Positions 1 through 41,524 of a DNA stretch of 41,524 bases are shown here, piece by piece. Every line of letters starts with the position of its first letter. Positions within the stretch are counted from its first letter, which is position 1. The notes below the pieces were generated by a model. That model worked only from the letters and a program-made list of their open reading frames with translations. It was not told where the DNA came from and made no database searches. The DNA lies in the IMG/VR virus record IMGVR_UViG_2648501334_000009, positions 1 to 41,524 of that record. One strand, given 5' to 3'. The translations under genes were made by a program, and so were the position numbers. The stretch comes from a virus. Taxonomy: Duplodnaviria > Heunggongvirae > Uroviricota > Caudoviricetes.

Positions 1-270
<270 letters not shown>

Positions 271-475
271 TTACCGTTAAATCATTTTAAAATCAGTAAG
301 TTGTATCGAGTTTGTATGCTTGACTGTCATTAACTTACTGTATGTTGATCCAGTGTATTTAACCTTGATAAACTCAGTCCAGCAACACAAAACCGCAACA
401 CATTGCATTTTGTCCCGTAGAAAAGACTTGTATGTGTGAGCTTGTTTTCTGCGCCTACGCAGATAAGGATTGAGA

Positions 476-1873
476 ATGCCGCGCACTGTAACACATAATC
501 CGGATAGCCCCAATAATGACGATGTTTTAGCCGCTTCTGAAAAATGGGACGCCTGTAAACCCCCCTATACCAGCGCACACATGAAAATCTGTGTTGCTGC
601 CGCCAAAATCATCCTCGCTGCTTCCGGCGTGGCTCGCCGTTCCAAATACGAAAAAGAGAACTATCTCCGTATCGATTTCAGCAAAGCCGGTAAGGTTACA
701 TTTTACGCCGAGTTTCCAAAAAAGATGGGCCTCAAAGGTAAAAAGCTCGGCGAGTGGCCGGAGCTCGCTATCCAGCTGGCGCGCGAAAAAGCACTAGGTA
801 TGGCTGACGGTGGACTGCGGGCAGAGTCCGTACATGCAGCGCTGGAAATGTACCGGGATGACCTCAAAGCCAAAGTAGCCCGTCAGAAGCTGAGCCCGGA
901 CAGTTTCACAACCTACGGGGTGCGTATCGACCGGATTAAATCAACGTTCGGCGAGCGCGAGGTGTTCAGCGACGTAACATACAGTCGGCTGGTGGAAGTG
1001 CTGGACGAGTGGATCGCCACTCGCTCGAACAATAACGCCCTGGAGTTGTTTGCCGAGCTCCGTCGGTTCTGGAAGTTCTGCGCACCTACTCTTTGCAACG
1101 GCCGCAATGTTGCCGCCAGTCTGCCAGATGATTATGTTTCCTCCCGCGTACAGAAACCTACCCCCACACGGCTTTTTACCGATATTGAATCAATCGCCCG
1201 ACTCTGGCTCAATGTTGCTGCCTGCACCTCTGTACACCAGAAGAATGCTGTTCGCTTCATGATCATCACTGGTGTTCGTCCGATTAATGTCCATAACCTG
1301 CGCTGGGACTACGTTCACGAGGAGGCTGGTGAAATTGTTTATCCGGAAGGGGTTATCGGCATGCGAGGGGCTATGAAAACACAAAAGGCTTTCCGCCTGC
1401 CGATAACGCCTGAGATCCGGCGGATTATCGACGAGCAGAAAGCCTGGCGTGATTCAGTTCCTGAGTGCAACAGGGATTATGTATTTTTGCAGCCACGTGA
1501 TCCAATGCAGCCATTTTCAAAACGATCACTGGATAAGCTGGTGAAAACATACAGCCCGGACGGGGCTGTAAAAGGAATAAAACATGATGGGACTGTTAAA
1601 GGGAAAGACGGTGCATTTAATACGATGTGCCGTAAATTCCTTAAGAGCAATGTTATTGCCTTGATGAAGGAAAGAGGCTATTCCCGCTCAGACCGAAGGG
1701 AAATCAGCCTCCTTTGCCTTCACCACTCCAGCAAGTCAGATGACCCGATGGCAGAACATTACGACTTTTCTGATGAGATTTTACAGGAAGAGATTGCGTT
1801 GAAGCGCGAAGCTTTCGAGGCTCACGAGCGGAGCATACTTGCGCAGGTGGCATTGCTACGGCGGCGAGGTTAA
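476..1873 (+). CDS. Phage integrase, tyrosine recombinase family
   Basis: ATG at 476 preceded by AAGGA; 'ITGVRPINVHNLRWDYV' fits the box I TGxRxxE...LxWxD pattern; convergent with an AlpA/Xis-like gene and next to a host gene. The tracked ORF starts at a TTG at 470. Confidence 0.7.
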   Translation: MPRTVTHNPDSPNNDDVLAASEKWDACKPPYTSAHMKICVAAAKIILAASGVARRSKYEKENYLRIDFSKAGKVTFYAEFPKKMGLKGKKLGEWPELAIQLAREKALGMADGGLRAESVHAALEMYRDDLKAKVARQKLSPDSFTTYGVRIDRIKSTFGEREVFSDVTYSRLVEVLDEWIATRSNNNALELFAELRRFWKFCAPTLCNGRNVAASLPDDYVSSRVQKPTPTRLFTDIESIARLWLNVAACTSVHQKNAVRFMIITGVRPINVHNLRWDYVHEEAGEIVYPEGVIGMRGAMKTQKAFRLPITPEIRRIIDEQKAWRDSVPECNRDYVFLQPRDPMQPFSKRSLDKLVKTYSPDGAVKGIKHDGTVKGKDGAFNTMCRKFLKSNVIALMKERGYSRSDRREISLLCLHHSSKSDDPMAEHYDFSDEILQEEIALKREAFEAHERSILAQVALLRRRG

Positions 1874-2070
1874 TACTGGCTGCGACATTTTTGAATAAAA
1901 GCGTCGACATTTCGGCGCTCATAACGAACTACTTTTGCACTGAAACGAATTGGTGCCAGGATAGCCCGATGACGATGCTTAATATTCCACTCACATAGCG
2001 TTTTCTGTGTAATACCTAACTTTTGGCATACTTCATCCGGGGTGAGTAAATCGTCGGGTTTCTCGCTCAT
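1870..2070 (-). CDS. AlpA/excisionase-like helix-turn-helix DNA-binding protein
   Basis: 66-aa protein with the 'LLTPDEVCQKLGITQKTLCEW' HTH pattern typical of AlpA/Xis regulators; its start overlaps the helicase stop (ATGA), and its stop overlaps the integrase stop. Confidence 0.6.
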   Translation of the reverse strand: MSEKPDDLLTPDEVCQKLGITQKTLCEWNIKHRHRAILAPIRFSAKVVRYERRNVDAFIQKCRSQY

Positions 2071-3479
2071 GCTATACCTCTCTTTTTCATGGCATCGAGC
2101 AGGATGTCCTGCACTGTTCGTTTTGAGTTGCGCCGCTCCATCACCATTTCGTCCATAGTGTCGGCAGCAATAATGTGGTGAATAAATACCGGACGATTGT
2201 GTCCGGCCTGTATCTGCCTGGTGGGGCCGATACGTTCAATAATTTGCTGATATTGCTCCAGGTCCCACCAGTGTGAGAAAAATACCAGTATATTTCCGCC
2301 GTCCTGCATGTTCAGGCCGTGGCCCGCGCTGGCTGGGTGTGCAAAGAGAACAGGAATCTTTCCGGAATTCCAGTCGCGCAGTGTCTGTGGATCCTGGTCG
2401 AGGTGACGACCGCGAGGGAATGCTTTAAGCAAGCGTTCAAGATCGTGTTTCCAGTGATAAGCAACCAGCACAGGTGCGCCAGCTGCTTCGGTCAGTATGC
2501 TGTCCAGCGCCTGTAGTTTGGTGTCATGCAGTTCTGACCAACTTCCGGTGTCGTCTGTGTATACTGCGCCACTGGCGATTTGAAGACACTTCAGTGTCTT
2601 TGCCGCGGCGTTCGGTGCTTCGATGCCTTCGCTATTCAGCTCGAGGAACATTTCCTTTTCCATTTCACGATACTGCTGACGGGCCTTCGGGGGCATATCC
2701 ACGCGGATTACGTTATGGATGGGGTCTTTGATATCGAACCAGTCGGCCGCATCCAGCGAGAGGGTCACATCGGCTAATGCTCGCTGTATTTCACCCTGTG
2801 AGTGAGCAAAAGGTTCCAGTTTAGTCCAGCTCTGTCCCGGAAACTGTATCGAGTTGAACCAGCGTGAGGTAAACGCACCGTAAGTGCGCCCGAGACGTTG
2901 CCCCTGGTCCACAAACCACGCTTGTCCCCACAAATCTACCAGGCCGTTCGGTGCTGGCGTACCGGTGAGATTTATCCAGCGCCGGACATACTTATGCGCC
3001 ACTTTGCCCAGTGCCGCAGCGCGCTTACCACCACCTCGTAGCCGGAAGGATTTTAGCCGGGTGCTTTCATCTGGAATAACAGTACCGAACGGCCATCGTT
3101 CTCCCAATTCCTCAACCAGCCAGACAAGGTTATCGTAGTTGATGGTGAACACGCTCGCGTTGCTGTTCGCCAGCGCCGTAGAGCGCGCTTTGGCGTTACC
3201 GATAATCGGCTGTACCTCAATATTACGCAGGTGCCCCCATTTAACAGCTTCATCAGGCCAGGTGCTTGCTGCAACGCGTAGCGGCGCGAGGACCAGTGCG
3301 GGGCGTGTTTCTGCCCCTGCCATAAAGAGATCTTCCAGCGTAGTGAGCGTTGCCACGGTTTTACCCATTCCCATTCCTGCCCAAATATTGCAGCGGGAAA
3401 TACCTATTTCGTGATTAATAATTAGTTCTTGGTATAACCGGGGGGTAAAAGATATCATAACAAGAGATAACCTATACAC
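2067..3479 (-). CDS. SNF2-family ATP-dependent helicase
   Basis: Walker A-like 'AGMGMGKTVA' and a DExx box 'VIPDESTRLKS'. The true start may be an internal Met (MISFTPRLYQ). Confidence 0.7.
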   Translation of the reverse strand: MYRLSLVMISFTPRLYQELIINHEIGISRCNIWAGMGMGKTVATLTTLEDLFMAGAETRPALVLAPLRVAASTWPDEAVKWGHLRNIEVQPIIGNAKARSTALANSNASVFTINYDNLVWLVEELGERWPFGTVIPDESTRLKSFRLRGGGKRAAALGKVAHKYVRRWINLTGTPAPNGLVDLWGQAWFVDQGQRLGRTYGAFTSRWFNSIQFPGQSWTKLEPFAHSQGEIQRALADVTLSLDAADWFDIKDPIHNVIRVDMPPKARQQYREMEKEMFLELNSEGIEAPNAAAKTLKCLQIASGAVYTDDTGSWSELHDTKLQALDSILTEAAGAPVLVAYHWKHDLERLLKAFPRGRHLDQDPQTLRDWNSGKIPVLFAHPASAGHGLNMQDGGNILVFFSHWWDLEQYQQIIERIGPTRQIQAGHNRPVFIHHIIAADTMDEMVMERRNSKRTVQDILLDAMKKRGIA

Positions 3480-3500
3480 ATTCTGAGATTAGGGGTTAAA

Positions 3501-4121
3501 ATGGATATTTGGGAAAAAAGTAAAATTATTATATTTTTGCTTTTCGTTATTCCTGGTTTTATAAGTATGAAAGTTTATAGTGTTATTCATCCTAATACCG
3601 CTTTTGATACTTCTAAAGCGATTGTGGAAATTGTTTCTTATAGCTGTATAAATTACGCAGTATGGTTTGCTCCTATATATTTTATAGAATCTGAGGGTGT
3701 ATATCTCAAACATCCTGTTCTTTATTGTGCTTTATACTTGGTGATTTTATTCATTAGCCCAATATTGTTAACGATATTTTTCTCTTGGATGCGAACTTGG
3801 CGTTGGTTATGTAATTATATGCCACATCCTACCGGAAGAGCTTGGGATTATTTCTTTGGGTTAAAAGTCCCCTGTTGGATGATTATTACGCTAAAAAATG
3901 GTAAAAAAATAGCAGGCAAGTTTGGGGCTAACTCATTTGCTTCCAGTGCACCAGAGCCAGAGCAAATTTATCTTGAGGAACATTGGGTTCTAAACGATGA
4001 TGGGGGATTTGAACGCCCTCGAGTTTCAACATTAGGAATATTAATTTTAGGTAACGATATAGAAAATTTAGAGTTTTTCCGTTTTGAACTACCAACATGC
4101 AATAATGGAGAAAGCAACTGA
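3501..4121 (+). CDS. Hypothetical integral membrane protein (accessory moron)
   Basis: Three N-terminal hydrophobic helices followed by a soluble C-terminal domain; very AT-rich; on the opposite strand to the flanking early operon; AGGGG ribosome-binding site. Confidence 0.55.
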   Translation: MDIWEKSKIIIFLLFVIPGFISMKVYSVIHPNTAFDTSKAIVEIVSYSCINYAVWFAPIYFIESEGVYLKHPVLYCALYLVILFISPILLTIFFSWMRTWRWLCNYMPHPTGRAWDYFFGLKVPCWMIITLKNGKKIAGKFGANSFASSAPEPEQIYLEEHWVLNDDGGFERPRVSTLGILILGNDIENLEFFRFELPTCNNGESN

Positions 4122-4264
4122 TGTCAGATACCAAAAGAAGTTATAAGGAAGATGGATATACCCCTATTGAAAAAGGGTATCAGCCTAAAAATGACTTGGC
4201 TAATAATGGTTTTCAACCTTCGAAGCAAACTTCCCAGCCAGCTCCACCACCCAAAAAACCATAA
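4121..4264 (+). CDS. Small hypothetical protein, 47 aa (below the ORF-track cutoff)
   Basis: ATG overlaps the stop of the upstream ORF (TGATG); translates to MSDTKRSYKEDGYTPIEKGYQPKNDLANNGFQPSKQTSQPAPPPKKP; same AT-rich block. Confidence 0.35.
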   Translation: MSDTKRSYKEDGYTPIEKGYQPKNDLANNGFQPSKQTSQPAPPPKKP

Positions 4265-4570
4265 CTAAGTATTGGGGGGAATAATTCCCCCCAGCTCTTT
4301 GCTATCCAGTACCACCACGGTAAAGCCCAGCTTTCGCAGACGTTCATGTGTGCGCAACTGGTCAGGTCGTGGTGGTTTGCCGGGGGATTTACATTCAACG
4401 AAAACGATGCGACCGCCGGGTAGCAGAACAATGCGATCCGGTACCGAGCGGCGACCGGGAGATACGAACTTAAAGGCAACCCCGCCAGCTTTTTTCACTT
4501 CAGCGACGAGATGCTTTTCGATAAGGCTTTCACGTTCATAGGCCATCATCCACCGCCTTACGCTTTTCAC
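4265..4570 (-). CDS. VRR-NUC domain nuclease
   Basis: PD-(D/E)xK-type core 'PDRIVLLPGGRIVFVECKSPG'; size and context typical of phage VRR-NUC proteins. Confidence 0.75.
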   Translation of the reverse strand: MKSVRRWMMAYERESLIEKHLVAEVKKAGGVAFKFVSPGRRSVPDRIVLLPGGRIVFVECKSPGKPPRPDQLRTHERLRKLGFTVVVLDSKELGGIIPPNT

Positions 4571-4757
4571 GCATGTTCTGCATCAGGCAAGAATCAGCCC
4601 GGCGCTCTCTCCAGTCCTGATTAAGTTCGTTACGTGATTCACGGTTTGCTTTGGCCCAGACCTTCGCCGCCCGGTCATACTCGCCGGACTGCTCAAGGCG
4701 CAAAGCCTCCTGTGCAGTCCGATAATAAAGCGGACTGTCCCGATATTTAAATGACAT
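4536..4757 (-). CDS. Small hypothetical phage protein
   Basis: Start chosen at the internal Met (MSFKYRDSP...) with a GAGGT ribosome-binding site 8 nt upstream; overlaps the VRR-NUC start. Confidence 0.45.
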   Translation of the reverse strand: MSFKYRDSPLYYRTAQEALRLEQSGEYDRAAKVWAKANRESRNELNQDWRERRADSCLMQNMREKRKAVDDGL

Positions 4758-4773
4758 AGGGGTTACCTCAAAT

Positions 4774-4799
4774 AAATACCCCTGCATTTGCAGGGGTAT
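4774..4799. terminator. Perfect palindromic hairpin, candidate bidirectional terminator
   Basis: AATACCCCTGCA-TT-TGCAGGGGTATT, with A/T runs on both sides; lies between the TIR-like gene stop and the next gene. Confidence 0.6.
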
Positions 4800-4822
4800 T
4801 TACTTTTTAGAAAAATGATTGA

Positions 4823-5584
4823 TTAAGATGAAGCGTTCGCTATTTGAGCTTCATTAAATGTGAAACCGGCCTGTTTAAGGCGCTGGATTAAGCGAGGTAC
4901 AGTTTCTCGAACATGATCATTAAAGTTGAGATAAAGAATACCCGCAGCATCAGAAGGCTGTTCAAGGTGTTGCTTCTGCAAGATGACCACGTTACTGCGG
5001 CCGAGTGATGATAACAACATCCCCATTTCTAGAACTACATTTTGACGAGCCCTGGGCAGGGCTGCTTCTTGACCGTCTCTTTTGGAGTATCCCACATCAT
5101 CGGGAGTGAGAAGAACAATGCCGAAACGAGTCGCTGTCTGCCCTTGACCAATTTCACGCTCCAGTTCTTCAATTATCGTAAGTCCAGTACCACCTGTATT
5201 CTGCAAAATAAAATGATCAGGTAACCCAAGCTTATGAAGAATGAGCTCAAGCTGCTCTTTTGCTGCATGGTCGTGACCGTGAACGATGAAAATCTTTTTG
5301 GCTGGCTCTTGAACCGGGGCTGGCTGAACTCGTTGAGCTGGCGCGTTACCCAAGTGTTCATTAATAATGGCTTCAACCTCTGGTTTTGCCGCTTGTGAGC
5401 CTTGAATCAAAATCGTTCCGGTGTGGTAAAGCGTTATGATGGCACCATTACTTAAACGATAACAATCATGACCGGCTTTGTTTTCTTCTCCGGTAACATC
5501 AAATCCGGATTCGACTAAAAATTGACGAAAAGTTTCGACAGGGTGTGGGTATTTGAGAGCCATTTCATTGAGATCCTGCATCAT
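4823..5584 (-). CDS. Two-domain protein: N-terminal unknown domain plus C-terminal TIR-like (PF10137/Cap12-type) domain; candidate defence effector
   Basis: C-terminal motifs 'KKIFIVHGHD', 'FGIVLLTPDD' and 'RARQNVVLEMGMLLSSLGR' match my recollection of the TIR-like family consensus, with a conserved Glu in the ExG motif; AGGAAA ribosome-binding site; AT-rich 53-bp upstream spacer. Confidence 0.55.
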   Translation of the reverse strand: MMQDLNEMALKYPHPVETFRQFLVESGFDVTGEENKAGHDCYRLSNGAIITLYHTGTILIQGSQAAKPEVEAIINEHLGNAPAQRVQPAPVQEPAKKIFIVHGHDHAAKEQLELILHKLGLPDHFILQNTGGTGLTIIEELEREIGQGQTATRFGIVLLTPDDVGYSKRDGQEAALPRARQNVVLEMGMLLSSLGRSNVVILQKQHLEQPSDAAGILYLNFNDHVRETVPRLIQRLKQAGFTFNEAQIANASS

Positions 5585-5637
5585 TATTTTCCTATAAAAT
5601 AAGCAATATTTAGCAAAGCAGCAATGACAGCGAGCAG

Positions 5638-7713
5638 CTAATCCTTACGGTAGTGGTACGCCTCAAAACCGCCAGCGTTCAGTGGGATATCGGGCGCCCA
5701 TTCGGGGTTAGTGGAGAGAAGCGCGGAAAGCACTTTATCGTTGAAATCTTCTGTGTCAGGTGCTTCGGTGATCACCTCGTCGTGTACCGTCAACACAATG
5801 CTGTAACCGGCATCTTCGATAAGCGGCATGTTTCCGGCCAGAACGTCGCGGGCGGCCGCCTGGGTGACGTTCTCCACCAGCTTTCCGCCGTAGGTTTTGA
5901 GTCGTTGCCATTTACGCGAATAAGAGTTAACACCCATATAGGTGATATTCCCTTTTTCGATAACCGGAGACGGGTAGCATACAGCGCGTCCGGATGGTAG
6001 CTGTATGCGCAGCCACGCGCCATCACGTCGGATTTTAAGATAACCGCAATACAATGTTTTTTGCGGTGTGGCGATTGCTGTGCGGACAGTGCGCTCCAGC
6101 TCGTACCAGAAATCGCAGGTCGCCGGGTGCGCCCTGCGCCACAGGCGCTTGAGCGAGTCACATGCGATGAATACACGCTCGGAAAGGCCAAAGGTCGACT
6201 TACGTTTAACCGATTCGTCGTACCAGCTTTTCGCCTCGCGGATAACATCGCGGGGAATGTTTGGCAGTGCGGCGTTCGCCAGCTCGTCGAGATCGAGACC
6301 GTAAACCAGAGCAAAAGTGATGAAAGCCGATACACCACCTCCATAACCCAGACCGAGTTCCATGACTTTACCGATCTGACGCATGTGTTTATCAACATCA
6401 TCTGGTGCAATATCGAAAGCTTTTGCATACGCCAGTTTATATAAGTCCGGACCCGTTCCGGCGTCGTACTCTCTGAATGCATTCAGTTTCCATTCTTCTC
6501 CCGCCAGCCATGCCAGCATACGGCCTTCAATGTTTGACAAGTCACTTACCACCAGTTTTTTGCCTGTTGGCGCGATAATGCAGCCACGTAACGCTGAACT
6601 GGTTAGTTCCATGATATTGTCAAACAGCAGGTCTGCACATCCGGCTTTCAGTGCTTCGATGCCTTCGTCTATTTGTTCCTGTTTTAGTGAAGGGCGGGGA
6701 AGGTTCTGGGGCTGGAATAGCCGTCCGGCCCAACGACCGGTACGTGACGCCCCGCAGAACTGTAGCGTACCGCGTAAGCGCCCGTCGTGGCTTACGCCTT
6801 TCATCAGTGCCTTGTATTTACTGGTGCTGGTAGTACTGGCTTGCAGGCGGATAGCCAGCAGTTCTTTCACGGCAGATGGTAAATCGGGGTCGGCAATACG
6901 ACGTTCCAGAGTACTGCGTTGCATGTCTGGTAGCTCCACACTGTAGGATTCAACAATGTGCTTAATCAACGCGTCCCGTTGTGTGGCTGCCTGCACTTCG
7001 CCATCAGTCATTTCCTGTGTACGCTTTGCCAGGCGCTTTTGCTCCTGGTCTACCGCTTCGATCGCAGCGCGCGCGAGTTGCATGTCCATGCAGACGCCCC
7101 GGTCGTTGATCTGCTGATCACGATGCCAGAGCGCCAGCTCTGTCCCCTGATAATTCCACTTCGGCAGACGTTTATAGACTTCGCGCATTGCCTCGATATC
7201 CAGTCCGGCGTAAGCAACAAAGCGCCGCCATTCTTCCGGGTGGGTTTTGCTGGTGGCACGGCGCAGTTTGCTGTTTTTCGGGCGGGGCTTACAGAACAGC
7301 TGGATCAGCGCTTTACCTTCTTTGTCCTTCGCTTTGTCTTGCGGGACGCCGAGTATTTCGCAGAGTTCCCCCAGAGACCCCGGGAGACCATGCGCCAGCG
7401 CCTGTACCATTGTGTCTCGCCAGCGTTTGGCACTACCTGCAACAACACATTGGGGAGTGTGCAGCAATGCATGGCGCAACATGGTGCGATCGAAATGGCT
7501 GTTGTGTGCATATATTAGTACGCTCTCATCGCTGAGAGCTGTCAGTAGTCGTGTCGGCAAGTTATAGTCTGTGGTTAAATCGTGTACGCTGACGGGGTCT
7601 TCGTCGATTGCCCATGCGAATAACATGATTTCGACTCCTTCTGCATAGACATGGGTGCCGTTTTTTATTGGGATTTCGCTGAAAGTTTCGAGGTCTAACC
7701 AAAGTTTTTGCAT
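5638..7713 (-). CDS. Family A DNA polymerase with N-terminal 3'-5' exonuclease domain
   Basis: Exo I motif 'LDLETFS' near the N-terminus; motif C '[10 protein letters not shown]' and '[13 protein letters not shown]' near the C-terminus. Start placed at the internal Met (MQKLW); the tracked ORF extends to 7755. Confidence 0.8.
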
Positions 7714-7745
7714 CAAGTAAGGACCCGTTGGATTTAATAAATAAA

Positions 7746-7768
7746 AAGCCGCCAAAATGGCGGCTTTT
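7746..7768. terminator. Hairpin terminator downstream of the SIR2 gene
   Basis: AAAGCCGCC-AAAAT-GGCGGCTTT flanked by A and T runs. Confidence 0.55.
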
Positions 7769-7789
7769 TATAACCGAAGTTAAGAATGC

Positions 7790-9292
7790 TTAATATGATA
7801 AATAATCATACAGGCATAAAAGTCGCCTGTATTGGGTATCAATTTTATGCCCTGGTTTTGTTAAATAATCTCGTAGTTGTTTCAATGAAATAGTATCGTT
7901 TAGTACGCAATACATAATCGTGTTAGCAACTTTATACTCTTTCGTTTCTTTTAGTATTTCATCAATAGACACAGCCTCACTCTTACATGTTTTAATTCGA
8001 GAAAGGTTACCAATGATTTTATCTAGCTGCCGTTTTCTGTATGTCTCGGTATTTTCTAGTTCAGGGCAGATAGAACTAAAAGCGTATATTGGAAAGTGTT
8101 CGCTATTAGCTATGGTTTGCTTATTCAGTAATGCGATAAGCTGAGAGTTTGCTTCGTCAACTATTTTAAAATAGTTCTGTATCATTTCAGATTTTGTTTG
8201 ATAAACATATTGTACGGTTCTTTCTGAACCAACAGCAATGACCATTTCATCATTGCGAAGTTCATCTAAATTTTCTGTAATTTTAACCTTTATCTCACCA
8301 CCACTTTTGATGGTACTCCAAACTTTTTGAACCTTTCTTATGTCCATTGCGGATACTGGCAAAACTAGTCCAGAGATGGCATCATATACAGCTTTGTAAT
8401 TGTTTGTTTTTATTTTGTTTATTCTTATGATAGACATGCCTTCTATATCTATGTCATGCTCCGTAATTTCAGTTGACATGCTGTCTTTTTCGTATTCAAC
8501 CAAAAGGAAATTATCTTTTATCCTTTTTGCAAGTTCGGTATTTAAGTCAACGTATGAGAATATGGTTTTTAATAAGTACTTAATGTTTTTATCGCTAATA
8601 CTATACCCTATAAATATGATAGGGTTGTGTATGAATATTGAGAGTAATTGAGCGCGAATTAACTCATATTTATTGTCGAAGTTTGCGTAGTCTTCACCTG
8701 TGATAATTATGTTGTTAGGATCACTAACACAGCCATGTATTTTGTAAACTGAACCGTATGGGTTACTTAAAAGAATGTTGTTACCAATCAGTGGGTTAAA
8801 TTCGAAGATATTCTCTACGAGTTGGTCGTAGTTTGTTGTAATGATGGAGCCTATGTTTTTTCTTGTTTTTATTAAGCTGTTTATTTCCTCCATCATTGAC
8901 TCTTTTATCTTTAGGTCTTTAAGTATTGAAGTTAAATAAATTTTGAATCGACTTAGTTTTTTTCCTTTTTTCATGTGCTCATAGAAAACATCATTGATGT
9001 CTTTGAACTTACCGTTACGATCTTCTGCCAGCTTTTTATTAAAAATATCTTCAAGTTTTGTAGCTAAGATATCATATCGATAGTCGTCACCTTCTAGGCT
9101 TTCAGCTTTCAAATCGTAGTAAAACTCAGCATTACCGGTTAGTTCCATTGCGACACTCAAAAGAAGACCATCCCAGCTAAATGAGTTTTCTAGATACCGT
9201 AGGCTAAATCCTGTTCCAATGAATAGAACAGGGTGGTTTTTATAGTGACTTACAAACTCTTGGATTTCCATACCGATTCTCAAAGTTGACAC
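7790..9292 (-). CDS. SIR2-domain protein (sirtuin-like NAD-binding fold) with an uncharacterised C-terminal domain; candidate anti-phage defence protein
   Basis: Motifs 'PVLFIGTGFS' (GxGxS loop), 'ITTNYDQLVE', 'VYKIHGCVSDP', 'IFIGYSISDKNIKYLL' align with the Thoeris ThsA SIR2 domain as I recall it; strongly AT-rich; GTG start with an AGAGG ribosome-binding site; own terminator. Confidence 0.7.
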   Translation of the reverse strand: MSTLRIGMEIQEFVSHYKNHPVLFIGTGFSLRYLENSFSWDGLLLSVAMELTGNAEFYYDLKAESLEGDDYRYDILATKLEDIFNKKLAEDRNGKFKDINDVFYEHMKKGKKLSRFKIYLTSILKDLKIKESMMEEINSLIKTRKNIGSIITTNYDQLVENIFEFNPLIGNNILLSNPYGSVYKIHGCVSDPNNIIITGEDYANFDNKYELIRAQLLSIFIHNPIIFIGYSISDKNIKYLLKTIFSYVDLNTELAKRIKDNFLLVEYEKDSMSTEITEHDIDIEGMSIIRINKIKTNNYKAVYDAISGLVLPVSAMDIRKVQKVWSTIKSGGEIKVKITENLDELRNDEMVIAVGSERTVQYVYQTKSEMIQNYFKIVDEANSQLIALLNKQTIANSEHFPIYAFSSICPELENTETYRKRQLDKIIGNLSRIKTCKSEAVSIDEILKETKEYKVANTIMYCVLNDTISLKQLRDYLTKPGHKIDTQYRRLLCLYDYLSY

Positions 9293-9382
9293 GTAATACC
9301 TCTATAAAAACAAATAGCCGTAAAAATTCCAATAGCTTTTTGGATCTCGCCCGGCGTGTAACCGGGCGTCTATGAAGAAGGG

Positions 9383-9931
9383 TTAAATCAGTGCTTCAGC
9401 ATCAGCACCTTCGCTGATATCGTCGAAATCGTCAGCGCTTGCCACTCCGCCGCCAGCGAATGCATCGCCGTCTCGCAGGAACTGGACTCCGCCGAGTGAG
9501 GCATTAATGCGTTTACCGAAATTATTGTCCTGTGCCCAGATATCGATAACGGCGTTTACATAGCACCCTGCATAGGGACGTCCATCAGCCTGAATTAGTG
9601 GCGAACGATCGCGATCAAGAACAGCTGGGCGCGCTTTGTTAGCAGCGTTCAGGAAGAAATTGCCGGGAAAGCCTTCATACTCTGCTTTTTCATCACCATC
9701 ATGCAGGCACAGATTGAGTTTTTTCTCCAGCTGGTTATAAATGGACTCCCACTTCTCCCCCCATTTTTCCTTCGCTACCTGCTTCATAGCTTTACGGATT
9801 TCTTCCAGTTGTGGGTGTTTGGGAGACATTAAAAATACTGCGGAGAAACGCGGATCGCCTTCGCCGTTTACAGTTTTAGCTTCAAACAGAGACGGGAAGG
9901 CCAGACGAACATTGTTCAGCTTCAGTTTCAT
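9383..9931 (-). CDS. DUF2815-like phage protein, putative ssDNA-binding protein
   Basis: N-terminus 'MKLKLNNVRLAFPSLFE' and acidic C-terminal tail; sits between the DUF2800-like nuclease and the polymerase as in related phage replication modules. Confidence 0.55.
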   Translation of the reverse strand: MKLKLNNVRLAFPSLFEAKTVNGEGDPRFSAVFLMSPKHPQLEEIRKAMKQVAKEKWGEKWESIYNQLEKKLNLCLHDGDEKAEYEGFPGNFFLNAANKARPAVLDRDRSPLIQADGRPYAGCYVNAVIDIWAQDNNFGKRINASLGGVQFLRDGDAFAGGGVASADDFDDISEGADAEALI

Positions 9932-9946
9932 GGGGATTTCCTTAAA

Positions 9947-11248
9947 TCAGATGAGGTCTGCGGTTAGCGTATCGTCGGATACGTCGTCGAAATCATTTAC
10001 AGGGTTGATATTGAGTGCGGGGCGTGGGTCTGACTCGGGAACGATGGTGGGTTTACCATCAGCTCGTGTTATCAGTGCCTCGACTTTTGACCAACGGCGC
10101 GGACTGGCCTTTTTGATAAGTTTTTCGGCTTTTGTGGGACTAATAAGTTTAAAGTCGAATACTTCTTCAGTTTTGTACCTGAACTGGTCCTTCAGAAGTG
10201 CGCGAGCTGCCTCTTCGTCACTCCAGGCCCGGTTACCTTGTTTTCCTGTTACCAGTTTAAACCCCGGTACCGGATGTCCGGCATTGAGTTCATTGTGAAC
10301 CCGGTCCCGTACTGCCTTTAGCCAGGATTCAATAAAGTCGGCCTGGCTATAGATCTCTGCAAGCTGCTCAATGGTTAACAGAGGTACACGTGCGCTGGCA
10401 TTGGTGATTATTTCGCTGACAGGCTTTGTCAGATCTTCAAAATCGCTGGCCGCTGTTTGTAAATGCTGCATTTTCTGGGCAGTGCAAATAGCTTTTGCTT
10501 TACAGAAGCGGCACTGTTTTTCTCCAGGTATGAAGTTTTCCAGTGGTAGTGTCTCAATGCCTTCGCATTCAGCAATATTGAGAACAAGGATCGCACTGGT
10601 TGCGGCCTCCAGCGCCCGTTTACCGAAAGACTGAAGTTCCTGTACGGTTAACGACCATTCTGAAACGTGGTTGAGCCTTGGTTGGTGAATAAATAATCTT
10701 ACAGTTTCAAAGTCATACAGCATGCTGAATTGTTCAAGCGCACCCAGAGCATACAGTTGTAGTTGCTCATTTTGTTCTGCATCAATGCGGACGCCTTTGC
10801 CATATTTCAGGTCGTGGATTTGTAATTCGTTACCAGCGATGATTATGCCGTCGGCAGTTCCGAAAGATTCTTCCACACCCGTTATATGTGAGAAATCAAC
10901 ACGTTGTTCAACCAATAGTTCATTATTCTTTGCAAGAGTCCAGACCGTATCAACATACCGGCCGACGGCTTCGACCATTTCATCATCCACCTGTGGGCCA
11001 GATGTATCATCAGGATTTTCGCGAAGGGGGTATGAGCCTAGAAACATAGAAACATTGCATCCGGCGTAGTGTTCCGGGTGGCTTTGCCTGTTTCGTAGAA
11101 CTTTTTCAGCAAGCGCGTGCGCTGCAGTGCCCTCGATTGCAAAAGTTGTTTCTTTATCCGGTTGTGTGGCCTCCAGCGCCAGACTTCCTGGGCAGCGCAT
11201 CCATCGATGCGCTGATGATGGAGAAAGTTGTGCATGAACGTCTGGCAT
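9947..11248 (-). CDS. DUF2800-like PD-(D/E)xK nuclease (Cas4-like)
   Basis: N-terminus '[15 protein letters not shown]' and a C-terminal cysteine cluster '[10 protein letters not shown]'. Confidence 0.6.
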
Positions 11249-11250
11249 GA

Positions 11251-12153
11251 TTAACCCTCCAGTGCTTTTTCAGCCAGGGTGATTACTTCAGCGAGATTTT
11301 CATCCGTTACTTCACCAAGTTTCCTGGCTCCCTGTTTTTCCAGAATTGCAATAGCTTCTGCCCGGTAACCCCCTTTTGCTAACTGGAGGATCAACCCTTC
11401 AGCTTGTTTGCGTAGTGCCGCGAAATCAATTGTATGGTCATCTTTGGCGTCATTATTCTGGCTGGAATTTGCTGCGTCTCTGCGTGCAAATTCTTCCTGC
11501 AGCTGAAGGTACTCAACACGGTTGATCTCGATATGGCCTTTTTTAAGCATCTCGTTCAACTTGCGTAAGGTGTGGAGTTCACTGGCTGCTGTGCCGGATA
11601 CATTTTTGACGTAAAACGGCCCCGTGCGTTCTCCATCTTTGTTACTGGCCTTTTTCGGCTTAACTTCATCACGCCCATCTGCAGGTGCATCAAGTAGCTG
11701 CTCGGCAAAAGCACGTCGCTCGCCGATGGTTGGCAGGTCGTCCCAGAACTTAAGAATGTTACGGGACAGGTCCAGGAGAGCAGGTTTAAGCAGCTCCCTG
11801 GCTCGTTTGACGCCCTGTAATGCGCTGTCGAGAGCATCAATCTGAACTACTCGTTTATCGCCTTCAGCATCACGGTAGGCAACAGCACGTTGCAGCATGT
11901 CTTCTGTGATAGGGGTGGCTACCGGGTAGAAACCAGCCAGTGCGATAACGTCGCTGAACTCAAGATCATCCAGTGTCATTGCCGCTGACATGTTTTCAGC
12001 TTCAGTTGCTGTATCCCGACATTCCTGCACTCGTGAAATCGTGTCAGGATGCATAACAATGCCTGATGCCATTGTGCGGATAAGACGTTCAAGCAGCGCA
12101 TTATGTTGTGCCAGAAGTTGATTATTAAGTTCTAGACTGGTTTCTAAACTCAT
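11251..12153 (-). CDS. Hypothetical phage early protein
   Basis: 300-aa ORF in the early-left operon with no recognisable motif. Confidence 0.45.
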
Positions 12154-12332
12154 ACTGTGGTCCTCGCTACAAGGAGAATGAAAGTGATGATCAGACCGAG
12201 CGCAGTGGCAACGGCCAGACCGGTCATCAAATCGAAGTTTTTACGGCGATAACGGAGAACATCGCGCCCCGTCAGTCGATGGATGTGTTCAGGTTTCATC
12301 GGTTGTATTCCTTTTTTCATATCGGGGAGCAC
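12150..12332 (-). CDS. Small hypothetical membrane protein
   Basis: 60 aa with one C-terminal transmembrane helix; stop/start overlap with the downstream gene. Confidence 0.35.
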   Translation of the reverse strand: MLPDMKKGIQPMKPEHIHRLTGRDVLRYRRKNFDLMTGLAVATALGLIITFILLVARTTV

Positions 12333-12415
12333 GCTGTTGCGAGTGCGCTTTCAGACATAAAAAAGCCCGTCACGTGAGGCGGGCAAAGACTACACACAGC
12401 AATTACATGGATGAT

Positions 12416-12610
12416 TCAGTTGGTATTGTGCGTACGTGGTACCACAAGGTTGAAGCGGACACGCCAGTGCGTTGCAATGGTATGCAGGAAAGCACCACAT
12501 CCAGGGCAGTGCTCATAACATTCGTTGATTTGGTATCGTTTTGGCTTTGGTGTCAGAAGCTGTGTTTGGCAAGCAGGGCATTCACCTTTGAGCGGTTTAT
12601 ACGTTTTCAC
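12416..12610 (-). CDS. Small zinc-ribbon protein
   Basis: 64 aa with CPAC...CPGC cysteine pairs; first gene leftward of the immunity region. Confidence 0.4.
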   Translation of the reverse strand: MKTYKPLKGECPACQTQLLTPKPKRYQINECYEHCPGCGAFLHTIATHWRVRFNLVVPRTHNTN

Positions 12611-12932
12611 GCCGTTTCCTCATTCAGTTCACTTTGGTGGTTCGGCGGCTTCGACTTGTATCAGTAGACAGTGCTTCGCCGCACCCCAAAGGGAACTTAC
12701 TGACCCGTATTGCCGACATCCTGTCCCGCCACGGTCCCGACGCATGGTTTAGAGTCGCGCCGTTCGACTTGTGGCTAAAGATACAATTTGAGTTGTATTG
12801 TGTAAACCACAAATGTGGTATTTTGTGGGGTGTGAATACTACTTTATTGATATTTAAGTGAATTTAATTTGTAAGACTTTACAAATGGGGTAAGGGAGGC
12901 TGTTACGCCTCCCGATATTTACGGTGGGAATA

Positions 12933-13556
12933 CTAACGTTTACGGCGGTAAATACGGTGTTCGATCATTACACCTATGATCTGTAAGTTCATATCTGCAC
13001 TACGAAAAATAGGGTAATCAGGATTTAGGGGGATTAATTCAAAGTCGTCGATGCCGATTCCTAATGGACGGTATTTTTTAAATGTAGCTTCGTGACCGTC
13101 GTTTTTGGCGACAACAAACTCCCCTGGTGCAGGACATAGATCAGGATCGATGATAACAATGTCTCCTTCTTTAAACTCTGGTTGCATGCTGTCGCCATCG
13201 ATACGTAATGCGAAGCATGTTTCTGGAATGTCAGAGTCTGCCAAAATATATTCAAATTCCCCTGTCAGATCTGTTATGTCTCTTGCTTCTGTAAGCTCTC
13301 CTGCCTGAACGTAACTTAATATAGGTATGCGTCTGGTACTTATCTCCGCGAGAGGCATAATATTTTTACCGTTCAGTAGCCAGTCTGGGCTACATTTCAA
13401 GGCCTTAGCCAGATCCAGAAGATTGCGTGGCTTTCTGGTTCGTCCGCTTTCGATGGATTCTATGGATTGTTGGCTAACCCCTGCAGAATTCGCTACTTCC
13501 ACTTGAGTCATTCCTAATTCCAAACGACGTGCTTTAAAACGGGCTGCGAGAGACAT
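12933..13556 (-). CDS. cI: CI-like prophage repressor (HTH plus S24 LexA-like peptidase domain)
   Basis: N-terminal HTH 'LGMTQVEVANSAGVSQQSIESIESG'; C-terminal Ser/Lys dyad region 'RIDGDSMQPEF...VVAKNDG'; start at the internal Met with a GAAGGA ribosome-binding site; divergent from cro. Confidence 0.85.
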   Translation of the reverse strand: MSLAARFKARRLELGMTQVEVANSAGVSQQSIESIESGRTRKPRNLLDLAKALKCSPDWLLNGKNIMPLAEISTRRIPILSYVQAGELTEARDITDLTGEFEYILADSDIPETCFALRIDGDSMQPEFKEGDIVIIDPDLCPAPGEFVVAKNDGHEATFKKYRPLGIGIDDFELIPLNPDYPIFRSADMNLQIIGVMIEHRIYRRKR

Positions 13557-13676
13557 GGGATTAGTCCTTCTGGGTTGTATTAATGTGTATCCCCACATTA
13601 AAAACAATTTTTGTTGTATTTGACAAACCTCATTTGTTGTTGCTAAATACCACTAAAATTGTATGAGGTGAAAGCA
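13557..13676. promoter_or_regulatory. cI-cro intergenic operator/promoter region
   Basis: 22-bp palindrome TTAATGTG-N6-CACATTAA at 13580..13601; TTGACA at 13620..13625 and TAAATA at 13644..13649 about 18 bp apart; GAGGTG ribosome-binding site before cro. Confidence 0.5.
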
Positions 13677-13889
13677 ATGACCTTAGCGACCCGAGTAAAA
13701 GAACGACGTAAAGAACTCAAAATGACGCAAGTTACGTTGGCTGAGCTCACAGGAGTGAGCCAGCAGGCAATAAACAGAATTGAAAGTGGTGTTATTGCTC
13801 GGCCACGTTATCTTCTTGAAATGTCTATAGCATTGGATTGCGACCCTAATTGGCTGTTGTATGGCTCACAAAACGATAAAAAGGCTTAA
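13677..13889 (+). CDS. cro: Cro-like HTH regulator
   Basis: HTH 'MTQVTLAELTGVSQQAINRIESG'; divergent from the repressor gene. Confidence 0.7.
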   Translation: MTLATRVKERRKELKMTQVTLAELTGVSQQAINRIESGVIARPRYLLEMSIALDCDPNWLLYGSQNDKKA

Positions 13890-13892
13890 CCC

Positions 13893-16085
13893 ATGTCCGA
13901 TAGCAAACCATGGGGAGCTACGCCTGATGAGTGGTTTCATTTCGACCTGGTATTGGGGAGAACTGATCATCTTCTCCCAGTTGTATGTAACCCCAGTGCG
14001 ACCATATCCCCTGATAGTAAACTGAAAGCGTTGGGTAAGACGCCGAGTCGCTATAACCGGGACCGCCAGGTCACCGGTATTGCTCAATGGACCGGGCATG
14101 TTGTTACTGAGCATGATTTTGCCCGCTGGTCGAATGAACCGGATTATGGCATCTGCGTGCGTACAGGCCATGGCTGGCTGGCGCTGGACTGTGATAGCGA
14201 AGATGAAGACATTCAGGCAGATATTCGCAAAACGCTTGTGCAACGTCTGGGTGAGTTGCCGCCGCGACGCTGGCGAGCAAACAGTAATAAGTGTCTGTAT
14301 CTGCTGGCCGTTGATGGTGATTTCCGTAAGCGTATCCATCGCCTGGCGGGGGATATGGGCATTATCGAGTTGCTGGCGAACGGGCAGCAGTTCGTTGCCT
14401 GCGGTACGCACAGCAGCGGCGCGCGTATTGAATGGGACGGCGGTTTGCCGGATGAACCTCCGGCTATTACTGGTGAGCAGCTTGAAACGCTGTGGCAGCG
14501 CCTGGCTGAACAACTCCCTGTGTCGGTAACCACCGAAGCGGGCAACACGAAGATGCGCGACCGATCAGCATTCACGCCCGGCGCGACGGATGATACAGCT
14601 GAATATCTTGATGCCAATGGCTGGACGCTGCTGGATGGCGCAAATGGTGAACGATATATCCGCTGTCCGTTTGAAGACGGCCACAGTAGCGGGGGCGATC
14701 CAACAAGCACAGTTTATTTTCCTGCGGGAACCGCGGGCTTTGAGCAGGGGCATTTTAAATGCCTGCATGCCAGTTGTGCGCATCGTGATGACGGAGATTT
14801 CCTTAATGCCATCGGGATCCGCAACGACGATTTCGAAGATCTGACCAGCACCGAAGTGGCGGAACCTTTACCGCTGCCTGCTTTCGAGCGTGATAAATGG
14901 GGGCGTATCGAGGCAACAATCAGCAACGCAGCCAAAGCAGTAGTACGCCCTGATTTTGTGGACATCGATATTCGCTTTGACCAGTTCCGCGACGAAATCA
15001 TGTTTGCCCCTGCAGGATCCGGACAATGGCGGGCATTCACTGATGCGGATTATGCGCGCCTACGCATCACGATGGAAAAGCGGGGATTTAAACCTGTTGG
15101 TCGTGAACTTATTCGCGATGTGGTGTTACTTGCAGCCGATGAACAACCATTCGATTCAGCGATCACCTGGCTGAACGGACTGGAGTGGGATGGCGTGCCG
15201 CGCATCGAATGTTTCTACCATACGCACTTCGGTACCGCCGACACGCCTTATACCCGTGCGGTGTCTATGTACATGTGGACCGCGTTGGCGGGGCGAGTAC
15301 TGGAGCCAGGCATCAAAGCGGATATGGTGCCGATCCTCGTTGGTCCGCAGGGCTGCGGTAAGTCTTCCGGAGTGGAGGCACTGAGCCCTGATCCTGCGTT
15401 TTTTACTGAAATCTCTTTTGCCGAAAAAGACGATGATCTCGCTCGAAAAATGCGTGGTCGGCTGGTGGCAGAGATTGGTGAACTGCGCGGACTTAATACC
15501 AAAGAGCTGGAGTCAATCAAAGCGTTTGTGACGCGTACTCACGAAAACTGGATCCCGAAATACCGGGAGTTCGCCACCCAGTTTCCTCGTCGCCTGGTGT
15601 TCGTTGGTACCACTAATGAGGACGAATTCCTTGCGGACAAGACTGGTAACCGTCGCTGGCTCCCCGTGGAAGTGTCGAAAGTCGACGTGAAAGCGATAAA
15701 AAGAGATCTCCTTTTACTTTGGGCTGAGGCTCGTGAGGTGTTTCAGCGTCTGGGGGGTATCCAGTTCCGTGAGGCTGAACAACTGGCAGCGAGTGTCCAT
15801 GAACAGTACACCATCAAGGATGCTTGGCTTGAAACGGTAGAGAAATGGCTCGACACGCCAGACCTGATGACTAATGAACTTCCGCGAAATTGCGAATTTT
15901 TACGCGCAAGTGATGTTTTGCGTGATGCGATTGGGCTAAATCCTGACCGCATCGGAAAACGCGAAGAAATGCGAATTAGTAATGTTTTGCAAAATTGCGG
16001 GTATAAGCGTGCCCAAAGGCGAATTGGGGGGAAAATGACTCGAATTTTTGAGGCGGTGTCCCAACCTGTACCAACCTCAAAATAG
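13893..16085 (+). CDS. Bifunctional primase/helicase-type replication protein (P4-alpha-like, P-loop NTPase)
   Basis: N-terminal primase-polymerase-like region; Walker A 'VGPQGCGKSS'; Walker B-like 'RLVFVGTTNE'. Confidence 0.75.
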   Translation: MSDSKPWGATPDEWFHFDLVLGRTDHLLPVVCNPSATISPDSKLKALGKTPSRYNRDRQVTGIAQWTGHVVTEHDFARWSNEPDYGICVRTGHGWLALDCDSEDEDIQADIRKTLVQRLGELPPRRWRANSNKCLYLLAVDGDFRKRIHRLAGDMGIIELLANGQQFVACGTHSSGARIEWDGGLPDEPPAITGEQLETLWQRLAEQLPVSVTTEAGNTKMRDRSAFTPGATDDTAEYLDANGWTLLDGANGERYIRCPFEDGHSSGGDPTSTVYFPAGTAGFEQGHFKCLHASCAHRDDGDFLNAIGIRNDDFEDLTSTEVAEPLPLPAFERDKWGRIEATISNAAKAVVRPDFVDIDIRFDQFRDEIMFAPAGSGQWRAFTDADYARLRITMEKRGFKPVGRELIRDVVLLAADEQPFDSAITWLNGLEWDGVPRIECFYHTHFGTADTPYTRAVSMYMWTALAGRVLEPGIKADMVPILVGPQGCGKSSGVEALSPDPAFFTEISFAEKDDDLARKMRGRLVAEIGELRGLNTKELESIKAFVTRTHENWIPKYREFATQFPRRLVFVGTTNEDEFLADKTGNRRWLPVEVSKVDVKAIKRDLLLLWAEAREVFQRLGGIQFREAEQLAASVHEQYTIKDAWLETVEKWLDTPDLMTNELPRNCEFLRASDVLRDAIGLNPDRIGKREEMRISNVLQNCGYKRAQRRIGGKMTRIFEAVSQPVPTSK

Positions 16086-16240
16086 AGGTTGGTACATTTT
16101 AACTAATTGAATTTAAAGGCCAGTACCAACTGTACCATCTGTACCAACCTAATTACTAAGAACCCCATATATATATATAAGTCGCTTGGGGAAAAGGTTT
16201 GAAAAGAGCTGGTACAGGTGGGTACAGGTTGGTACAGGCC
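16066..16240. repeat. Iteron array (candidate replication origin or protein-binding array)
   Basis: At least eight copies of the core TGTACC/GGTACA in both orientations; three tandem 10-bp repeats GGTACAGG(T/C)N at 16211, 16221, 16231; an ATATATATATA tract at 16168..16179; a 12-bp inverted repeat across the primase stop (TGTACCAACCTC/GAGGTTGGTACA). Confidence 0.5.
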
Positions 16241-16366
16241 GAACAAGGAATTTTTTGCACATAACAGCGTGTAATAAGCGAATCGGAACTGCGTTATCCA
16301 CACCCACGGATAAACAAACGTGGTTCTCAGAAAATTTTTTCGTAGCAAAACGTAGAGGTCAGAGCT

Positions 16367-16801
16367 ATGCGTAATATTCAACAGGTTTTAGAGCGCTGGG
16401 GTGGCTGGGCTGCCAATAGCAACACCACAGTGAGCTGGGCTCCAATAGCGGCGGGATTTAAAGGGCTGGTAGTCAGCAGCTCGCCTGGCAGGCTGAGTTG
16501 CTGTGACGACGATGGCCTGATTATCGATGCTTGCGTCTGTCGACTGCAGCAGGTCCGTAAGCCTGAGGAACTGGACGTCATTATGCTGTACTACGTCTAC
16601 GGGTTAAGCAAACGTGAGATAGGGCGGCGGCGTCGCTGTTCTGAAGGATTTATCCGCCAGCAGTTGCAGGTAGCTGAGGGATTCATTGAGGGGTGTCTCT
16701 GCATGCTGGGTGTGAGCCTTCAGATGGATCCTGAGGTCGAAATTCAAAGGGATGAAAAAAGTATTAGTGCGCTACGCAAAAACTGCGCTACGCTGGTATG
16801 A
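16367..16801 (+). CDS. Q: Late-gene antiterminator Q
   Basis: N-terminus 'MRNIQQVLERWGGWAAN' and the 'CCDDD' motif match my recollection of lambdoid Q (QuuD-like) proteins; sits upstream of the lysis cassette. Confidence 0.75.
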   Translation: MRNIQQVLERWGGWAANSNTTVSWAPIAAGFKGLVVSSSPGRLSCCDDDGLIIDACVCRLQQVRKPEELDVIMLYYVYGLSKREIGRRRRCSEGFIRQQLQVAEGFIEGCLCMLGVSLQMDPEVEIQRDEKSISALRKNCATLV

Positions 16802-16825
16802 GTTGAATTTCTGACCTCAACGAAG

Positions 16826-16850
16826 AGCTCCAAATCATTGGGGCTTTTTT
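16826..16850 (+). terminator. Candidate rho-independent terminator just after Q
   Basis: AGCTCC-AAATCATT-GGGGCT (one G-U pair) followed by TTTTTT. Confidence 0.4.
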
Positions 16851-17080
16851 AATGCTTTATTCTCAGTAAAAGTTAATAAAACAGGGTTTTCGTCGCGAAA
16901 AAACGCTATGCAGTTTTTGCCCTTTTTTATGCACCTTTTATTCACTCGAATTTCGCCATTCTGGACCACTTAAGTTGATTAAATAGGCCTTTCATCGCAA
17001 ATCTATTGCGAGCGGTGATCGTGTGGTTCCTATAACGTACATTATGTTAAATAACTTCCTTTTTTAACAAATTTAACAAG

Positions 17081-17103
17081 GTTCGCTATGGCGAACTTTT
17101 TTT
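17081..17103 (+). terminator. Candidate tR'-like terminator upstream of the lysis genes
   Basis: GTTCGC-TATG-GCGAAC followed by TTTTTTT. Confidence 0.45.
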
Positions 17104-17204
17104 GTATTCAGGGCCCACCGAAGGACGGCTCATAACCCAATCCTACGGGCGTATACGCAGGGCCCGCCTTTCAACAACACCCCGTAATGGCGGAGGTGGG
17201 AAGT

Positions 17205-17546
17205 ATGAAAATGCACAATGCTCCTCATTCCTGGCCTGACTTACTGGAACTCTTACAAAGTTGGTGGCGTGGAGATACGCCGTTGGGCGCAGTGGTTATG
17301 TCAATTGTTATGGCTGGCTTGCGCATTGCCTATTTTGGCGGTGGCGGCGGCTGGAAACGAAAAACGCTTGAGATTTTGCTCTGTGGTGCTCTGACGCTGA
17401 CTTTTGCATCCGCTCTTGAGTATGTCGGATGGCCTAAATCGCTTTCTGTTGCCATTGGTGGTGGTGTTGGGCTGATCGGTGTCGATGCTATTCGTGGGGC
17501 TGCAATGCGAGTAATCGGTAACAAGTTTGGTGGCTCTAAGGAGTAA
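17205..17546 (+). CDS. S: Class I holin (lambda S-like)
   Basis: 'MKM' dual-start N-terminus, three hydrophobic helices and a charged C-terminus; immediately upstream of the endolysin. Confidence 0.75.
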   Translation: MKMHNAPHSWPDLLELLQSWWRGDTPLGAVVMSIVMAGLRIAYFGGGGGWKRKTLEILLCGALTLTFASALEYVGWPKSLSVAIGGGVGLIGVDAIRGAAMRVIGNKFGGSKE

Positions 17547-17549
17547 TTC

Positions 17550-18026
17550 ATGCAGACACTAAATTCCCAACGTAAAGCTTTCCTGGATATGGTGGCATGG
17601 TCAGAAGGAACGGATAACGGGCGACAACCGACACGTAATCACGGTTATGACGTTATCGTCGGAGGTGAGTTGTTCACTGATTACTCCGATCACCCTCGCA
17701 AACTTGTCACGCTAAACCCGAAGCTTAAATCAACAGCCGCAGGCCGGTATCAGCTTCTTTCACGCTGGTGGGATGCCTACCGCAAGCAGCTTGGCCTGAA
17801 AGATTTTTCGCCAGAAAGTCAGGACGCTGTGGCGCTGCAGCAGATTAAAGAGCGTGGCGCTTTACCGATGATTGACCGTGGCGATATTCGTCAGGCAATC
17901 GACCGTTGCAGCAATATCTGGGCGTCGTTACCTGGTGCAGGTTACGGTCAGTATGAACATAAAATCGGTGACCTGATTTCCAGGTTTAAAGATGCTGGTG
18001 GGGTGGTAAATGAAGCTGACTTATAA
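17550..18026 (+). CDS. R: Endolysin, lambda R-type lytic transglycosylase
   Basis: Near-identical to lambda R as I recall it ('NQRKAFLDM.AWSEGTDNGRQ.TRNHGYDVIVGGELFTDYSDHPRKLVTLNPKLKST.AGRYQLLSRWWDAYRKQLGL'). Confidence 0.9.
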   Translation: MQTLNSQRKAFLDMVAWSEGTDNGRQPTRNHGYDVIVGGELFTDYSDHPRKLVTLNPKLKSTAAGRYQLLSRWWDAYRKQLGLKDFSPESQDAVALQQIKERGALPMIDRGDIRQAIDRCSNIWASLPGAGYGQYEHKIGDLISRFKDAGGVVNEADL

Positions 18027-18534
18027 GATTGTCATCGCGGCATTTTTCTTCTCTGTCTTTGGGGCGCTCGTCTGGTCTGCAAACCATTACCACAGCAAGT
18101 ATCAGGCAGAAAAGTTGCGGGCTGATAAAGCGGAAGGTGAAGCTGAATATCAAGGGAAAGTGATAGCTAATCAGGCATTAAACTTCAATCGTTTTAACCA
18201 GATAGCAGAAAACGCAAGCCGATTAAATTCTCTGGTCGACATCGGTCACGAGAAGACAGTCATCAAATACCGTGAGGTTCTGCTCCGTGAAAAGAACTGT
18301 GATTTCCCTGTTCCTGTTGATATTGCTGTCGGGTTGCTCAACTACGCGAACCGTTTACGCGCCAGCGCATTGCACGCCGATTCCGGGGACATTGACTCAG
18401 CCGGTGATCGTGCCACTACCACCAGAACGTTGACATATTGCCAGGCTGTTCTGTGGATTAACCCACTGTTGGCAGCCATCGAGAAGGCGAATAACCAGTT
18501 GGCTGGTGTCCGACAAATAGAACAGTCCCGGTAA
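18010..18534 (+). CDS. Rz: Rz i-spanin
   Basis: N-terminal transmembrane helix plus coiled-coil periplasmic domain; overlaps the endolysin stop; 'WSANHY' resembles lambda Rz 'WAVNHY'. Confidence 0.7.
   Translation: MKLTYKIVIAAFFFSVFGALVWSANHYHSKYQAEKLRADKAEGEAEYQGKVIANQALNFNRFNQIAENASRLNSLVDIGHEKTVIKYREVLLREKNCDFPVPVDIAVGLLNYANRLRASALHADSGDIDSAGDRATTTRTLTYCQAVLWINPLLAAIEKANNQLAGVRQIEQSR
18287..18433 (+). CDS. Rz1: Rz1 o-spanin lipoprotein, embedded in the +1 frame of Rz
   Basis: GTG start with GAGG upstream; translation VKRTVISLFLLILLSGCSTTRTVYAPAHCTPIPGTLTQPVIVPLPPER has lipobox LSGC and a proline-rich mature peptide. Confidence 0.55.
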   Translation: MKRTVISLFLLILLSGCSTTRTVYAPAHCTPIPGTLTQPVIVPLPPER

Positions 18535-18595
18535 TAGCATTACAGAAGCTCTTCCAGGAGGGGCTTCGATAATGACCTGATAACTGGAAAATAAA

Positions 18596-19168
18596 ATGAC
18601 TAAGAAGCTGAAAGCAAAACACGAGGTGTTTTGTCGCGAGTTTCTTGTCGATCTGAATGCTACACAAGCAGCTATTCGCGCAGGCTACGTCTCCAGGCGA
18701 GCACATGTTACGGGGGCTGAACTATACGGTAAACCTGAGATACGCGCCCGTATTAACGAGCTAAAGCAGGAGCGTATTGATCAACTGGGCATTGATGCGA
18801 ATTATGTGCTGATGCGACTGGTTGAGATCGACAGGCTCGATGTGGCTGACATCCTGGAGGACGATTTAAGTATTAAGCCTCTGTCTGCGTGGCCGGAATC
18901 GTGGCGTCGGTACCTGAGTGGATTTAACCTCGCTGAAATGTTTGAGGGGCGAGGAGATGACAGAGAAATGGTCGGGATCCTTAAAAAGATTAAGTGGCCT
19001 GATAAGGTTAAAAACCTTGAGTTGCTTGGGCGTCATGTTTCTGTTCAGGCGTTTAAAGACAACGTCAAAAATGAAGTGACTGGCGCTGATGGAGGACCCG
19101 TCAGAACAGAAATTACCAACTTAACGCCGGAGCAGGCTGCAGAGGCGTATAGAAAAATGATGGGCTAA
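18596..19168 (+). CDS. Terminase small subunit
   Basis: '[24 protein letters not shown]' matches the Terminase_2-type small subunit N-terminal HTH as I recall it. Confidence 0.7.
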
Positions 19169-19170
19169 GT

Positions 19171-20793
19171 ATGCCGTTACCATTCCCCTTCGATTTTAAA
19201 CATCCTGATTACCAGATGGTTTTTGAATGGCGGATGGAACGCCTACAGCGCATTCGCCAGAATCCTGAAATATTGCCCGTATTGAAGCAGTTTTACCGAA
19301 CCAATCCGGCTCAGTTCATCATCGACTGGGGCATGACAACGGACCCGCGTAATATTGATTATGGCCTGCCGGTGACCATTCCGTTTTTACTCTTCCCTAA
19401 GCAGGAGGAGTGGATCCACTGGATTATGGAACGCTGGGGCAATCGGGAGAATGGTATTACCGAAAAATCCCGTGAAATGGGGCTCAGTTGGACCGCGATC
19501 GGACTGGCCTGCTCGCTTTGTCTCTTCAACAAAGAAATGGTTATCGGTTTCGGCTCCCGTAAAGAGGAATACGTCGACAGCACTGGTGACCCGAAAGCAT
19601 TGTTCTGGAAGGCACGCAAGTTCGTGGAAACGCTACCTGTAGAGTTTCGCGGTTCGTGGAGTGAGAAGAAGCACGCGCCATATATGCGTGTTGAGTTTCC
19701 TGAAACTGGTGCCGTTATCAAAGGCGAGGCTGGCGATAATATTGGTCGTGGTGACCGTACCACGCTTTATCTGGTTGATGAGGCTGCATTCCTTCAGCGT
19801 CCTCTGCTGATTGATGCGGCGTTGTCACAAACGACGCGTTGCCGTATCGACCTGAGTTCAGTTAACGGCATGGCTAACCCGTTCGCTCAGAAGCGTCATG
19901 GCGGGAAGATACCGGTATTCACATTCCACTGGCGGGATGATCCTCGCAAGGATGAAGAGTGGTATCGCAGGGAATGCGAGAAAATCGATAATCCGGTGGT
20001 GGTGGCACAGGAACTTGATCTGAACTACAGCGCATCAGCGGAAGGCGTTCTGATTCCATCCGAATGGGTACAGGCTGCCGTTGATGCGCATATCAAACTG
20101 GGTATCCAGCCAACAGGCAAACGACTTGGCGCGATGGATGTCGCCGACGAAGGCAGGGACAAAAATGCCTTTTCCACCCGTCATGGCTTCCTCTTGGAAA
20201 ATGTGCGGGAATGGTCCGGTGTGGGCAGCGACATTTATCAGTCCGTCGAGAAGGTTTTCGGCTTTTGCGAACAGGACAACCTCGAAGAGTTTCGCTTTGA
20301 CGAGGACGGGCTGGGCGCTGGCGTTCGCGGCGATGCACGCGCTATCAACGAACTGCGTAACGCTGCGCGTCGACCGTCAATACTTGCCACACCGTTTCGA
20401 GGTAGTGGCGCGGTATTTGATCCGGATGATGAAGCTGTTCGCGGGGACAACGGGCAAGCAGCACGTCTGAACAAGGACTTCTTCGCTAACGCCAAAGCCC
20501 AGAGCTGGTGGCGGTTACGTAAACTTTTTCAGAATACCTGGCGCGCCGTGGTTGAAGGTATGGCTTACAACCCGGACGAAATCATCTCAATCAGCAGTAG
20601 CATGGCACTCAAAGATAAACTCATCATCGAGCTTTCGCAGCCGACCTATTCCATTAATGGTGTGGGAAAAATCGTTATTGATAAACAGCCTGATGGAACC
20701 CGATCGCCAAACCTTGCCGACTCGGTGATGATCAACTATGCCCCAATGAATTCAGCCCTGAACATCTGGGAGCTGCTAGGGAGACAGGCCTGA
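19171..20793 (+). CDS. Terminase large subunit
   Basis: 540 aa with Walker B-like '[10 protein letters not shown]' and C-terminal nuclease-like region; follows the small subunit. Confidence 0.8.
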
Positions 20794-22259
20794 TGGCACG
20801 AAACAAACAAGCCCTGCGGCGAACTGCGCAGGCCACCGCTGATGGCTATGAGAACTTTGTCGCCCGCGTGGGGATGCAGACGCCTAACCAGCACTCAGCA
20901 TCGACCTACCGGGCGAACTTCACCAGCCGCAACCGCATGCTGGTGGAATGGTCATATCGCGGATCGTGGGTTATCGGCGAAGCGGTCGACGCTATCCCGG
21001 ATGATATGACCCGCAAAGGCATTCGCATCACTTCGGAAATTGATGCAAAAGATCGCGGCATTCTCGAATCACAACTGGATGAGTTGCAAATCTGGGATGC
21101 GCTGAATGACGTACTGAAATGGTCGCGTCTCTATGGCGGTGCGGTTGGCTTCATCATGATTGAGGGGCAGGCACCAATGACCCCGCTGCGGCTCGAAACC
21201 ATTGGAGAAGGCAAGTTTAAGGGCATTCTCCCGCTCGACCGCTGGATGATTAACCCGGTGATGACCCGCCGCATTAAAGAGATGGGGCCGGATCTCGGCA
21301 AACCTGAGTTTTACGATGTGGTGACCACTGCCACGGGCATTCCAGCCTGGCGCATCCATCACAGCCGCCTGATTCGCTTCGACGGGGTGACGCTGCCATT
21401 CCAGCAGAAGATGACCGAAAACGAATGGGGAATGTCGGTTGTAGAGCGTATCTGGGATCGGCTTACTGCGTTCGACAGCGCCACTGTCGGCGCGGCGCAG
21501 CTGGTCTACAAAGCGCATTTGCGTACCTACAGCGTGGAGAAGCTACGCGAGCTTATCGCACTTGGTGGTCCTGCGTATGAAGCGCTGCTGAAGAACATCG
21601 ACCTGATCCGCCAGTTCCAGAGCAATGAAGGCATGACGCTCATGGACTCGCGGGATAAGTTCGAAACCCACCAGTACAGCTTCAGCGGTCTGGATGACAT
21701 TCTTTCGCAGTTCGCTGAGCAGATCAGCGGTGCCGTTGGTATCCCGCTGGTGCGACTGTTCGGTCAATCCCCGAAAGGCTTCTCTACTGGTGACGCAGAC
21801 CTCGCCAACTATTACGACCGGGTGAGCTCATTGCAGGAACGCCGCTTACGGATGCCGATGCGTCGGATACTGGACATCATGCATCGTTCGGAGCTTGGCA
21901 AGCCGCTGCCGGACGATTTCACGTTTGAGTTTAACCCGCTATGGCAAATGTCTGACGTTGACCGCTCAACGGTGGCCGTAAACACCACCACCGCGATCAG
22001 TACGGCGCTGGGTGATGGTCTGATGACACTGAAAGCCGCTATGACTGATTTGCGCGAAAATTCTGACGTAACCGGCATCGGGGCGTCCATTACCGACGAG
22101 GACATAGAGAATGCCGAAGACGAAGCGCCGCCAGGCATCGGCGAACTTGGCGACAAACCTCCAGAGTCGCCAGGCGGAAATCCGATATCGAACGAGCCTA
22201 CGGCAGATAGCGCGGGCGGTCGGGGATATCGTAAATGGTCGCTACGATGGTTCAAATGA
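20793..22259 (+). CDS. Portal protein (DUF1073-like)
   Basis: 488 aa directly after the terminase with a stop/start overlap; size and position typical of a portal. Confidence 0.65.
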   Translation: MARNKQALRRTAQATADGYENFVARVGMQTPNQHSASTYRANFTSRNRMLVEWSYRGSWVIGEAVDAIPDDMTRKGIRITSEIDAKDRGILESQLDELQIWDALNDVLKWSRLYGGAVGFIMIEGQAPMTPLRLETIGEGKFKGILPLDRWMINPVMTRRIKEMGPDLGKPEFYDVVTTATGIPAWRIHHSRLIRFDGVTLPFQQKMTENEWGMSVVERIWDRLTAFDSATVGAAQLVYKAHLRTYSVEKLRELIALGGPAYEALLKNIDLIRQFQSNEGMTLMDSRDKFETHQYSFSGLDDILSQFAEQISGAVGIPLVRLFGQSPKGFSTGDADLANYYDRVSSLQERRLRMPMRRILDIMHRSELGKPLPDDFTFEFNPLWQMSDVDRSTVAVNTTTAISTALGDGLMTLKAAMTDLRENSDVTGIGASITDEDIENAEDEAPPGIGELGDKPPESPGGNPISNEPTADSAGGRGYRKWSLRWFK

Positions 22260-22884
22260 CAGTGTCACCGAAATAATGGATGCGCTGGAGCGCTACAGCG
22301 AAATCATCACCCCCTGGGCGACGAAGGTTGCTGAGAACTTTACCGCAGACATAGCGCGCCAGAATGAAAAGCAGTGGCGTCAGCACAGCCGGAACATCAG
22401 TGCAGAGCTGCGCAATATGGTTGACCGCGCCCCGGTAGGCCAGGTGATGAAATCCATCGTTGCCGAGCAGATTAAGTACATCAAATCGCTCCCTCTTGAG
22501 GCCGCCGATCGGGTGTATGACATTCAGAACAAAGCCATCGAGGCCGTTGTGACTGGTGGCCGCGCTGAGCCATTCGCGAAAGAGATAGCTGCGTCCGGTG
22601 ACGTGTCACGCTCACGAGCGAACCTTATCGCCCGTACTGAACTTGGACGTGCAACCGGCGCGCTCGATCAGGCGCGTGCGCTGTCAATCGGCTCGAATGG
22701 TTATATCTGGCGTACAGCCGAAGATGGCGACGTCCGGCATTCTCATCGGGAGATGGAAGGTAAGTTTGTCGAATGGGGAAAACCTCCAACGCTTGATGGC
22801 ATGACCGGTCACGCTGGCGAGCTCCCGAATTGTCGCTGTTATAAAGAAATCGTTTTTCCCAACCCTCATTCTTATCTCGCCTGA
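22111..22884 (+). CDS. Head morphogenesis protein (Mu F / SPP1 gp7-like)
   Basis: C-terminal 'RHSHREMEGKFV...NCRCY' motif; GAGGA ribosome-binding site before the 22111 ATG; overlaps the portal 3' end by 149 nt, with an alternative ATG at 22276. Confidence 0.65.
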   Translation: MPKTKRRQASANLATNLQSRQAEIRYRTSLRQIARAVGDIVNGRYDGSNDSVTEIMDALERYSEIITPWATKVAENFTADIARQNEKQWRQHSRNISAELRNMVDRAPVGQVMKSIVAEQIKYIKSLPLEAADRVYDIQNKAIEAVVTGGRAEPFAKEIAASGDVSRSRANLIARTELGRATGALDQARALSIGSNGYIWRTAEDGDVRHSHREMEGKFVEWGKPPTLDGMTGHAGELPNCRCYKEIVFPNPHSYLA

Positions 22885-22898
22885 ATCGCAGGTAAACC

Positions 22899-24119
22899 AT
22901 GAAATATTTTTTCAATACCCGGCTGGGGGAAACCCGCTATCAGCTGGCTGACGGCTCGCTGCTGTGCAAAGACGTGCCGATAGGTCGAACGGGTAAGCAG
23001 CTCTACGGCGCTGCCGATCTGCCAAACCTCAAACCCGACAAGCTCGGTGAGATAGTCGTAACGCGTTCTCCTGAGCAGGTATTCCATCCGGCCACGCTCG
23101 CCTCATTCGAAGGGATGAGCATCACGATCCTGCATCCTGAAGATGAAAACGGGAATGTGCGGCTGGTAAATCCCGAGAACTGGAAAGAGCTTGCGGTCGG
23201 GCACCTCCAGAATGTCCGGCGCGGGACGGGTGAGCAGTCTGATTTGATGCTGGCTGACCTTATCGTCAAAGACGAAAACGCCATTCAGCTTATCGAAGAT
23301 GGCCTGCGTGAAGTATCGTGCGGCTATGACGCGGAGTACGAGCAGACCGAGCCAGGTAAAGCCGAGCAGGTCTATATTACCGGAAACCATGTGGCTCTTG
23401 TCCCCAAAGGCAGAGCCGGAAATCGTTGTGCAATTGGAGACAGAGACACAATGGCAAATCAAAAGAAAAACTGGTGGAACCGCATGCGTGCAGCCATCAA
23501 GACAGGAGATGCCGACACCATGAACGAACTGGTGGAGTCGGCTCCCGCATCGGTTACAGGAGATGATGGGGATTTGCCGCAGGGCGTTAATCTCAACATC
23601 AACCTGTCCCCGCAGCAACCACTACCGGACAAAGCACCAGAGATGGGTGGAGATCCAACCGGCGACAGTGATGATGACCTCAAAACATTACTGAAAGCCC
23701 TGCTGGCTAAGCTGGAAGGAAATGCGACGGGCGATAACGACAATAAGCCTGACGATAATCCGACCGGTGACGGCGAGGACGATGAAGAGGAAACCACGAT
23801 TACTGGTGACTCAGCCTGGCGTGCCGAAGTTATCGTTCCGGGTATCGATCTGAGCCGTAAGATGAAACCGACCGCGTTCAAACGCGAGGTTCTGGCTTCT
23901 GCTGACAAAACGCTGGTTCGCCAGATAGTCGGTGATGCGGATATCCGCAAATTACCGAAACAATCGGTCAACATGGCGTTTAATGCCGTGTCAGAGATTG
24001 CCAAAGGGCGAAACACCCGTACCACCATGGGCGATGCACAACGCCAAAATATGGGCATGACCAGCATCGCTTCCCTGAACAAACAAAACGCCGAATTCTG
24101 GTCTAACCGCAAAGGATAA
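22899..24119 (+). CDS. Putative scaffolding/maturation protein
   Basis: 406 aa with an acidic low-complexity D/E/G-rich stretch; sits between head morphogenesis and capsid genes. Confidence 0.4.
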   Translation: MKYFFNTRLGETRYQLADGSLLCKDVPIGRTGKQLYGAADLPNLKPDKLGEIVVTRSPEQVFHPATLASFEGMSITILHPEDENGNVRLVNPENWKELAVGHLQNVRRGTGEQSDLMLADLIVKDENAIQLIEDGLREVSCGYDAEYEQTEPGKAEQVYITGNHVALVPKGRAGNRCAIGDRDTMANQKKNWWNRMRAAIKTGDADTMNELVESAPASVTGDDGDLPQGVNLNINLSPQQPLPDKAPEMGGDPTGDSDDDLKTLLKALLAKLEGNATGDNDNKPDDNPTGDGEDDEEETTITGDSAWRAEVIVPGIDLSRKMKPTAFKREVLASADKTLVRQIVGDADIRKLPKQSVNMAFNAVSEIAKGRNTRTTMGDAQRQNMGMTSIASLNKQNAEFWSNRKG

Positions 24120-24123
24120 TCCA

Positions 24124-24627
24124 ATGACTGCATATCTGTACCGGATGCCTGTTGGCATTGCCGGGGCTATCTCTCGCCCGCAGGACTTAACCGTCGAACC
24201 GGTGGTCCTTAAATCCGATAACGCCTTTGCTGCCTATGGGCTGGCTGGTAAATACGATGCTGACGGTTTTTTCGTACCGCTGGCAGATGGTGATACCGCA
24301 GACAAGGTGAAGGGGATCTATGTGCGCCCTTATCCGACCACGTCGCAGCCGGACATGGTTCGCCAGGTGGGGAGTGGCAAGAACTTCCCGGGCGACGCCA
24401 TGAAGCGTGGCTACGTGACCGTTAATCTCGGTTCTGATTTTGATGCCAGCACCATCAAAAAAGGCGACCCGGTATACGTTGTCGTCTCCACTGATGGATC
24501 CATCAAAGTGCCGCTGGGTGGATTCATGGCCACGTCAGTCAGTGGCAAAAACGTGGTGCTGACCAACGCTGAATTCACAGGTGCCGGTGATGCTAACGGC
24601 AATGCAGAAATTTCCTGGAAGATTTAA
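24124..24627 (+). CDS. Putative head structural/decoration protein
   Basis: 167-aa beta-rich protein immediately upstream of the major capsid gene. Confidence 0.45.
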   Translation: MTAYLYRMPVGIAGAISRPQDLTVEPVVLKSDNAFAAYGLAGKYDADGFFVPLADGDTADKVKGIYVRPYPTTSQPDMVRQVGSGKNFPGDAMKRGYVTVNLGSDFDASTIKKGDPVYVVVSTDGSIKVPLGGFMATSVSGKNVVLTNAEFTGAGDANGNAEISWKI

Positions 24628-24638
24628 GGAACAGACGA

Positions 24639-25580
24639 ATGATTACTTTTGATCAGGCAACCGTTGACAGCTCTGGTGCCTTTCTCATCGGGGAGCTGGA
24701 GCGACTCGACCAGACGCTGAACCTGCCACTGGTGGGGTACACCTGGACCCGCGATATTCAGTTGCGTGAAGATGTCTCCATCGCAGATGACATTTCCAGC
24801 TGGACGAATACCAGCTTCGCCGCTGCGGGTACTGGCGCAAATCCGAATGGCAAAAACTGGGTAGGCAAAGACTCAACCGCTATTGCTGGCGTGAACGTGG
24901 ATATCGGCAAATCCGGTAACCCGCTGAACCTGTGGGGGATGGAGCTTGGCTGGACGGTCATAGAATTGCAGGCTGCTCAGCAGGTCGGACGCCCGATTGA
25001 TACGCAGAAGTATGACGGGATGCAACTGAAATGGCAGATGGATAACGATGAACAGGTGTATGTTGGCGATTCCGCATTAAACCTGAAAGGCCTTGTTACC
25101 CTGAACGGTGTTCCTGTCAACAACGCTGCCAAAACGTGGGCAACCTCAACACCGGACGAAATCCGCGCAAGCATTAACCAGGTGCTGTCTGATGCGTGGG
25201 CCGCTTCCGGTTACTCTGTGGTTCCGCGTGATTTGCTGATCCCGCCTGAGCAGTTTGCTCTGTTGTCCAGCATCATCGTTTCATCTGCTGGTAACCAGTC
25301 CCTGTTGACGTACCTTCAGACCAACACCATCAGCTATCACCAGAACGGTGTTCCGCTGAATATCCGCGCGGTTAAATGGCTGAAAGGCCGTGGTGTGGGG
25401 GATAAGGATCGCATGGTTGCGTACACCAACGATAAAAAATACGTCCGCTACCCGCTGGTTCCGCTTCAGAGCGTGCCGGTGCAGTATCGCGGTCTGTATC
25501 AGATCGTCACTTACTACGGCAAGCTGGGTGCGGTTGAGCCAGTGTATAAAGAAACTCTGTCCTATGTGGACGGTATCTGA
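24639..25580 (+). CDS. Major capsid protein
   Basis: 313 aa in the expected position; followed by a GGCCCC-GAAA-GGGGCC hairpin at 25591..25606. Confidence 0.65.
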   Translation: MITFDQATVDSSGAFLIGELERLDQTLNLPLVGYTWTRDIQLREDVSIADDISSWTNTSFAAAGTGANPNGKNWVGKDSTAIAGVNVDIGKSGNPLNLWGMELGWTVIELQAAQQVGRPIDTQKYDGMQLKWQMDNDEQVYVGDSALNLKGLVTLNGVPVNNAAKTWATSTPDEIRASINQVLSDAWAASGYSVVPRDLLIPPEQFALLSSIIVSSAGNQSLLTYLQTNTISYHQNGVPLNIRAVKWLKGRGVGDKDRMVAYTNDKKYVRYPLVPLQSVPVQYRGLYQIVTYYGKLGAVEPVYKETLSYVDGI

Positions 25581-25620
25581 TAACCAGAATGGCCCCGAAA
25601 GGGGCCTGAAGGAAACTGAA

Positions 25621-25989
25621 ATGGCGAAAGAAAAGCTGGTTACCATCCATGTTCACACCCCGTTTACGCTGACGCTCGGCGATCAGTCAAAACAGGAGTT
25701 TGGCCGGGGACGACATAACGTACCGGAAGAAGTCGCGTCGCACTGGTTCACCCAGGCGCACTCTGAGTTTTCCGAAAGCGTGATTAGCGACACCGATGAT
25801 CTGCAACCCATTATCGACGGCCTGCAAGCGCAGATTGCCGACAAAGATAAGCTGATTGCCGATCTGCGAGAAGCGCTGCTCAAGCTGCAAGAGCAGAACG
25901 ACAGTCTGCAAGCGCAGATTGCTGCCGCCCAGACTGGCGGTAATGGGGCGAAAGATGCCAAAGAATCAAAGCCTGCCAGCGGTAAGTGA
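25621..25989 (+). CDS. Hypothetical head-module protein with coiled coil
   Basis: ATG at 25621 with AGGAAA upstream; the C-terminal half is heptad-like ([31 protein letters not shown]). Confidence 0.45.
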
Positions 25990-26362
25990 TTTTCGGCGCG
26001 ACTTTCCACAGTTTGCTGACCCTGCCAAATATCCCGAAGCACAAATCCAGTTTCGTCTGAATCTGGCTGATGTGCTGCTGAGCGAAAACGTCACCGGCAA
26101 AGAGTTGTTTCCGTACTTTGCCGAGTTGTTCGTGGCTCACTACATGACGCTATGGGCGGCAGACAGCCGGGCAATGCTGGTTGGCGGCCCGGGCGGTTCA
26201 ACCAATGGTGTTCAATCCTCTAAGTCTGTTGACAAGGTAAGCGTCAGCTATGACACCAGCGCGACGCTGAATCCTGATGCAGGTTTCTGGAATAACACCC
26301 GATATGGCGCTGAATTTTATCAGTTGATCACGATGTTTGGTGCAGGCGGTCGCCAGCTATGA
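25955..26362 (+). CDS. Putative head-tail connector/adaptor protein
   Basis: N-terminus '[17 protein letters not shown]' resembles DUF4054-type phage proteins as I recall them; start is ambiguous (25943 or 25955); overlaps the upstream gene. Confidence 0.4.
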
Positions 26363-26913
26363 GCTTCAAAAGCGGTGTAACAACGAGGGTGGATAACGCT
26401 CAGGCCATTCTGGATGCGCTCAGGTCGCTAACCAAAAAGGATGTGCTGGTCGGCATCCCTTCGGAAGACAGCGAGCGTGAAGATGTTCCGTTTGGTAATG
26501 CCGGGATCGGCTATGTCAACGAATACGGCTCACCAGCGCAAAACATCCCCCCACGCCCGCACCTGACCCCCGGCGTTAAATCGGTAGAGGGACAGACAGT
26601 GCCGCAGCTCAAAGCAGCGGCGCAGGCTGCGCTTGATGGTAATGCGTCGGGTGCGGAAAGAGCGCTCAACCGTGCCGGAACGCTGGCCGCTAATGGCGTC
26701 AGGCGTTACATGACTATTACCGGCTTTACGCCGCTTGCTGACAGCACTGTTGAAGCCCGCGCACGTCGAGGTCGCAAAGGGGCAAAAGCGGAACTTGCGC
26801 GGCGCGCTGCTGGTGAGTCTCCTGGAACCGATCTGGTGAAACCGCTAATCGACACCGGGCAATATCGCAGAGCGATTACCCATGTTGTGAGGGATAAAAA
26901 TGCCGACTCTTGA
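26359..26913 (+). CDS. Hypothetical neck/head-completion protein
   Basis: 184-aa ORF translationally coupled in the morphogenesis operon. Confidence 0.45.
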
Positions 26914-27289
26914 TGTAACAGATGTGCTTTTTGACCCCGATTTTTGCGACTTCAATTTGTGGGTAACACGCCGAGTGCAAACGGTGGATGAGGACGGGAT
27001 CGGCAGCGACAGCGAAGTTAAAAAGCAGTTTGCCGGAGTCGTAACTGTTGATCGCTCTCTGGAAAACCGCCGTATGCAGGCAGGGCAGGTGATCAGCGGT
27101 GCAATTCTGATTGTGACGACTGAGAGACTGACGCAGGGACAGACTGGCCGTGATGCCGATATCGTGACGTATCAGGGCCGTGATTATCGTGTGACTTTCG
27201 TCGACCCGTATACAGCTTATGGGTCCGGATTCGTTCAGGCGCATTGTGAGTTGCTGCCGTTTGATGGGGGAATTCCGGTTGAGCAATAA
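26900..27289 (+). CDS. Hypothetical tail-completion protein
   Basis: 129-aa ORF overlapping both neighbours. Confidence 0.45.
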   Translation: MPTLDVTDVLFDPDFCDFNLWVTRRVQTVDEDGIGSDSEVKKQFAGVVTVDRSLENRRMQAGQVISGAILIVTTERLTQGQTGRDADIVTYQGRDYRVTFVDPYTAYGSGFVQAHCELLPFDGGIPVEQ

Positions 27290-27827
27290 CACCAGCACAG
27301 AGCGCGGATGGCTGATACCAACCAGTGGCGATCCGGATTATGACGAAGCGCTCGACAGGCTGTTAAGCCAGTGGATGCGTAACGTTTCCGGTCTGTCTGC
27401 CGGGATGGTTCGCCCGCGCTGGCAGAAAGAGCAGCCGCCACTGCTACCGGTTGAAACGAACTGGTGTGCGTTTGGGGTTATCGGATGGTCAGGTGATGAC
27501 AGTCCGGCATTCACCAGACAGACCGATGATGGCTCTCAGCTCTGGCGGCATGAAACGATTGAGTGTATGGCTTCGTTTTATGGTCCGGCGGGGATGGTGT
27601 ATGCGTCCCGGTTTCGTGACGGTATATCTGTACCGCAGAACAACGCAGCACTGAATGCGCTGGGGCTGTCTCTTGGCGATTACACAGGTCTGACTCCCTT
27701 CCCTGAACTTATTAATCAGCAATGGGTCCGTCGCTACGATATGACGGTGCGTCTGCGCCGGAAGGTTGTGCGCGAGTACGGTATTAAATCGCTGGTGGAA
27801 GCACCAGTCATCTTTTTCGGAGATTAA
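27264..27827 (+). CDS. Hypothetical phage structural protein
   Basis: ORF with ambiguous start (ATG at 27264 or TTG at 27279); precedes the sheath gene. Confidence 0.4.
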   Translation: MGEFRLSNNTSTERGWLIPTSGDPDYDEALDRLLSQWMRNVSGLSAGMVRPRWQKEQPPLLPVETNWCAFGVIGWSGDDSPAFTRQTDDGSQLWRHETIECMASFYGPAGMVYASRFRDGISVPQNNAALNALGLSLGDYTGLTPFPELINQQWVRRYDMTVRLRRKVVREYGIKSLVEAPVIFFGD

Positions 27828-27830
27828 GCT

Positions 27831-28976
27831 ATGGCACAGGGCTTGCCTGTATCAAACGTTGTTAATGTTGATGTGATCATGTCGCCGCGTGCAGCATCAG
27901 GGCGAAATTTTGGTGCATTACTCATTCTCGGCCCGTCCACAATCATTCCGGTAAGTGAGCGCATTCGTCGTTATTCTGCCGCGGAAGATATTGGAAAAGA
28001 TTTTGGCGTGGAATCACCAGAATATAAAGCTGCGCAGGTGTTTTTCTCACAATCACCGAAACCTCAGGAGGTTTTTGTTGGTCGTTGGGTGAAAACGAAG
28101 GGAGACAGCGAACAGGCCACGCCTGAGACGCTGGAGCAGGCTGTGAATGCCATGCTTGATTATACTTCATGGTATGGGCTGGGGATTGCAGACGATGCAG
28201 ATATTCCGGATGCAGACTGGCTGAAAGTGGCTGCGGCGATCGAATCCTCTTCTGTAAGCCGTATTCTGGCGATTACGACAAGCGATGAGAAATGCCTGCA
28301 GACTGCATCCAGCGATGATTTGGCATCAAAACTGAAAACCGCCGGATATTCACGCAGTTTTATTCAGTATTCATCGGGTAATAAATACGCTGCGTTATCT
28401 GCATTTGGCCGGGCATTCACGGTTAATTTCAATGGCAGTAATACCGCGATTACGCTCAAGTTTAAGCAGGAGCCGGGTGTCGGGTATGAAACACTGACAG
28501 TCAGCCAGGCATCGGCACTTGATGCAAAAAACTGCAATGTGTTCGTGTACTACCAGAATGATACAGCTATCCTCCAGCAGGGAGTGATGGCTAACGGCGA
28601 TTTCTTTGATGAACGCCACGGCCTGGACTGGTTACAGAATTATGTGCAGACCAACCTCTATAACCTGCTTTATACCAGCACCACGAAGGTTCCCCAGACT
28701 GAAGCCGGTATTACCCGACTGTTATCAAATGTTGAAAAATCACTGGATCAGGCCGTTCAGAATGGACTGATTGCTCCGGGCGTATGGAACGGGGGCGACC
28801 TTGGTCAGTTGTCATCAGGTGACACACTGCCCAAAGGTTATTACGTATACGCCCAGCCGCTGGATGAACAGGCACAATCAGAACGTGAAGCCCGTAAGGC
28901 TCCGGTGATTCAGGCTGCAATAAAACTTGCAGGCGCGGTTCATTACGCTGACGTACAGATTAACGTTGTTCGCTAA
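27831..28976 (+). CDS. Tail sheath protein (DUF3383-like)
   Basis: 381 aa immediately upstream of a tube-like protein, chaperone pair and tape measure. Confidence 0.6.
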
Positions 28977-28986
28977 GGGGAAGTGA

Positions 28987-29427
28987 ATGTCTACCTATTC
29001 TTTTATGGATGTCACTGCGACGCTGACCGGGCCGACCGGTTCGATTGACCTCGGGTACGGTTCTGCAAGTTCTGAAGAGGGGATTGTGGTTGCGATGGGC
29101 GGTCCTAAAAACACCATGACCATCGGTTCTGATGGCGAAGTGATGCACAGTCTCCATGCAGATAAAAGCGGGACGATTACCGTTAACCTTCTGAAGACAT
29201 CACCGACAAATAAAAAATTGTCGCTGGCGTATAACGCACAGAGCCAGTCTTCTGCCACATGGGGGAATAACGTTATTGTGATCCGAAACAAGGTCAGCGG
29301 CGACATCATCACGGCACGTAGTGTTGCGTTCCAGAAACAACCGGATAATGCCAACGCTAAAACCGGTAATACGATGCCGTGGGTGTTTGACTGCGGCAAG
29401 ATTGACCAGGTTCTCGGGGAGTTTTAA
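28987..29427 (+). CDS. Tail tube protein (DUF3277-like)
   Basis: 146 aa, beta-rich, in the position between sheath and chaperones. Confidence 0.55.
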   Translation: MSTYSFMDVTATLTGPTGSIDLGYGSASSEEGIVVAMGGPKNTMTIGSDGEVMHSLHADKSGTITVNLLKTSPTNKKLSLAYNAQSQSSATWGNNVIVIRNKVSGDIITARSVAFQKQPDNANAKTGNTMPWVFDCGKIDQVLGEF

Positions 29428-29430
29428 TAC

Positions 29431-29883
29431 ATGGAATTCGAAATCAAAGGCGTGAAATATCGCGCGGCAAAACTCAGCGTTTTTGACCAGCTGAAAGTGA
29501 CCCGCAAACTTCTGCCGGTACTGGCGGGAATGATGTCAGATTTCGGGAGCATTCGCTCCCGTTTGCCTGCTGACGGCAAAATCGAAACCGTGAAATTCGA
29601 GCAGTTAAAACCGGTGTTTGAAACCATGCTCCCGCGTATCGCTGAGGAACTGTCTTCCCTGACCGAAGATGACACCGAAGCGATTATTCATCCCTGTCTT
29701 GCGGTGGTGTCGCGGCGTCATATGGACGGATGGGTGCCGGTATTTACCAAGGGCGAACTGATGTTTGATGATATTGACCTGCTGGTCATGCTGCAGCTGG
29801 TGGCGCGGGTGGTCGCCGATTCGCTGGGAAATTTTTTGCCTACACCCCTTACCAGCACGACGCAGAGCCTGCAACAGGGCTGA
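29431..29883 (+). CDS. Tail assembly chaperone (G-like)
   Basis: 150 aa immediately upstream of the tape measure gene; contains a slippery heptamer near its 3' end. Confidence 0.6.
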   Translation: MEFEIKGVKYRAAKLSVFDQLKVTRKLLPVLAGMMSDFGSIRSRLPADGKIETVKFEQLKPVFETMLPRIAEELSSLTEDDTEAIIHPCLAVVSRRHMDGWVPVFTKGELMFDDIDLLVMLQLVARVVADSLGNFLPTPLTSTTQSLQQG

Positions 29884-30071
29884 CGTTTAACAGCCTGCCG
29901 GACGGGCTGTCCTACCTTCTCAATCCGGTTGACGCCGGGTTAATTCCTTATACAGCACTTAAAGATGGCTCTGTCGATTTGTACGACATTGCTCTCTTGA
30001 ATGACCATCTGGCGGTAAAAGCGGATAACCAGCGGCGCATTGAGAAATGGAGAGAGGATAATGAACGCTGA
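29832..30071 (+). other. Programmed -1 frameshift site and GT-like extension of the tail assembly chaperone
   Basis: Slippery heptamer T_TTT_TTG at 29832..29838 in the X_XXY_YYZ register; the -1 frame stays open for about 78 codons to the TGA at 30069..30071. Confidence 0.55.
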
Positions 30072-32049
30072 AACTATTAAAGATTTCCTCGTCTCGCTTG
30101 GCTTCAGTGTGGATGATGCAGGAGCGAAAAAGTTCGGTTCTGTCCTCGCCGGTACAACTGCAAATGTCATCAAAATGGGGCTGGCCGTCGAAGGAACTGC
30201 ACTGTCCGTGGTGGCCTTCACGGCTAAGATCGCCTCCGGTCTGGATAATCTTTACTGGGCGTCACAGCGCACCGGCGCGACGGTCCATGGAATTCAGTCT
30301 ATTGGCTATGCGGTTTCGCAGGTTGGCGGCAGTGCAGACGCTGCGCGCTCTTCTCTGGAAAGCCTCTCCCGGTTTATTCGTAACAATCCCGGTGCAGAGG
30401 GATTTCTGAATCGCCTGGGGGTACAGACACGGGATGCCAGCGGTAACATGCGTAACATGGCCTCTATTTTTACAGGTGTAGGCCAGAAGCTCAGCGGCAT
30501 GCCGTATTACCGGGCTAACCAGTATGCGCAGATGCTGGGCATTGACGAAAATACCCTTATGGCGATGCGCCGGGGTGTGGGTGGCTTCTCCGGGCAGTAC
30601 AGCGCAATGGCGAAAGCTATCGGCTTCAATGCTGACGAGGCGGCCAGAAGCTCCAACAAATTTATGACCTCCCTGCGCGAGTTCGGCGCGATGGCAGGCA
30701 TGGCCCGTGACAAAATCGGCTCTAATCTTGCTGGTGGTCTGGCGGGTTCGCTGGACACACTGCGCCGCCACATCCTCGATAACTTCCCGCGCATCGAGCA
30801 GACCCTGACGAAAGCCATAAAAGGCATTCTGGCGCTCGGAGACATCATCGGGCGGCTGTTCTTCAGGCTAATTGAGGGAACATCCAGCCTTATCACCTGG
30901 TGGCAATCGCTGGATAAGCAAACGCGGGAGCTCATCTCGCTGTTTGGCGCGCTGACGATTGCGCTGCGCATTCTGAACAGTACGTTCTGGATGTCGCCGA
31001 TTGGCCTCATTACCGCGCTGGCGGCGGGGATTGCCCTTCTGTGGGAGGACTATCAGACCTGGAAGGAAGGCGGCGACAGCCTGATTGACTGGGGCAAGTG
31101 GAAGCCGGAGGTCGATGCCGCGCTGAAGATGGTTCGTGACCTGAAAGGGTCTGTTAATGAACTGGTGAAAGCGCTGGCGAAACTGCTCAATATTGACCCC
31201 AAATCATGGTCCCTGAAGTGGGATTTCAGCAACTTCATCGACCAGATGGGCGAATTCAGCAAAATGCTGAACATGATCGCCGACCTGCTCAACGCTATCA
31301 AAGATGGCCGCTGGGCTGATGCCGTCAGCATCGGCAAACAGATACTTAATCAGGGCAGCGAAAATCCGTCAGCGATGCCGATGGTTACAGACAGCGCTAA
31401 CAGTACTGCCGACTGGATTAAAGAGCACTGGGGATTCGATCCCCGCAGTGTGGGCCGGACGGTACGCGGCTGGTTTGGTGATGATGAGCCGGAACAATAT
31501 GCACAGGCTACGAAACGAGGAGAACGGAATAACAATCCGGGAAACCTTAATTTTGCTGGTCAGGCAGGGGCTTCTCTTGAACGCCCGGGCGGGCGATTTG
31601 CCAGATTTGAAACTGCTTTTGATGGATTACGGGCTCTTGCTCGTCAGTTAATGCTGTACGCCGGACGGGGAATAAACAGTGTGGAGAAAATTATCTCTAC
31701 CTGGGCACCTGCGTCTGATAATAACAACACAACTGCGTATATCAGGGCTGTATCGCAACGACTGGGAGTGGATCCCCGGGCTGCCCTGAATATGAGCGAT
31801 CCGCAAACCATGTCAGCATTGATGAGCAGCATTATCCAGCATGAAAATGGAAGAAATATCTATTCTCGAGAGCTGATTAATAAGGCTGCCGTGGCGGGAA
31901 TTAGTGGCAAAATGACAGAGGTTAACCAGCAAAATACTTACCACATTTACGGTGGCGGAGATCCGCACGCTGTCGGTAATGAGGTTGCACGTCGGCAACA
32001 GTCTGCAAATGCTCAGGTCATGCGAAGTAATCAGGTGAGGGTGGGTTAG
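30061..32049 (+). CDS. Tail tape measure protein
   Basis: About 660 aa, helix-rich with hydrophobic segments, directly after the chaperone pair; ATG at 30061 with a GGAGAGAGG ribosome-binding site. Confidence 0.7.
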   Translation: MNAETIKDFLVSLGFSVDDAGAKKFGSVLAGTTANVIKMGLAVEGTALSVVAFTAKIASGLDNLYWASQRTGATVHGIQSIGYAVSQVGGSADAARSSLESLSRFIRNNPGAEGFLNRLGVQTRDASGNMRNMASIFTGVGQKLSGMPYYRANQYAQMLGIDENTLMAMRRGVGGFSGQYSAMAKAIGFNADEAARSSNKFMTSLREFGAMAGMARDKIGSNLAGGLAGSLDTLRRHILDNFPRIEQTLTKAIKGILALGDIIGRLFFRLIEGTSSLITWWQSLDKQTRELISLFGALTIALRILNSTFWMSPIGLITALAAGIALLWEDYQTWKEGGDSLIDWGKWKPEVDAALKMVRDLKGSVNELVKALAKLLNIDPKSWSLKWDFSNFIDQMGEFSKMLNMIADLLNAIKDGRWADAVSIGKQILNQGSENPSAMPMVTDSANSTADWIKEHWGFDPRSVGRTVRGWFGDDEPEQYAQATKRGERNNNPGNLNFAGQAGASLERPGGRFARFETAFDGLRALARQLMLYAGRGINSVEKIISTWAPASDNNNTTAYIRAVSQRLGVDPRAALNMSDPQTMSALMSSIIQHENGRNIYSRELINKAAVAGISGKMTEVNQQNTYHIYGGGDPHAVGNEVARRQQSANAQVMRSNQVRVG

Positions 32050-32636
32050 TGGATATTCTCTCTACACTTTTTCATCAGCAGAGCAGAAAAATAGGAATGA
32101 TTGTTCCCAGTGTTGTTATTTCAGAGAAGCATACAGATATGCTTGAAATAACAGAGCATCCGGTAGAGGTCGGGGCCGCTGTCGCTGATCATGCCTATAA
32201 AAAACCGTCAGAAGTGGTGATGGAGGTTGGTTTCGCCGGTGGCGGCGCATTGCTGGATTTTGCCAGTAACCTGACGGCTACCAGCCTGCTCGGCCTGAGT
32301 CCTCAGCAGACGTATCAGGAGCTACTGGGTCTGCAGGAAAGCCGTATCCCCTTCGATGTGGTAACCGGTAAACGGCTGTACAGCAACATGTTGATCCGGG
32401 CGCTGGAAGTGACGACGGACAAGACAACCGAAAACGTCCTGTCCGCCGTCCTCACCCTGAGGGAGGTCATTATCTCCCGGACACAGCAGATTACCGTCGC
32501 GGATAAAACCAACATGAAGGAAGGGGCCAGCACGTCGGCGGTACAAAACAGCGGCAACAAAACCACAAAGCCTCCAGATACTTCACTGCTGAAAAGCATC
32601 ACGGGTAACGTGGCGTCATTACTGGGGGGCGGCTAA
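32049..32636 (+). CDS. Tail/baseplate assembly protein
   Basis: 195-aa ORF translationally coupled after the tape measure. Confidence 0.45.
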   Translation: MDILSTLFHQQSRKIGMIVPSVVISEKHTDMLEITEHPVEVGAAVADHAYKKPSEVVMEVGFAGGGALLDFASNLTATSLLGLSPQQTYQELLGLQESRIPFDVVTGKRLYSNMLIRALEVTTDKTTENVLSAVLTLREVIISRTQQITVADKTNMKEGASTSAVQNSGNKTTKPPDTSLLKSITGNVASLLGGG

Positions 32637-32938
32637 TGACAATTCAGGAAATTCCGCTGACAGCGGACAACCAGCAGTTCAGCATCGTCCTGGGTGGTGT
32701 CACCTGGCGGATTAGCATCATATGGCGCGATCTGTACTGGATTATGGACCTGCAGAACGACAGAGGGGAGCCGGTAATCTCCGGTATTCCTCTTGTCACT
32801 GGTGCTGACCTGCTGGCGCAGTACGCCTGTATGGGGCTTGGTTTTAAGATGGTGGTGGTCTGTGATGACAACACACAGGATTACCCCACAAAAACTGACC
32901 TGGGCGGTCGCAGCCATTTACTGGTATCAACGGAGTAA
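32636..32938 (+). CDS. Small tail protein
   Basis: 100-aa ORF coupled in the tail operon. Confidence 0.45.
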   Translation: MTIQEIPLTADNQQFSIVLGGVTWRISIIWRDLYWIMDLQNDRGEPVISGIPLVTGADLLAQYACMGLGFKMVVVCDDNTQDYPTKTDLGGRSHLLVSTE

Positions 32939-32940
32939 GC

Positions 32941-34002
32941 ATGTCACAGAACTGGATGAGACATTTCGAGCTGCAGCTTGTGGACGGGAACGGTCAAGGA
33001 ATTGAGCTAAGTGATTTCAAAGTCACCTTTACGATCGACTGGTTCAACATCAGCAGCGCGTCCCGGGTAGGGACTATCAAAATTTATAACCTCTCGGCAG
33101 ATACTGTGAACCGAATTACCGGGCAGGAGTTTTCGAAAGTGCGTCTGATTGCGGGTTACGACGGTATCGCGCCGGAGGTGTCGGCAAGCGACGTCGGGAC
33201 AGTGCGGGAAGTTGACGCGGCGGACGTGGGCCAGAGTGATGGTCGCAACTACGGACTGATTTTCAGCGGTGAAATTCGCTACTCGGTTACAGGAAAAGAC
33301 AGTCCGGTTGATTCCTACGTCCTGATTCAGGCAGCAGATACTGATCTGGCTTTTGCCACCAGTATAACCTCACAGACGCTGGCTGCCGGTTACACGGTCG
33401 CTGATGTAAACCGTGCGCTGATGAAAGACTTCGAAGCCAAAGGTGCGACCGAAGGCCTGACGCCTGAAATGCCTGCTACTGTATTCCCCCGGGGGCGGGT
33501 ACTCTTTGGCATGACGCGGCATCTAATGGATAACGTAGCCGGGCAATGTGGCGCAACATGGCAATTCGTGGACGGTCAGCGCCAGATGGTGGCGAATAAT
33601 GAATATGTTCACAAAGCGATTGTGCTCAACAGCGCTACCGGGCTTATCGGTATGCCGCAGCAGACCATCGGCAACGGCGTAAACGTCCGCGCGCTTATTA
33701 ATCCGAACATCCGGGTTAACGGACTCATTCAACTGGATCAGGCTTCCGTGTATCGCACCGCGCTGTCGAACAACGATATCGCTATGGCTGGTGGGCAGAT
33801 CACTGACCAGAACACGGACGGAAACATCACGCTCAGCGGCACCACGGCGCAGCCTGCCAGCATCGCAACGGATGGCGTTTATATTGTGCGCGGGATTATG
33901 TACACTGGCGACACAAGGGGCCAGGCGTGGTACATGGATATGATGTGCGAAGCGCGTGGCGCGGCGGATCTGTATACGCAATCGGCTTTGCAAAGGGGAT
34001 GA
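32941..34002 (+). CDS. Baseplate hub / tail protein
   Basis: 353-aa ORF positioned between tape measure-associated genes and the baseplate genes. Confidence 0.45.
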   Translation: MSQNWMRHFELQLVDGNGQGIELSDFKVTFTIDWFNISSASRVGTIKIYNLSADTVNRITGQEFSKVRLIAGYDGIAPEVSASDVGTVREVDAADVGQSDGRNYGLIFSGEIRYSVTGKDSPVDSYVLIQAADTDLAFATSITSQTLAAGYTVADVNRALMKDFEAKGATEGLTPEMPATVFPRGRVLFGMTRHLMDNVAGQCGATWQFVDGQRQMVANNEYVHKAIVLNSATGLIGMPQQTIGNGVNVRALINPNIRVNGLIQLDQASVYRTALSNNDIAMAGGQITDQNTDGNITLSGTTAQPASIATDGVYIVRGIMYTGDTRGQAWYMDMMCEARGAADLYTQSALQRG

Positions 34003-34005
34003 GCA

Positions 34006-34347
34006 ATGAGGGGTATTATTTTTCTGTTAGCTGTCTTTTCTGCGTGCAGCGCGTGGGCGGATGGCTTTACGGTTAAATGCGGTGGCTACACTATGGTTGC
34101 AAACCAGGGCGAGTTATCGACAATCAACGGTGAAAGAGTTACCTCTCAAAAAATCACCGAGCTTGGTACCAATGGTTTGAAAGTAGACATGGTGCTTATG
34201 CCTGCCAAAGACGGTAACAACTACGGCTTTGAATACATTCGTCGCCCTGGTACCGAAAAGCGTTTCCTGAACGTCCAGCTGCTGCAGAACAGCATGGACG
34301 CGCCGAAAATCATCGGGTCTTTCCCGTGTAAGAAAGTCTATGGCTAA
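34006..34347 (+). CDS. Secreted/periplasmic protein with N-terminal signal peptide
   Basis: Signal peptide MRGIIFLLAVFSACSAWA followed by a mature domain with paired cysteines; GGGGA ribosome-binding site. Confidence 0.5.
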   Translation: MRGIIFLLAVFSACSAWADGFTVKCGGYTMVANQGELSTINGERVTSQKITELGTNGLKVDMVLMPAKDGNNYGFEYIRRPGTEKRFLNVQLLQNSMDAPKIIGSFPCKKVYG

Positions 34348-34415
34348 ACTTTCTTTCTGGTTAGGAACTTGGATGAAATTTACATCTAATCTATCTGTCT
34401 GGTTTTACAAAGTTG

Positions 34416-34443
34416 TTGCTTGCAGCTAATACTTGTTTAAACT
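34416..34443 (+). promoter_or_regulatory. Candidate sigma70-like promoter for the tail-region cassette
   Basis: TTGCTT, 16 nt, TAAACT in an AT-rich 136-bp spacer upstream of 34484. Confidence 0.25.
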
Positions 34444-34483
34444 ACGTCGACTACAAAATGACTAAGAAGAGTAAAAGCACCTT

Positions 34484-35215
34484 ATGCCAGTAGCGCAACC
34501 AAAAACTGGAGAAGTCGTCGCTAAGCTTGGTCCATCCTTGGAAGCAGGAAGAATCTTGCTTCTTGACCTTGAAAAACAGAAGTTGTTGAGAGATGCCCGT
34601 GCTTTACCTATAAGGTATCAATCTCTAGCACTTGAAGGGCTGATTCTGTTGCTGGATGGCAAAGTGGAGCGAGGTATCGAGGCGATTGAGACATCTCTAG
34701 CCATATGCCCGACAGATCCTGTTACTTGGAACAATTATTCTAGCGCACTAAGCAACCTTGGGCTTTACTCTAAACGGCGAGAGTTGCTTACTCGGGCTCT
34801 CGACTACGACTTCCCCTGCATGGTCGAACATGCTTTAAATTTTGCGGCCTTCTGGGCTGATGGGGAGATTCTCGATATGGCTATCGCTAAGCTTGAGAAA
34901 TTTGGTCAAACTGAAAAAGAAAAGCATGTATCTGCATTGGAAACCGCTGTAGTTTTGAGCAACTTAGGCGGTCCAATGAGTGACGGTTTGAAAAAAGCTG
35001 CAGATGTATTGATGTACATTGTGGAAAGCGAATCACTCCGTGCTAAAACCTCCAGTCTGCTTACCGATGGTGAGGGTTATGGTTCTTTTTCTGTTGGCAT
35101 CGAAACTGAAGACGCAGAGTATCTTTCATATCTTAACGATAAGGTCGTTGATGAGATGATTGAAAGAGGTCTAGAAACGGGATGCAGTGTCGCTTACTTT
35201 GAGGCGGTGAACTGA
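34484..35215 (+). CDS. Hypothetical helical repeat (TPR-like) protein, first gene of an accessory cassette
   Basis: 243 aa, helix-rich with TPR-like segments; lower GC than the neighbours; preceded by AT-rich non-coding DNA. Confidence 0.45.
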   Translation: MPVAQPKTGEVVAKLGPSLEAGRILLLDLEKQKLLRDARALPIRYQSLALEGLILLLDGKVERGIEAIETSLAICPTDPVTWNNYSSALSNLGLYSKRRELLTRALDYDFPCMVEHALNFAAFWADGEILDMAIAKLEKFGQTEKEKHVSALETAVVLSNLGGPMSDGLKKAADVLMYIVESESLRAKTSSLLTDGEGYGSFSVGIETEDAEYLSYLNDKVVDEMIERGLETGCSVAYFEAVN

Positions 35216-35637
35216 TGCCTGTAGCGATTAACTGCTTTCTGGAGATGGCTAAAAGCTCTATTGAGAATAGCGGTGAACAGTGGACGCGTAATGCGATAAG
35301 TAGAGCGTATTATACGATGTATCATTCAGCGTTATTGCTCACGGATGGCTATATCCCAACTCAAGATGAGAAAGGGCAAAAGTTACCCGGTGGGGTACAT
35401 GCGAGGCTTTCTGAATATCTTTGCGGCGAGAATGCAGCTCTAGCACATAGTCTTGACCGAACTTCTGCCAAAAAGGTTGGGCTTAAGCTCAAAACCGCAC
35501 ATCACCGAAGAGTCATTGCTGATTATAATCTTGATAAGCACGTTAATCGGATTGATGCTTGTAGTACCATCAAGGATGCAGAGGATTTGCAGTCACTTAT
35601 TGCTGGTATGATTGATACCAAAAAAACTGCAAGTTAA
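35215..35637 (+). CDS. Hypothetical HEPN-like helical protein, second gene of the accessory cassette
   Basis: ATGA start/stop overlap with the upstream gene; 'AISRAYYTMYHSALLL' helix-hairpin resembles a HEPN N-terminus, but no clear Rx4-6H motif. Confidence 0.4.
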   Translation: MPVAINCFLEMAKSSIENSGEQWTRNAISRAYYTMYHSALLLTDGYIPTQDEKGQKLPGGVHARLSEYLCGENAALAHSLDRTSAKKVGLKLKTAHHRRVIADYNLDKHVNRIDACSTIKDAEDLQSLIAGMIDTKKTAS

Positions 35638-35656
35638 GCCTATTAAGTAATTAATA

Positions 35657-35681
35657 AAACCCGCCACCCGGCGGGTTTTTT
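35657..35681 (+). terminator. Rho-independent terminator
   Basis: AAAA-CCCGCC-ACCC-GGCGGG-TTTTTT immediately after the cassette. Confidence 0.75.
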
Positions 35682-35700
35682 GCTTTCTGGAGCCTACCAA

Positions 35701-36453
35701 ATGGCATTATCTGACCAGACCCGCAGCGGCGACCTTGCCGAAACATTCAAATCAGAGCGGGACACAACAAAGAACCAGATCCGTGTTGCTTTGCCTGGCA
35801 TCGTCCAGTCATTCGATCCTGACGCGGTGACAGCGGTTGTGCAGCCTGCGATCCGTTCGGTTGAAACTGACAACGACGGCAACCGCGTTACCAAAAATTA
35901 CCCGCTGTTGGTGGATGTGCCGGTGATATTTCCGCGCGGCGGCGGCTGCACGTTAACTTTCCCGGTGGAAGCCGGCGATGAATGCCTGGTGATTTTTGCC
36001 GATCGCTGCATCGATTTCTGGTGGCAGAACGGCGGGATACAGGAGCCGGTTGATGACAGAATGCATGATTTATCGGATGCGTTTTGTATTGTCGGTCCCC
36101 AGTCGCAGGCAAGGAAGATTAGCGGTATTAATACCAGTGCCACACAGTTGCGTAGTGACGATGGCAGCACCTATTTTGAGCTTAATCCTGATACCGGGAA
36201 AATTAAAATTGTCGCTCCGGGTGGTCTTGATGTGGTTACCCCTCTGGCTGATTTTTCTGAGAAAGTAACCATTCATGGCCTGTTAACCTGGTTGGGGGGC
36301 ATGGTGGGGTCTGTGGTTTCTGGTGTGGCTTCAAAAATCACTGGTGCTGTTGAGTTTTTGGGGAGCGTGAAGGCTAACGGCAAGCCAATCGATGATACGC
36401 ACACTCATGGTGGTGTTCAGCGCGGCGGAAGCAATACTGATGGGGTAAACTGA
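35701..36453 (+). CDS. Baseplate spike/assembly protein V-like
   Basis: ATG at 35701 with GGAG upstream; Gly-rich beta protein in the position before W-like and J-like genes. Confidence 0.55.
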   Translation: MALSDQTRSGDLAETFKSERDTTKNQIRVALPGIVQSFDPDAVTAVVQPAIRSVETDNDGNRVTKNYPLLVDVPVIFPRGGGCTLTFPVEAGDECLVIFADRCIDFWWQNGGIQEPVDDRMHDLSDAFCIVGPQSQARKISGINTSATQLRSDDGSTYFELNPDTGKIKIVAPGGLDVVTPLADFSEKVTIHGLLTWLGGMVGSVVSGVASKITGAVEFLGSVKANGKPIDDTHTHGGVQRGGSNTDGVN

Positions 36454-36806
36454 TGCGATACAGACGTGAAGACGCCGATGGCGATTACACCTTTGGCAGC
36501 GGTGATGACACCTGGCTGATTAACTCGCCTGAGGCCGTAGCACAGGCTGTGAAAACGCGATTCGAATTGTGGTATGGGCAATGGTTTCTCGACACCACCG
36601 AAGGGACTCCGTGGATCCAGTCTGTGCTCGGTAAGCAGAAGCCGGAAACCTACAACCTGGCGATCCGTAAGCGCATCCTCGAAACGCGGGGCGTTAAATC
36701 AATCCTCTCTTTCAATACGACAGTGGATACCACGACCCGACGTGTCATGTTTTCCGCTGAAATCGACACTCTTTATGGAATAACGACTGTTACATCGGAG
36801 GCGTAA
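36453..36806 (+). CDS. Baseplate wedge protein (GPW/gp25-like)
   Basis: 117 aa, translationally coupled upstream of the J-like gene. Confidence 0.55.
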   Translation: MRYRREDADGDYTFGSGDDTWLINSPEAVAQAVKTRFELWYGQWFLDTTEGTPWIQSVLGKQKPETYNLAIRKRILETRGVKSILSFNTTVDTTTRRVMFSAEIDTLYGITTVTSEA

Positions 36807-38005
36807 TGGCTCTGAACCTTGATTCTCTCGGTTTATCTGCAAAGGTAACCGCGGAGGGGATCAGTGCGCCTGATTATCAGACGATACTCAGCACCCTGAT
36901 TAGCTATTTTCAGCAGATTTATGGTAGTGATGCCTACCTCGAACCGGATAGTAAAGACGGCCAGATGGTGGCTCTGATGGCGCTGGCGATTCATGATGCC
37001 AATAATACTGCGATAACTGTCTACAACTGTTTTTCACCGGCAACCGGCTATGGGGCCGCACTGACCAGTAACGTGAAAATAAATGGTATTTCACGTAAAG
37101 GCGCGACGAATTCTACGGTTGATTTGCTTCTTACAGGAACTGCCGGAACAACCATCATTAATGGCAGCGTGAAAGACAGTAATAATGTGATATGGCGTTT
37201 GCCTGCTTCAGTGGTGGTCGGCGTGGATGGTACAGTGATGGTGACCGCAACATGTTCCGTCAGTGGTGCAGTGGCGGCGCTGGCTGGAACTATCACTGAA
37301 ATTAATACGCCAACCCGTGGCTGGGTTTCGGTAACTAATCCTGCTGCGGCTACTGTAGGCACTCCGGCAGAAACTGACGCTGAGTTACGTATCCGCCAGT
37401 CGCAAAGTGTTGCGTTGCCATCAATAACCCCATTTGAAGCACTGGATGGTGCTGTTTCTAATGTTACCGGTGTAACCCGCCACAAACTCTATGAAAATGA
37501 TACTGGTTCGGAGGACGGTAACGGGTTACCGCCACACTCTGTTGCTGTGATTGTGGATGGCGGTGATGTGACGGATATTGCTCAGGCTATCAGAGGGAAT
37601 AAAGGTCAGGGGACAGCCACTCACGGTACAACATCCGTTACGATTCCGGATAAATACGGCAATCCCCATGTAATCAAGTTCTCGCGTTCCAGTGATGTAC
37701 CTGTTTATGCCCGGATCAAATTACAAGTTTTTACGGGTTATACCTCACAGATAGGGCAGCAGATCCAGCAGGCTATTTCCGACTATATCAATAGTCTGAT
37801 GATTGGTGATTCGGTCCTTTTAAGTCGCATTTACTCACCGGCGAATCTTGGCGTGGTGAGTGGCGGGAATGCACGCTATTACGATATTCAGGAACTGACG
37901 ATTGGGAAATCCCCGGGGGCTTTGTCGTCATCAAACATTGATATCAGATACAACGAATCTGCGTCCTGTACCCCGGAAAATATCGTTATAACGGTGGAGT
38001 CATGA
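36806..38005 (+). CDS. Baseplate J-like protein
   Basis: 399 aa in the conserved V-W-J-I order. Confidence 0.65.
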   Translation: MALNLDSLGLSAKVTAEGISAPDYQTILSTLISYFQQIYGSDAYLEPDSKDGQMVALMALAIHDANNTAITVYNCFSPATGYGAALTSNVKINGISRKGATNSTVDLLLTGTAGTTIINGSVKDSNNVIWRLPASVVVGVDGTVMVTATCSVSGAVAALAGTITEINTPTRGWVSVTNPAAATVGTPAETDAELRIRQSQSVALPSITPFEALDGAVSNVTGVTRHKLYENDTGSEDGNGLPPHSVAVIVDGGDVTDIAQAIRGNKGQGTATHGTTSVTIPDKYGNPHVIKFSRSSDVPVYARIKLQVFTGYTSQIGQQIQQAISDYINSLMIGDSVLLSRIYSPANLGVVSGGNARYYDIQELTIGKSPGALSSSNIDIRYNESASCTPENIVITVES

Positions 38006-38682
38006 GCAAATACACCGAACTAATCACGAACTACCACGCCACCAAACCTAAATTTCTTGCGCATGTTGATCTGATGACCCGGCCACTTATTGATGTTGCG
38101 GCTGCCACCAGAGGGCTGATTACTGCATTTGATATTGACTCTGCGGTTGGTGTGCAACTTGACATTCTGGGATTGTGGATCGGACGTAGCCGTGTTGTCA
38201 GCCAGCCTATCTCAGGTGTCTATTTCAGCTGGGATACCGACGGGCTTGGATATGATCAGGGGGTATGGCAGGGACCATACGATCCTGATTCCGGATACAT
38301 GTACCTCAGCGATGAAACTTATCGTGTCATTCTTAAAGCGAAGATTGCGATTAATAACTGGGATGGACGGAATGATTCGCTTCCGGCAATTCTTGACGCT
38401 GCAACAGCAGGATCCGGGCTGCGAATGCAGATAGTCGATAACCAGGACATGACGATATCGGTCTGGGTCTTTCCTGATACTGATATTTCAGATGTATCGC
38501 GTGAGTTAATTGCGGCAATTAAACAGGGGTATCTCACAGTAAAAGCCGCCGGGGTATGGGCGGGTGGCATTGAAACACCTTCGGTGGAAACCCCATCGGA
38601 AGGCTCAAAATTTTTTGGTTTTGATATGGATAACGAATTCATCAGTGGTTTTGATGTAGGAGCATGGGGAGTATTACTCTGA
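38002..38682 (+). CDS. Baseplate/tail protein I-like
   Basis: 226 aa immediately upstream of the tail fibre gene, translationally coupled. Confidence 0.5.
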
Positions 38683-39515
38683 TGGCGAAAAATGACTTTA
38701 AAGCGTTTGCAACGGATCGAAATGCCAATGTTATATCGCAGGAGGAATGGGAAGCGTTGCCCGCGCTTTTATCCGGATTTACAGCAGGGAAAGCCTCCAG
38801 TGCGCAAGTCAATAAGGTTATTCGGCAGGCCAGCTTTATTGCTGCAGCTCTGGCCCAGTTTGTAAGTGATAAAACGCAACGGGATGTGCTTGATAATGGT
38901 GATCTGCCCGGTTTTGTTGAATTGCTGGGATCGGGGTTTGCTGTTGAATACCTGAGCCGCAAGAATCCGTTTGGCGATATCAAATCGGATGGCACGGTGA
39001 AAACAGCTCTCGAAAACCTTGGTTTGGGAGAAGGCTCTGCATTACCTGTTGGTGTGCCTGTTCCATGGCCTTCAGTCACACCGCCAACAGGCTGGCTGAA
39101 ATGCAACGGTGCGGCTTTTTCTCCTGAAGAATACCCGGAACTGGCAAAGGCTTACCCGACAAATAAATTGCCTGATTTACGTGGTGAGTTCATTCGTGGC
39201 TGGGATGATGGAAGAGGGATTGATACTAACCGTAGCTTGCTTTCGTCACAGGGAGATACCATTCGGAATATAACAGGATTTATAAATGAAGTTAAAGGCA
39301 CCATTGATACAGCAACTTTCAGGTTACAGACTGGTACTGGTGCTTTTGCCTTAGCATCTCAAGCTACGCGAAATATCTATAATAACCTAGGCACATATGA
39401 AACAAAAAATACCCCTTACACAGGATTCAGTTTTGATGCATCCAGGGTTGTACCAACAGCATCAGAGAATCGCCCTCGAAACATTGCATTTAACTATATT
39501 GTGAGAGCAGCATAA
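38682..39515 (+). CDS. Tail fibre protein with tail-collar-like domain
   Basis: '[31 protein letters not shown]' collar-type motif; followed by a tail fibre assembly gene. Confidence 0.7.
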
Positions 39516-40117
39516 TGGATAAAGCAATATTAAATAGTGAGCTTATTGCTACAAAGTCGGGGGATATTACCGTTTATAACTATGATAGTGAGACGCAGGA
39601 ATATATTTCAGCTTCAACTGAATATCTTGCCATTGGTGTCGGTATTCCTGCATATTCCTGTTTAGATGCTCCAGGTGCCTACAAAGCTGGTTATGCAATC
39701 TGCCGCTCTGCAGATTTTAACTCATGGGAATATGTAACAGACCATCGCGGTGAAATCATCTATAACACCGAAACAGGAGAATCAAAAGAAATCACAGCTC
39801 CGGGTGATTACCCTGATAATACAACCACTATCGCCCCGTTAACGCCATACGATAAATGGGATGGTGAGAAATGGGTGACGGATACCGAAGCACAGCATAG
39901 CGCCGCAGTAGATGCAGCAGAAGCACAGCGCCAGTCACTGATTGATACTGCAATGGCTTCAATCAGTCTGATTCAGCTGAAATTGCAGGCCGGACGTAAA
40001 CTGACGCAGGCAGAAACAACCAGCCTTAACGCTGTGCTGGATTACATTGACGCGGTGACGGCAACAGATACCAGCACCGCGCCGGATGTCATCTGGCCTG
40101 AACTGCCGGAGGCGTAG
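39515..40117 (+). CDS. Tail fibre assembly protein (Tfa)
   Basis: 200 aa; conserved C-terminal region ending 'DVIWPELPEA', shared with the oppositely oriented copy. Confidence 0.7.
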   Translation: MDKAILNSELIATKSGDITVYNYDSETQEYISASTEYLAIGVGIPAYSCLDAPGAYKAGYAICRSADFNSWEYVTDHRGEIIYNTETGESKEITAPGDYPDNTTTIAPLTPYDKWDGEKWVTDTEAQHSAAVDAAEAQRQSLIDTAMASISLIQLKLQAGRKLTQAETTSLNAVLDYIDAVTATDTSTAPDVIWPELPEA

Positions 40118-40529
40118 GCCATTCAATATCTGGCGCACTGGCGGTATCGACCAGCTCCAGTGCGTCCAGATAATCCAGCCACAAATTATATTGTGCCAGT
40201 TCCTCACCTTTCAGACGACCAATAGCTGCTTTACCAGGCCATTGCTTACCGTTCATATAATCGTTGGCCTGATTAATCAGTTGCTGCTTTTCCAGTTCGG
40301 CTGCAGCAATCTGTTCCTCATGTGTTGGTGGTGGAATTTCAGACCATGCAGGAAAACCATTTTCTCCAGCGATACGGATTTTTCCTTTCGGCGGTAATCC
40401 GGAAAACTCAATATACACTTGCTCATCAACTTCAACAGCATCATCTGGCCATGAGTCAGCTTGAGTGTAATCCTCTTTCATCTCCAGCGGATAGAAAGAG
40501 TTTGTAGTCGCGGAATATATGTAATTCAT
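40089..40529 (-). CDS. Alternative tail fibre assembly protein (Tfa'), inverted orientation
   Basis: 146 aa; C-terminus 'DIEWPTPPAVQAR' parallels the plus-strand Tfa; convergent arrangement typical of invertible G/P/C segments. Confidence 0.65.
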   Translation of the reverse strand: MNYIYSATTNSFYPLEMKEDYTQADSWPDDAVEVDEQVYIEFSGLPPKGKIRIAGENGFPAWSEIPPPTHEEQIAAAELEKQQLINQANDYMNGKQWPGKAAIGRLKGEELAQYNLWLDYLDALELVDTASAPDIEWPTPPAVQAR

Positions 40530-40550
40530 TTTTCACTCCATATAGCTAAA

Positions 40551-40943
40551 TTAACAGCCTAACGCTAAAAATGAAGCGCCGAGGCCAGGAGTACTGGCTC
40601 TGGATATAAATTTAACCGGGTCGGGACTAAAACCTGCACAGGCAATATAACCAACAGCCCCGCTATCTGGTGTGTAGTCTTGTGAGACCAAAACACGCAG
40701 ACATCTGTTTGGAAATGCAATCGGGAAATGGGTTACTACATCCTGTGCAATGCCTGGTGCGCCGATTGAGCCCCACTGAAGAATAAAACCTGATGGTAAT
40801 TTTTGATATCCAGTACCTGAAACAGAAAGCGTGAAGCTACCCATATCAGGTATCTGATTCGCCCCTGTCCCTACATTCCTTTTAGCCGCTTCTCCCAAAC
40901 CAACATTTATGAAAATGCAGAAATAACGAGCAAATGGCATCAT
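40551..40943 (-). CDS. Alternative tail fibre C-terminal segment, currently uncoupled from the fibre 5' part
   Basis: '[12 protein letters not shown]' parallels 'GFINEVKG' in the expressed fibre; lies between Tfa' and the invertase gene. Confidence 0.55.
40888..40913. promoter_or_regulatory. hix/gix/pix-like crossover site for the invertase
   Basis: TTCTCCCAAACCAACATTTATGAAAA resembles the 26-bp hix/gix consensus as I recall it (TTCTTGAAAACCAAGGTTTTTGATAA); directly upstream of the invertase gene. Confidence 0.5.
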
Positions 40944-40969
40944 TCCTGCTTTTGTCAGGGGGCGCTACC

Positions 40970-41524
40970 ATGCTTATTGGCTATGTACGCGTATCAACAA
41001 ATGACCAGAATACCGATCTACAACGTAATGCGTTGAACTGTGCAGGATGCGAGCTGATTTTTGAAGACAAGATAAGCGGTACAAAGTCCGAAAGGCCGGG
41101 ACTGAAAAAACTGCTCAGGACATTATCGGCAGGTGACACTCTGGTTGTCTGGAAGCTGGATCGGCTGGGGCGTAGTATGCGGCATCTGGTCATTCTGGTT
41201 GAGGAGTTGCGCGAACGTGGCGTTAATTTTCGCAGCCTGACGGATGCTATTGATACCAGCACACCGATGGGGCGTTTTTTCTTTCATGTGATGGGGGCCC
41301 TGGCTGAAATGGAACGAGAACTGATTGTTGAACGAACAAAAGCTGGACTGGAAGTTGCTCGCGCACAGGGACGAATTGGTGGACGTCGTCCCAAACTTAC
41401 ACCAGAACAATGGGCGCAGGCCGGGCGACTAATTGCATCAGGAGTTCCTCGCCAGAAGGTGGCGATCATTTATGATGTTGGCGTATCGACTTTGTATAAG
41501 AAGTTTCCGGTCGGAGATAAATGA
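40970..41524 (+). CDS. Serine recombinase, DNA invertase of the Pin/Gin/Hin/Cin family
   Basis: 'MLIGYVRVSTNDQNTDLQRNAL' with catalytic Ser; 'LVVWKLDRLGRS'; C-terminal HTH; near-identical to Pin/Hin as I recall them; AGGGGG ribosome-binding site. Confidence 0.9.
   Translation: MLIGYVRVSTNDQNTDLQRNALNCAGCELIFEDKISGTKSERPGLKKLLRTLSAGDTLVVWKLDRLGRSMRHLVILVEELRERGVNFRSLTDAIDTSTPMGRFFFHVMGALAEMERELIVERTKAGLEVARAQGRIGGRRPKLTPEQWAQAGRLIASGVPRQKVAIIYDVGVSTLYKKFPVGDK

Follow-up and report, generated by a model that had tools for sequence, protein, structure and literature searches.

What a TIR protein does inside the early replication operon of a prophage, and what might switch it on, is the question raised by a gene in a viral sequence of 41,524 nucleotides (IMGVR_UViG_2648501334_000009:1-41524), here called the window. 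TIR NADases figure centrally in bacterial, plant and animal immunity, and for most of the stand-alone TIR proteins of bacteria the activation cue is the open question. The stretch 4774-5637 spans three items: an open reading frame on the minus strand, a spacer of 53 bp and a downstream hairpin. Together with the parts of the encoded protein and the two flanking genes they are found at the following positions, given in the direction of transcription:

5638-7755, minus strand: gene of a family A DNA polymerase (PF00476), the upstream flank, outside the cassette.
5585-5637, minus strand: AT-rich spacer (GC 0.34) from the polymerase stop to the start of the TIR gene, containing a ribosome-binding site.
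4823-5584, minus strand: coding sequence of the two-domain protein, 253 amino acids, from the ORF list (stop codon 4823-4825).
5345-5560, minus strand: TBP-like N-terminal domain, amino acids 9-80, the proposed sensor.
5300-5344, minus strand: Pro/Ala/Gln-rich linker, amino acids 81-95, variable, with pLDDT below 50.
4826-5299, minus strand: TIR domain of the Cap12/PycTIR type, amino acids 96-253, the proposed NADase effector.
5027-5029, minus strand: codon of E186, the predicted catalytic glutamate of the motif R180-x-N182-x-x-x-E186, as aligned to SfSTING.
4773-4802, minus strand: hairpin terminator directly after the gene, with 13 perfect pairs and a T-rich tail called on the plus strand.
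4536-4757, minus strand: gene of an ANR-family regulator, the downstream flank (RefSeq; GAGG site; junction alignment).

The reading frame starts with an ATG that has an AGGA 8-11 nt 5' of it, and the identical CDS in RefSeq carries the label 'TIR domain-containing protein'. Compared with sister alleles, dN/dS is 0.02-0.04 for the TIR part and about 0.2 for the N-terminal part; this is a real gene under purifying selection. The start of the downstream neighbour needs a correction. The mechanical ORF list places it at the ATG at 4787, within the loop of the hairpin, while the true start of the ANR gene is the ATG at 4757, which is preceded by a GAGG ribosome-binding site and is also supported by the alignment of the junction.

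The window is a prophage. The stretch with the TIR gene is found with 100% identity in the chromosomes of two E. coli strains, TUM1880 and ECONIH2, in both of which the prophage adjoins yfhL. The gene order runs from an integrase through an HTH protein, an SNF2 helicase, DUF6338 (on the opposite strand), a VRR-NUC/PDDEXK nuclease and the ANR regulator to the TIR gene, and continues with the family A DNA polymerase, a SIR2 protein, an Enc34-type SSB and DUF2800. Beyond DUF2800 follow a LexA-like repressor, cro, a VapE primase, Q, and the lysis and structural genes. The first-pass annotation had remarked that no cyclase or other signalling partner lies nearby, and this is borne out: neither a CD-NTase nor a pyrimidine cyclase was found beside the TIR gene in the RefSeq annotation or in PADLOC and Pfam scans of its neighbours.

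Comparison with related prophages reveals that the gene is cargo. Most relatives of the prophage are without a TIR gene, and in such relatives (e.g., DEC5E and 85.0412) only 5 bp, and no gene, separate the polymerase stop from the ANR start. This tight junction indicates that the gene and its hairpin are an insertion, of about 870 bp and extending roughly from 4767 to 5637, between the polymerase and ANR genes. The GC content is 0.45 in the insertion and 0.53 in the flanks. The present allele occurs in 10 of the 159 complete E. coli genomes that have the polymerase and ANR flanks of this prophage. The same comparison bears on the reading that the gene benefits the phage itself, in replication or nucleotide metabolism, with the TBP-like domain recruiting a TIR-like Rossmann domain to primers or other RNA/DNA hybrids, where it might act as an N-glycosidase or as a nuclease forming 2',3'-cNMP. 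Such a role is unlikely, since most relatives lack the gene and keep the tight junction, and replication can thus dispense with it.

A palindromic terminator had been noted after the gene, and it is indeed a strong one. The hairpin scan finds 13 perfect pairs around a loop of 4 nt, and the RNA of the gene strand folds with 16 pairs (ΔG -25.9 kcal/mol, z -5.15), 0 of 200 shuffles being as good. On the gene strand the hairpin is followed by UAUUUAUUU. The terminator at 4773-4802 looks bidirectional, as the scan scores the plus strand too. Equivalents are found after the sister alleles: in phage 689R2 a hairpin of 8 pairs and other sequence, with the U-tract UUUUUUAUUU, and in the Providencia allele a hairpin of 12 pairs, again of other sequence, with the U-tract UUUUAUCUU. 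That sister alleles in the same slot are followed by different hairpins points to the terminator as a functional part of the cassette.

The AT-rich spacer upstream was likewise correctly seen. Its 53 bp have a GC content of 0.34, falling to 0.20 in the 30 nt beside the start codon, compared to 0.53 in the flanking genes. All that it shares with the corresponding spacer of the sister allele is a TGCTrAAT block and the AGGAA site; one may speculate that the block shared by the two alleles is an extended -10 element. A scan of the spacer (5585-5637) found no sigma-70-like promoter. The nearest match to the consensus, CTGACA-16-TAAAGT at 5759-5732 (9 of 12 positions), falls within the polymerase gene, and shuffled sequences contain promoter-like sites at least as often as this region does. 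Of the claim that the gene is transcriptionally insulated, the part concerning the terminator stands; a promoter of its own, for which the scan found no convincing candidate in the spacer, is conjectural.

Expression independent of the early operon is plausible. The TIR gene is co-directional with the early replication operon and lies inside it. As there are only about 15 nt between the hairpin and the ANR start, the ANR, VRR-NUC and SNF2 genes need read-through or antitermination to be transcribed. The terminator would, following the usual moron logic, halt only those transcripts that are initiated in the cassette.

The TIR slot is one of several places in the replication module where cargo is found. 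Between the polymerase and SSB genes the window has, at 7790-9292 on the minus strand, a gene for a 500-aa SIR2_2 protein with GC 0.33; in relatives this slot is occupied by a 209-aa ORF on the plus strand, by an antA/AntB antirepressor or by Nmad5. The slot between the SNF2 and VRR-NUC genes (3501-4264, plus strand) contains a DUF6338 membrane protein of 206 aa (GC 0.34) and a 47-aa ORF. No PADLOC match was obtained for the content of this slot, and its genes are followed by a terminator-like hairpin on the plus strand at 4272-4294. In relatives the slot is taken by a cytosine methyltransferase, a Rha regulator or hypothetical genes. A fourth slot, between the ANR and VRR-NUC genes, is empty here and is filled in E. 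coli relatives by DUF4406 (nucleoside-deoxyribosyltransferase-like), DUF7446 or a SAM-dependent methyltransferase. DUF4406 and DUF7446 were considered as alternative occupants of the TIR slot and rejected, as they lie between the ANR and VRR-NUC genes.

The SIR2 gene at 7790-9292 is only 2.2 kb away from the TIR gene, across the polymerase gene, and this could be taken to favour a reading in which the TIR protein makes a signal for the SIR2 protein, the two being a split Thoeris-like pair, or in which it is a counter-defence protein that destroys or sequesters immune nucleotides of the host. The SIR2 part does match ThsA weakly (E 3.6e-18), but this match is confined to the SIR2 core, and over its full length the protein is the single-gene candidate PDC-S25 (E 4e-158). 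TIR alleles are also found without SIR2, in phage 689R2 and in the strains Sx181, L6-21 and LH50-c, so the pairing was rejected; what defines Thoeris, ThsB together with ThsA, is not seen for the TIR gene. A counter-defence function is further disfavoured by the family being found mostly outside phages, and both variants of this reading must be regarded as improbable.

When it comes to the protein itself, the C-terminal part had been recognised as TIR-like from three motifs, and all of these are present (KKIFIVHGHD at aa 96-105, LLTPDD at aa 158-163 and RARQNVVLEMG at aa 178-188). A profile search with PF10137 gave a match of aa 97-222 to positions 1-118 of the 119 in the model, with an E-value of 5.8e-31 and 107.4 bits, well above the curated gathering cut-off of 24.7. 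The structure model has the TIR fold, with a pLDDT of 50-87 and thus moderate confidence in this domain. Among solved structures the best match in both sequence and fold is Cap12/TIR-STING (SfSTING; PDB 7un8 and 9lmq), the PycTIR structure 8jsj is matched by profile (E 4.8e-3), and the SpbK filament structure 9phb occurs among the fold matches. Sequence, active-site residues and fold thus agree in placing the domain in the Cap12/PycTIR subfamily, as had been proposed, and neither the PF10137 match nor the alignment of residues with SfSTING assigns it to a non-TIR Rossmann family.

In the HMM alignment R180, N182, E186 and D212 correspond to R78, N80, E84 and D110 of SfSTING, E186 being aligned with the glutamate of the SfSTING motif RDNVVFEFG, and all four are unchanged across 48-49 homologs. 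The active site of SfSTING consists of R78, N80 and the catalytic E84, while D110 is contributed in trans by the neighbouring TIR domain, and activity requires filament packing (PMC9402430). The conservation of these residues, including the Asp of the PxD motif, leads to the expectation that the present protein is activated by packing of its TIR domains. From its family membership the C-terminal domain is a predicted NADase. The residues shared with SfSTING are the ones that bind and cleave NAD+, which is a further argument against a function in replication.

The protein resembles several known systems without being identical to any of them. With Cap12/TIR-STING of CBASS it shares the PF10137 subfamily, the R-x-N-x-x-x-E residues and the trans-acting Asp of PxD, but it has no STING domain, and its sensor would be an N-terminal TBP-like domain, not a C-terminal receptor for cyclic dinucleotides. 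The NCBIfam equivalogs NF050172/NF050171 give only 32 bits against a cut-off of 450, and only over aa 153-239, and there is no CD-NTase nearby. PycTIR of Pycsar belongs to the same TIR subfamily (PADLOC PycTIR, E 3.8e-10, aa 66-233); this match is essentially to the TIR part, however, the N-terminus is another one and a pyrimidine cyclase is missing from the neighbourhood. Single-gene precedents exist in other TIR subfamilies. Swarozyc (DUF4062) is a one-gene TIR-like NADase that recognises the phage portal directly and depletes NAD+. SpbK of ICEBs1 is also a single-protein TIR NADase triggered by a phage protein. Like these two, the present protein is encoded by one gene on a mobile element, but they have other recognition domains as well as other TIR domains, and their trigger is the portal protein of the phage.

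The gene belongs, as judged from a full-length match to the PADLOC model PDC-S35 (PDLC05003; E 1.7e-109, aa 11-253 on positions 3-245 of 245), to a family already catalogued as a computational single-gene defence candidate. It also matches phrog_16442, of unknown function (E 1.1e-77). No study naming the PDC-S35 family or testing it experimentally was found in the literature that could be searched. The same two-domain architecture of about 250 aa recurs in more than 3300 clusters, in many phyla from Enterobacteria to Acidobacteria, and the family is located in prophages, integron cassettes and defence islands, mostly outside phages. Homologs from Vibrio, Burkholderiales and Acidobacteria are 65-70% identical to the present protein in the TIR domain and 22-30% in the N-domain; the conservation of the TIR domain is unusually high. 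Both the length and the sequence of the linker differ between homologs.

Family members are found in 47 of 5426 complete E. coli genomes. The present allele accounts for 10 of these; the other 37, including IAI1, display another pattern, with about 76% DNA identity in the TIR part only, which is the pattern also seen for the allele of induced phages. Phages in which this sister allele is found are vB_EcoM-606R2, 689R2 and 611R5, and its protein is 72% identical over the whole length, with 89% for the TIR domain and 46% for the N-domain. Compared with the allele of LH50-c (6003-6746) the gene looks mosaic, with dS falling from 0.49 for the TIR part to 0.11 for the N-domain part, a contrast within one gene that suggests intragenic recombination.

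Outside E. coli, the gene occupies this slot again in Providencia, where a member of the same prophage family is integrated at the same attachment site, while Salmonella has it in a different slot of the same replication module. The homolog of V. parahaemolyticus is a one-gene superintegron cassette between attC-like repeats, and a further one follows an IntI-like integrase, alongside Mrr and PemK cassettes. A Burkholderiales homolog adjoins a transposase, a Ralstonia homolog a recombinase and RHS/CDI immunity genes, and the Halomonas-type homolog has DUF4062, a reverse transcriptase and toxin-antitoxin pairs as neighbours. The last of these loci (8863-11622) contains, in order, the TIR homolog, DUF4062, a 115-aa ORF, the reverse transcriptase, ParDE and Phd/YoeB, and looks like a compact defence island. 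Across the contexts examined (prophage slots, integron cassettes, the transposase-flanked site and the defence island) no conserved partner gene was found. The suggestion that the gene is a stand-alone unit without a cyclase is thus supported, its neighbours differing everywhere and single-gene contexts being found elsewhere. That homologs occur as integron cassettes or in defence islands, with no replication genes beside them, again speaks against a role in phage replication.

The N-terminal part had been described as an unknown domain and possible ligand sensor, and here the description has to be changed. The domain is TBP-like and of the type found at the N-terminus of RNase HIII and in RnlA. 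It has the TBP-like half-fold (β-α-β4-α), and its nearest structural relatives are nucleic-acid-binding or RNase-associated domains. A domain of this fold points towards a macromolecule as the cue, be it nucleic acid or protein, and away from a cyclic nucleotide. The two best PDB matches of the N-domain profile are RNase HIII (E 0.023) and LsoA (E 0.3), and the N-domain has a Y-x-TG-x-x-x-QG motif in common with both. The Pfam model RnlA_toxin matches 9 of 25 family members (best E 8.9e-5) and DUF3378 matches 5 of 25; the N-domain of the present protein does not reach the Pfam thresholds, with 15.5-17.7 bits against 27 for DUF3378 and a score below the cut-off for RnlA_toxin. At the level of sequence the evidence for kinship to RNase HIII and RnlA is thus concordant but weak. 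The N-domain of RNase HIII (DUF3378) and the NTD/NRD of RnlA/LsoA are related in fold, but the effector in the present protein is a TIR domain and not an RNase.

The counterpart domain of RNase HIII binds RNA/DNA hybrids specifically, through contacts that include Arg32, Tyr43 and Gly52 (PMC4132731). In the PDC-S35 family position 43 is R or K in 88% of the members, position 53 is aromatic in 100%, and G62 is invariant. From their nearly equal spacing, and not from a superposition, R43, aromatic 53 and G62 may correspond to Arg32, Tyr43 and Gly52 of Ta-RNase H3.

The N-domain is also found on other proteins. A word-indexed protein search with its profile returned 5 matches, too few for a census of architectures, while an exhaustive search returned 880 proteins. 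Architectures were taken from the best 150 of these 880, many of which are fragments. Among these 150, apart from TIR fusions, the N-domain is joined to RNase H (PF00075, E 5.4e-42), to the kinase-like part of a dCTP deaminase (PADLOC dCTPase, E 1e-46), to a multi-pass membrane region, and to itself in tandem. The dCTP-deaminase fusions (proteins P0157 and P0211), in which the N-domain precedes the kinase-like part, thus share a front-end module with the present protein; the deaminase defence depletes dCTP, however, while the predicted depletion here is of NAD+. The occurrence of the N-domain with different effectors, several of which are defence enzymes, marks it as a reusable front end. Another recurrent group among the same 150 consists of proteins of about 160 aa, with the N-domain followed by a short unknown C-terminal domain that in several cases ends in ...IHIRKL. 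Neither Pfam nor PADLOC matches the C-terminal part of this group (P0139, P0154, P0172, P0193, P0198, P0214, P0223, P0228 and P0244).

Two kinds of cue could be read by such a domain. In one reading the TIR effector is the same, and assembly of its TIR domains might be driven by contact of the N-domain with a phage protein such as a portal, a capsid protein or a replication protein. Swarozyc, activated by assembly with the phage portal, is a precedent for this, and the N-domain of the present allele is acidic, with a net charge of -6 compared to a family mean of about -0.8, which disfavours binding of nucleic acid. The N-domain has further diverged much faster than the TIR domain, with identities of 22-46% against 66-89%, and two types of N-domain are found on an almost identical TIR domain in E. 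coli prophages, which matches what would be expected for recognition of specific targets. Against this stand the nucleic-acid-binding and RNase-associated kin of the N-domain and its fusion to RNase H, as well as the conserved basic and aromatic positions. Nor does dN/dS give any sign of positive selection; diversifying selection on the N-domain was considered and rejected, as omega is about 0.2 and selection purifying. A phage protein as the trigger is a possibility to be taken seriously, if not the probable answer.

The other kind of cue is a nucleic acid. The N-domain could be a bacterial pattern-recognition module for the direct sensing of RNA/DNA hybrids, or of some other intermediate in the replication of invading phages, and could have been plugged into several suicide or depletion effectors, namely the Cap12-type TIR NADase, the dCTP-deaminase-type enzyme, the membrane effector and the HEPN RNases RnlA/LsoA. 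This broader proposal is tentative throughout, for the cue as well as for the range of effectors. A difficulty for it is that a hybrid sensor would need to spare the replication of the prophage that encodes it. As the cue of the present protein the hybrid is slightly favoured, on tentative grounds, and a phage protein is about as likely.

On balance we favour the reading that this is a moron-type cargo cassette, gene and terminator, inserted in an early replication operon, and that its product is a one-protein NADase acting in abortive infection or superinfection exclusion; the joint reading is put forward as a prediction, and only a little on the probable side. Direct support exists for what the domains are, for the conservation of the catalytic residues, for the cassette being an accessory insertion and for the autonomy of the single gene. 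The predicted course of events would start with the N-domain meeting a phage cue, preferably an RNA/DNA hybrid or a similar intermediate of replication or transcription, alternatively a phage protein. Binding would gather protomers so that the Cap12-type TIR domains, judged by their conserved residues, could pack together, and D212 of one protomer would then complete the R180, N182 and E186 site of its neighbour, as in TIR-STING filaments. The assembled TIR domains might then hydrolyse NAD+, as would be expected from family membership, and thereby stop both the infected cell and the phage. Exclusion would need expression in the lysogen; that no promoter was found and that the gene lies inside the operon are points against the proposed role.

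The prophage family, a common one in E. coli, thus offers cargo at least three slots in its replication module, and in the window two NAD-related defence candidates, TIR and SIR2, flank the polymerase gene. A predicted TIR NADase with a TBP-like front end is a combination not previously described, within a family that had been catalogued. Its RNase HIII-type front end gives a concrete hypothesis for the activation cue, and this hypothesis is strengthened by the recurrence of the domain in fusions with RNase H, with a dCTP-deaminase-type enzyme and with a membrane effector. If the trigger is a phage protein, the protein adds one further case to a known theme. If the sensor-module proposal is true, PDC-S35 would be a one-protein, nucleic-acid-sensing NADase that operates without a second messenger, an Argonaute guide or a phage-protein trigger.

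Follow-up and report, generated by a model that had tools for sequence, protein, structure and literature searches.

The SIR2 gene and the TIR gene that flank a family-A DNA polymerase gene in this prophage are very probably two independent, self-contained single-gene cargo cassettes (morons), separately acquired into two recombination-prone slots and each acting alone. The window, by which we mean the whole stretch of 41,524 nucleotides that was analyzed, is a prophage adjoining yfhL in E. coli TUM1880. An earlier note on this DNA had left two alternatives standing, either two independent defense morons in a replication-module hotspot or a split Thoeris-like signaling pair. The first agrees with full-length PADLOC matches to single-gene candidates, discrete replaceable cassettes and free reassortment, with defense itself predicted; the second did not hold up.

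Gene content of the polymerase region

The minus-strand gene order is an ssDNA-binding gene, the SIR2 gene (7790–9271), the family-A polymerase gene (5638–7713) and a TIR gene of the Cap12/PycTIR type (4823–5584). SIR2 and TIR are thus 2 kb apart on one strand with the polymerase gene between them, and the non-adjacent flanking arrangement claimed previously corresponds to three minus-strand ORFs confirmed by Pfam. All three genes are annotated by RefSeq in the source genome (NZ_CP135706.1), and their Pfam matches far exceed what chance could explain. The SIR2 gene encodes 493 amino acids from its RefSeq start (WP_001683173.1; PF13289 SIR2_2, E 1.7e-22), with an alternative GTG start at 9292 that extends the ORF to 7790–9292. 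The polymerase (WP_024234093.1; PF00476 DNA_pol_A, E 4e-14) occupies 5638–7713 from its RefSeq start within an ORF of 5638–7755, and the TIR gene encodes a 253 amino acid "TIR domain-containing protein" (WP_021563492.1; PF10137 CAP12-PCTIR_TIR, E 5.8e-31). The Pfam search matched PF10137 and gave no match to the ThsB-type family PF08937, in keeping with the previous assignment of the TIR-like domain to the Cap12 rather than the ThsB type. Both proteins also match PADLOC candidates over their full length, SIR2 to PDC-S25 (E 4.1e-158) and TIR to PDC-S35 (E 1.7e-109), each classed by PADLOC as a single-gene defense candidate. PHROGs lists both families as unknown function. A full-text literature search for PDC-S25 and PDC-S35 matched two papers and found no experiment showing phage defense by either family; the one paper listed deals with phage receptors and has a single mention of PDC-S25.

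Two replaceable slots flank the polymerase gene

Comparison by blastn with related E. coli prophages delimited both cassettes. The TIR cassette (4767–5638, minus strand) is replaceable cargo in a slot between the polymerase gene and an ANR regulator gene; homology with locus L003 breaks at 4766/4767 and 5638/5639, and L003 instead holds a 204-bp hypothetical gene. The SIR2 cassette (7696–9348, minus strand) is replaceable cargo in a slot that has the ssDNA-binding gene on one side and the polymerase gene on the other; homology with loci L004 and L005 is interrupted at 7695/7696 and 9348/9349. In other prophages this slot is filled by a reverse-strand membrane-protein gene, an Nmad5 gene or an antirepressor gene. 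Each unit is replaced by unrelated cargo in prophages that are otherwise 94–99% identical, and the non-defense cargo of the two slots includes Nmad5, HNH endonuclease, antirepressor and membrane-protein genes. The G+C content of the SIR2 region is 32.5% versus 45–53% in its surroundings, as expected of foreign cargo, and the polymerase is the backbone gene between the slots (74–100% identity in >150 related prophages). Among 89 unique slot-pair haplotypes there were 60 combinations of slot-content types, with SIR2 cassette types accompanied by two TIR alleles and eight non-TIR states. The two slots flanking the polymerase reassort freely.

The P2 and P4 hotspots (Rousset et al. 2022, PMC9122126) similarly hold interchangeable anti-phage cargo at set sites between conserved phage genes, and the legend of the P2 hotspot figure in that paper names SIR2 among the domains. 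The window differs in that it represents another phage family, with two slots flanking the polymerase within the replication module, and in that these slots also hold non-defense cargo.

The earlier description of the genes as individually terminated is supported by a stable hairpin with a T-run just 3′ of both the SIR2 and the TIR stop codons. The SIR2 intrinsic terminator (about 7735–7770, minus strand) lies upstream of the polymerase ATG and belongs to the SIR2 cassette; its hairpin (about 7742–7770; −20.1 kcal/mol, z −6.06) reads AAAAAGCCGCCA-UUU-UGGCGGCUUUUU and leads into a U-run. The TIR terminator (4770–4805, minus strand) belongs to the TIR cassette and has a 16-bp stem (−24.6 kcal/mol, z −6.55); the scan also found this hairpin on the plus strand at 4773–4802. 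A backbone hairpin after the ssDNA-binding gene (9348–9368, minus strand; −16.1 kcal/mol, z −2.7) lies at the slot edge within a segment conserved in all relatives. The SIR2 5′ leader (9272–9348, minus strand) travels with its gene: conservation over some 70 nt ahead of the ATG is recognizable both in the copy from the P2 hotspot (L009) and in a defense-island copy (L010). Promoter-like sites did not exceed their frequency in shuffled sequence.

The folding scan found no structure in the 53 nt that separate the end of the polymerase gene from the start of the TIR gene, and with no terminator there the TIR gene could be a replication-phase gene. One or both genes might serve the phage lytic program rather than host defense, expressed with the replication genes and acting, for example, in NAD+/ADP-ribose metabolism, in counter-defense or in modifying proteins of the host or the phage. 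Both genes point in the same direction as the replication operon, the position of the TIR gene after the polymerase gene is kept in prophages whose polymerases are only 74–77% identical, and the defense function of both families is a prediction. However, 52 of 73 relatives of the window prophage lack both genes, and thus replication does not require either of them. SIR2 relatives are moreover found in classic defense contexts, namely the P2 hotspot and positions adjoining type I restriction genes or a reverse-transcriptase system, and for both catalytic domains the closest characterized relatives act as NADases in abortive infection. We therefore consider a lytic role very unlikely.

Co-occurrence of the SIR2 and TIR genes

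Type I Thoeris consists of a TIR protein, ThsB, and a SIR2-SLOG protein, ThsA. As both window proteins are of NAD-using immune families and their genes are close together on one strand, they could form a split, non-canonical pair of this kind, in which the TIR protein would act as the infection sensor and produce an NAD-derived signal, switching on SIR2 in trans. Co-occurrence beyond chance across related prophages was not observed: TIR was present in 3 of 12 SIR2 haplotypes (25%) versus 19 of 71 SIR2-free loci (27%) of the polymerase-anchored sample. The odds ratio was 0.5 at the haplotype level (Fisher p 0.52) and 0.4 at the cargo-type level, with 9/12 SIR2 haplotypes lacking TIR and 30/33 TIR haplotypes lacking SIR2. 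In IMG/VR, 38 of 39 SIR2 loci were without TIR and 42 of 43 TIR loci without SIR2, and the polymerase-anchored IMG/VR sample had both genes only in the window's own prophage. SIR2 relatives were found in 74 E. coli genomes and TIR in 47, with both in 4 among the 60 SIR2 records listed. In a set of 80 TIR loci, each from a different one of 80 species, no SIR2 of the window's kind lay within 10 kb, and no conserved partner gene beyond the prophage backbone was found for either family.

Individual alleles and loci show the same separation. One SIR2 allele (at least 99.5% nucleotide identity) occurs with TIR allele 1 in the window, with TIR allele 2 in strain Rb-50, and without TIR in strain 21KM1392 and loci L093 and L106. 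Strain 23CRST009 keeps its TIR gene 100% intact although an IS1 interrupts SIR2. SIR2 relatives stand alone in a P2 hotspot (a copy with 73% nucleotide identity, flanked by the genes for the replication endonuclease and the portal protein), in a defense island, in a mobilizable island, in a Firmicutes island and in a common Klebsiella prophage, whose exact protein is present in 668 collection blocks, with the same arrangement in 5 of the 5 places shown. The gene distribution by itself already largely refutes the split pair. The strong terminator between SIR2 and the downstream genes and the domain content of both proteins described below also argue against it, and we regard such a pair as highly improbable.

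Of 5 prophages with this SIR2 allele in complete E. coli genomes, 4 have a TIR gene of the window's family as well, and two TIR alleles are involved (raw Fisher p 0.027, odds ratio ∼10; p 0.20 after collapsing three identical prophages). This signal, which is based on two lineages and which the split pair could also claim, may reflect a weak, non-obligate association. It is compatible with genes that are mechanistically independent and co-selected, where different sensors widen the range of excluded phages or provide mutual backup against phage inhibitors so that prophages with both genes are mildly favored. The pairing of one SIR2 allele with two different TIR alleles fits this idea, as does the synergy that the literature reports for co-resident defense systems. 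However, the haplotype- and cargo-type-level odds ratios run the other way, and the IMG/VR sample and the dependence of the E. coli signal on so few lineages also make co-selection unlikely.

Domain architecture of the SIR2 and TIR proteins

The SIR2 NADase domain (8372–9271, minus strand; about residues 1–300) has GTG, ITTNYD (N147) and YKIHG (H179) motifs in invariant columns. Profile alignment with DSR2 (ITTNYD and KVHG) and ThsA shows that the catalytic Asn/His motifs are conserved, and Foldseek matched the domain to ThsA, DSR2, SIR2-HerA and SPARSA. Motifs and fold agree that this protein looks like an NADase effector, with the structure model being of moderate confidence (pLDDT 72) and partly of low confidence in the C-terminal region. 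This region (7793–8371, minus strand; about residues 301–493, ∼190 residues) is mostly helical, conserved across phyla and a putative sensor or regulatory domain; neither its single sequence nor a profile of it matched anything in Pfam or the PDB. Profile searches detected no SLOG, STALD or Macro receptor domain, and ThsA profiles match the protein over its SIR2 part only.

The Cap12/PycTIR-type TIR domain (4826–5296, minus strand; residues 97–253) contains an invariant RARQNVVLEMG motif (E186), in which NVVLEMG aligns with Cap12 and PycTIR and the catalytic Glu motif is intact. By motif and fold it is of the NADase-effector subtype. The N-terminal domain (5339–5584, minus strand; about residues 1–82) is modeled with pLDDT >90 for residues 10–78 as a single TBP-lobe-like β-α-β4-α unit and is a putative sensor. 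It is the part of the protein that diverges most between TIR alleles, and it weakly matches PF11858 (RNase HIII N-domain, E 0.004) and PDB entries 3vn5 and 5hy3. PF15935 RnlA_toxin is weakly matched by 6 of 19 TIR family members (best E 9e-5).

Comparison with known systems

The window resembles Thoeris in combining a TIR protein with a SIR2 NADase whose domain aligns with ThsA. In contrast to Thoeris, its SIR2 has no detectable SLOG or STALD domain, its TIR is of the PF10137 effector type rather than ThsB, and the genes are neither adjacent, nor co-transcribed given the terminator between them, nor co-occurring across genomes. DSR1 and DSR2 are defense-associated sirtuins, single-gene SIR2 NADases that are activated by phage proteins. 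Like them, the window SIR2 joins an N-terminal NADase to a non-catalytic C-terminal part that presumably acts as the sensor, and DSR2 is its best PDB profile match, with aligned ITTNYD and K-x-HG motifs. It differs in length (493 versus about 1000 residues) and in a C-terminal region without detectable similarity, and its PADLOC Dsr1 match is marginal (E 3.7e-5) and confined to the SIR2 domain.

Cap12 (TIR-STING, CBASS) and PycTIR (Pycsar) are NAD+-degrading effectors triggered via an attached sensor domain. These are the best structural matches of the window TIR and share its PF10137 subfamily and NVV-x-E-x-G motif. The window TIR, however, has an 80-residue TBP-lobe-like N-terminal domain instead of a STING or cyclic-nucleotide-binding domain, and NCBIfam Cap12 models score it at 32 bits versus a 450-bit cut-off. 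RefSeq annotation shows no cyclase gene near it, nor was a conserved partner found across the 80 species.

Single TBP-lobe domains are described for the RnlA and LsoA toxins and the RNase HIII N-terminus (PMC7221094, PMC5308261), and RnlA binds RNase HI through its NRD domain. The TIR N-domain resembles these lobes in its N-x-Y-x-TG-x-x-x-QG signature and predicted fold. Its sequence similarity to them does not reach family thresholds (E 0.004 to 9e-5, individual members), and its effector is a TIR domain rather than a HEPN RNase or RNase H. An RNase HI link is shared with RnlA: RNase HI genes lie directly downstream of window-family TIR genes in 13 of 80 species.

Proposed roles of the two genes

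The host element appears to belong to an enterobacterial temperate myovirus-type prophage family integrated beside yfhL. Each protein most likely needs no partner and hydrolyzes NAD+ in abortive infection; anti-phage function and NAD+ depletion are predicted for both. A putative sensor part would keep the catalytic part off until a superinfecting phage is detected, and activation would presumably involve oligomerization. In the SIR2 protein (PDC-S25), the C-terminal domain may thus control an N-terminal NADase that has the same Asn/His pair as ThsA and DSR2. In the TIR protein (PDC-S35), the TBP-lobe-like N-domain may control the C-terminal TIR NADase, and our best guess is that it recognizes either RNase HI or a replication intermediate of the RNA:DNA-hybrid kind.

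SIR2 and TIR genes flank the polymerase gene as separately terminated units

The window is identical to positions 1315075-1356598 of the E. coli TUM1880 chromosome (NZ_CP135706.1) and contains a temperate prophage of the myovirus type, inserted next to yfhL. On the minus strand, its replication module comprises genes for a DUF2800 nuclease (9947-11248), an Enc34-type ssDNA-binding protein (SSB; 9383-9931), the SIR2 protein (7790-9271; PF13289 SIR2_2, E 1.7e-22), a family-A DNA polymerase (5638-7713; PF00476, E 4e-14), the TIR protein (4823-5584; PF10137 CAP12-PCTIR_TIR, E 5.8e-31), an ANR regulator (4536-4757) and a VRR-NUC nuclease (4265-4546), with an SNF2 helicase gene (2067-3458) further downstream. 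These Pfam matches and the gene order bear out an earlier note, which had placed SIR2 and TIR genes on either side of the polymerase gene and had called the TIR domain Cap12 type rather than ThsB type; Pfam gives PF10137 alone. The same note had described both genes as individually terminated. When the intergenic RNA was read and folded, strong hairpin terminators were indeed found directly 3' of both stop codons (z -6.1 for SIR2, z -6.6 for TIR), and the 53-nt polymerase-TIR intergenic region showed no structure. The G+C content of the SIR2 segment is 32.5%, compared with a background of 45-53%.

The terminator at 7735-7770, which lies 20 nt past SIR2 and ∼25 nt ahead of the polymerase start, is strong and symmetric (A-run, stem, U-run). 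Because many relatives hold an opposite-strand gene between the SSB and polymerase genes, this position may be an operon boundary.

Elsewhere in the prophage, an ISVsa5 (IS4-like) transposase gene (28263-29471) splits a DUF3383 family gene of the head-tail structural region into pseudogene halves at 27686-28252 and 29576-30169. The prophage of this strain is probably defective for virion production, with its cargo genes still intact. A YafO-family type II toxin gene (36283-36699) and the hypothetical gene preceding it (ORF 35709-36281) lie within the baseplate/tail block and look like another moron-like insertion.

Both genes are cassettes in variable cargo slots

The polymerase module is carried by 159 of 5,426 complete E. 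coli genomes. Alignment with relatives gave sharp edges for a SIR2 unit (7696-9348) and a TIR unit (4767-5638), each of which includes its own terminator. In other loci the place of the SIR2 unit is taken by an antirepressor gene, by Nmad5 plus a hypothetical gene, or by a gene for a 209-aa membrane protein in reverse orientation. The TIR unit gives way to a hypothetical gene of 204 bp or to an empty slot. Typing of ∼125 related E. coli and IMG/VR loci (124 and 128 per slot) distinguished 32 insert types in the SSB/polymerase slot and 23 in the polymerase/ANR slot, and both slots also occur empty. Both slots were readable in 118 loci, which reduce to 89 unique slot-pair sequences and 60 type combinations. 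Each slot is thus a fixed position between conserved genes that accepts many unrelated, swappable inserts, and this variability is the signature of cargo (moron) hotspots, as described for P2 and P4 prophages (PMC9122126).

The ∼70 nt 5' of the SIR2 start codon are recognizably kept in the window (9272-9348), in a copy from the P2 hotspot (locus L009, 7483-7560) and in a copy from a defence island (locus L010, 7206-7280). Since this leader is shared across such different contexts, the SIR2 gene moves together with its own leader. The leader contains -35/-10-like hexamers spaced 20-21 nt apart.

The commonest cargo of the SSB/polymerase slot, commoner there than SIR2, is a reverse-strand gene whose product is a predicted membrane protein of 199-209 aa. 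This gene is found at 5849-6478 of locus L004, at 6013-6642 of L005, in L130 and in others. It has no match in Pfam or PADLOC and is an uncharacterized moron family. The SNF2 helicase and VRR-NUC genes enclose a third variable slot (3501-4264). In the window it holds a DUF6338 gene (3501-4121) on the plus strand, opposite to its neighbours, with a lowered G+C content of 42.5% over 3001-4000, and the encoded protein has no PADLOC match. In relatives, this place is taken by a DNA cytosine methyltransferase, a Rha regulator or other hypothetical genes.

SIR2 and TIR co-occur at the rate expected by chance

The earlier note had left two readings of the SIR2 and TIR genes, namely independent defence morons in a replication-module hotspot or a split, Thoeris-like signalling pair, and had proposed co-occurrence across related prophages as the means of deciding between them. 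Both slots were visible in 73 loci of a polymerase-anchored IMG/VR sample. Of these, 52 had neither gene, 19 had only TIR, one had only SIR2 and one, the window's own prophage, had both. Targeted scans that recovered 39 SIR2 loci and 43 TIR loci likewise overlapped in a single contig, again the window's prophage. TIR was present in 3 of 12 unique SIR2-bearing haplotypes (25%) versus 19 of 71 SIR2-free anchored loci (27%), giving a Fisher p of 0.52 for association among unique haplotypes. At the level of cargo types, TIR accompanied SIR2 in 2 of 10 cases versus 19 of 50 without SIR2.

Among complete E. coli genomes carrying the module, TIR was found in 4 of 5 with SIR2 versus 43 of 154 others (raw p 0.027). 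Three of the four double carriers share one prophage, and p becomes 0.20 once these are collapsed. Weak co-selection of two mechanistically independent systems is an improbable alternative, to which the larger samples lend no support.

Individual alleles show the same free exchange. One SIR2 allele (≥99.5% nucleotide identity) is found with TIR allele 1 in the window, with TIR allele 2 in strain Rb-50, and without TIR in strain 21KM1392 and in loci L093 and L106. In strain 23CRST009 (NZ_AP045766.1, 1201036-1203315, corresponding to window positions 7790-9292) IS1 interrupts an otherwise 99.9% identical SIR2 gene, and the TIR gene of the same prophage is intact and 100% identical.

Solo copies are also abundant elsewhere. 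Relatives of SIR2 with 66-73% nucleotide identity were found in 74 E. coli genomes. Lone copies occupy three kinds of site there: the P2 hotspot, flanked by the replication endonuclease and portal genes; a defence island, with type I restriction genes as neighbours; and an integrative mobilizable island. Only 4 of the 60 SIR2-bearing E. coli genomes listed carry the TIR family anywhere in the genome. A Klebsiella prophage has a 71%-identical SIR2 in the same SSB/polymerase slot without TIR; an index of the assembly collection lists this exact protein in 668 blocks, and the arrangement was seen in 5 of the 5 places listed. A Firmicutes copy with 56% identity adjoins a reverse-transcriptase system. 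From the TIR side, none of 80 TIR loci, from 80 species of many phyla, had the SIR2 family within 10 kb, and neighbour clustering gave no conserved partner gene for either family beyond the prophage backbone.

With co-occurrence at chance level and solo copies abundant, the interpretation as a signalling pair is not supported. Two independent morons in a replication-module hotspot are supported by this distribution and by the free exchange of the slots, their role in defence being putative. It is less likely that the genes serve a function of the phage itself, because most relatives lack both of them and SIR2 copies occupy classic defence loci.

Each protein has a conserved catalytic domain and an additional domain of its own

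Both proteins match PADLOC single-gene phage-defence candidates end to end. The 493-aa SIR2 protein matches PDC-S25 (PDLC04968; E 4.1e-158, with residues 4-500 aligned to positions 4-514 of the 517-position profile) and the TIR protein matches PDC-S35 (PDLC05003; E 1.7e-109, with residues 11-253 aligned to positions 3-245 of the 245-position profile). Profiles of ThsA, Dsr1, Cap12-type effectors and PycTIR match much more weakly and over the catalytic domains only. PHROGs lists both proteins as of unknown function, NCBIfam has no family for the SIR2 protein, and our literature search found no functional study of PDC-S25 or PDC-S35. The occurrence of PDC-S25 in the P2 hotspot and in defence islands supports its putative anti-phage role.

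The N-terminal ∼300 aa of the SIR2 protein contain FIGTGFS, ITTNYD (N147) and YKIHG (H179) motifs, which align with those of DSR2 and ThsA and are invariant in 17 homologues from Proteobacteria and Firmicutes that are 55-83% identical. At the level of sequence motifs the protein thus has the Rossmann GxG, the catalytic Asn (TTNYD) and the His (K-x-HG) of defensive SIR2 NADases in general. Structural comparison of a model (pLDDT 72) gave matches to the SIR2 domains of ThsA, DSR2, SIR2-HerA and SPARSA. The C-terminal ∼190 aa are conserved and match nothing known, with no SLOG/STALD domain detected, and a profile of the C-terminal 250 aa likewise found neither SLOG nor another known domain.

The best structural and profile matches of the TIR protein are Cap12 and PycTIR effectors. 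Its NVVLEMG motif aligns with NVVFEFG and NVHLEFG in this comparison, and 34 family members all have E186. The NCBIfam Cap12 model scores 32 bits against a cut-off of 450 bits. The N-terminal 80 aa are confidently modelled as a beta-alpha-beta4-alpha fold, and their signature N-x-Y-x-TG-x-x-x-QG weakly matches the N-domains of RNase HIII and of RnlA/LsoA, both of which are single TBP-lobe domains. In the RNase HIII lobe, a conserved Tyr at the signature position contacts the RNA:DNA duplex (PMC7221094). Two TIR alleles, found in 10 (allele 1) and 37 (allele 2) E. coli genomes, share 72% protein identity overall. Their differences fall nearly all in the N-domain and linker (window 5339-5584 versus 3593-3838 of locus L002) and hardly affect the TIR domain. 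This pattern suggests diversification or swapping of a putative sensor part, as expected for a sensor under diversifying pressure.

These architectures differ from those of the known systems. Type I Thoeris uses a ThsB-type TIR (PF08937/TIR_2) as signal producer, whereas here only PF10137 was matched. Its ThsA is a SIR2 domain fused to a gcADPR-binding SLOG/STALD domain, which was not detected in our SIR2 protein; similarity to ThsA is confined to the SIR2 part (PADLOC profile positions 85-270 of 478; ThsA residues ∼101-276 in PDB chains). Furthermore, thsA and thsB are adjacent and co-inherited, whereas the 2.1-kb polymerase gene and a terminator separate SIR2 from TIR. We therefore reject a split Thoeris pair on the grounds of distribution, the lack of a receptor domain, TIR subtype and transcriptional separation. 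Cap12 (CBASS) and PycTIR (Pycsar) share the PF10137 domain and catalytic Glu motif with our TIR protein, but they combine it with a STING, SAVED or cNMP-binding sensor and a cyclase gene, whereas our protein has a TBP-lobe-like N-domain. No cyclase gene is annotated in the window, nor is there a conserved TIR neighbour across 80 species. DSR1 and DSR2 are ∼1000 aa proteins in which a SIR2 domain at the N-terminus is joined to a large C-terminal sensor, compared with 493 aa here; the PADLOC Dsr1 profile covers only residues 149-278 (E 3.7e-5) and the PDB DSR2 match only residues 139-235.

A subset of TIR genes adjoins RNase HI genes

Of the 80 species-level TIR loci, 13 have a same-strand RNase HI gene that abuts or overlaps the TIR 3' end (L028, L043, L057, L065, L068, L070, L073, L075, L078, L079, L082, L084 and L087; TIR at ∼10001-10750, RNase HI ORF from ∼10700). 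These loci belong to Chloroflexota (including Dehalococcoidia and Caldilineaceae), Acidobacteriota and Verrucomicrobiota, with Vicinamibacterales among them, and a rough neighbour-joining tree puts their TIR proteins at two or three positions at least. The RnlA NRD domain binds RNase HI, and RnlA activation requires RNase HI (PMC5308261). By this analogy, we suggest as a hypothesis that the TIR N-domain may work with RNase HI or read RNA:DNA hybrids. We regard as speculative, and on balance improbable, the fuller proposal that PDC-S35 is a new kind of stand-alone TIR NADase whose TBP-lobe N-domain, of the RNase HIII N-domain/RnlA NRD type, senses RNA:DNA hybrids or acts through RNase HI, with host rnhA as its partner in E. 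coli. If it were true, NAD+ depletion would be tied to a phage replication intermediate, and the E. coli host gene would stand in for the partner gene that directly follows TIR in Chloroflexota, Acidobacteriota and Verrucomicrobiota.

Two autonomous candidate defence proteins

The SIR2 and TIR proteins are most likely two autonomous sensor-plus-NADase proteins. The data show their architecture, the conservation of the catalytic motifs, the autonomy of the cassettes and the independence of the two genes, whereas defence, NADase activity, activation mode and triggers are inferences. We infer that each would stay off until its own sensor part detects a superinfecting phage; the triggered NADase would then deplete NAD+ and abort the infection, shielding the lysogen population and the prophage. 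Novelty is low to moderate, because both families are already catalogued candidates and prophage defence hotspots are already known; the exceptions are the RNase HI lead and the presence of two cargo slots inside a replication module.

The tempting but wrong "split Thoeris" reading is thereby removed, and proximity of SIR2 and TIR genes alone is insufficient for calling a signalling pair. Two widespread candidate defence families are now defined as clean, small cassettes that can be cloned directly. Each retains its native leader and terminator, and catalytic residues are predicted for both (N147/H179 in SIR2, E186 in TIR). If the lead on the TIR N-domain and RNase HI holds, it would provide a testable trigger for a stand-alone TIR effector. 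The prophage described here adds a documented family, outside P2 and P4, in which two replication-module slots swap candidate NADase defence genes and other morons, and these slots could serve as a source for mining new systems.

Follow-up and report, generated by a model that had tools for sequence, protein, structure and literature searches.

The window, i.e. the whole 41,524-nt stretch of viral DNA that we analysed, contains a gene for a 730-residue primase-helicase (hereafter the initiator) and, downstream of it, the gene for antiterminator Q (Table 1). Nine 10-mer iterons (TGTACCAACC/GGTTGGTACA) lie at 16057–16236, arranged as three tandem groups that flank an AT-rich core with (TA)6. Seven of the nine have the exact GGTACA core, and two degenerate copies (16057, TGTCCCAACC; 16122, AGTACCAACT) complete the set. 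Tandem Repeats Finder reported arrays at 16057–16077 (period 10, 2.1 copies), 16123–16148 (period 9, 2.9 copies) and 16211–16238 (period 10, 2.8 copies).

The original prediction had described at least eight TGTACC/GGTACA cores within about 180 bp, phased at 10 bp and beginning immediately after the primase gene. The clustering was confirmed, with the count corrected to seven exact and two degenerate copies; the 10-bp phasing holds for the outer two arrays, whereas the copies of the middle array recur every 9 bp, like those of the three-copy middle arrays of relatives. The repeats begin within the gene and not behind it: the first two copies are codons for the final residues of the protein (SQPVPTSK). 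The inverted pair proposed to span the primase stop codon was found as two 12-nt arms (16067–16078 and 16085–16096) with 100% complementarity and a 6-nt loop, around the TAG at 16083–16085, and the adjoining (AT)n tract as the (TA)6 at 16168–16179.

A chance origin of the cluster is excluded. Exact GGTACA/TGTACC hexamers occur seven times within 16067–16236 and 24 times across the remaining 41.3 kb (Poisson P ~2×10−11 for a cluster of at least seven hits), and the maximum per 180 bp in 300 first-order Markov simulations was three. The iterons form the strongest hexamer cluster of the 41.5-kb window, in which no other hexamer cluster of like strength was detected. A second cluster of the iteron 10-mer was not found in the window, which may be less than the whole prophage; outside the cluster there were two lone 10-mers with one mismatch, at 37225 and 39449.

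GC content is 0.33 across 16070–16159. AT content peaks in the first spacer (16077–16117, 78% AT) rather than in the (TA)6 core, so either segment may be the one that melts. Folded as single-stranded DNA, the core did not differ from shuffled sequences (z=−0.18), and a cruciform or hairpin model of the core was dropped. The sole perfect DnaA box of the window (TTATCCACA, 16294–16302) lies 58 bp past the array. It was rejected as a conserved part of an origin, being limited to loci that share the segment upstream of Q and missing in most relatives.

Table 1. Features from the initiator gene to Q (window coordinates)
Feature	Position	Strand	Description
Initiator gene, 730 aa	13893–16085	+	N-terminal Prim-Pol (AEP) primase, central VapE/SF3 helicase, C-terminal predicted winged helix
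Winged-helix coding region, residues 643–721	15819–16055	+	Predicted fold
Wing strand 2 codons, residues 715–720 (MTRIFE)	16035–16052	+	Putative iteron-specificity determinant; left edge of putative swapped cassette
Left iteron group	16057–16096	.	Two direct and one inverted copy
Left group, direct copies TGTCCCAACC and TGTACCAACC	16057–16066 and 16067–16076		Inside 3′ end of ORF
Left group, inverted copy GGTTGGTACA	16087–16096		12-bp palindrome with preceding copy around TAG stop (16083–16085)
First AT-rich spacer TTTTAACTAATTGAATTTAAAGGCC	16097–16121	.	Partly conserved
Middle array AGTACCAAC TGTACCATC TGTACCAACC	16122–16149	+	Three direct iterons, 9-bp period, facing core
Central core ACTAAGAA-CCCCA-(TA)6-AGTCGCTTGGGGAAAAGGTTTGAAAAG	16150–16206	.	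Putative DNA-unwinding element; (TA)6 at 16168–16179
Right array AGCTGGTACA GGTGGGTACA GGTTGGTACA	16207–16236	-	Three inverted iterons, 10-bp period, facing core
Antiterminator Q gene	16367–16801	+	Pfam Phage_antitermQ, E=8.7×10−51; context, outside origin

In the initiator, a homologue of SaPI Rep, a Prim-Pol primase is joined to a VapE/SF3 helicase. Its only Pfam matches were a VapE-like domain (E=2.3×10−60), DUF5906 and Prim-Pol (PF09250, residues 53–185; E=3.8×10−10 with the N-terminus scanned alone, 40.9 bits against a cut-off of 22.8). Other replication-initiator families of Pfam gave no match, nor did a scan of the protein with NCBIfam. Residues 393–657 matched SaPIbov1 Rep (PDB 7pds_A; phmmer E=7.9×10−34), and in a Foldseek comparison the initiator aligned with 7pds over ~460 columns (E=8×10−18), while its N-terminus was structurally similar to the pRN1 prim-pol (1rni/3m1m). 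A winged helix is predicted at residues 643–721, with helices at 643–653, 672–680 and 689–701 and wing strands at 704–711 and 714–721. The designation of the primase as 'P4-type' did not hold: the initiator shows no similarity to P4 alpha (BLASTP E=0.72), and its Prim-Pol and VapE domains differ from those of alpha.

Conservation of the layout in related loci

The same layout was found 3′ of the orthologous gene in 78–79 distinct related loci, spanning Enterobacterales, APSE phages, Gilliamella and Burkholderiales; conservation of the repeats in relatives was a point on which the original prediction had staked itself. The order is kept (two direct, one inverted, three direct, CCCCA(TA)n core, three inverted) and persists down to 51–58% protein identity in Burkholderiales and Gilliamella. 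Relatives retain the '> > <' arrangement of the left group, relative to which the position of the stop codon varies between −45 and +10. Spacing is fixed: the TA run lies ~27 bp beyond the last middle iteron and ~40 bp ahead of the right array.

In an alignment of 19 loci with 10 iteron classes, the core was conserved regardless of class, and its identity was 81% among divergent loci of one class. The TTTAACTAATTG motif of the first spacer is common to several iteron classes. Six divergent loci that share one class were 91% identical in the iterons, 75% in the upstream coding sequence, 62% in the spacers and 30% downstream. When left and right arrays were compared by class-specific hexamers, both sides belonged to one class in 69 of 79 unique loci; the remaining ten had mixes of one-nucleotide variants or ill-defined arrays. 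Within E. coli, 66 of 5,426 complete genomes had a place covering at least 80% of the module.

Iteron classes and wing strand 2

The iterons of the related loci fall into at least 11 sequence classes. We extracted wing sequences by anchoring on the REEMRI motif and found that wing strand 2 (residues 715–720) shared an adjusted mutual information of 0.70 with iteron class, whereas strand 1 reached 0.38 and helix 3 reached 0.32. An identical strand-1 sequence, KRVQRRVDGK, occurs with seven iteron classes. For strand 2, MTRIFE is paired with TGTACCAACC, KCKVWE with TGGAACCACC, KMRIFE with TGTCCCAACC, QQRVFV with TAGACAACC and LMKVWQ with TGTTACCACC; at position 5 of the hexapeptide, F or Y pairs with CAACC and W with CCACC. 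Between hosts, the MTRIFE/VTRIFE codons differ synonymously while residues and iterons are unchanged. Iteron class showed no covariation with cI or cro.

One relative (L035) is 97–100% identical to the window from 11393 to ~16035, a stretch that includes cI, cro and the first 714 residues of the primase. Its strand 2 is nonetheless KCKVWE and its iterons are TGGAACCACC, and identity returns at ~16300. DNA identity of the window to L035 and to another relative, L032, is 98–100% up to the 16020–16059 bin, where it falls to 62%, and a comparison of the protein tails puts the breakpoint between residues 714 and 715. Judged from these alignments, L035 appears to amount to a natural swap of a specificity cassette. 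Because the wing codons lie just 4 bp from the first iteron, some of the covariation may stem from physical linkage in one recombination cassette.

Tentatively, and with somewhat less than even confidence, we propose that the six-residue wing strand is a compact, exchangeable recognition code that provides at least 11 mutually orthogonal initiator/origin specificities in otherwise near-identical phages, and that wing strand and 250-bp origin travel as one recombination cassette (~16035–16290). If this is true, the cassette may stop co-resident prophages or satellites from firing or hijacking one another's origins. Origins such as that of relative L056, which mix two one-nucleotide iteron variants, would then be intermediates of specificity drift. 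A weaker possibility is that initiator bound to the stop-codon palindrome modulates read-through into Q, coupling replication to late gene expression.

Candidate replication origin and rival explanations

The layout conservation, the footprinting of the related loci and the co-variation with the wing strongly support the proposal of a prophage origin, or of a cis site for the adjacent primase. From these sequence comparisons we consider it very probable that the cluster is the replication origin of this E. coli prophage, of the SaPI/PICI 'pri-rep-ori' type and bound by the phage's own self-loading primase-helicase; we infer binding, melting, self-loading and the start site of replication. In the proposed mechanism, the predicted winged helix would bind the 9–10-bp iterons, with strand 2 reading the variable half-site. 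The two three-copy arrays would face each other across the AT-rich CCCCA(TA)6, and protein assembled there would melt the core. The helicase would load itself, probably as two hexamers, one per side, its own primase would prime, and the phage-encoded family-A polymerase and SSB would then take over. The left '> > <' group over the stop codon would probably be an auxiliary binding site; as RNA it would form a strong hairpin and may partly terminate transcription ahead of Q.

The cluster could instead be an auxiliary site resembling the crr of P4, bound by the primase-helicase, with the start of replication at another origin elsewhere in the prophage. In P4, crr starts 46 bp past the alpha gene and has type I repeats, in both orientations, that surround an AT-rich stretch; the true ori is found across that gene, 4.5 kb from crr. 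However, the initiator is unrelated to P4 alpha, the window holds only the two one-mismatch copies of the 10-mer away from the cluster, and in the homologous SaPI/PICI replicons the array that follows rep is the origin itself, which makes a crr-like role unlikely. A chiefly transcriptional function, in which the stop-codon hairpin is a terminator or attenuator timing Q and the remaining repeats are incidental, draws on the strength of the RNA hairpin (ΔG=−23.3 kcal/mol, z=−5.2, followed by UUUU) and on a terminator scan that picked precisely this structure (12 pairs, then TTTT). A promoter scan of 15800–16500 found no sigma-70-like promoter between the primase gene and Q, and Q would therefore be read through the region, probably from the early rightward promoter. 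Yet the T-tract measures 4 nt and is absent in L032, L060, L077, L013 and APSE-3 despite a kept inverted pair, and such a signal would leave unexplained both the six further copies placed symmetrically about the conserved (TA)n core and the co-variation with the protein wing. We regard it as quite improbable as the chief function and as plausible in a secondary role. The RNA fold upstream of Q (16270–16366) was not significant (z=−0.95), and no Rfam family matched 15700–16700 at E≤1.

Near regulatory genes, short repeats that run in both directions are typical of operators, and the array lies upstream of Q. Binding by another phage protein (CI, Cro, Q or a partition protein) in place of the primase-helicase is still highly improbable. 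The cI and cro genes of L035 are 98–100% identical to those of the window and the Q region of L056 is window-like (85–100%, 16340–16600), but both have a different iteron class; conversely, L096 and L079 share the iteron class of the window and have unrelated downstream sequence. The motif does not occur between cI and cro, and the ORFs scanned with Pfam included an integrase and no partition protein. Replication slippage can create short tandem units, but we gave almost no credence to a functionless simple repeat made by slippage or chance, considering the Poisson probability, the absence of more than three hits in any of the 300 simulations, the conservation of the architecture across Gamma- and Betaproteobacteria and the better conservation of iteron columns than of coding sequence.

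An origin in the cluster would provide a concrete annotation for widespread temperate phages of Enterobacterales, among them the Yersinia YeP4-6 phages and the APSE phages found in aphid symbionts. The records of E. coli ECONIH2, APSE-3 and YeP4 carry no origin annotation at the locus, and a literature search found no published description of such an origin in these phages; an APSE comparative-genomics paper placed the origin only by the skew-based originX and left the primase/helicase unmentioned. The iteron classes and their six-residue wing variants constitute a natural panel for DNA reading by winged helices, which is also usable for building orthogonal replicons.

Comparison with known replicons

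In P4 alpha, one polypeptide carries a primase, an SF3 helicase and a C-terminal origin-binding function. The same holds for the initiator, with origin binding assigned to its C-terminus by inference. Both genes are directly followed by a repeat-bearing cis site, at +46 bp for P4 crr and overlapping the stop codon here; the P4 record annotates 8-bp repeats (TGTTCACC) in both orientations in the cis site downstream of alpha. In contrast to Prim-Pol and VapE, alpha consists of Zn-ribbon, Toprim, D5_N and Pox_D5 domains, and P4 has a bipartite ori/crr with shared repeats, whereas the window has a single cluster. A P4 alpha/ori-crr system was rejected on the BLASTP result, the differing Pfam domains and the single cluster, and P4 crr is a positional parallel only.

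Lambda O is a non-helicase initiator that binds iterons through its N-terminal domain and recruits host DnaB via P. The lambda origin has four ~20-bp repeats in the middle of gene O, and the iterons of lambda, P22 (gene 18) and L differ (PMC8022706). As in these phages, the iterons described here lie by an AT-rich segment and within or overlapping the coding sequence of their own initiator. Because of this position, the specificity domain and its sites would be co-inherited as a cassette in lambda-type phages and here. Unlike O, the present initiator is a primase-helicase, with sites at the 3′ end that would be read by a C-terminal wing. An origin of the lambda O/P type was rejected: the repeats are 9–10 bp long and at the 3′ end of the gene, and the initiator has no lambda-O-type Pfam match.

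ORF904 of pRN1 is described as a prim-pol followed by an SF3 helicase (PMC2777425), and the minimal pRN1 replicon as requiring 166 bp downstream (PMC4234260). The initiator has the same domain order, and its N-terminus matches 1rni/3m1m. In contrast, pRN1 is an archaeal plasmid, and the helicase part of the initiator best matches 7pds.

The better analogue is the SaPI/PICI pri-rep-ori replicon, since the protein is a Prim-Pol and VapE fusion homologous to SaPI Rep. SaPI origins are defined by 6–12 short iterons directly downstream of rep around an AT-rich centre, with at least two iterons per side in opposite orientation that are bound by a C-terminal winged helix (PMC9371898), and the cloned rep and ori region of EcCICFT073 replicates autonomously in E. 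coli (PMC6092414). The locus has a homologous Rep-type helicase-initiator (7pds), a primase fused to it as in SaPI5 PriRep, a predicted C-terminal winged helix and, at the 3′ end of the rep gene, nine opposed iterons about an AT-rich centre (PMC9371898, PMC6092414). It differs in iteron length (9–10 bp against 5–6 nt), in the position of the first two iterons inside the ORF, and in the added palindromic '> > <' group and conserved CCCCA(TA)n core. Its primase domain is a Prim-Pol of the pRN1 type. The element that carries the replicon is not a satellite but a complete temperate tailed phage: its late region matches complete myophage genomes with 96% identity over 82% of its length, including terminase, tail sheath, baseplate and tail fibre genes, and a holin gene is also present in the window. 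These virion structural genes rule out that the element is itself a PICI; it is a phage with a PICI-like replicon. The feature is thus of an ordinary kind, an origin type already known from SaPI/PICI elements, and the self-loading Rep/iteron replicon of these elements would also serve complete Gram-negative phages.

Repeats at the 3′ end of the initiator gene

Nine copies of a 10-mer, reading on the plus strand as TGTACCAACC ('>') or GGTTGGTACA ('<'), were located around and 3′ of the TAG stop codon of the ORF for a primase-helicase, here called the initiator. The original prediction of a repeat cluster was borne out, as none of 300 first-order Markov simulations of the window exceeded 3 copies per 180-bp stretch. 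The exact core hexamer GGTACA/TGTACC, which had been counted at least eight times, occurs 7 times in 170 bp versus 24 times in the other 41.3 kb of the window [Poisson P(≥7) ~2×10−11], the strongest clustering among all hexamers in the window. Tandem Repeats Finder returned three arrays with periods of 10, 9 and 10, so that the proposed 10-bp phasing holds for two arrays but not for the middle one. The predicted inverted pair across the stop codon is a perfect palindrome, and the predicted (AT)n tract is the (TA)6 of CCCCA(TA)6AGTCGCTTGGGG, which separates the middle from the right array. GC content drops to 0.33 across 16070-16159.

Coordinates of the repeat region and of prophage genes (window positions)
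Feature	Position	Strand or orientation	Remark
SNF2 helicase	2067-3479	minus	leftward early operon
TIR-domain gene	4823-5584	minus	PF10137; amid early-left replisome genes
Family-A DNA polymerase	5638-7755	minus	leftward early operon
SIR2-like gene	7790-9292	minus	PF13289; amid early-left replisome genes
Enc34-type SSB	9383-9931	minus	leftward early operon
DUF2800/PD-(D/E)XK nuclease	9947-11248	minus	leftward early operon
Integrase			leftward early operon
LexA/CI-type repressor	12933-13607	minus	upstream of initiator gene
Cro-like HTH gene	13659-13889		upstream of initiator gene
Initiator ORF	13893-16085	plus	730 codons; TAG stop 16083-16085
Iteron copy	start 16057	>	1 mismatch
Iteron copy	start 16067	>	0 mismatches
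Iteron copy	start 16087	<	0 mismatches
Iteron copy	start 16122	>	2 mismatches
Iteron copy	start 16131	>	2 mismatches
Iteron copy	start 16140	>	0 mismatches
Iteron copy	start 16207	<	2 mismatches
Iteron copy	start 16217	<	1 mismatch
Iteron copy	start 16227	<	0 mismatches
Palindrome	16067-16078 / 16085-16096		12 bp, perfect; stop codon within loop
(TA)6	16168-16179
DnaA-box consensus	16294-16302		58 bp past last iteron
Antiterminator Q	16367-16801		downstream of initiator gene
Holin gene			downstream of initiator gene

Whereas the array had been placed immediately after the gene, its first two copies are inside the ORF and encode the last initiator residues, SQPVPTSK. Tails translated from iterons were seen in the window (16057-16085), at ~1596-1645 of the related locus L001 and in APSE-3 (LCTNLYQPKIGRLVHY), and in other relatives the ORF stop precedes the first iteron. 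The protein tail is thus a by-product of the extent to which the ORF runs into the origin. The stop codon slides relative to the first copy from −45 in APSE-3 through −26 in the window up to +10, so coding constraints do not shape the array.

The RNA of the left palindrome folds into a hairpin (−23.3 kcal/mol), after which comes UUUU. A promoter scan found no promoter-like site between the primase gene and Q, so Q is probably transcribed through the repeat region, and the stop-codon hairpin may damp this transcription. The T-tract, however, is missing in several relatives that retain the palindrome, and termination would thus have at most a secondary, non-conserved role.

The window's only perfect DnaA-box consensus (TTATCCACA) lies within an imperfect palindrome upstream of Q. 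It is common only to relatives that share this Q-upstream segment (L032; TTACCCAC in L056) and was not conserved across the family in the alignment of relatives. Another sequence, AACATGTAATTTATTGCAGGTAGCGATATGCAA, is conserved ~10-60 bp past the right array in L003, L051, L060, L061, L077 and other related loci. It occurs in many relatives without the Q-upstream segment of the window and may serve a different downstream gene as a promoter or regulatory site.

Initiator protein and prophage context

Pfam detected a VapE-like domain in the initiator (residues 427-639, E=2.3×10−60) and, with the N-terminus alone, a Prim-Pol domain (residues 53-185, 40.9 bits). The sole PDB sequence match was 7pds (E=7.9×10−34), the cryo-EM structure of the SaPIbov1 Rep helicase with DNA (PMC9371898). 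A full-length AlphaFold2 model (pLDDT 71) matched 7pds in Foldseek (E=8×10−18, ~460 columns), and its N-terminus matched the prim-pol of pRN1 ORF904 (1rni/3m1m). We rejected the earlier 'P4-type' label, as BLASTP against P4 alpha gave E=0.72 and the domains of that protein are different (Zn-ribbon, Toprim, D5_N, Pox_D5).

The window is an E. coli prophage whose segment 13600-16900 is 100% identical to strain ECONIH2; among 5,426 complete E. coli genomes, 66 contain a place that covers 80% or more of this segment. Its late region shares 96% identity with myophages such as vB_EcoM-611R5. With a polymerase, an SSB, a nuclease and an SNF2 helicase in the early operon, the phage supplies much of its own replisome. 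The TIR-domain and SIR2-like genes of this operon (2067-11248) look like anti-phage defence cargo.

Conserved layout and iteron specificity

We compared 24 genomic loci and 80 IMG/VR loci encoding relatives, together with APSE-3 and Yersinia phage YeP4. The same layout was found in 78-79 distinct downstream regions, in agreement with the expectation that the repeats are kept in relatives: first two direct copies followed by one in inverted orientation; next, after a spacer of ~25-35 bp, three direct copies spaced 9 bp apart, the last of which starts ~27 bp before the TA run; then the core CCCCA(TA)5-6 AGTCG.TTGGGGAAAGGTTAGAAAA; and finally three inverted copies (two in some loci) at 9-10-bp spacing. 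It is retained down to 51-58% protein identity (Burkholderiales MAG, Gilliamella), and the core is conserved irrespective of iteron sequence. Among six loci of the window's iteron class from divergent hosts (Xenorhabdus, Photorhabdus and others), mean pairwise identity was 91% in iteron columns, 81% in the core, 75% in upstream coding sequence, 62% in spacers and 30% downstream.

The iterons of the relatives fall into the classes TGTACCAACC, TGGAACCACC, TGTCCCAACC, TGTCCC(C/T)ACC, TGTAACCACC, TGTATCCACC, TGTTACCACC, TGTAGCCACC, TGTAACAACC, TAGACAACC, TAGACCACC and TGTCACCAC. With the conserved REEMRI motif as the anchor for the C-terminal sequences, we scored each segment against iteron class by adjusted mutual information, which was 0.70 for wing strand 2 (residues 715-720), 0.38 for wing strand 1 and the turn (705-714) and 0.32 for helix 3. 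One strand-1 sequence, KRVQRRVDGK, was found with seven classes. Strand-2 variants map almost one-to-one: M/V-T/V-R-I-F-E to TGTACCAACC, K-C/S-K-V-W-E to TGGAACCACC, KMRIFE to TGTCCCAACC, QQR(V/I)F to TAGACAACC, QIRVWV to TAGACCACC and LMKVW to TGTTACCACC. Left and right arrays were of equal class in 69 of 79 regions; the remaining 10 had one-nucleotide variants mixed on both sides or poorly defined arrays. No hybrids of clearly different classes were seen in the 79 regions, despite the conserved core being a possible recombination site. Origins of six loci (L056, L058, L063, L052, L071 and L013) mix TGTAACCACC and TGTATCCACC, one base apart, to the left and right of the TA run and pair with wing strands VLKVW(V/I/T) or VCKVWE; these may be intermediates of specificity drift.

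From 11393 to ~16035, a stretch that spans cI, cro and the primase-helicase as far as residue 714, the related locus L035 matches the window at 97-100% identity; identity is 45-78% at 16020-16300 and again 95-100% at 16300-16380. Unlike the window, L035 has KCKVWE as wing strand 2 and TGGAACCACC iterons. Judged from this alignment, L035 is a natural cassette swap. CI and Cro were ruled out as binding partners, because L035 shares cI/cro and differs in its iterons. Nor does the downstream gene track iteron class: in L056 the Q region is window-like but the iteron class is another, and in L096 and L079 the class is the window's but the downstream sequence is unrelated.

Since only 4 bp separate the wing codons from the first iteron, part of the covariation is due to physical linkage. 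Breakpoints recurring at the strand 1/strand 2 boundary, synonymous codon differences between hosts under a conserved MTRIFE/VTRIFE, and a right array that is concordant though ~170 bp off argue for selection in addition to linkage.

Mosaicism was also seen on either side. In Q (16380-16900), identity of L032 and L035 to the window is 95-100% until ~16380 and 35-68% thereafter, which points to a different Q allele joined within the first Q codons. In the immunity region (cI/cro, 12374-13900), L032, L034 and L039 share only 38-74% identity with the window, whereas they are 98-100% identical to it in the adjoining primase gene; the immunity region of L035 is the window's. By these identities the contrast is ordinary modular mosaicism; its breakpoints lie at ~12390 and ~13900.

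Origin reading and comparison with known systems

SaPI origins are defined by iterons directly downstream of rep with an AT-rich centre, by at least two iterons per side in opposite orientation, and by a C-terminal winged helix that binds the iterons, the helicase loading itself without a loader (PMC9371898). E. coli PICIs follow the same plan, and the cloned rep and ori of EcCICFT073 replicate a plasmid in E. coli (PMC6092414). Because the features of the window fit the SaPI definition and the PICI plan, we infer that 16057-16236 is a replication origin. The original prediction of an origin or a primase-recognised cis site is supported. The winged helix of the initiator would bind the iterons, the (TA)6 core, as the likeliest site of melting, would lie between the facing triplet arrays, and the helicase would load itself and prime. 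The palindromic group on the left probably serves as an auxiliary site.

The records of E. coli ECONIH2, APSE-3 and YeP4 carry no origin annotation at the array, and we found no paper describing this origin. The wing/iteron specificity series is of somewhat higher interest than the origin itself.

By the tests possible in sequence and predicted structure, the feature is of the SaPI/PICI Rep-ori replicon type. Its carrier differs from those satellites in being a full phage. The P4 crr is an analogue of the array by position only. Lambda-type origins share iterons inside the initiator gene and inheritance as a cassette, but the proteins differ.

Follow-up and report, generated by a model that had tools for sequence, protein, structure and literature searches.

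Layout of the cassette locus

A two-gene cassette lies within the baseplate gene cluster of the window, by which the whole analysed stretch of 41,524 nt is meant. The cassette and its flanks comprise the following features.

34006–34347, + strand: 113-aa ORF, conserved and with a signal peptide (phrog_3443); a backbone gene, not cargo, that forms the left anchor of the hotspot
34348–34483, + strand: AT-rich cassette leader, 136 bp, 34% GC
34484–35215, + strand: ORF1, 243 aa, TPR-like array and C-terminal domain
35215–35637, + strand: ORF2, 140 aa, single HEPN domain
35656–35685, + strand: intrinsic terminator, right anchor of the hotspot, a backbone feature
35701–36453, + strand: baseplate spike gene, backbone right flank (Pfam spike N-terminal domain, E = 8.7e-44, plus Apex motif)

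Both cassette genes are annotated by RefSeq in 12 E. coli genomes, where the DNA is 99–99.7% identical, and the GC content of the cassette (44.8%) contrasts with the 52% of the flanking tail genes. The two translationally coupled genes described in an earlier, sequence-only reading of this DNA were found with the proposed sizes, but their overlap is not ATGA; the stop of ORF1 and the start of ORF2 share one nucleotide as TGATG (TGA 35213–35215, ATG 35215–35217). The same reading placed the cassette between a hub-like tail gene and baseplate genes, which was correct on the right, where the spike gene lies, whereas the left neighbour was found to be the 113-aa ORF, itself downstream of the hub gene. 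RefSeq annotates ATG 35701 as the start of the spike CDS, which places the terminator between the genes. The label "thioredoxin domain" in some RefSeq records refers to the gene after the spike gene, outside the cassette.

The AT-rich spacer was present as described, with an imperfect 19-nt direct repeat (34344–34362 and 34386–34404) and a sigma-70-like site, TTTACA-18-AATACT, at positions 34404–34433. The candidate promoter fared unevenly; the scan gave one match compared with 2.6 in shuffled sequences, no better than chance, but the leader from about 34400 to the ATG is kept with the cassette in two related loci (L015 and L082), the sequence further upstream differing in L082. It is the conservation of this block, and not the scan, that suggests a promoter.

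Exchange at the junction and spread of the pair

The hairpin downstream of ORF2 (35656–35679) consists of a G+C-rich 10-bp stem and a 4-nt loop, followed by T6, with a folding energy of −21.8 kcal/mol (z = −4.2) that none of 200 shuffled sequences equalled. The description of a strong terminator was thus appropriate, but its attribution to the cassette was not. In all related loci with inspected junctions the same hairpin was found directly upstream of the spike gene whatever the cargo, with a conserved stem and a variable loop, and the empty sites L054 and L058 also carry it. The terminator belongs to the phage backbone and is not specific to the cassette and, because relatives with an empty site have the same terminator, an internal terminator cannot mark an insertion. 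It illustrates how a conserved terminator can delimit, at a fixed right-hand end, a swap site within a late operon. In other phage backbones a terminator also follows the pair by about 5–45 nt, and near-identical CCCGCC-type hairpins were found in two of these loci (L089 and L098).

The junction itself was found to be highly polymorphic. The distance separating the 113-aa gene from the spike gene varies from 64 bp to about 1390 bp among 83 related loci, and the interval holds more than 12 unrelated types of cargo. The 113-aa ORF adjoins the hub gene in all 84 related loci, with variability starting at its last codons and stop codon. The proposed search for related prophages without the block at the same junction returned many, including L054 and L058, with gaps of 64–72 bp. 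The exact cassette was present in 12 of the 355 E. coli genomes carrying the flanking sequence, while the 33 occurrences of the pair at the hotspot all hold both genes, in at least seven sequence variants. The moron call of the sequence-only reading was therefore upheld, in the Hendrix/Juhala sense of the term, not by its reasoning from an internal terminator but by presence/absence and replacement polymorphism among close relatives at the same junction, the drop to an atypical base composition and the recurrence of the pair in unrelated phage backbones. The prophage, a SEN34-like temperate myovirus integrated in E. coli, carries the block as exchangeable cargo in a hotspot that is bounded on the left by the conserved 113-aa gene and on the right by the backbone terminator immediately preceding the spike gene.

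The commonest other cargo was found to be a small DUF4282 membrane protein. In other phages the slot is occupied by PD-Lambda-1, a defence-system model of PADLOC-DB (E = 1.6e-84), or by a PD-T4-9-like three-gene cassette with a match to PD-T4-9_C (E = 8.8e-7). At least one YafO-toxin pair (192 + 138 aa, Pfam YafO E = 3.5e-17) shares the slot, and a second pair, of 207 + 125 aa, is probably one that RefSeq labels as a YafO-family toxin. A further occupant is a single gene with a canonical HEPN motif, RNNLFHG, and a 140-aa membrane protein and DUF2335 are also among the cargo. Inferring the function of the pair from these companions is suggestive only.

The pair occupies accessory slots in at least seven phage backbones, as well as in other mobile elements, of Gamma- and Betaproteobacteria. 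The phage slots include P22-like, T7-like, lambda-like, other siphovirus, lambdoid nin-like and Vibrio P2-like ones. In the Vibrio P2-like phage the pair lies between the late-control gene and replication gene A, which we take, from the P2 gene map, to match the P2 hotspot. A scan of species-representative genomes, made with a closer alignment than that of the 105 ORF2 relatives considered below, gave 21 loci in taxa that include Shewanella, Morganella, Proteus, Yersinia, Xenorhabdus, Methylocaldum, Gallionella and Azoarcus. In 15 of these the ORF2-like gene is intact and immediately preceded by a detectable ORF1-like gene, and two more have an upstream ORF of the same size that the ORF1 model did not detect. 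A Pfam scan of three neighbourhoods yielded an integrase, a Mu F-like phage protein or TrbL.

The TPR-like and HEPN proteins

The assignment of ORF1 as TPR-like and ORF2 as HEPN-like was borne out for both proteins. ORF1 is acidic (pI 4.65, charge −14) and consists of ten helices in a TPR-like array (residues 8–182) followed by a small C-terminal alpha/beta domain of beta-beta-alpha-beta order (187–242). Its mean pairwise identity is 25%, compared with 39% for ORF2, the latter being the more conserved in 99% of comparisons, and almost no residue of ORF1 is invariant, as would be anticipated of a binding or specificity partner rather than of an enzyme. ORF1 is predicted to sense or regulate ORF2, or otherwise to be its partner. 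Neither a recognisable domain for DNA binding or antitoxin activity nor an NTP-transferase match was found in ORF1, which has a TPR-like fold instead. The C-terminus of ORF1 (YGSFSVGIETED) was also considered as a nucleotidyltransferase G-S...D-x-D motif and rejected, the residues being unconserved in two variants (L002 and L004) and the predicted fold being beta-beta-alpha-beta.

Scans against Pfam, NCBIfam and PADLOC placed neither protein in a family above threshold, and PHROGs returned families of unknown function only. In PADLOC-DB v2, ORF1 had no match and the sole match of ORF2 was a weak one to the HEPN_IX model (E = 1.6e-4 over 36 residues). The window ORF2 does not match Pfam PF05168 at E ≤ 1, the L004 variant reaches 19.6 bits against a cut-off of 22, and 27 of the 105 ORF2 relatives match at E ≤ 1e-3 (best 1.4e-7). 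For this group of small HEPN proteins, a profile search recovered about 1,500 clusters at 50% identity.

ORF2 is mildly basic (pI 8.4) and forms an up-and-down bundle of four helices in which a long insert separates helices 2 and 3, and the prospect that it might lack a HEPN-like fold was not realised. The canonical Rx4-6H motif, which the sequence-only reading could not make out, is indeed absent from the canonical site at the end of helix 3, which reads R99-V-I-A-D-Y104; the histidine position is a tyrosine in 33 of 33 close relatives and in 105 of 105 distant ones, whereas the arginine is invariant. Throughout the 105 relatives (23–74% identity), E21, R25, Y32, R99 and Y104 are invariant, and R30, Y33, H37, H62 and D103 are at least 90% conserved, giving a conserved polar set of E21, R25, R30, H37, H62, R99, D103 and Y104. 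The acidic residue E21 stands at the start of helix 2, and H62 lies within the insert, between the helices of residues 21–43 and 82–104. Such an arrangement, with the arginine kept and the motif histidine absent, was proposed by Anantharaman et al. as an alternative active site in AF0298-like HEPNs and AbiV (PMC3710099). The missing motif is accounted for by the known AF0298-like subgroup, in which the arginine is retained and a different histidine is conserved (PMC3710099), and ORF2 is a single HEPN domain of the AF0298/UPF0332-like type. ORF2 is the predicted effector, probably an RNase, but HEPN domains that bind RNA without catalysis also exist (PMC3710099).

Proposed function and related systems

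The coupled genes and the co-occurrence of the partners (33 of 33 at the hotspot) give the pair a type II toxin-antitoxin layout, and the toxin or defence role raised in the sequence-only reading was supported. The cassette is probably a so far undescribed phage-defence or toxin module, and the reading that we hold with moderate confidence is that of a HEPN effector under the control of its TPR partner, with a role in defence or as a toxin-antitoxin pair. The cargo would thus be a self-contained two-gene conflict module. In a lysogen, transcription of the pair would start at a putative promoter of its own and end at the backbone terminator. ORF1, a non-enzymatic and rapidly diversifying TPR protein, would be made first, with translation coupled to that of ORF2; it would bind ORF2, hold it inactive in the lysogen and serve as the specificity element. 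ORF2 would most likely dimerise and cleave RNA through R99 together with E21, R25 and H62, which would replace the canonical Rx4-6H pair. ORF2 would be set free when ORF1 is lost or when a protein of an infecting phage binds, leading to breakdown of the cell's RNA and an aborted infection. If there is no phage trigger, this logic would make the pair an addiction module of the toxin-antitoxin type. In the lytic phase, late transcription, dependent on the Q antiterminator encoded by the prophage, would continue past the terminator. A more specific form of this proposal is only tentative, namely that the pair is a new and widespread anti-phage system in which a standalone TPR protein recognises a phage protein directly and licenses a histidine-less HEPN (with a site formed by R99, H62, E21 and Y104) to cut RNA. 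If true, it would be a minimal sensor-effector pair free of an NTPase, it would provide the first demonstrated activity in the large AF0298/UPF0332 branch of HEPNs, and the terminator-bounded slot in the baseplate cluster would be a new defence hotspot usable for the discovery of systems.

A pure addiction module, whose sole effect would be to stabilise itself or its prophage and which would play no part against other phages, would share the type II-like architecture of coupled genes with an acidic first and a basic second protein, and the YafO toxin pairs in the slot and the presence of the pair on many mobile elements are consistent with it. ORF1 is, however, larger than the toxin, lacks a DNA-binding domain and diversifies quickly, as repeat-type binding proteins do, so that a sensor fits better than a labile antitoxin, and systems listed in PADLOC-DB as defensive occupy the same slot. 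This reading is considered unlikely, and it overlaps with the main explanation, since many toxin-antitoxin systems act in defence too. A benefit to the phage itself or a counter-defence role was judged quite unlikely. ORF2 would then be a non-catalytic RNA- or nucleotide-binding protein, with ORF1 as an adaptor, modulating the expression of host or prophage genes or neutralising a host defence in lytic growth, when the pair would be transcribed together with the late tail genes, as might be suspected from the missing catalytic histidine, the existence of inactive regulatory HEPN domains such as MtlR (PMC3710099), the position on the coding strand of a late operon, where Q should read through the terminator, and the weak evidence for a separate promoter. 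Against this, E21, R25, R99 and Y104 are invariant and H37, H62 and D103 are kept down to 23% identity, a pattern typical of active sites; nor is the pair confined to late operons or to phages (it was found by an integrase, and in a conjugative-element region with TrbL), and the other occupants of the slot are defence or toxin genes.

Nothing but the position between the baseplate hub and spike genes speaks for a virion or tail-assembly component specific to this phage, such as a chaperone or a baseplate accessory protein. The sequence-only reading would have been overturned had both proteins been conserved virion components, but most relatives lack the cassette or carry unrelated genes instead, and viable ones such as the isolated phage SEN34 do without both proteins. 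The same pair is found in podoviruses, siphoviruses, a P2-like replication-region slot and non-phage elements, and its GC content is lower than that of the tail genes; a structural role is effectively refuted.

Among the closest known systems are the AF0298-like/UPF0332 HEPNs (PDB 2hsb; PF05168; "HEPN-T" of Anantharaman et al. 2013), for which no activity report on the subgroup itself was found in the literature. Classical members are standalone, or paired or fused with minimal nucleotidyltransferases (PMC3710099), whereas the window system has a constant TPR partner and is carried on phages and further kinds of mobile element; associations of HEPN genes with TPR and with Sel1 genes had been noted in 2013 (PMC3710099). 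The HEPN-MNT (HepT-MntA) type VII toxin-antitoxin systems, such as Shewanella SO_3166/SO_3165, differ in the partner, and the window pair has neither the adjacent minimal nucleotidyltransferase nor the RX4HXY motif, in place of which ORF2 has R99x3D103Y104. With a TPR partner and this motif replaced, neutralisation by AMPylation is not expected. AbiV of Lactococcus was grouped with AF0298 by Anantharaman et al. as lacking the motif histidine and having an alternative one (PMC3710099), and it has since been reported to be an anti-phage RNase that carries the Rx4-6H consensus and has an RNA antitoxin (bioRxiv 10.1101/2024.05.05.592566); the partner in the window is instead a 243-aa protein, and the PADLOC AbiV models do not match ORF2. 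A type III (RNA antitoxin) arrangement like that of AbiV was rejected, as no tandem repeat array was found at the locus and Rfam gave no family above threshold, only terminator-driven leader matches far under the gathering scores.

Tha, a HEPN RNase encoded by S. aureus prophages and triggered by phage tail proteins (PMC11087260), is a likely functional analogue, being a prophage-borne HEPN effector that confers protection on the lysogen and has to be prevented from damaging the phage that encodes it (PMC11087260). It is, however, a single 301-aa protein of another HEPN family, with a canonical R-x4-H and an unrelated N-terminal region, is inhibited by Ith and sits elsewhere in its genome than the window pair. 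Two entries that look similar were examined and set aside. The "HEPN-TPR" of the P4 hotspot (Rousset et al. 2022) is one large protein, unrelated to the window pair, that has a canonical RSSFVH motif (PMC9122126), given only among the "additional tested systems" and not among the systems listed as defensive (PMC9122126). DefensePredictor DS-28, a HEPN with a 252-aa partner, belongs to another family, has a canonical RNSVAH motif and carries its two genes in reverse order, and the accessions and sequence motifs of the window pair were absent from the searched portion of the supplements of that paper. The P2-like and P4-like anti-phage hotspots (Rousset et al. 2022, PMC9122126) and classical morons likewise swap unrelated defence or toxin cargo between conserved phage genes, but the present hotspot lies inside the SEN34-like baseplate cluster with a conserved terminator on its right. 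Literature searches by protein accession, HEPN_IX, phrog_5176, UPF0332 with defence and SEN34 hotspots retrieved no description of the pair or the slot.

If the module works, the ways in which HEPN toxins are controlled would come to include a protein partner that is not a nucleotidyltransferase, and a function and a testable active site (E21, R25, H62, R99, Y104) could be given to many small HEPN proteins that are now labelled hypothetical or UPF0332. Should the pair prove to be a working defence or toxin module, the slot would define a new cargo hotspot in a common enterobacterial prophage family, found in about 6.5% of complete E. coli genomes, and its other uncharacterised occupants would be ready candidates for defence screens.

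Layout of the locus and its surroundings

The window derives from a temperate myovirus, roughly 40 kb in size. The genes annotated in a nearly identical prophage of E. coli include those for an integrase, a Q antiterminator and CI/Cro-type regulators, along with head genes, a lysis cassette and a module for the contractile tail and baseplate. Salmonella phage SEN34 and several E. coli phages obtained by induction are among the named relatives. The locus comprises the following features:

34006-34347: 113-aa ORF with a signal peptide (phrog_3443), left of the spacer
Between the 113-aa ORF and ORF1: spacer of 136 bp, 34% GC
34484-35215, +: ORF1, 243 aa
35215-35637, +: ORF2, 140 aa
35656-35685: hairpin, 10-bp G+C-rich stem and T run
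35701: start ATG of the spike gene, as annotated by RefSeq at an E. coli locus of 99.7% identity

The stop codon of ORF1 and the start of ORF2 overlap as TGATG, with one base in common, and not as the ATGA of the sequence-only reading. The GC content of the cassette is 44.8% versus 52% for the adjoining tail genes. The hairpin folds with −21.8 kcal/mol (z = −4.2), a value equalled by none of 200 shuffles. The spacer is indeed AT-rich, but the promoter proposed within it did not stand out, since its single sigma-70-like match (TTTACA-18-AATACT, 34404-34433) does not exceed the number obtained from shuffled sequence. An imperfect 19-nt direct repeat, CTAAACTTTCTTTCTGGTT and CTAATCTATCTGTCTGGTT (34344-34362 and 34386-34404, 42 bp apart), whose second copy ends at the −35-like hexamer and of which both copies are retained in one comparison locus (L015), may be a pair of operators or a coincidence.

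The signal peptide of the 113-aa ORF has a possible lipobox (FSAC, Cys14), and in every relative the gene separates the hub gene from the hotspot; a second, paralogue-like secreted protein of 121 aa is found as cargo in L067 (4353-4718). Instead of a tail component, the 113-aa ORF may encode a protein for lysogenic conversion or exclusion. After the spike gene, a 117-aa gene (window 36453-36806, equivalent to 3554-3907 of L099) is labelled 'thioredoxin domain-containing protein' by RefSeq in some genomes, which looks like an annotation artefact; the 117-aa gene at the equivalent position in Ewingella (L092) matches Pfam Sheath_initiator. Further downstream, the tail-fibre region (38664-41524), as judged from ORF translations, resembles an invertible segment:

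38664-40117, +: tail-fibre gene and assembly gene
40089-40943, −: alternative fibre C-terminus and assembly gene
From 40934, running off the window: serine-recombinase-like ORF

The junction as a cargo hotspot

The distance from the 113-aa gene to the spike gene was measured in 80 IMG/VR loci anchored on the former; these are the loci nearest to the window's 113-aa protein, so that cargo frequencies are biased. The gap ranged from 64-72 bp in empty sites (L054 and L058), through 330, 362, 488, 611, 812, 962, 1124 and 1205 bp, to a maximum of about 1390 bp, and was filled by more than a dozen unrelated classes of cargo. The hotspot begins on the left at the 113-aa gene's stop codon and is bordered on the right by a hairpin, ACCCGCC-loop-GGCGGGTTTTTT, which was found in all junctions read out (17 and the window), empty sites included, its stem conserved and its loop variable. 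The terminator is thus part of the phage backbone and cannot serve to identify the cassette as a moron, contrary to the initial argument that an internal terminator marks one. That status rests instead on the replacement polymorphism, with related prophages presenting empty sites or other cargo at the same junction. In lambdoid phages, a terminator inside the late operon halts only transcripts lacking antitermination, and since this prophage has a Q-type antiterminator, the hairpin would be expected to act likewise. Among 5,426 complete E. coli genomes, the flanks were present in 355 and this cassette in only 12. The prophage hotspot appears to be previously undescribed, no paper on it or on the pair having been found in an incomplete coverage of the literature.

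The ORF1-ORF2 pair was the commonest cargo within the biased sample of 113-aa-anchored loci. Cargo related to defence or toxins was as follows:

L070, L074, L075, L080 and L084: 409-aa protein matching the PD-Lambda-1 defence model (E 1.6e-84), with MUG113/T5orf172 domains
L081 and L083: three-gene cassette, the last protein matching PD-T4-9_C (E 8.8e-7)
L036 and L046: two gene pairs with likely YafO-type toxins, one for a 138-aa protein matching Pfam YafO_toxin (E 3.5e-17), the other for a 125-aa protein, from the RefSeq YafO-family toxin label at the junction in several genomes
L056, 4321-4854: 177-aa protein with the canonical HEPN motif RNNLFHG

These occupants indicate that the slot collects defence and toxin genes. 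Membrane-protein cargo comprised a DUF2335 protein, a small DUF4282 protein (17 loci) and a 140-aa protein; a 184-aa cargo protein was weakly similar to PycTM.

Two folds, strict pairing and mobility

The AlphaFold model of ORF2 (pLDDT 91.5) has helices at 5-15, 21-43, 61-70, 73-77, 82-104 and 112-139, and the family profile finds 2hsb by sequence (E 1.5e-3). PF05168 was matched by 27 of 105 ORF2 relatives (23-74% identical to ORF2), with the L004 variant scoring just under the cut-off. An exhaustive profile search returned 1,496 cluster representatives (E <= 1e-3), of which the best 150 were all small, at ~110-180 aa. Across the 105 relatives, which were drawn from these representatives, E21, R25, Y32, R99 and Y104 are invariant, and conservation reaches at least 90% at R30, Y33, H37, H62 and D103. 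At the canonical site the sequence is R99-x4-Y104, in agreement with the earlier remark that no Rx4-6H motif is evident. The motif arginine is likewise kept and the histidine lost in AF0298-like HEPNs and AbiV, for which an alternative site was proposed, formed by another conserved histidine, located in the insert between helices 2 and 3, and an acidic residue of helix 2 (Anantharaman et al., PMC3710099); by the secondary structure of the predicted model, R99, H62 and E21 fit those positions. A later report describes AbiV as an RNase that cleaves rRNA (bioRxiv 10.1101/2024.05.05.592566).

ORF1 (model pLDDT 90) is modelled as ten helices over residues 8-182, followed at the C-terminus by a beta-beta-alpha-beta unit (187-242), and is acidic (pI 4.65, charge −14; ORF2 pI 8.4). 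Among 19 pair variants, mean identity was 25% for ORF1 and 39% for ORF2, ORF2 was the better conserved of the two in 99% of comparisons, their distances correlated (r = 0.92) and ORF1 retained almost no invariant residue, a pattern fitting a non-enzymatic binding partner co-diversifying with its effector.

In 33 of 83 loci (30 of 79 from IMG/VR), relatives of both ORF1 and ORF2 were present, always as a pair, in at least seven variants (243+140, 243+142, 256+131, 258+123, 257+131, 257+126 and 261+131 aa), each with the genes overlapping or within about 1 nt. Versions of the pair, both close and more distant, also occupy other locations:

P22-like phage: between ejection-protein genes and tailspike, which we take to be the sieA and immI position on the P22 map
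T7-like Brenneria prophage
Pantoea: adjoining an integrase and an IS element
Klebsiella siphovirus: between tube/chaperone genes and the tape-measure gene
Lambda-like Lelliottia phage: 3' of the tape-measure gene
Klebsiella phage Chronis: nin-like region (gp57 and gp58)
P2-like Vibrio phage: flanked by the late-control gene and replication gene A

For the Vibrio pair, profile comparison gave 99.8% probability for ORF2 and 94% for ORF1 (E 1e-7, full length). A one-genome-per-species scan added 21 loci, in Shewanella, Morganella, Proteus, Yersinia, Xenorhabdus, Methylocaldum, Gallionella, Azoarcus and other Betaproteobacteria; 15 had an intact ORF2-like gene with a detectable ORF1-like gene immediately upstream, and two more an upstream ORF of matching size missed by the ORF1 model. 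Three of these neighbourhoods contained an integrase, Mu F-like phage protein or TrbL in a Pfam scan.

In the other backbones scanned, and in L089 by eye, an intrinsic terminator lies about 5-45 nt after the pair, those of L089 and L098 being nearly identical to the window's. At the same hotspot in Ewingella (L092, 5430-5505), two tandem CCCGC-type hairpins follow the pair, one directly after the ORF2 stop and the other at the backbone position, which hints that cassettes carry their own terminator and that exchange of cargo may be driven by recombination between hairpins of similar sequence. In other variants of the pair, the leaders of L094 (about 4148-4164) and L096 (equivalent region) contain a palindrome that is perfect or nearly so, TTCAACCAAAGGTTGAA, immediately 5' of a conserved GTTTACC...GGTAATA block; together these are a candidate operator and promoter common to cassettes of different backbones.

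Function of the pair

The feature is real and the sequence-only interpretation of a moron with a HEPN toxin or defence role was broadly borne out. The hotspot, both folds, the conserved site, the strict pairing and the mobility are observed; binding, toxicity, RNase activity, the trigger and the promoter are inferred. The pair is best read as a conflict module built on HEPN, with a TPR-like partner, and somewhat favoured is a HEPN effector controlled by that partner in abortive-infection-type defence or addiction. ORF1, translated first, would bind ORF2 and keep it inactive, its repeat surface acting as a variable specificity element; a phage protein engaging ORF1, or the loss of ORF1, would release ORF2, leading to RNA cleavage and growth arrest. 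With a phage trigger, the outcome would be abortive-infection-type defence of the lysogen; the same arrangement with no trigger would be simple addiction, and addiction as the sole function is considered improbable. A non-catalytic role benefiting the phage or countering defences during lytic growth seems slightly less probable still. A structural role, with the two proteins as conserved virion components, is effectively excluded by the polymorphism, by the empty sites and by SEN34 and other relatives that lack the pair.

A HEPN effector held by its TPR partner would work most like the HEPN toxin systems HepT-MntA, RnlA/LsoA and AbiV, and like Tha, a prophage HEPN defence (PMC11087260). HEPN-MNT was ruled out, as the partner is not a nucleotidyltransferase and ORF2 contains no RX4HXY motif, and so was AbiV, whose models gave no match and for which neither a repeat array nor a known RNA family suggesting an RNA antitoxin was found. 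The pair is not a PADLOC system, the only match being a weak one to the model HEPN_IX, and its proteins differ from those of DefensePredictor DS-28 and from the 'HEPN-TPR' of Rousset et al. (PMC9122126).

The uncharacterised cargo of the slot (DUF4282, the 140-aa membrane protein, DUF2335 and the 184-aa protein) would provide candidates for defence screens. HEPN-based candidates are common; the wide distribution, non-canonical site and clean hotspot make this pair directly testable.

Follow-up and report, generated by a model that had tools for sequence, protein, structure and literature searches.

An apparently intact Pin-type tail-fibre switch with two canonical crossover sites in an E. coli-type myovirus prophage

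The tail-fibre locus at the end of IMG/VR virus record IMGVR_UViG_2648501334_000009, whose whole 41,524-nucleotide stretch was analysed and is called the window here, raises the question of whether its inversion switch has one usable crossover site or two. The first-pass annotation described positions 39270-40970 as a Pin/Gin-type invertible host-range switch with only one clearly intact crossover site, near pin. The general reading holds: the locus is a host-range switch of this type with an adjacent serine invertase. The claim of a single site does not, because a canonical partner with an inverted core lies at 39007..39032. The locus is very probably a canonical two-site inversion switch of the Hin/Gin/Cin/Pin family, homologous to the P segment of e14, and thus of a type that is already known.

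The gene layout proposed earlier, with an invertase gene, convergent tfa genes and an alternative fibre end on the opposite strand, was confirmed by open reading frames and Pfam domains (Table 1). The longest fibre ORF starts at 38664, while RefSeq annotations of relatives correspond to a start at 38682, an ATG that shares bases with the stop codon of the DUF2612 baseplate gene upstream. The constant stretch up to 39033 is 99.3% identical to E. coli 23CRST009 and 97.6% identical to BH100N. The expressed variable end (Sv) shares 100/160 residues (63%) with the C-terminal part of K-12 StfE, and the Tfa that follows shares 179/201 (89%) with K-12 TfaE. On the opposite strand, Tfa' shares 61/97 residues with K-12 TfaP; the two tfa genes converge and overlap by 29 nt. 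In the present orientation the silent fibre end (Sv') forms part of a 130-aa ORF (40551..40943, minus strand) with a short leader of 18 residues, an architecture that matches e14 StfE2. The stop codon of pin is the last codon of the window. An NCBIfam search returned no specific model for Pin or the fibre parts, every match being under the curated cut-offs. A simple promoter/terminator scan gave no convincing sigma-70 promoter for pin and nothing convincing for the 130-aa ORF. The window is collinear with myovirus vB_EcoM-611R5 and is related to SEN34, and the prophage adjoins yfhH in relatives. The carrier is apparently a complete SEN34-/vB_EcoM-611R5-like myovirus prophage of E. coli type.

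Table 1. Positions of the tail-fibre switch features in the window.
Feature	Position	Strand	Basis
Tail-fibre gene	38664/38682..39515	+	Phage Tail Collar domain
Constant N-terminal part (Sc) of fibre gene	38664..39006	+	ORF list, nucleotide comparison with relatives
Left crossover site (pixL-type)	39007..39032	-	Inverted repeat, family-consensus scan, e14 identity
Expressed variable fibre C-terminus (Sv), StfE-type	39033..39515	+	Pfam Collar E=2.5e-14
Tfa, TfaE homologue of expressed cassette, 200 aa	39515..40117	+	Pfam Caudo_TAP E=4.6e-32
Tfa' (TfaP-like), silent cassette, 146 aa	40089..40529	-	Pfam Caudo_TAP E=2.6e-37
Silent alternative fibre C-terminus (Sv', gp53-like)	40551..40889	-	Pfam Gp53-like_C E=3.7e-15
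Right crossover site (pixR-type), pin-proximal	40890..40915	+	Unique exact match, family-consensus scan, e14 comparison
pin, serine DNA invertase, 184 aa	40970..41524	+	Pfam Resolvase E=3.4e-51, HTH_7 E=3.6e-14
Fis-dependent recombinational enhancer, expected position	40985..41060	.	Inferred by homology, 5' end of pin

A scan of the 41.5 kb window with a family consensus that had been verified on the sites of D108, P1 and e14 recovered the left and right sites and no others, with 0 expected by chance. The right site reads TTCTCCCAAACC AA CATTTATGAAAA, with the core AA at 40902-40903; its 26-mer, TTCTCCCAAACCAACATTTATGAAAA, occurs once in the window. The good site of the first-pass annotation therefore exists, with its coordinates shifted by two bases from 40888..40913 to those in Table 1. 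The left site, on the minus strand, reads TTCTCCCAAACC AA GGTTTTCGAGAG and has its core at 39019-39020, which is TT on the plus strand. It encodes ALENLGLGE of the fibre, codons 115-123 of the 283-aa ORF; in Stf-type fibres, the conserved LGLGE codons are where such crossover sites are placed.

When compared in inverted orientation the two sites agree at 20/26 positions, and no other stretch of the window matches the right site as well. The inner 14 nt (half-site plus core) are identical and the cores are TT and AA on the plus strand. The top inverted repeat of the region likewise pairs 39014-39033 with 40889-40908. Over 26/26 positions the left site has the sequence of its counterpart in K-12 e14, the left pix site, and 39019..39034 matches the published e14 inverted repeat TTGGTTTGGGAGAAGG at 16/16. 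The right site matches its e14 counterpart at 25/26, and 40888..40903 matches the published repeat (pair TTGGTTTGGGAGAAGG / CCTTCTCCCAAACCAA) at 15/16. With one mismatch to the family consensus against three, the overlooked left site is the better of the two, and the right site that had been called good is the more divergent. All four half-sites carry AAA at positions 6-4 and CC, CC, CC or TG at positions 3,2, in agreement with half-site rules that are those of Gin rather than Pin: A or T at 6-4 and, at 3,2, one of the four dinucleotides out of 16 that work (CC, CG, GG or TG). The locus thus has two 26-bp, imperfectly palindromic sites that are inverted relative to each other and share their 2-bp core, as in the Hin/Gin/Cin/Pin family.

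Inversion was examined in silico and in homologous prophages. Flipping 39019..40903 joins Sc to Sv' in the same reading frame and yields a fibre of 238 aa. Since the segment starts at the left site, the variable part of the fibre begins right after the LGLGE motif and both forms of the fibre are complete. Among E. coli genomes, the flipped left junction was found with at least 80% query cover in 19 (best identity 99.7%) and the native left junction, at the same cover, in 54. The right junction occurs in the flipped form in 717 genomes and in the native form in 505; neither right-junction query had a match of at least 99% over its full length among E. coli complete genomes. BH100N and BH100, which are near-isogenic, have flanks that are 100% identical and a 1852-bp block that is inverted, with breakpoints inside the sites. 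In this pair a C/T marker of the inner half-site travels with the cassette while the outer half-sites stay fixed, which confines the exchange to the interval from site position 2 to position 15, in agreement with a cut at the central AA. RIVM_C029670 and RIVM_C036204 present the same picture, the inversion being their sole difference and its breakpoints again lying inside the sites. Clearly, homologous prophages occur in both orientations of the segment, with exchange at the sites.

Two other accounts of the locus were weighed against these results. On the first-pass reading the switch may be locked or decayed, or may use a divergent site, with the pin-proximal site intact and any partner degenerate at about 39277..39302, near the GFINEV codons. 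One half of that candidate (ATAAATG + AA) does resemble the outer half of the right site. However, the candidate agrees with the inverted right site at only 13/26 positions, no more than chance would give: an equal or higher score is reached at 262 positions of the window, 18 of which fall within the fibre gene and the invertible segment. In its second half-site, positions 3,2 are AC and positions 6-4 are TTA, against the family rules and not tolerated by Gin. The core AA of the candidate also runs in the same direction as that of the right site, so that the two form a direct repeat, and pairing them for inversion would leave non-complementary overhangs. Furthermore, every inversion breakpoint seen in relatives maps to the LGLGE site. 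The consensus scan identifies the real pair as 39007..39032 and 40890..40915; a well-conserved partner is thus present elsewhere, and a switch locked for want of a second site is exceedingly improbable. The left site lies about 270 bases upstream of the GFINEV candidate and 238 bp beyond the left edge of the region first described. If the locus were a shufflon with several sites, of the kind seen in Min of p15B or in multiple-inversion systems, additional cryptic sites would produce more than two fibre variants. Some relatives have different cassettes and half-site variants, and multi-site P2-like switches have been reported in E. coli. Against this, the whole window holds just two consensus-like sites, no third site of at least 17/26 was found inside the segment, and the sites enclose no more than two fibre ends and two tfa genes; there is hardly any chance that this account is right.

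A third account accepts both sites and concerns the one base by which the right site differs from that of K-12 e14. The G-to-A change at 40905 lies next to the core, at position 3 of the outer half-site, and gives TG at positions 3,2 instead of CG. It could slow, bias or disable switching of the window copy, as positions 3,2 set Gin specificity, 40905 lies in the region read by the invertase arm, and the equivalent position is G:C in every other family site examined. The A allele is also rare. The exact 26-mer had 0 matches in a one-genome-per-species set, and the allele made up 7/116 distinct sites in an IMG/VR sample that included loci fetched specifically for the A variant. On the other hand, TG is one of the four dinucleotides that Gin tolerates, a tolerance measured with the hyperactive Gin catalytic domain on symmetric sites and not with Pin, and just one of four half-sites is affected. 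Pin has the arm residues T123, L127, I136 and G137 in common with Gin, and V120, which replaces I120, is likewise found in the active K-12 PinE. An identical A-allele right site was found in 12 other contigs or loci of the IMG/VR and metagenome scan, all different prophages. Among them both arrangements occur, with either cassette type adjoining pin, and two (L007 and L009) carry the cassette pair of the window in the flipped state. The A allele was not found in any strictly isogenic pair. The 12 carriers support, but do not prove, that a site with this allele is competent, and impairment of the switch by this base appears very unlikely. Two further proposals are that the A allele tunes the rate or bias of inversion so that the prophage is preferentially in one fibre state, and that the 130-aa ORF, with its leader and gp53-like domain, is expressed in the lysogen and might act like e14 StfE2, which was reported in a 2025 paper to block adsorption of phage T2. 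If the latter were true the switch would also toggle a host-protective factor. Both proposals are unlikely.

Returning to the two-site Pin switch, the invertase is intact and has the features of its family: a small serine recombinase with an N-terminal resolvase domain, a catalytic serine (Ser9, in YVRVSTNDQ) and a C-terminal HTH. Pin is identical to K-12 PinE at 176/184 residues (96%), and it aligns over its full length with the Gin structures 3UJ3 and 4M6F (E=5e-93). Like Gin, it carries Q150, R153 and L154 (in QAGRL) and the basic residues K46, K47 and R50 (in RPGLKKLLR). In Hin, Q151, R154 and L155 and the basic residues 47, 48 and 51 contact Fis and the enhancer and are specific to Fis-dependent invertases; the two sets would correspond on the assumption of a one-residue offset in numbering.

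Some 96 bp from the centre of the right site, at 40991..41005, is a conserved block, GTATCAACAAATGAC; in the Hin system the proximal Fis site is about 100 bp away from hixL. The block is kept in P1 cin and D108 gin, third-codon positions included. The expected enhancer stretch, 40985..41060, differs at only 3-5 positions, all synonymous, from pinE of K-12 and from its counterpart in the BH100 prophage, and the 5' 230 nt of pin are nearly identical to both. The BH100 prophage demonstrably inverts. By a G-N13-C rule with 48-bp spacing, the block is a plausible first Fis site, and the second expected site is GC-rich by eye and not clear. By analogy with these systems, the 5' end of pin probably contains an enhancer and inversion is probably Fis-dependent.

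These features suggest how the switch would operate. Pin dimers would bind the two 26-bp sites, which would come together in a synapse with the Fis-bound enhancer near the start of pin. Cleavage of all four strands at the central dinucleotides (39019-20 and 40902-3), followed by rotation of one subunit pair by 180 degrees, would invert about 1.88 kb. The N-terminal 123 residues of the fibre would remain constant, and the C-terminal receptor-binding part would be exchanged together with its matching assembly chaperone. In the present state the phage would make the collar-type end with the TfaE-like chaperone, and in the flipped state the gp53-like end with the TfaP-like chaperone, so that a lysogen population would yield virions with two host ranges. 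The window copy is apparently intact and is predicted still to switch, with a presumed consequence for host range.

The import of this result beyond correct annotation is small, as the locus is a textbook example of the e14 P-segment class of host-range switches, carried by a prophage that looks intact. The correction is that the invertible segment spans 39007..39032 to 40890..40915 and does not begin at about 39280. For host-range prediction or phage engineering, both receptor-binding ends and their chaperones should be counted as expressed in the population.

Among known systems, the G segment of Mu and D108 follows the same logic, with Sc, Sv-U, an inverted U'-Sv' and an invertase, Gin, that is 77% identical to Pin. 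Its 26-bp sites have an AAACC NN GGTTT centre, as in the window; however, the core is GA/TC rather than AA/TT, the segment is 3 kb and the fibre cassettes are unrelated. Cin of the P1 (and P7) C segment is 82% identical to Pin. A cix-like site of P1, TTCTCTTAAACCAAGGTTTAGGATTG, shares the AA core and is very similar to the inner half of pix; it was the one cix site recovered, as the P1 record used is broken at its origin and lacks the C segment on the upstream side of cin. P1 differs in having a cix site at the 3' end of cin, a larger segment and another phage type. Hin of the Salmonella enterica H segment belongs to the same family of Fis/enhancer-dependent serine invertases with 26-bp sites, and its enhancer, within the invertase gene, is at a distance of about 100 bp from the closest site. 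What Hin inverts is a promoter of flagellin genes, whereas Pin inverts a fibre coding cassette. Min of p15B and Rci of IncI plasmids act on more than two sites, in contrast to the two of the window, and Rci is a tyrosine recombinase while that of the window is a serine resolvase/invertase.

The closest system is the P segment of e14 in E. coli K-12, for which inversion has been documented experimentally. Its gene order, stfP-tfaP-tfaE-stfE-pinE, is that of the window, its pin likewise begins about 55-60 bp past the right site, and a conserved junction of 23 residues is common to both. The arrangement in the window is equivalent to the inverted (StfP2/StfE2) state of e14. StfP is unrelated to Sc of the window upstream of residue ~97, the gp53-like cassettes are only ~31-37% identical, and the e14 segment measures 1797 bp compared with ~1.88 kb. 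Moreover, e14 is a defective lambdoid element at icd, whereas the window comes from a complete-looking SEN34-like myovirus prophage. Given the collinearity of the window with vB_EcoM-611R5, and a prophage that abuts yfhH in relatives, its switch is a module of e14 type that resides in another phage rather than the e14 element proper.

The window carries a Pin-type tail-fibre switch, an ordinary and already known system. Open reading frames and domain matches bear out the gene layout described in the first-pass annotation, and the final codon of the window is the stop codon of the recombinase gene.

Coding sequences of the switch region
Feature	Coordinates	Strand	Match
Tail-fibre gene	38664 (or 38682)..39515		Phage Tail Collar domain, E=2.5e-14
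Tail-fibre assembly gene, 200 aa	39515..40117		Caudo_TAP
Second assembly gene, 146 aa, convergent	40089..40529	minus	Caudo_TAP
ORF with Gp53-like_C domain, 130 aa	40551..40943	minus	Gp53-like_C, E=3.7e-15
Serine recombinase (pin), 184 aa	40970..41524		Resolvase, E=3.4e-51; HTH_7

Only one clearly intact crossover site had been recognized, at 40888..40913. This site exists but lies 2 bases further right, where the 26-mer TTCTCCCAAACCAACATTTATGAAAA has its single occurrence in the window (40890..40915, the right or pin-proximal site). It is not alone. The left site at 39007..39032, which reads TTCTCCCAAACC AA GGTTTTCGAGAG on the minus strand, matches the right site at 20/26 positions and is its real partner, as several independent checks agree. 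No other position in the window matches as well, the runner-up scoring 17. The top inverted repeat within 38600..41100 pairs 39014-39033 with 40889-40908 (90% over 20 nt), and the window has exactly two copies of the 14-mer TTCTCCCAAACCAA, at 40890 (+) and 39019..39032 (-). On the plus strand the core is TT (39019-20) in the left site and AA (40902-3) in the right site, the opposite polarity that inversion requires. The window was also scanned with the degenerate family consensus TTMTCNNAAACCWWGGTTTNNGAKAA, which was checked on known sites of the family (D108 gix, P1 cix and e14 pix). At ≤3 mismatches only the left and right sites were found in 41.5 kb, with 1 and 3 mismatches, respectively, and no chance matches are expected (100 shuffles). 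The left site falls on the ALENLGLGE codons, residues 115-123 of a 283-aa ORF, 238 bp beyond the left edge of the region initially assigned to the switch.

The partner had been sought in the wrong place, near the GFINEV codons at 39277..39302, and that candidate was rejected. Compared with the reverse-complemented right site it agrees at 13/26 positions, with no improvement from shifts of up to 6 bases. Since 262 window positions score at least 13, including 18 within the fibre gene and segment, this resemblance is at chance level. Its plus-strand core, AA, has the polarity of the right-site core, so the two would form direct rather than inverted repeats. Positions 3,2 of its second half-site are AC and positions 6-4 are TTA, and the experimental specificity profile of Gin shows tolerance for neither (PMC3616721). 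The earlier observation thus holds for the layout and the right site but not for a lone intact site; likewise, its reading as a Pin-type fibre switch stands, while a one-site or locked switch does not, as a canonical left site is present.

Reversal of 39019..40903 in silico produced an in-frame 238-aa fibre ending in ...LALGC, with the 146-aa chaperone gene behind it. Junctions were then counted in 5,426 complete E. coli genomes with at least 80% of the query covered. The left junction (301-nt query) was flipped in 19 genomes (best identity 99.7%) and native in 54; the right junction was flipped in 717 and native in 505. The most direct evidence that inversion happens comes from near-isogenic strain pairs, whose prophage is 92-98% identical to the window over aligned parts of the switch region. 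In E. coli strains BH100N and BH100 the flanks (2532 and 2134 bp) are 100% identical, and a block of 1852 bp between them lies in opposite orientations. A C/T polymorphism at inner half-site position 1 moves with its cassette (a swappable fibre end and its tfa gene), and the outer half-sites, GGTTTTCGAGAG in the fibre gene and CGTTTATGAAAA beside pin, are unmoved. The crossover is thereby confined to the interval from site position 2 to position 15, which fits the central AA. The pair RIVM_C029670 and RIVM_C036204 differs by exactly the same inversion pattern. Their prophage is 99.97% identical to that of BH100N and is therefore the same element, not an independent case. E. coli 23CRST009 carries a close relative of the window with the switch in the flipped state; identity to the window is 99.3% as far as 39033, 97.4% for 39836..40903 (inverted) and 98.4% for pin.

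The right site carries a G to A change at 40905 that makes positions 3,2 of its outer half TG instead of CG, altering 1 of the 4 half-sites. This allele is rare. The exact site had 0 matches in 185,579 representative genomes (one genome per species) and was found elsewhere in 8 IMG/VR contigs and 4 metagenome contigs (L005-L012, L019-L022). Among the IMG/VR matches listed, pooled with the 8 A-allele loci, the counts are CG 108, CA 7 and GG 1. Gin recombines only CC, CG, GG or TG at these positions (PMC3616721), so the 40905 variant is within the tolerated range. In the 12 other carriers the cassette beside pin is collar-type in 9 and gp53-like, as in the window, in 3. L007 and L009 hold the same pair of cassettes as the window, but flipped, with AAKR(D/N)VGTG... 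joined to the constant N-terminal part of the fibre gene (Sc) and the other end of the pair beside pin. These arrangements support a competent A-allele right site, short of proof because the carriers are different prophages.

In carriers L006 (400-425), L022 (327-352), L008 (10409-10434) and L012 (3128-3153) the inner half of the left site is unlike that of the right site, with GGTATCGGAGAA or GGTTTAAGAGCA in place of GGTTTGGGAGAA, and the expressed cassette begins ..LGIGE or ..LGLRA. Variants of the half-site thus accompany particular cassettes. One viral contig, L042 (IMGVR_UViG_3300029071_000018), has two pin-proximal-type sites, 26-51 (-) and 1917-1942 (+), inverted and about 1.9 kb apart.

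The whole length of Pin can be aligned to Gin crystal-structure sequences (3UJ3 and 4M6F, E=5e-93), and the catalytic serine motif YVRVSTNDQ is present. Hin residues Q151, R154, L155 and basic residues 47, 48 and 51 are conserved only in Fis/enhancer-dependent invertases (PMC3798978). Their counterparts are present in Pin as Q150, R153, L154, K46, K47 and R50, apparently with a one-residue numbering offset. Gin specificity at positions 3,2 is set by arm residues I120, T123, L127, I136 and G137 (PMC3616721). Pin has V120, T123, L127, I136 and G137, as does K-12 PinE.

By analogy with the Hin, Gin and Cin systems, the enhancer is expected within the 5' end of pin. Against K-12 pinE, or the pin gene of the BH100 prophage, which inverts, this stretch shows just a few synonymous differences, and the block GTATCAACAAATGAC (40991..41005) is kept in cin and gin, third-codon positions included. 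This block is about 96 bp from the right-site centre; the corresponding distance in the native Hin arrangement is about 100 bp (PMC3798978). These features are in keeping with a putative enhancer inside the 5' end of pin, where the second Fis site was sought but could not be placed with confidence.

The window is collinear with temperate myovirus vB_EcoM-611R5, most of its length being about 95% identical, and is related to Salmonella phage SEN34. The collinearity indicates an e14-type module on a complete-looking prophage rather than e14 itself. In relatives, a single gene separates pin from the host gene yfhH downstream. An island of ~1.3 kb that separates the tail genes from the spike gene (34338..35653) is absent from vB_EcoM-611R5, the closest phage. 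Its two ORFs encode 243 aa with weak TPR matches (34484..35215) and 140 aa with a weak PADLOC HEPN_IX match (35215..35637, E=1.6e-4); the island is possibly a moron or a defence/toxin pair. A 253-aa TIR-like protein (4823..5584, minus strand) strongly matches PADLOC candidate defence family PDC-S35 (E=1.7e-109), and its vB_EcoM-611R5 homologue is annotated TIR-like. Nucleotide similarity to the closest phage is nil or weak over 7695..9349, which contains a 500-aa ORF (7790..9292, minus strand), and over 12412..16840, the immunity/early region with a 730-aa ORF (13893..16085).

The gp53-like silent cassette is part of the 130-aa ORF, whose start lies upstream of the right site and whose 18-residue leader is conserved with K-12 StfE. 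RefSeq labels its equivalent in relatives gp53-like protein, and a scan found no convincing promoter for it. StfE2 of e14, which blocks T2 adsorption according to a 2025 paper, has the same architecture.

The switch was also compared with the e14 region of K-12 MG1655 as reference. The e14 site inside stfP is 26/26 identical to the left site, and the pin-proximal site differs from the right site by the single base at 40905. The experimentally defined e14 inverted repeats, TTGGTTTGGGAGAAGG and CCTTCTCCCAAACCAA (PMC12529663), are located in the window at 39019..39034 (16/16) and 40888..40903 (15/16). PinE is identical to Pin at 176/184 residues, and TfaE is 89% identical to the 200-aa Tfa. The cassettes are also homologous, the expressed fibre end being StfE-type and the 146-aa Tfa TfaP-like. 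The present arrangement of the window is the counterpart of the 'inverted' (StfP2/StfE2) state of e14.
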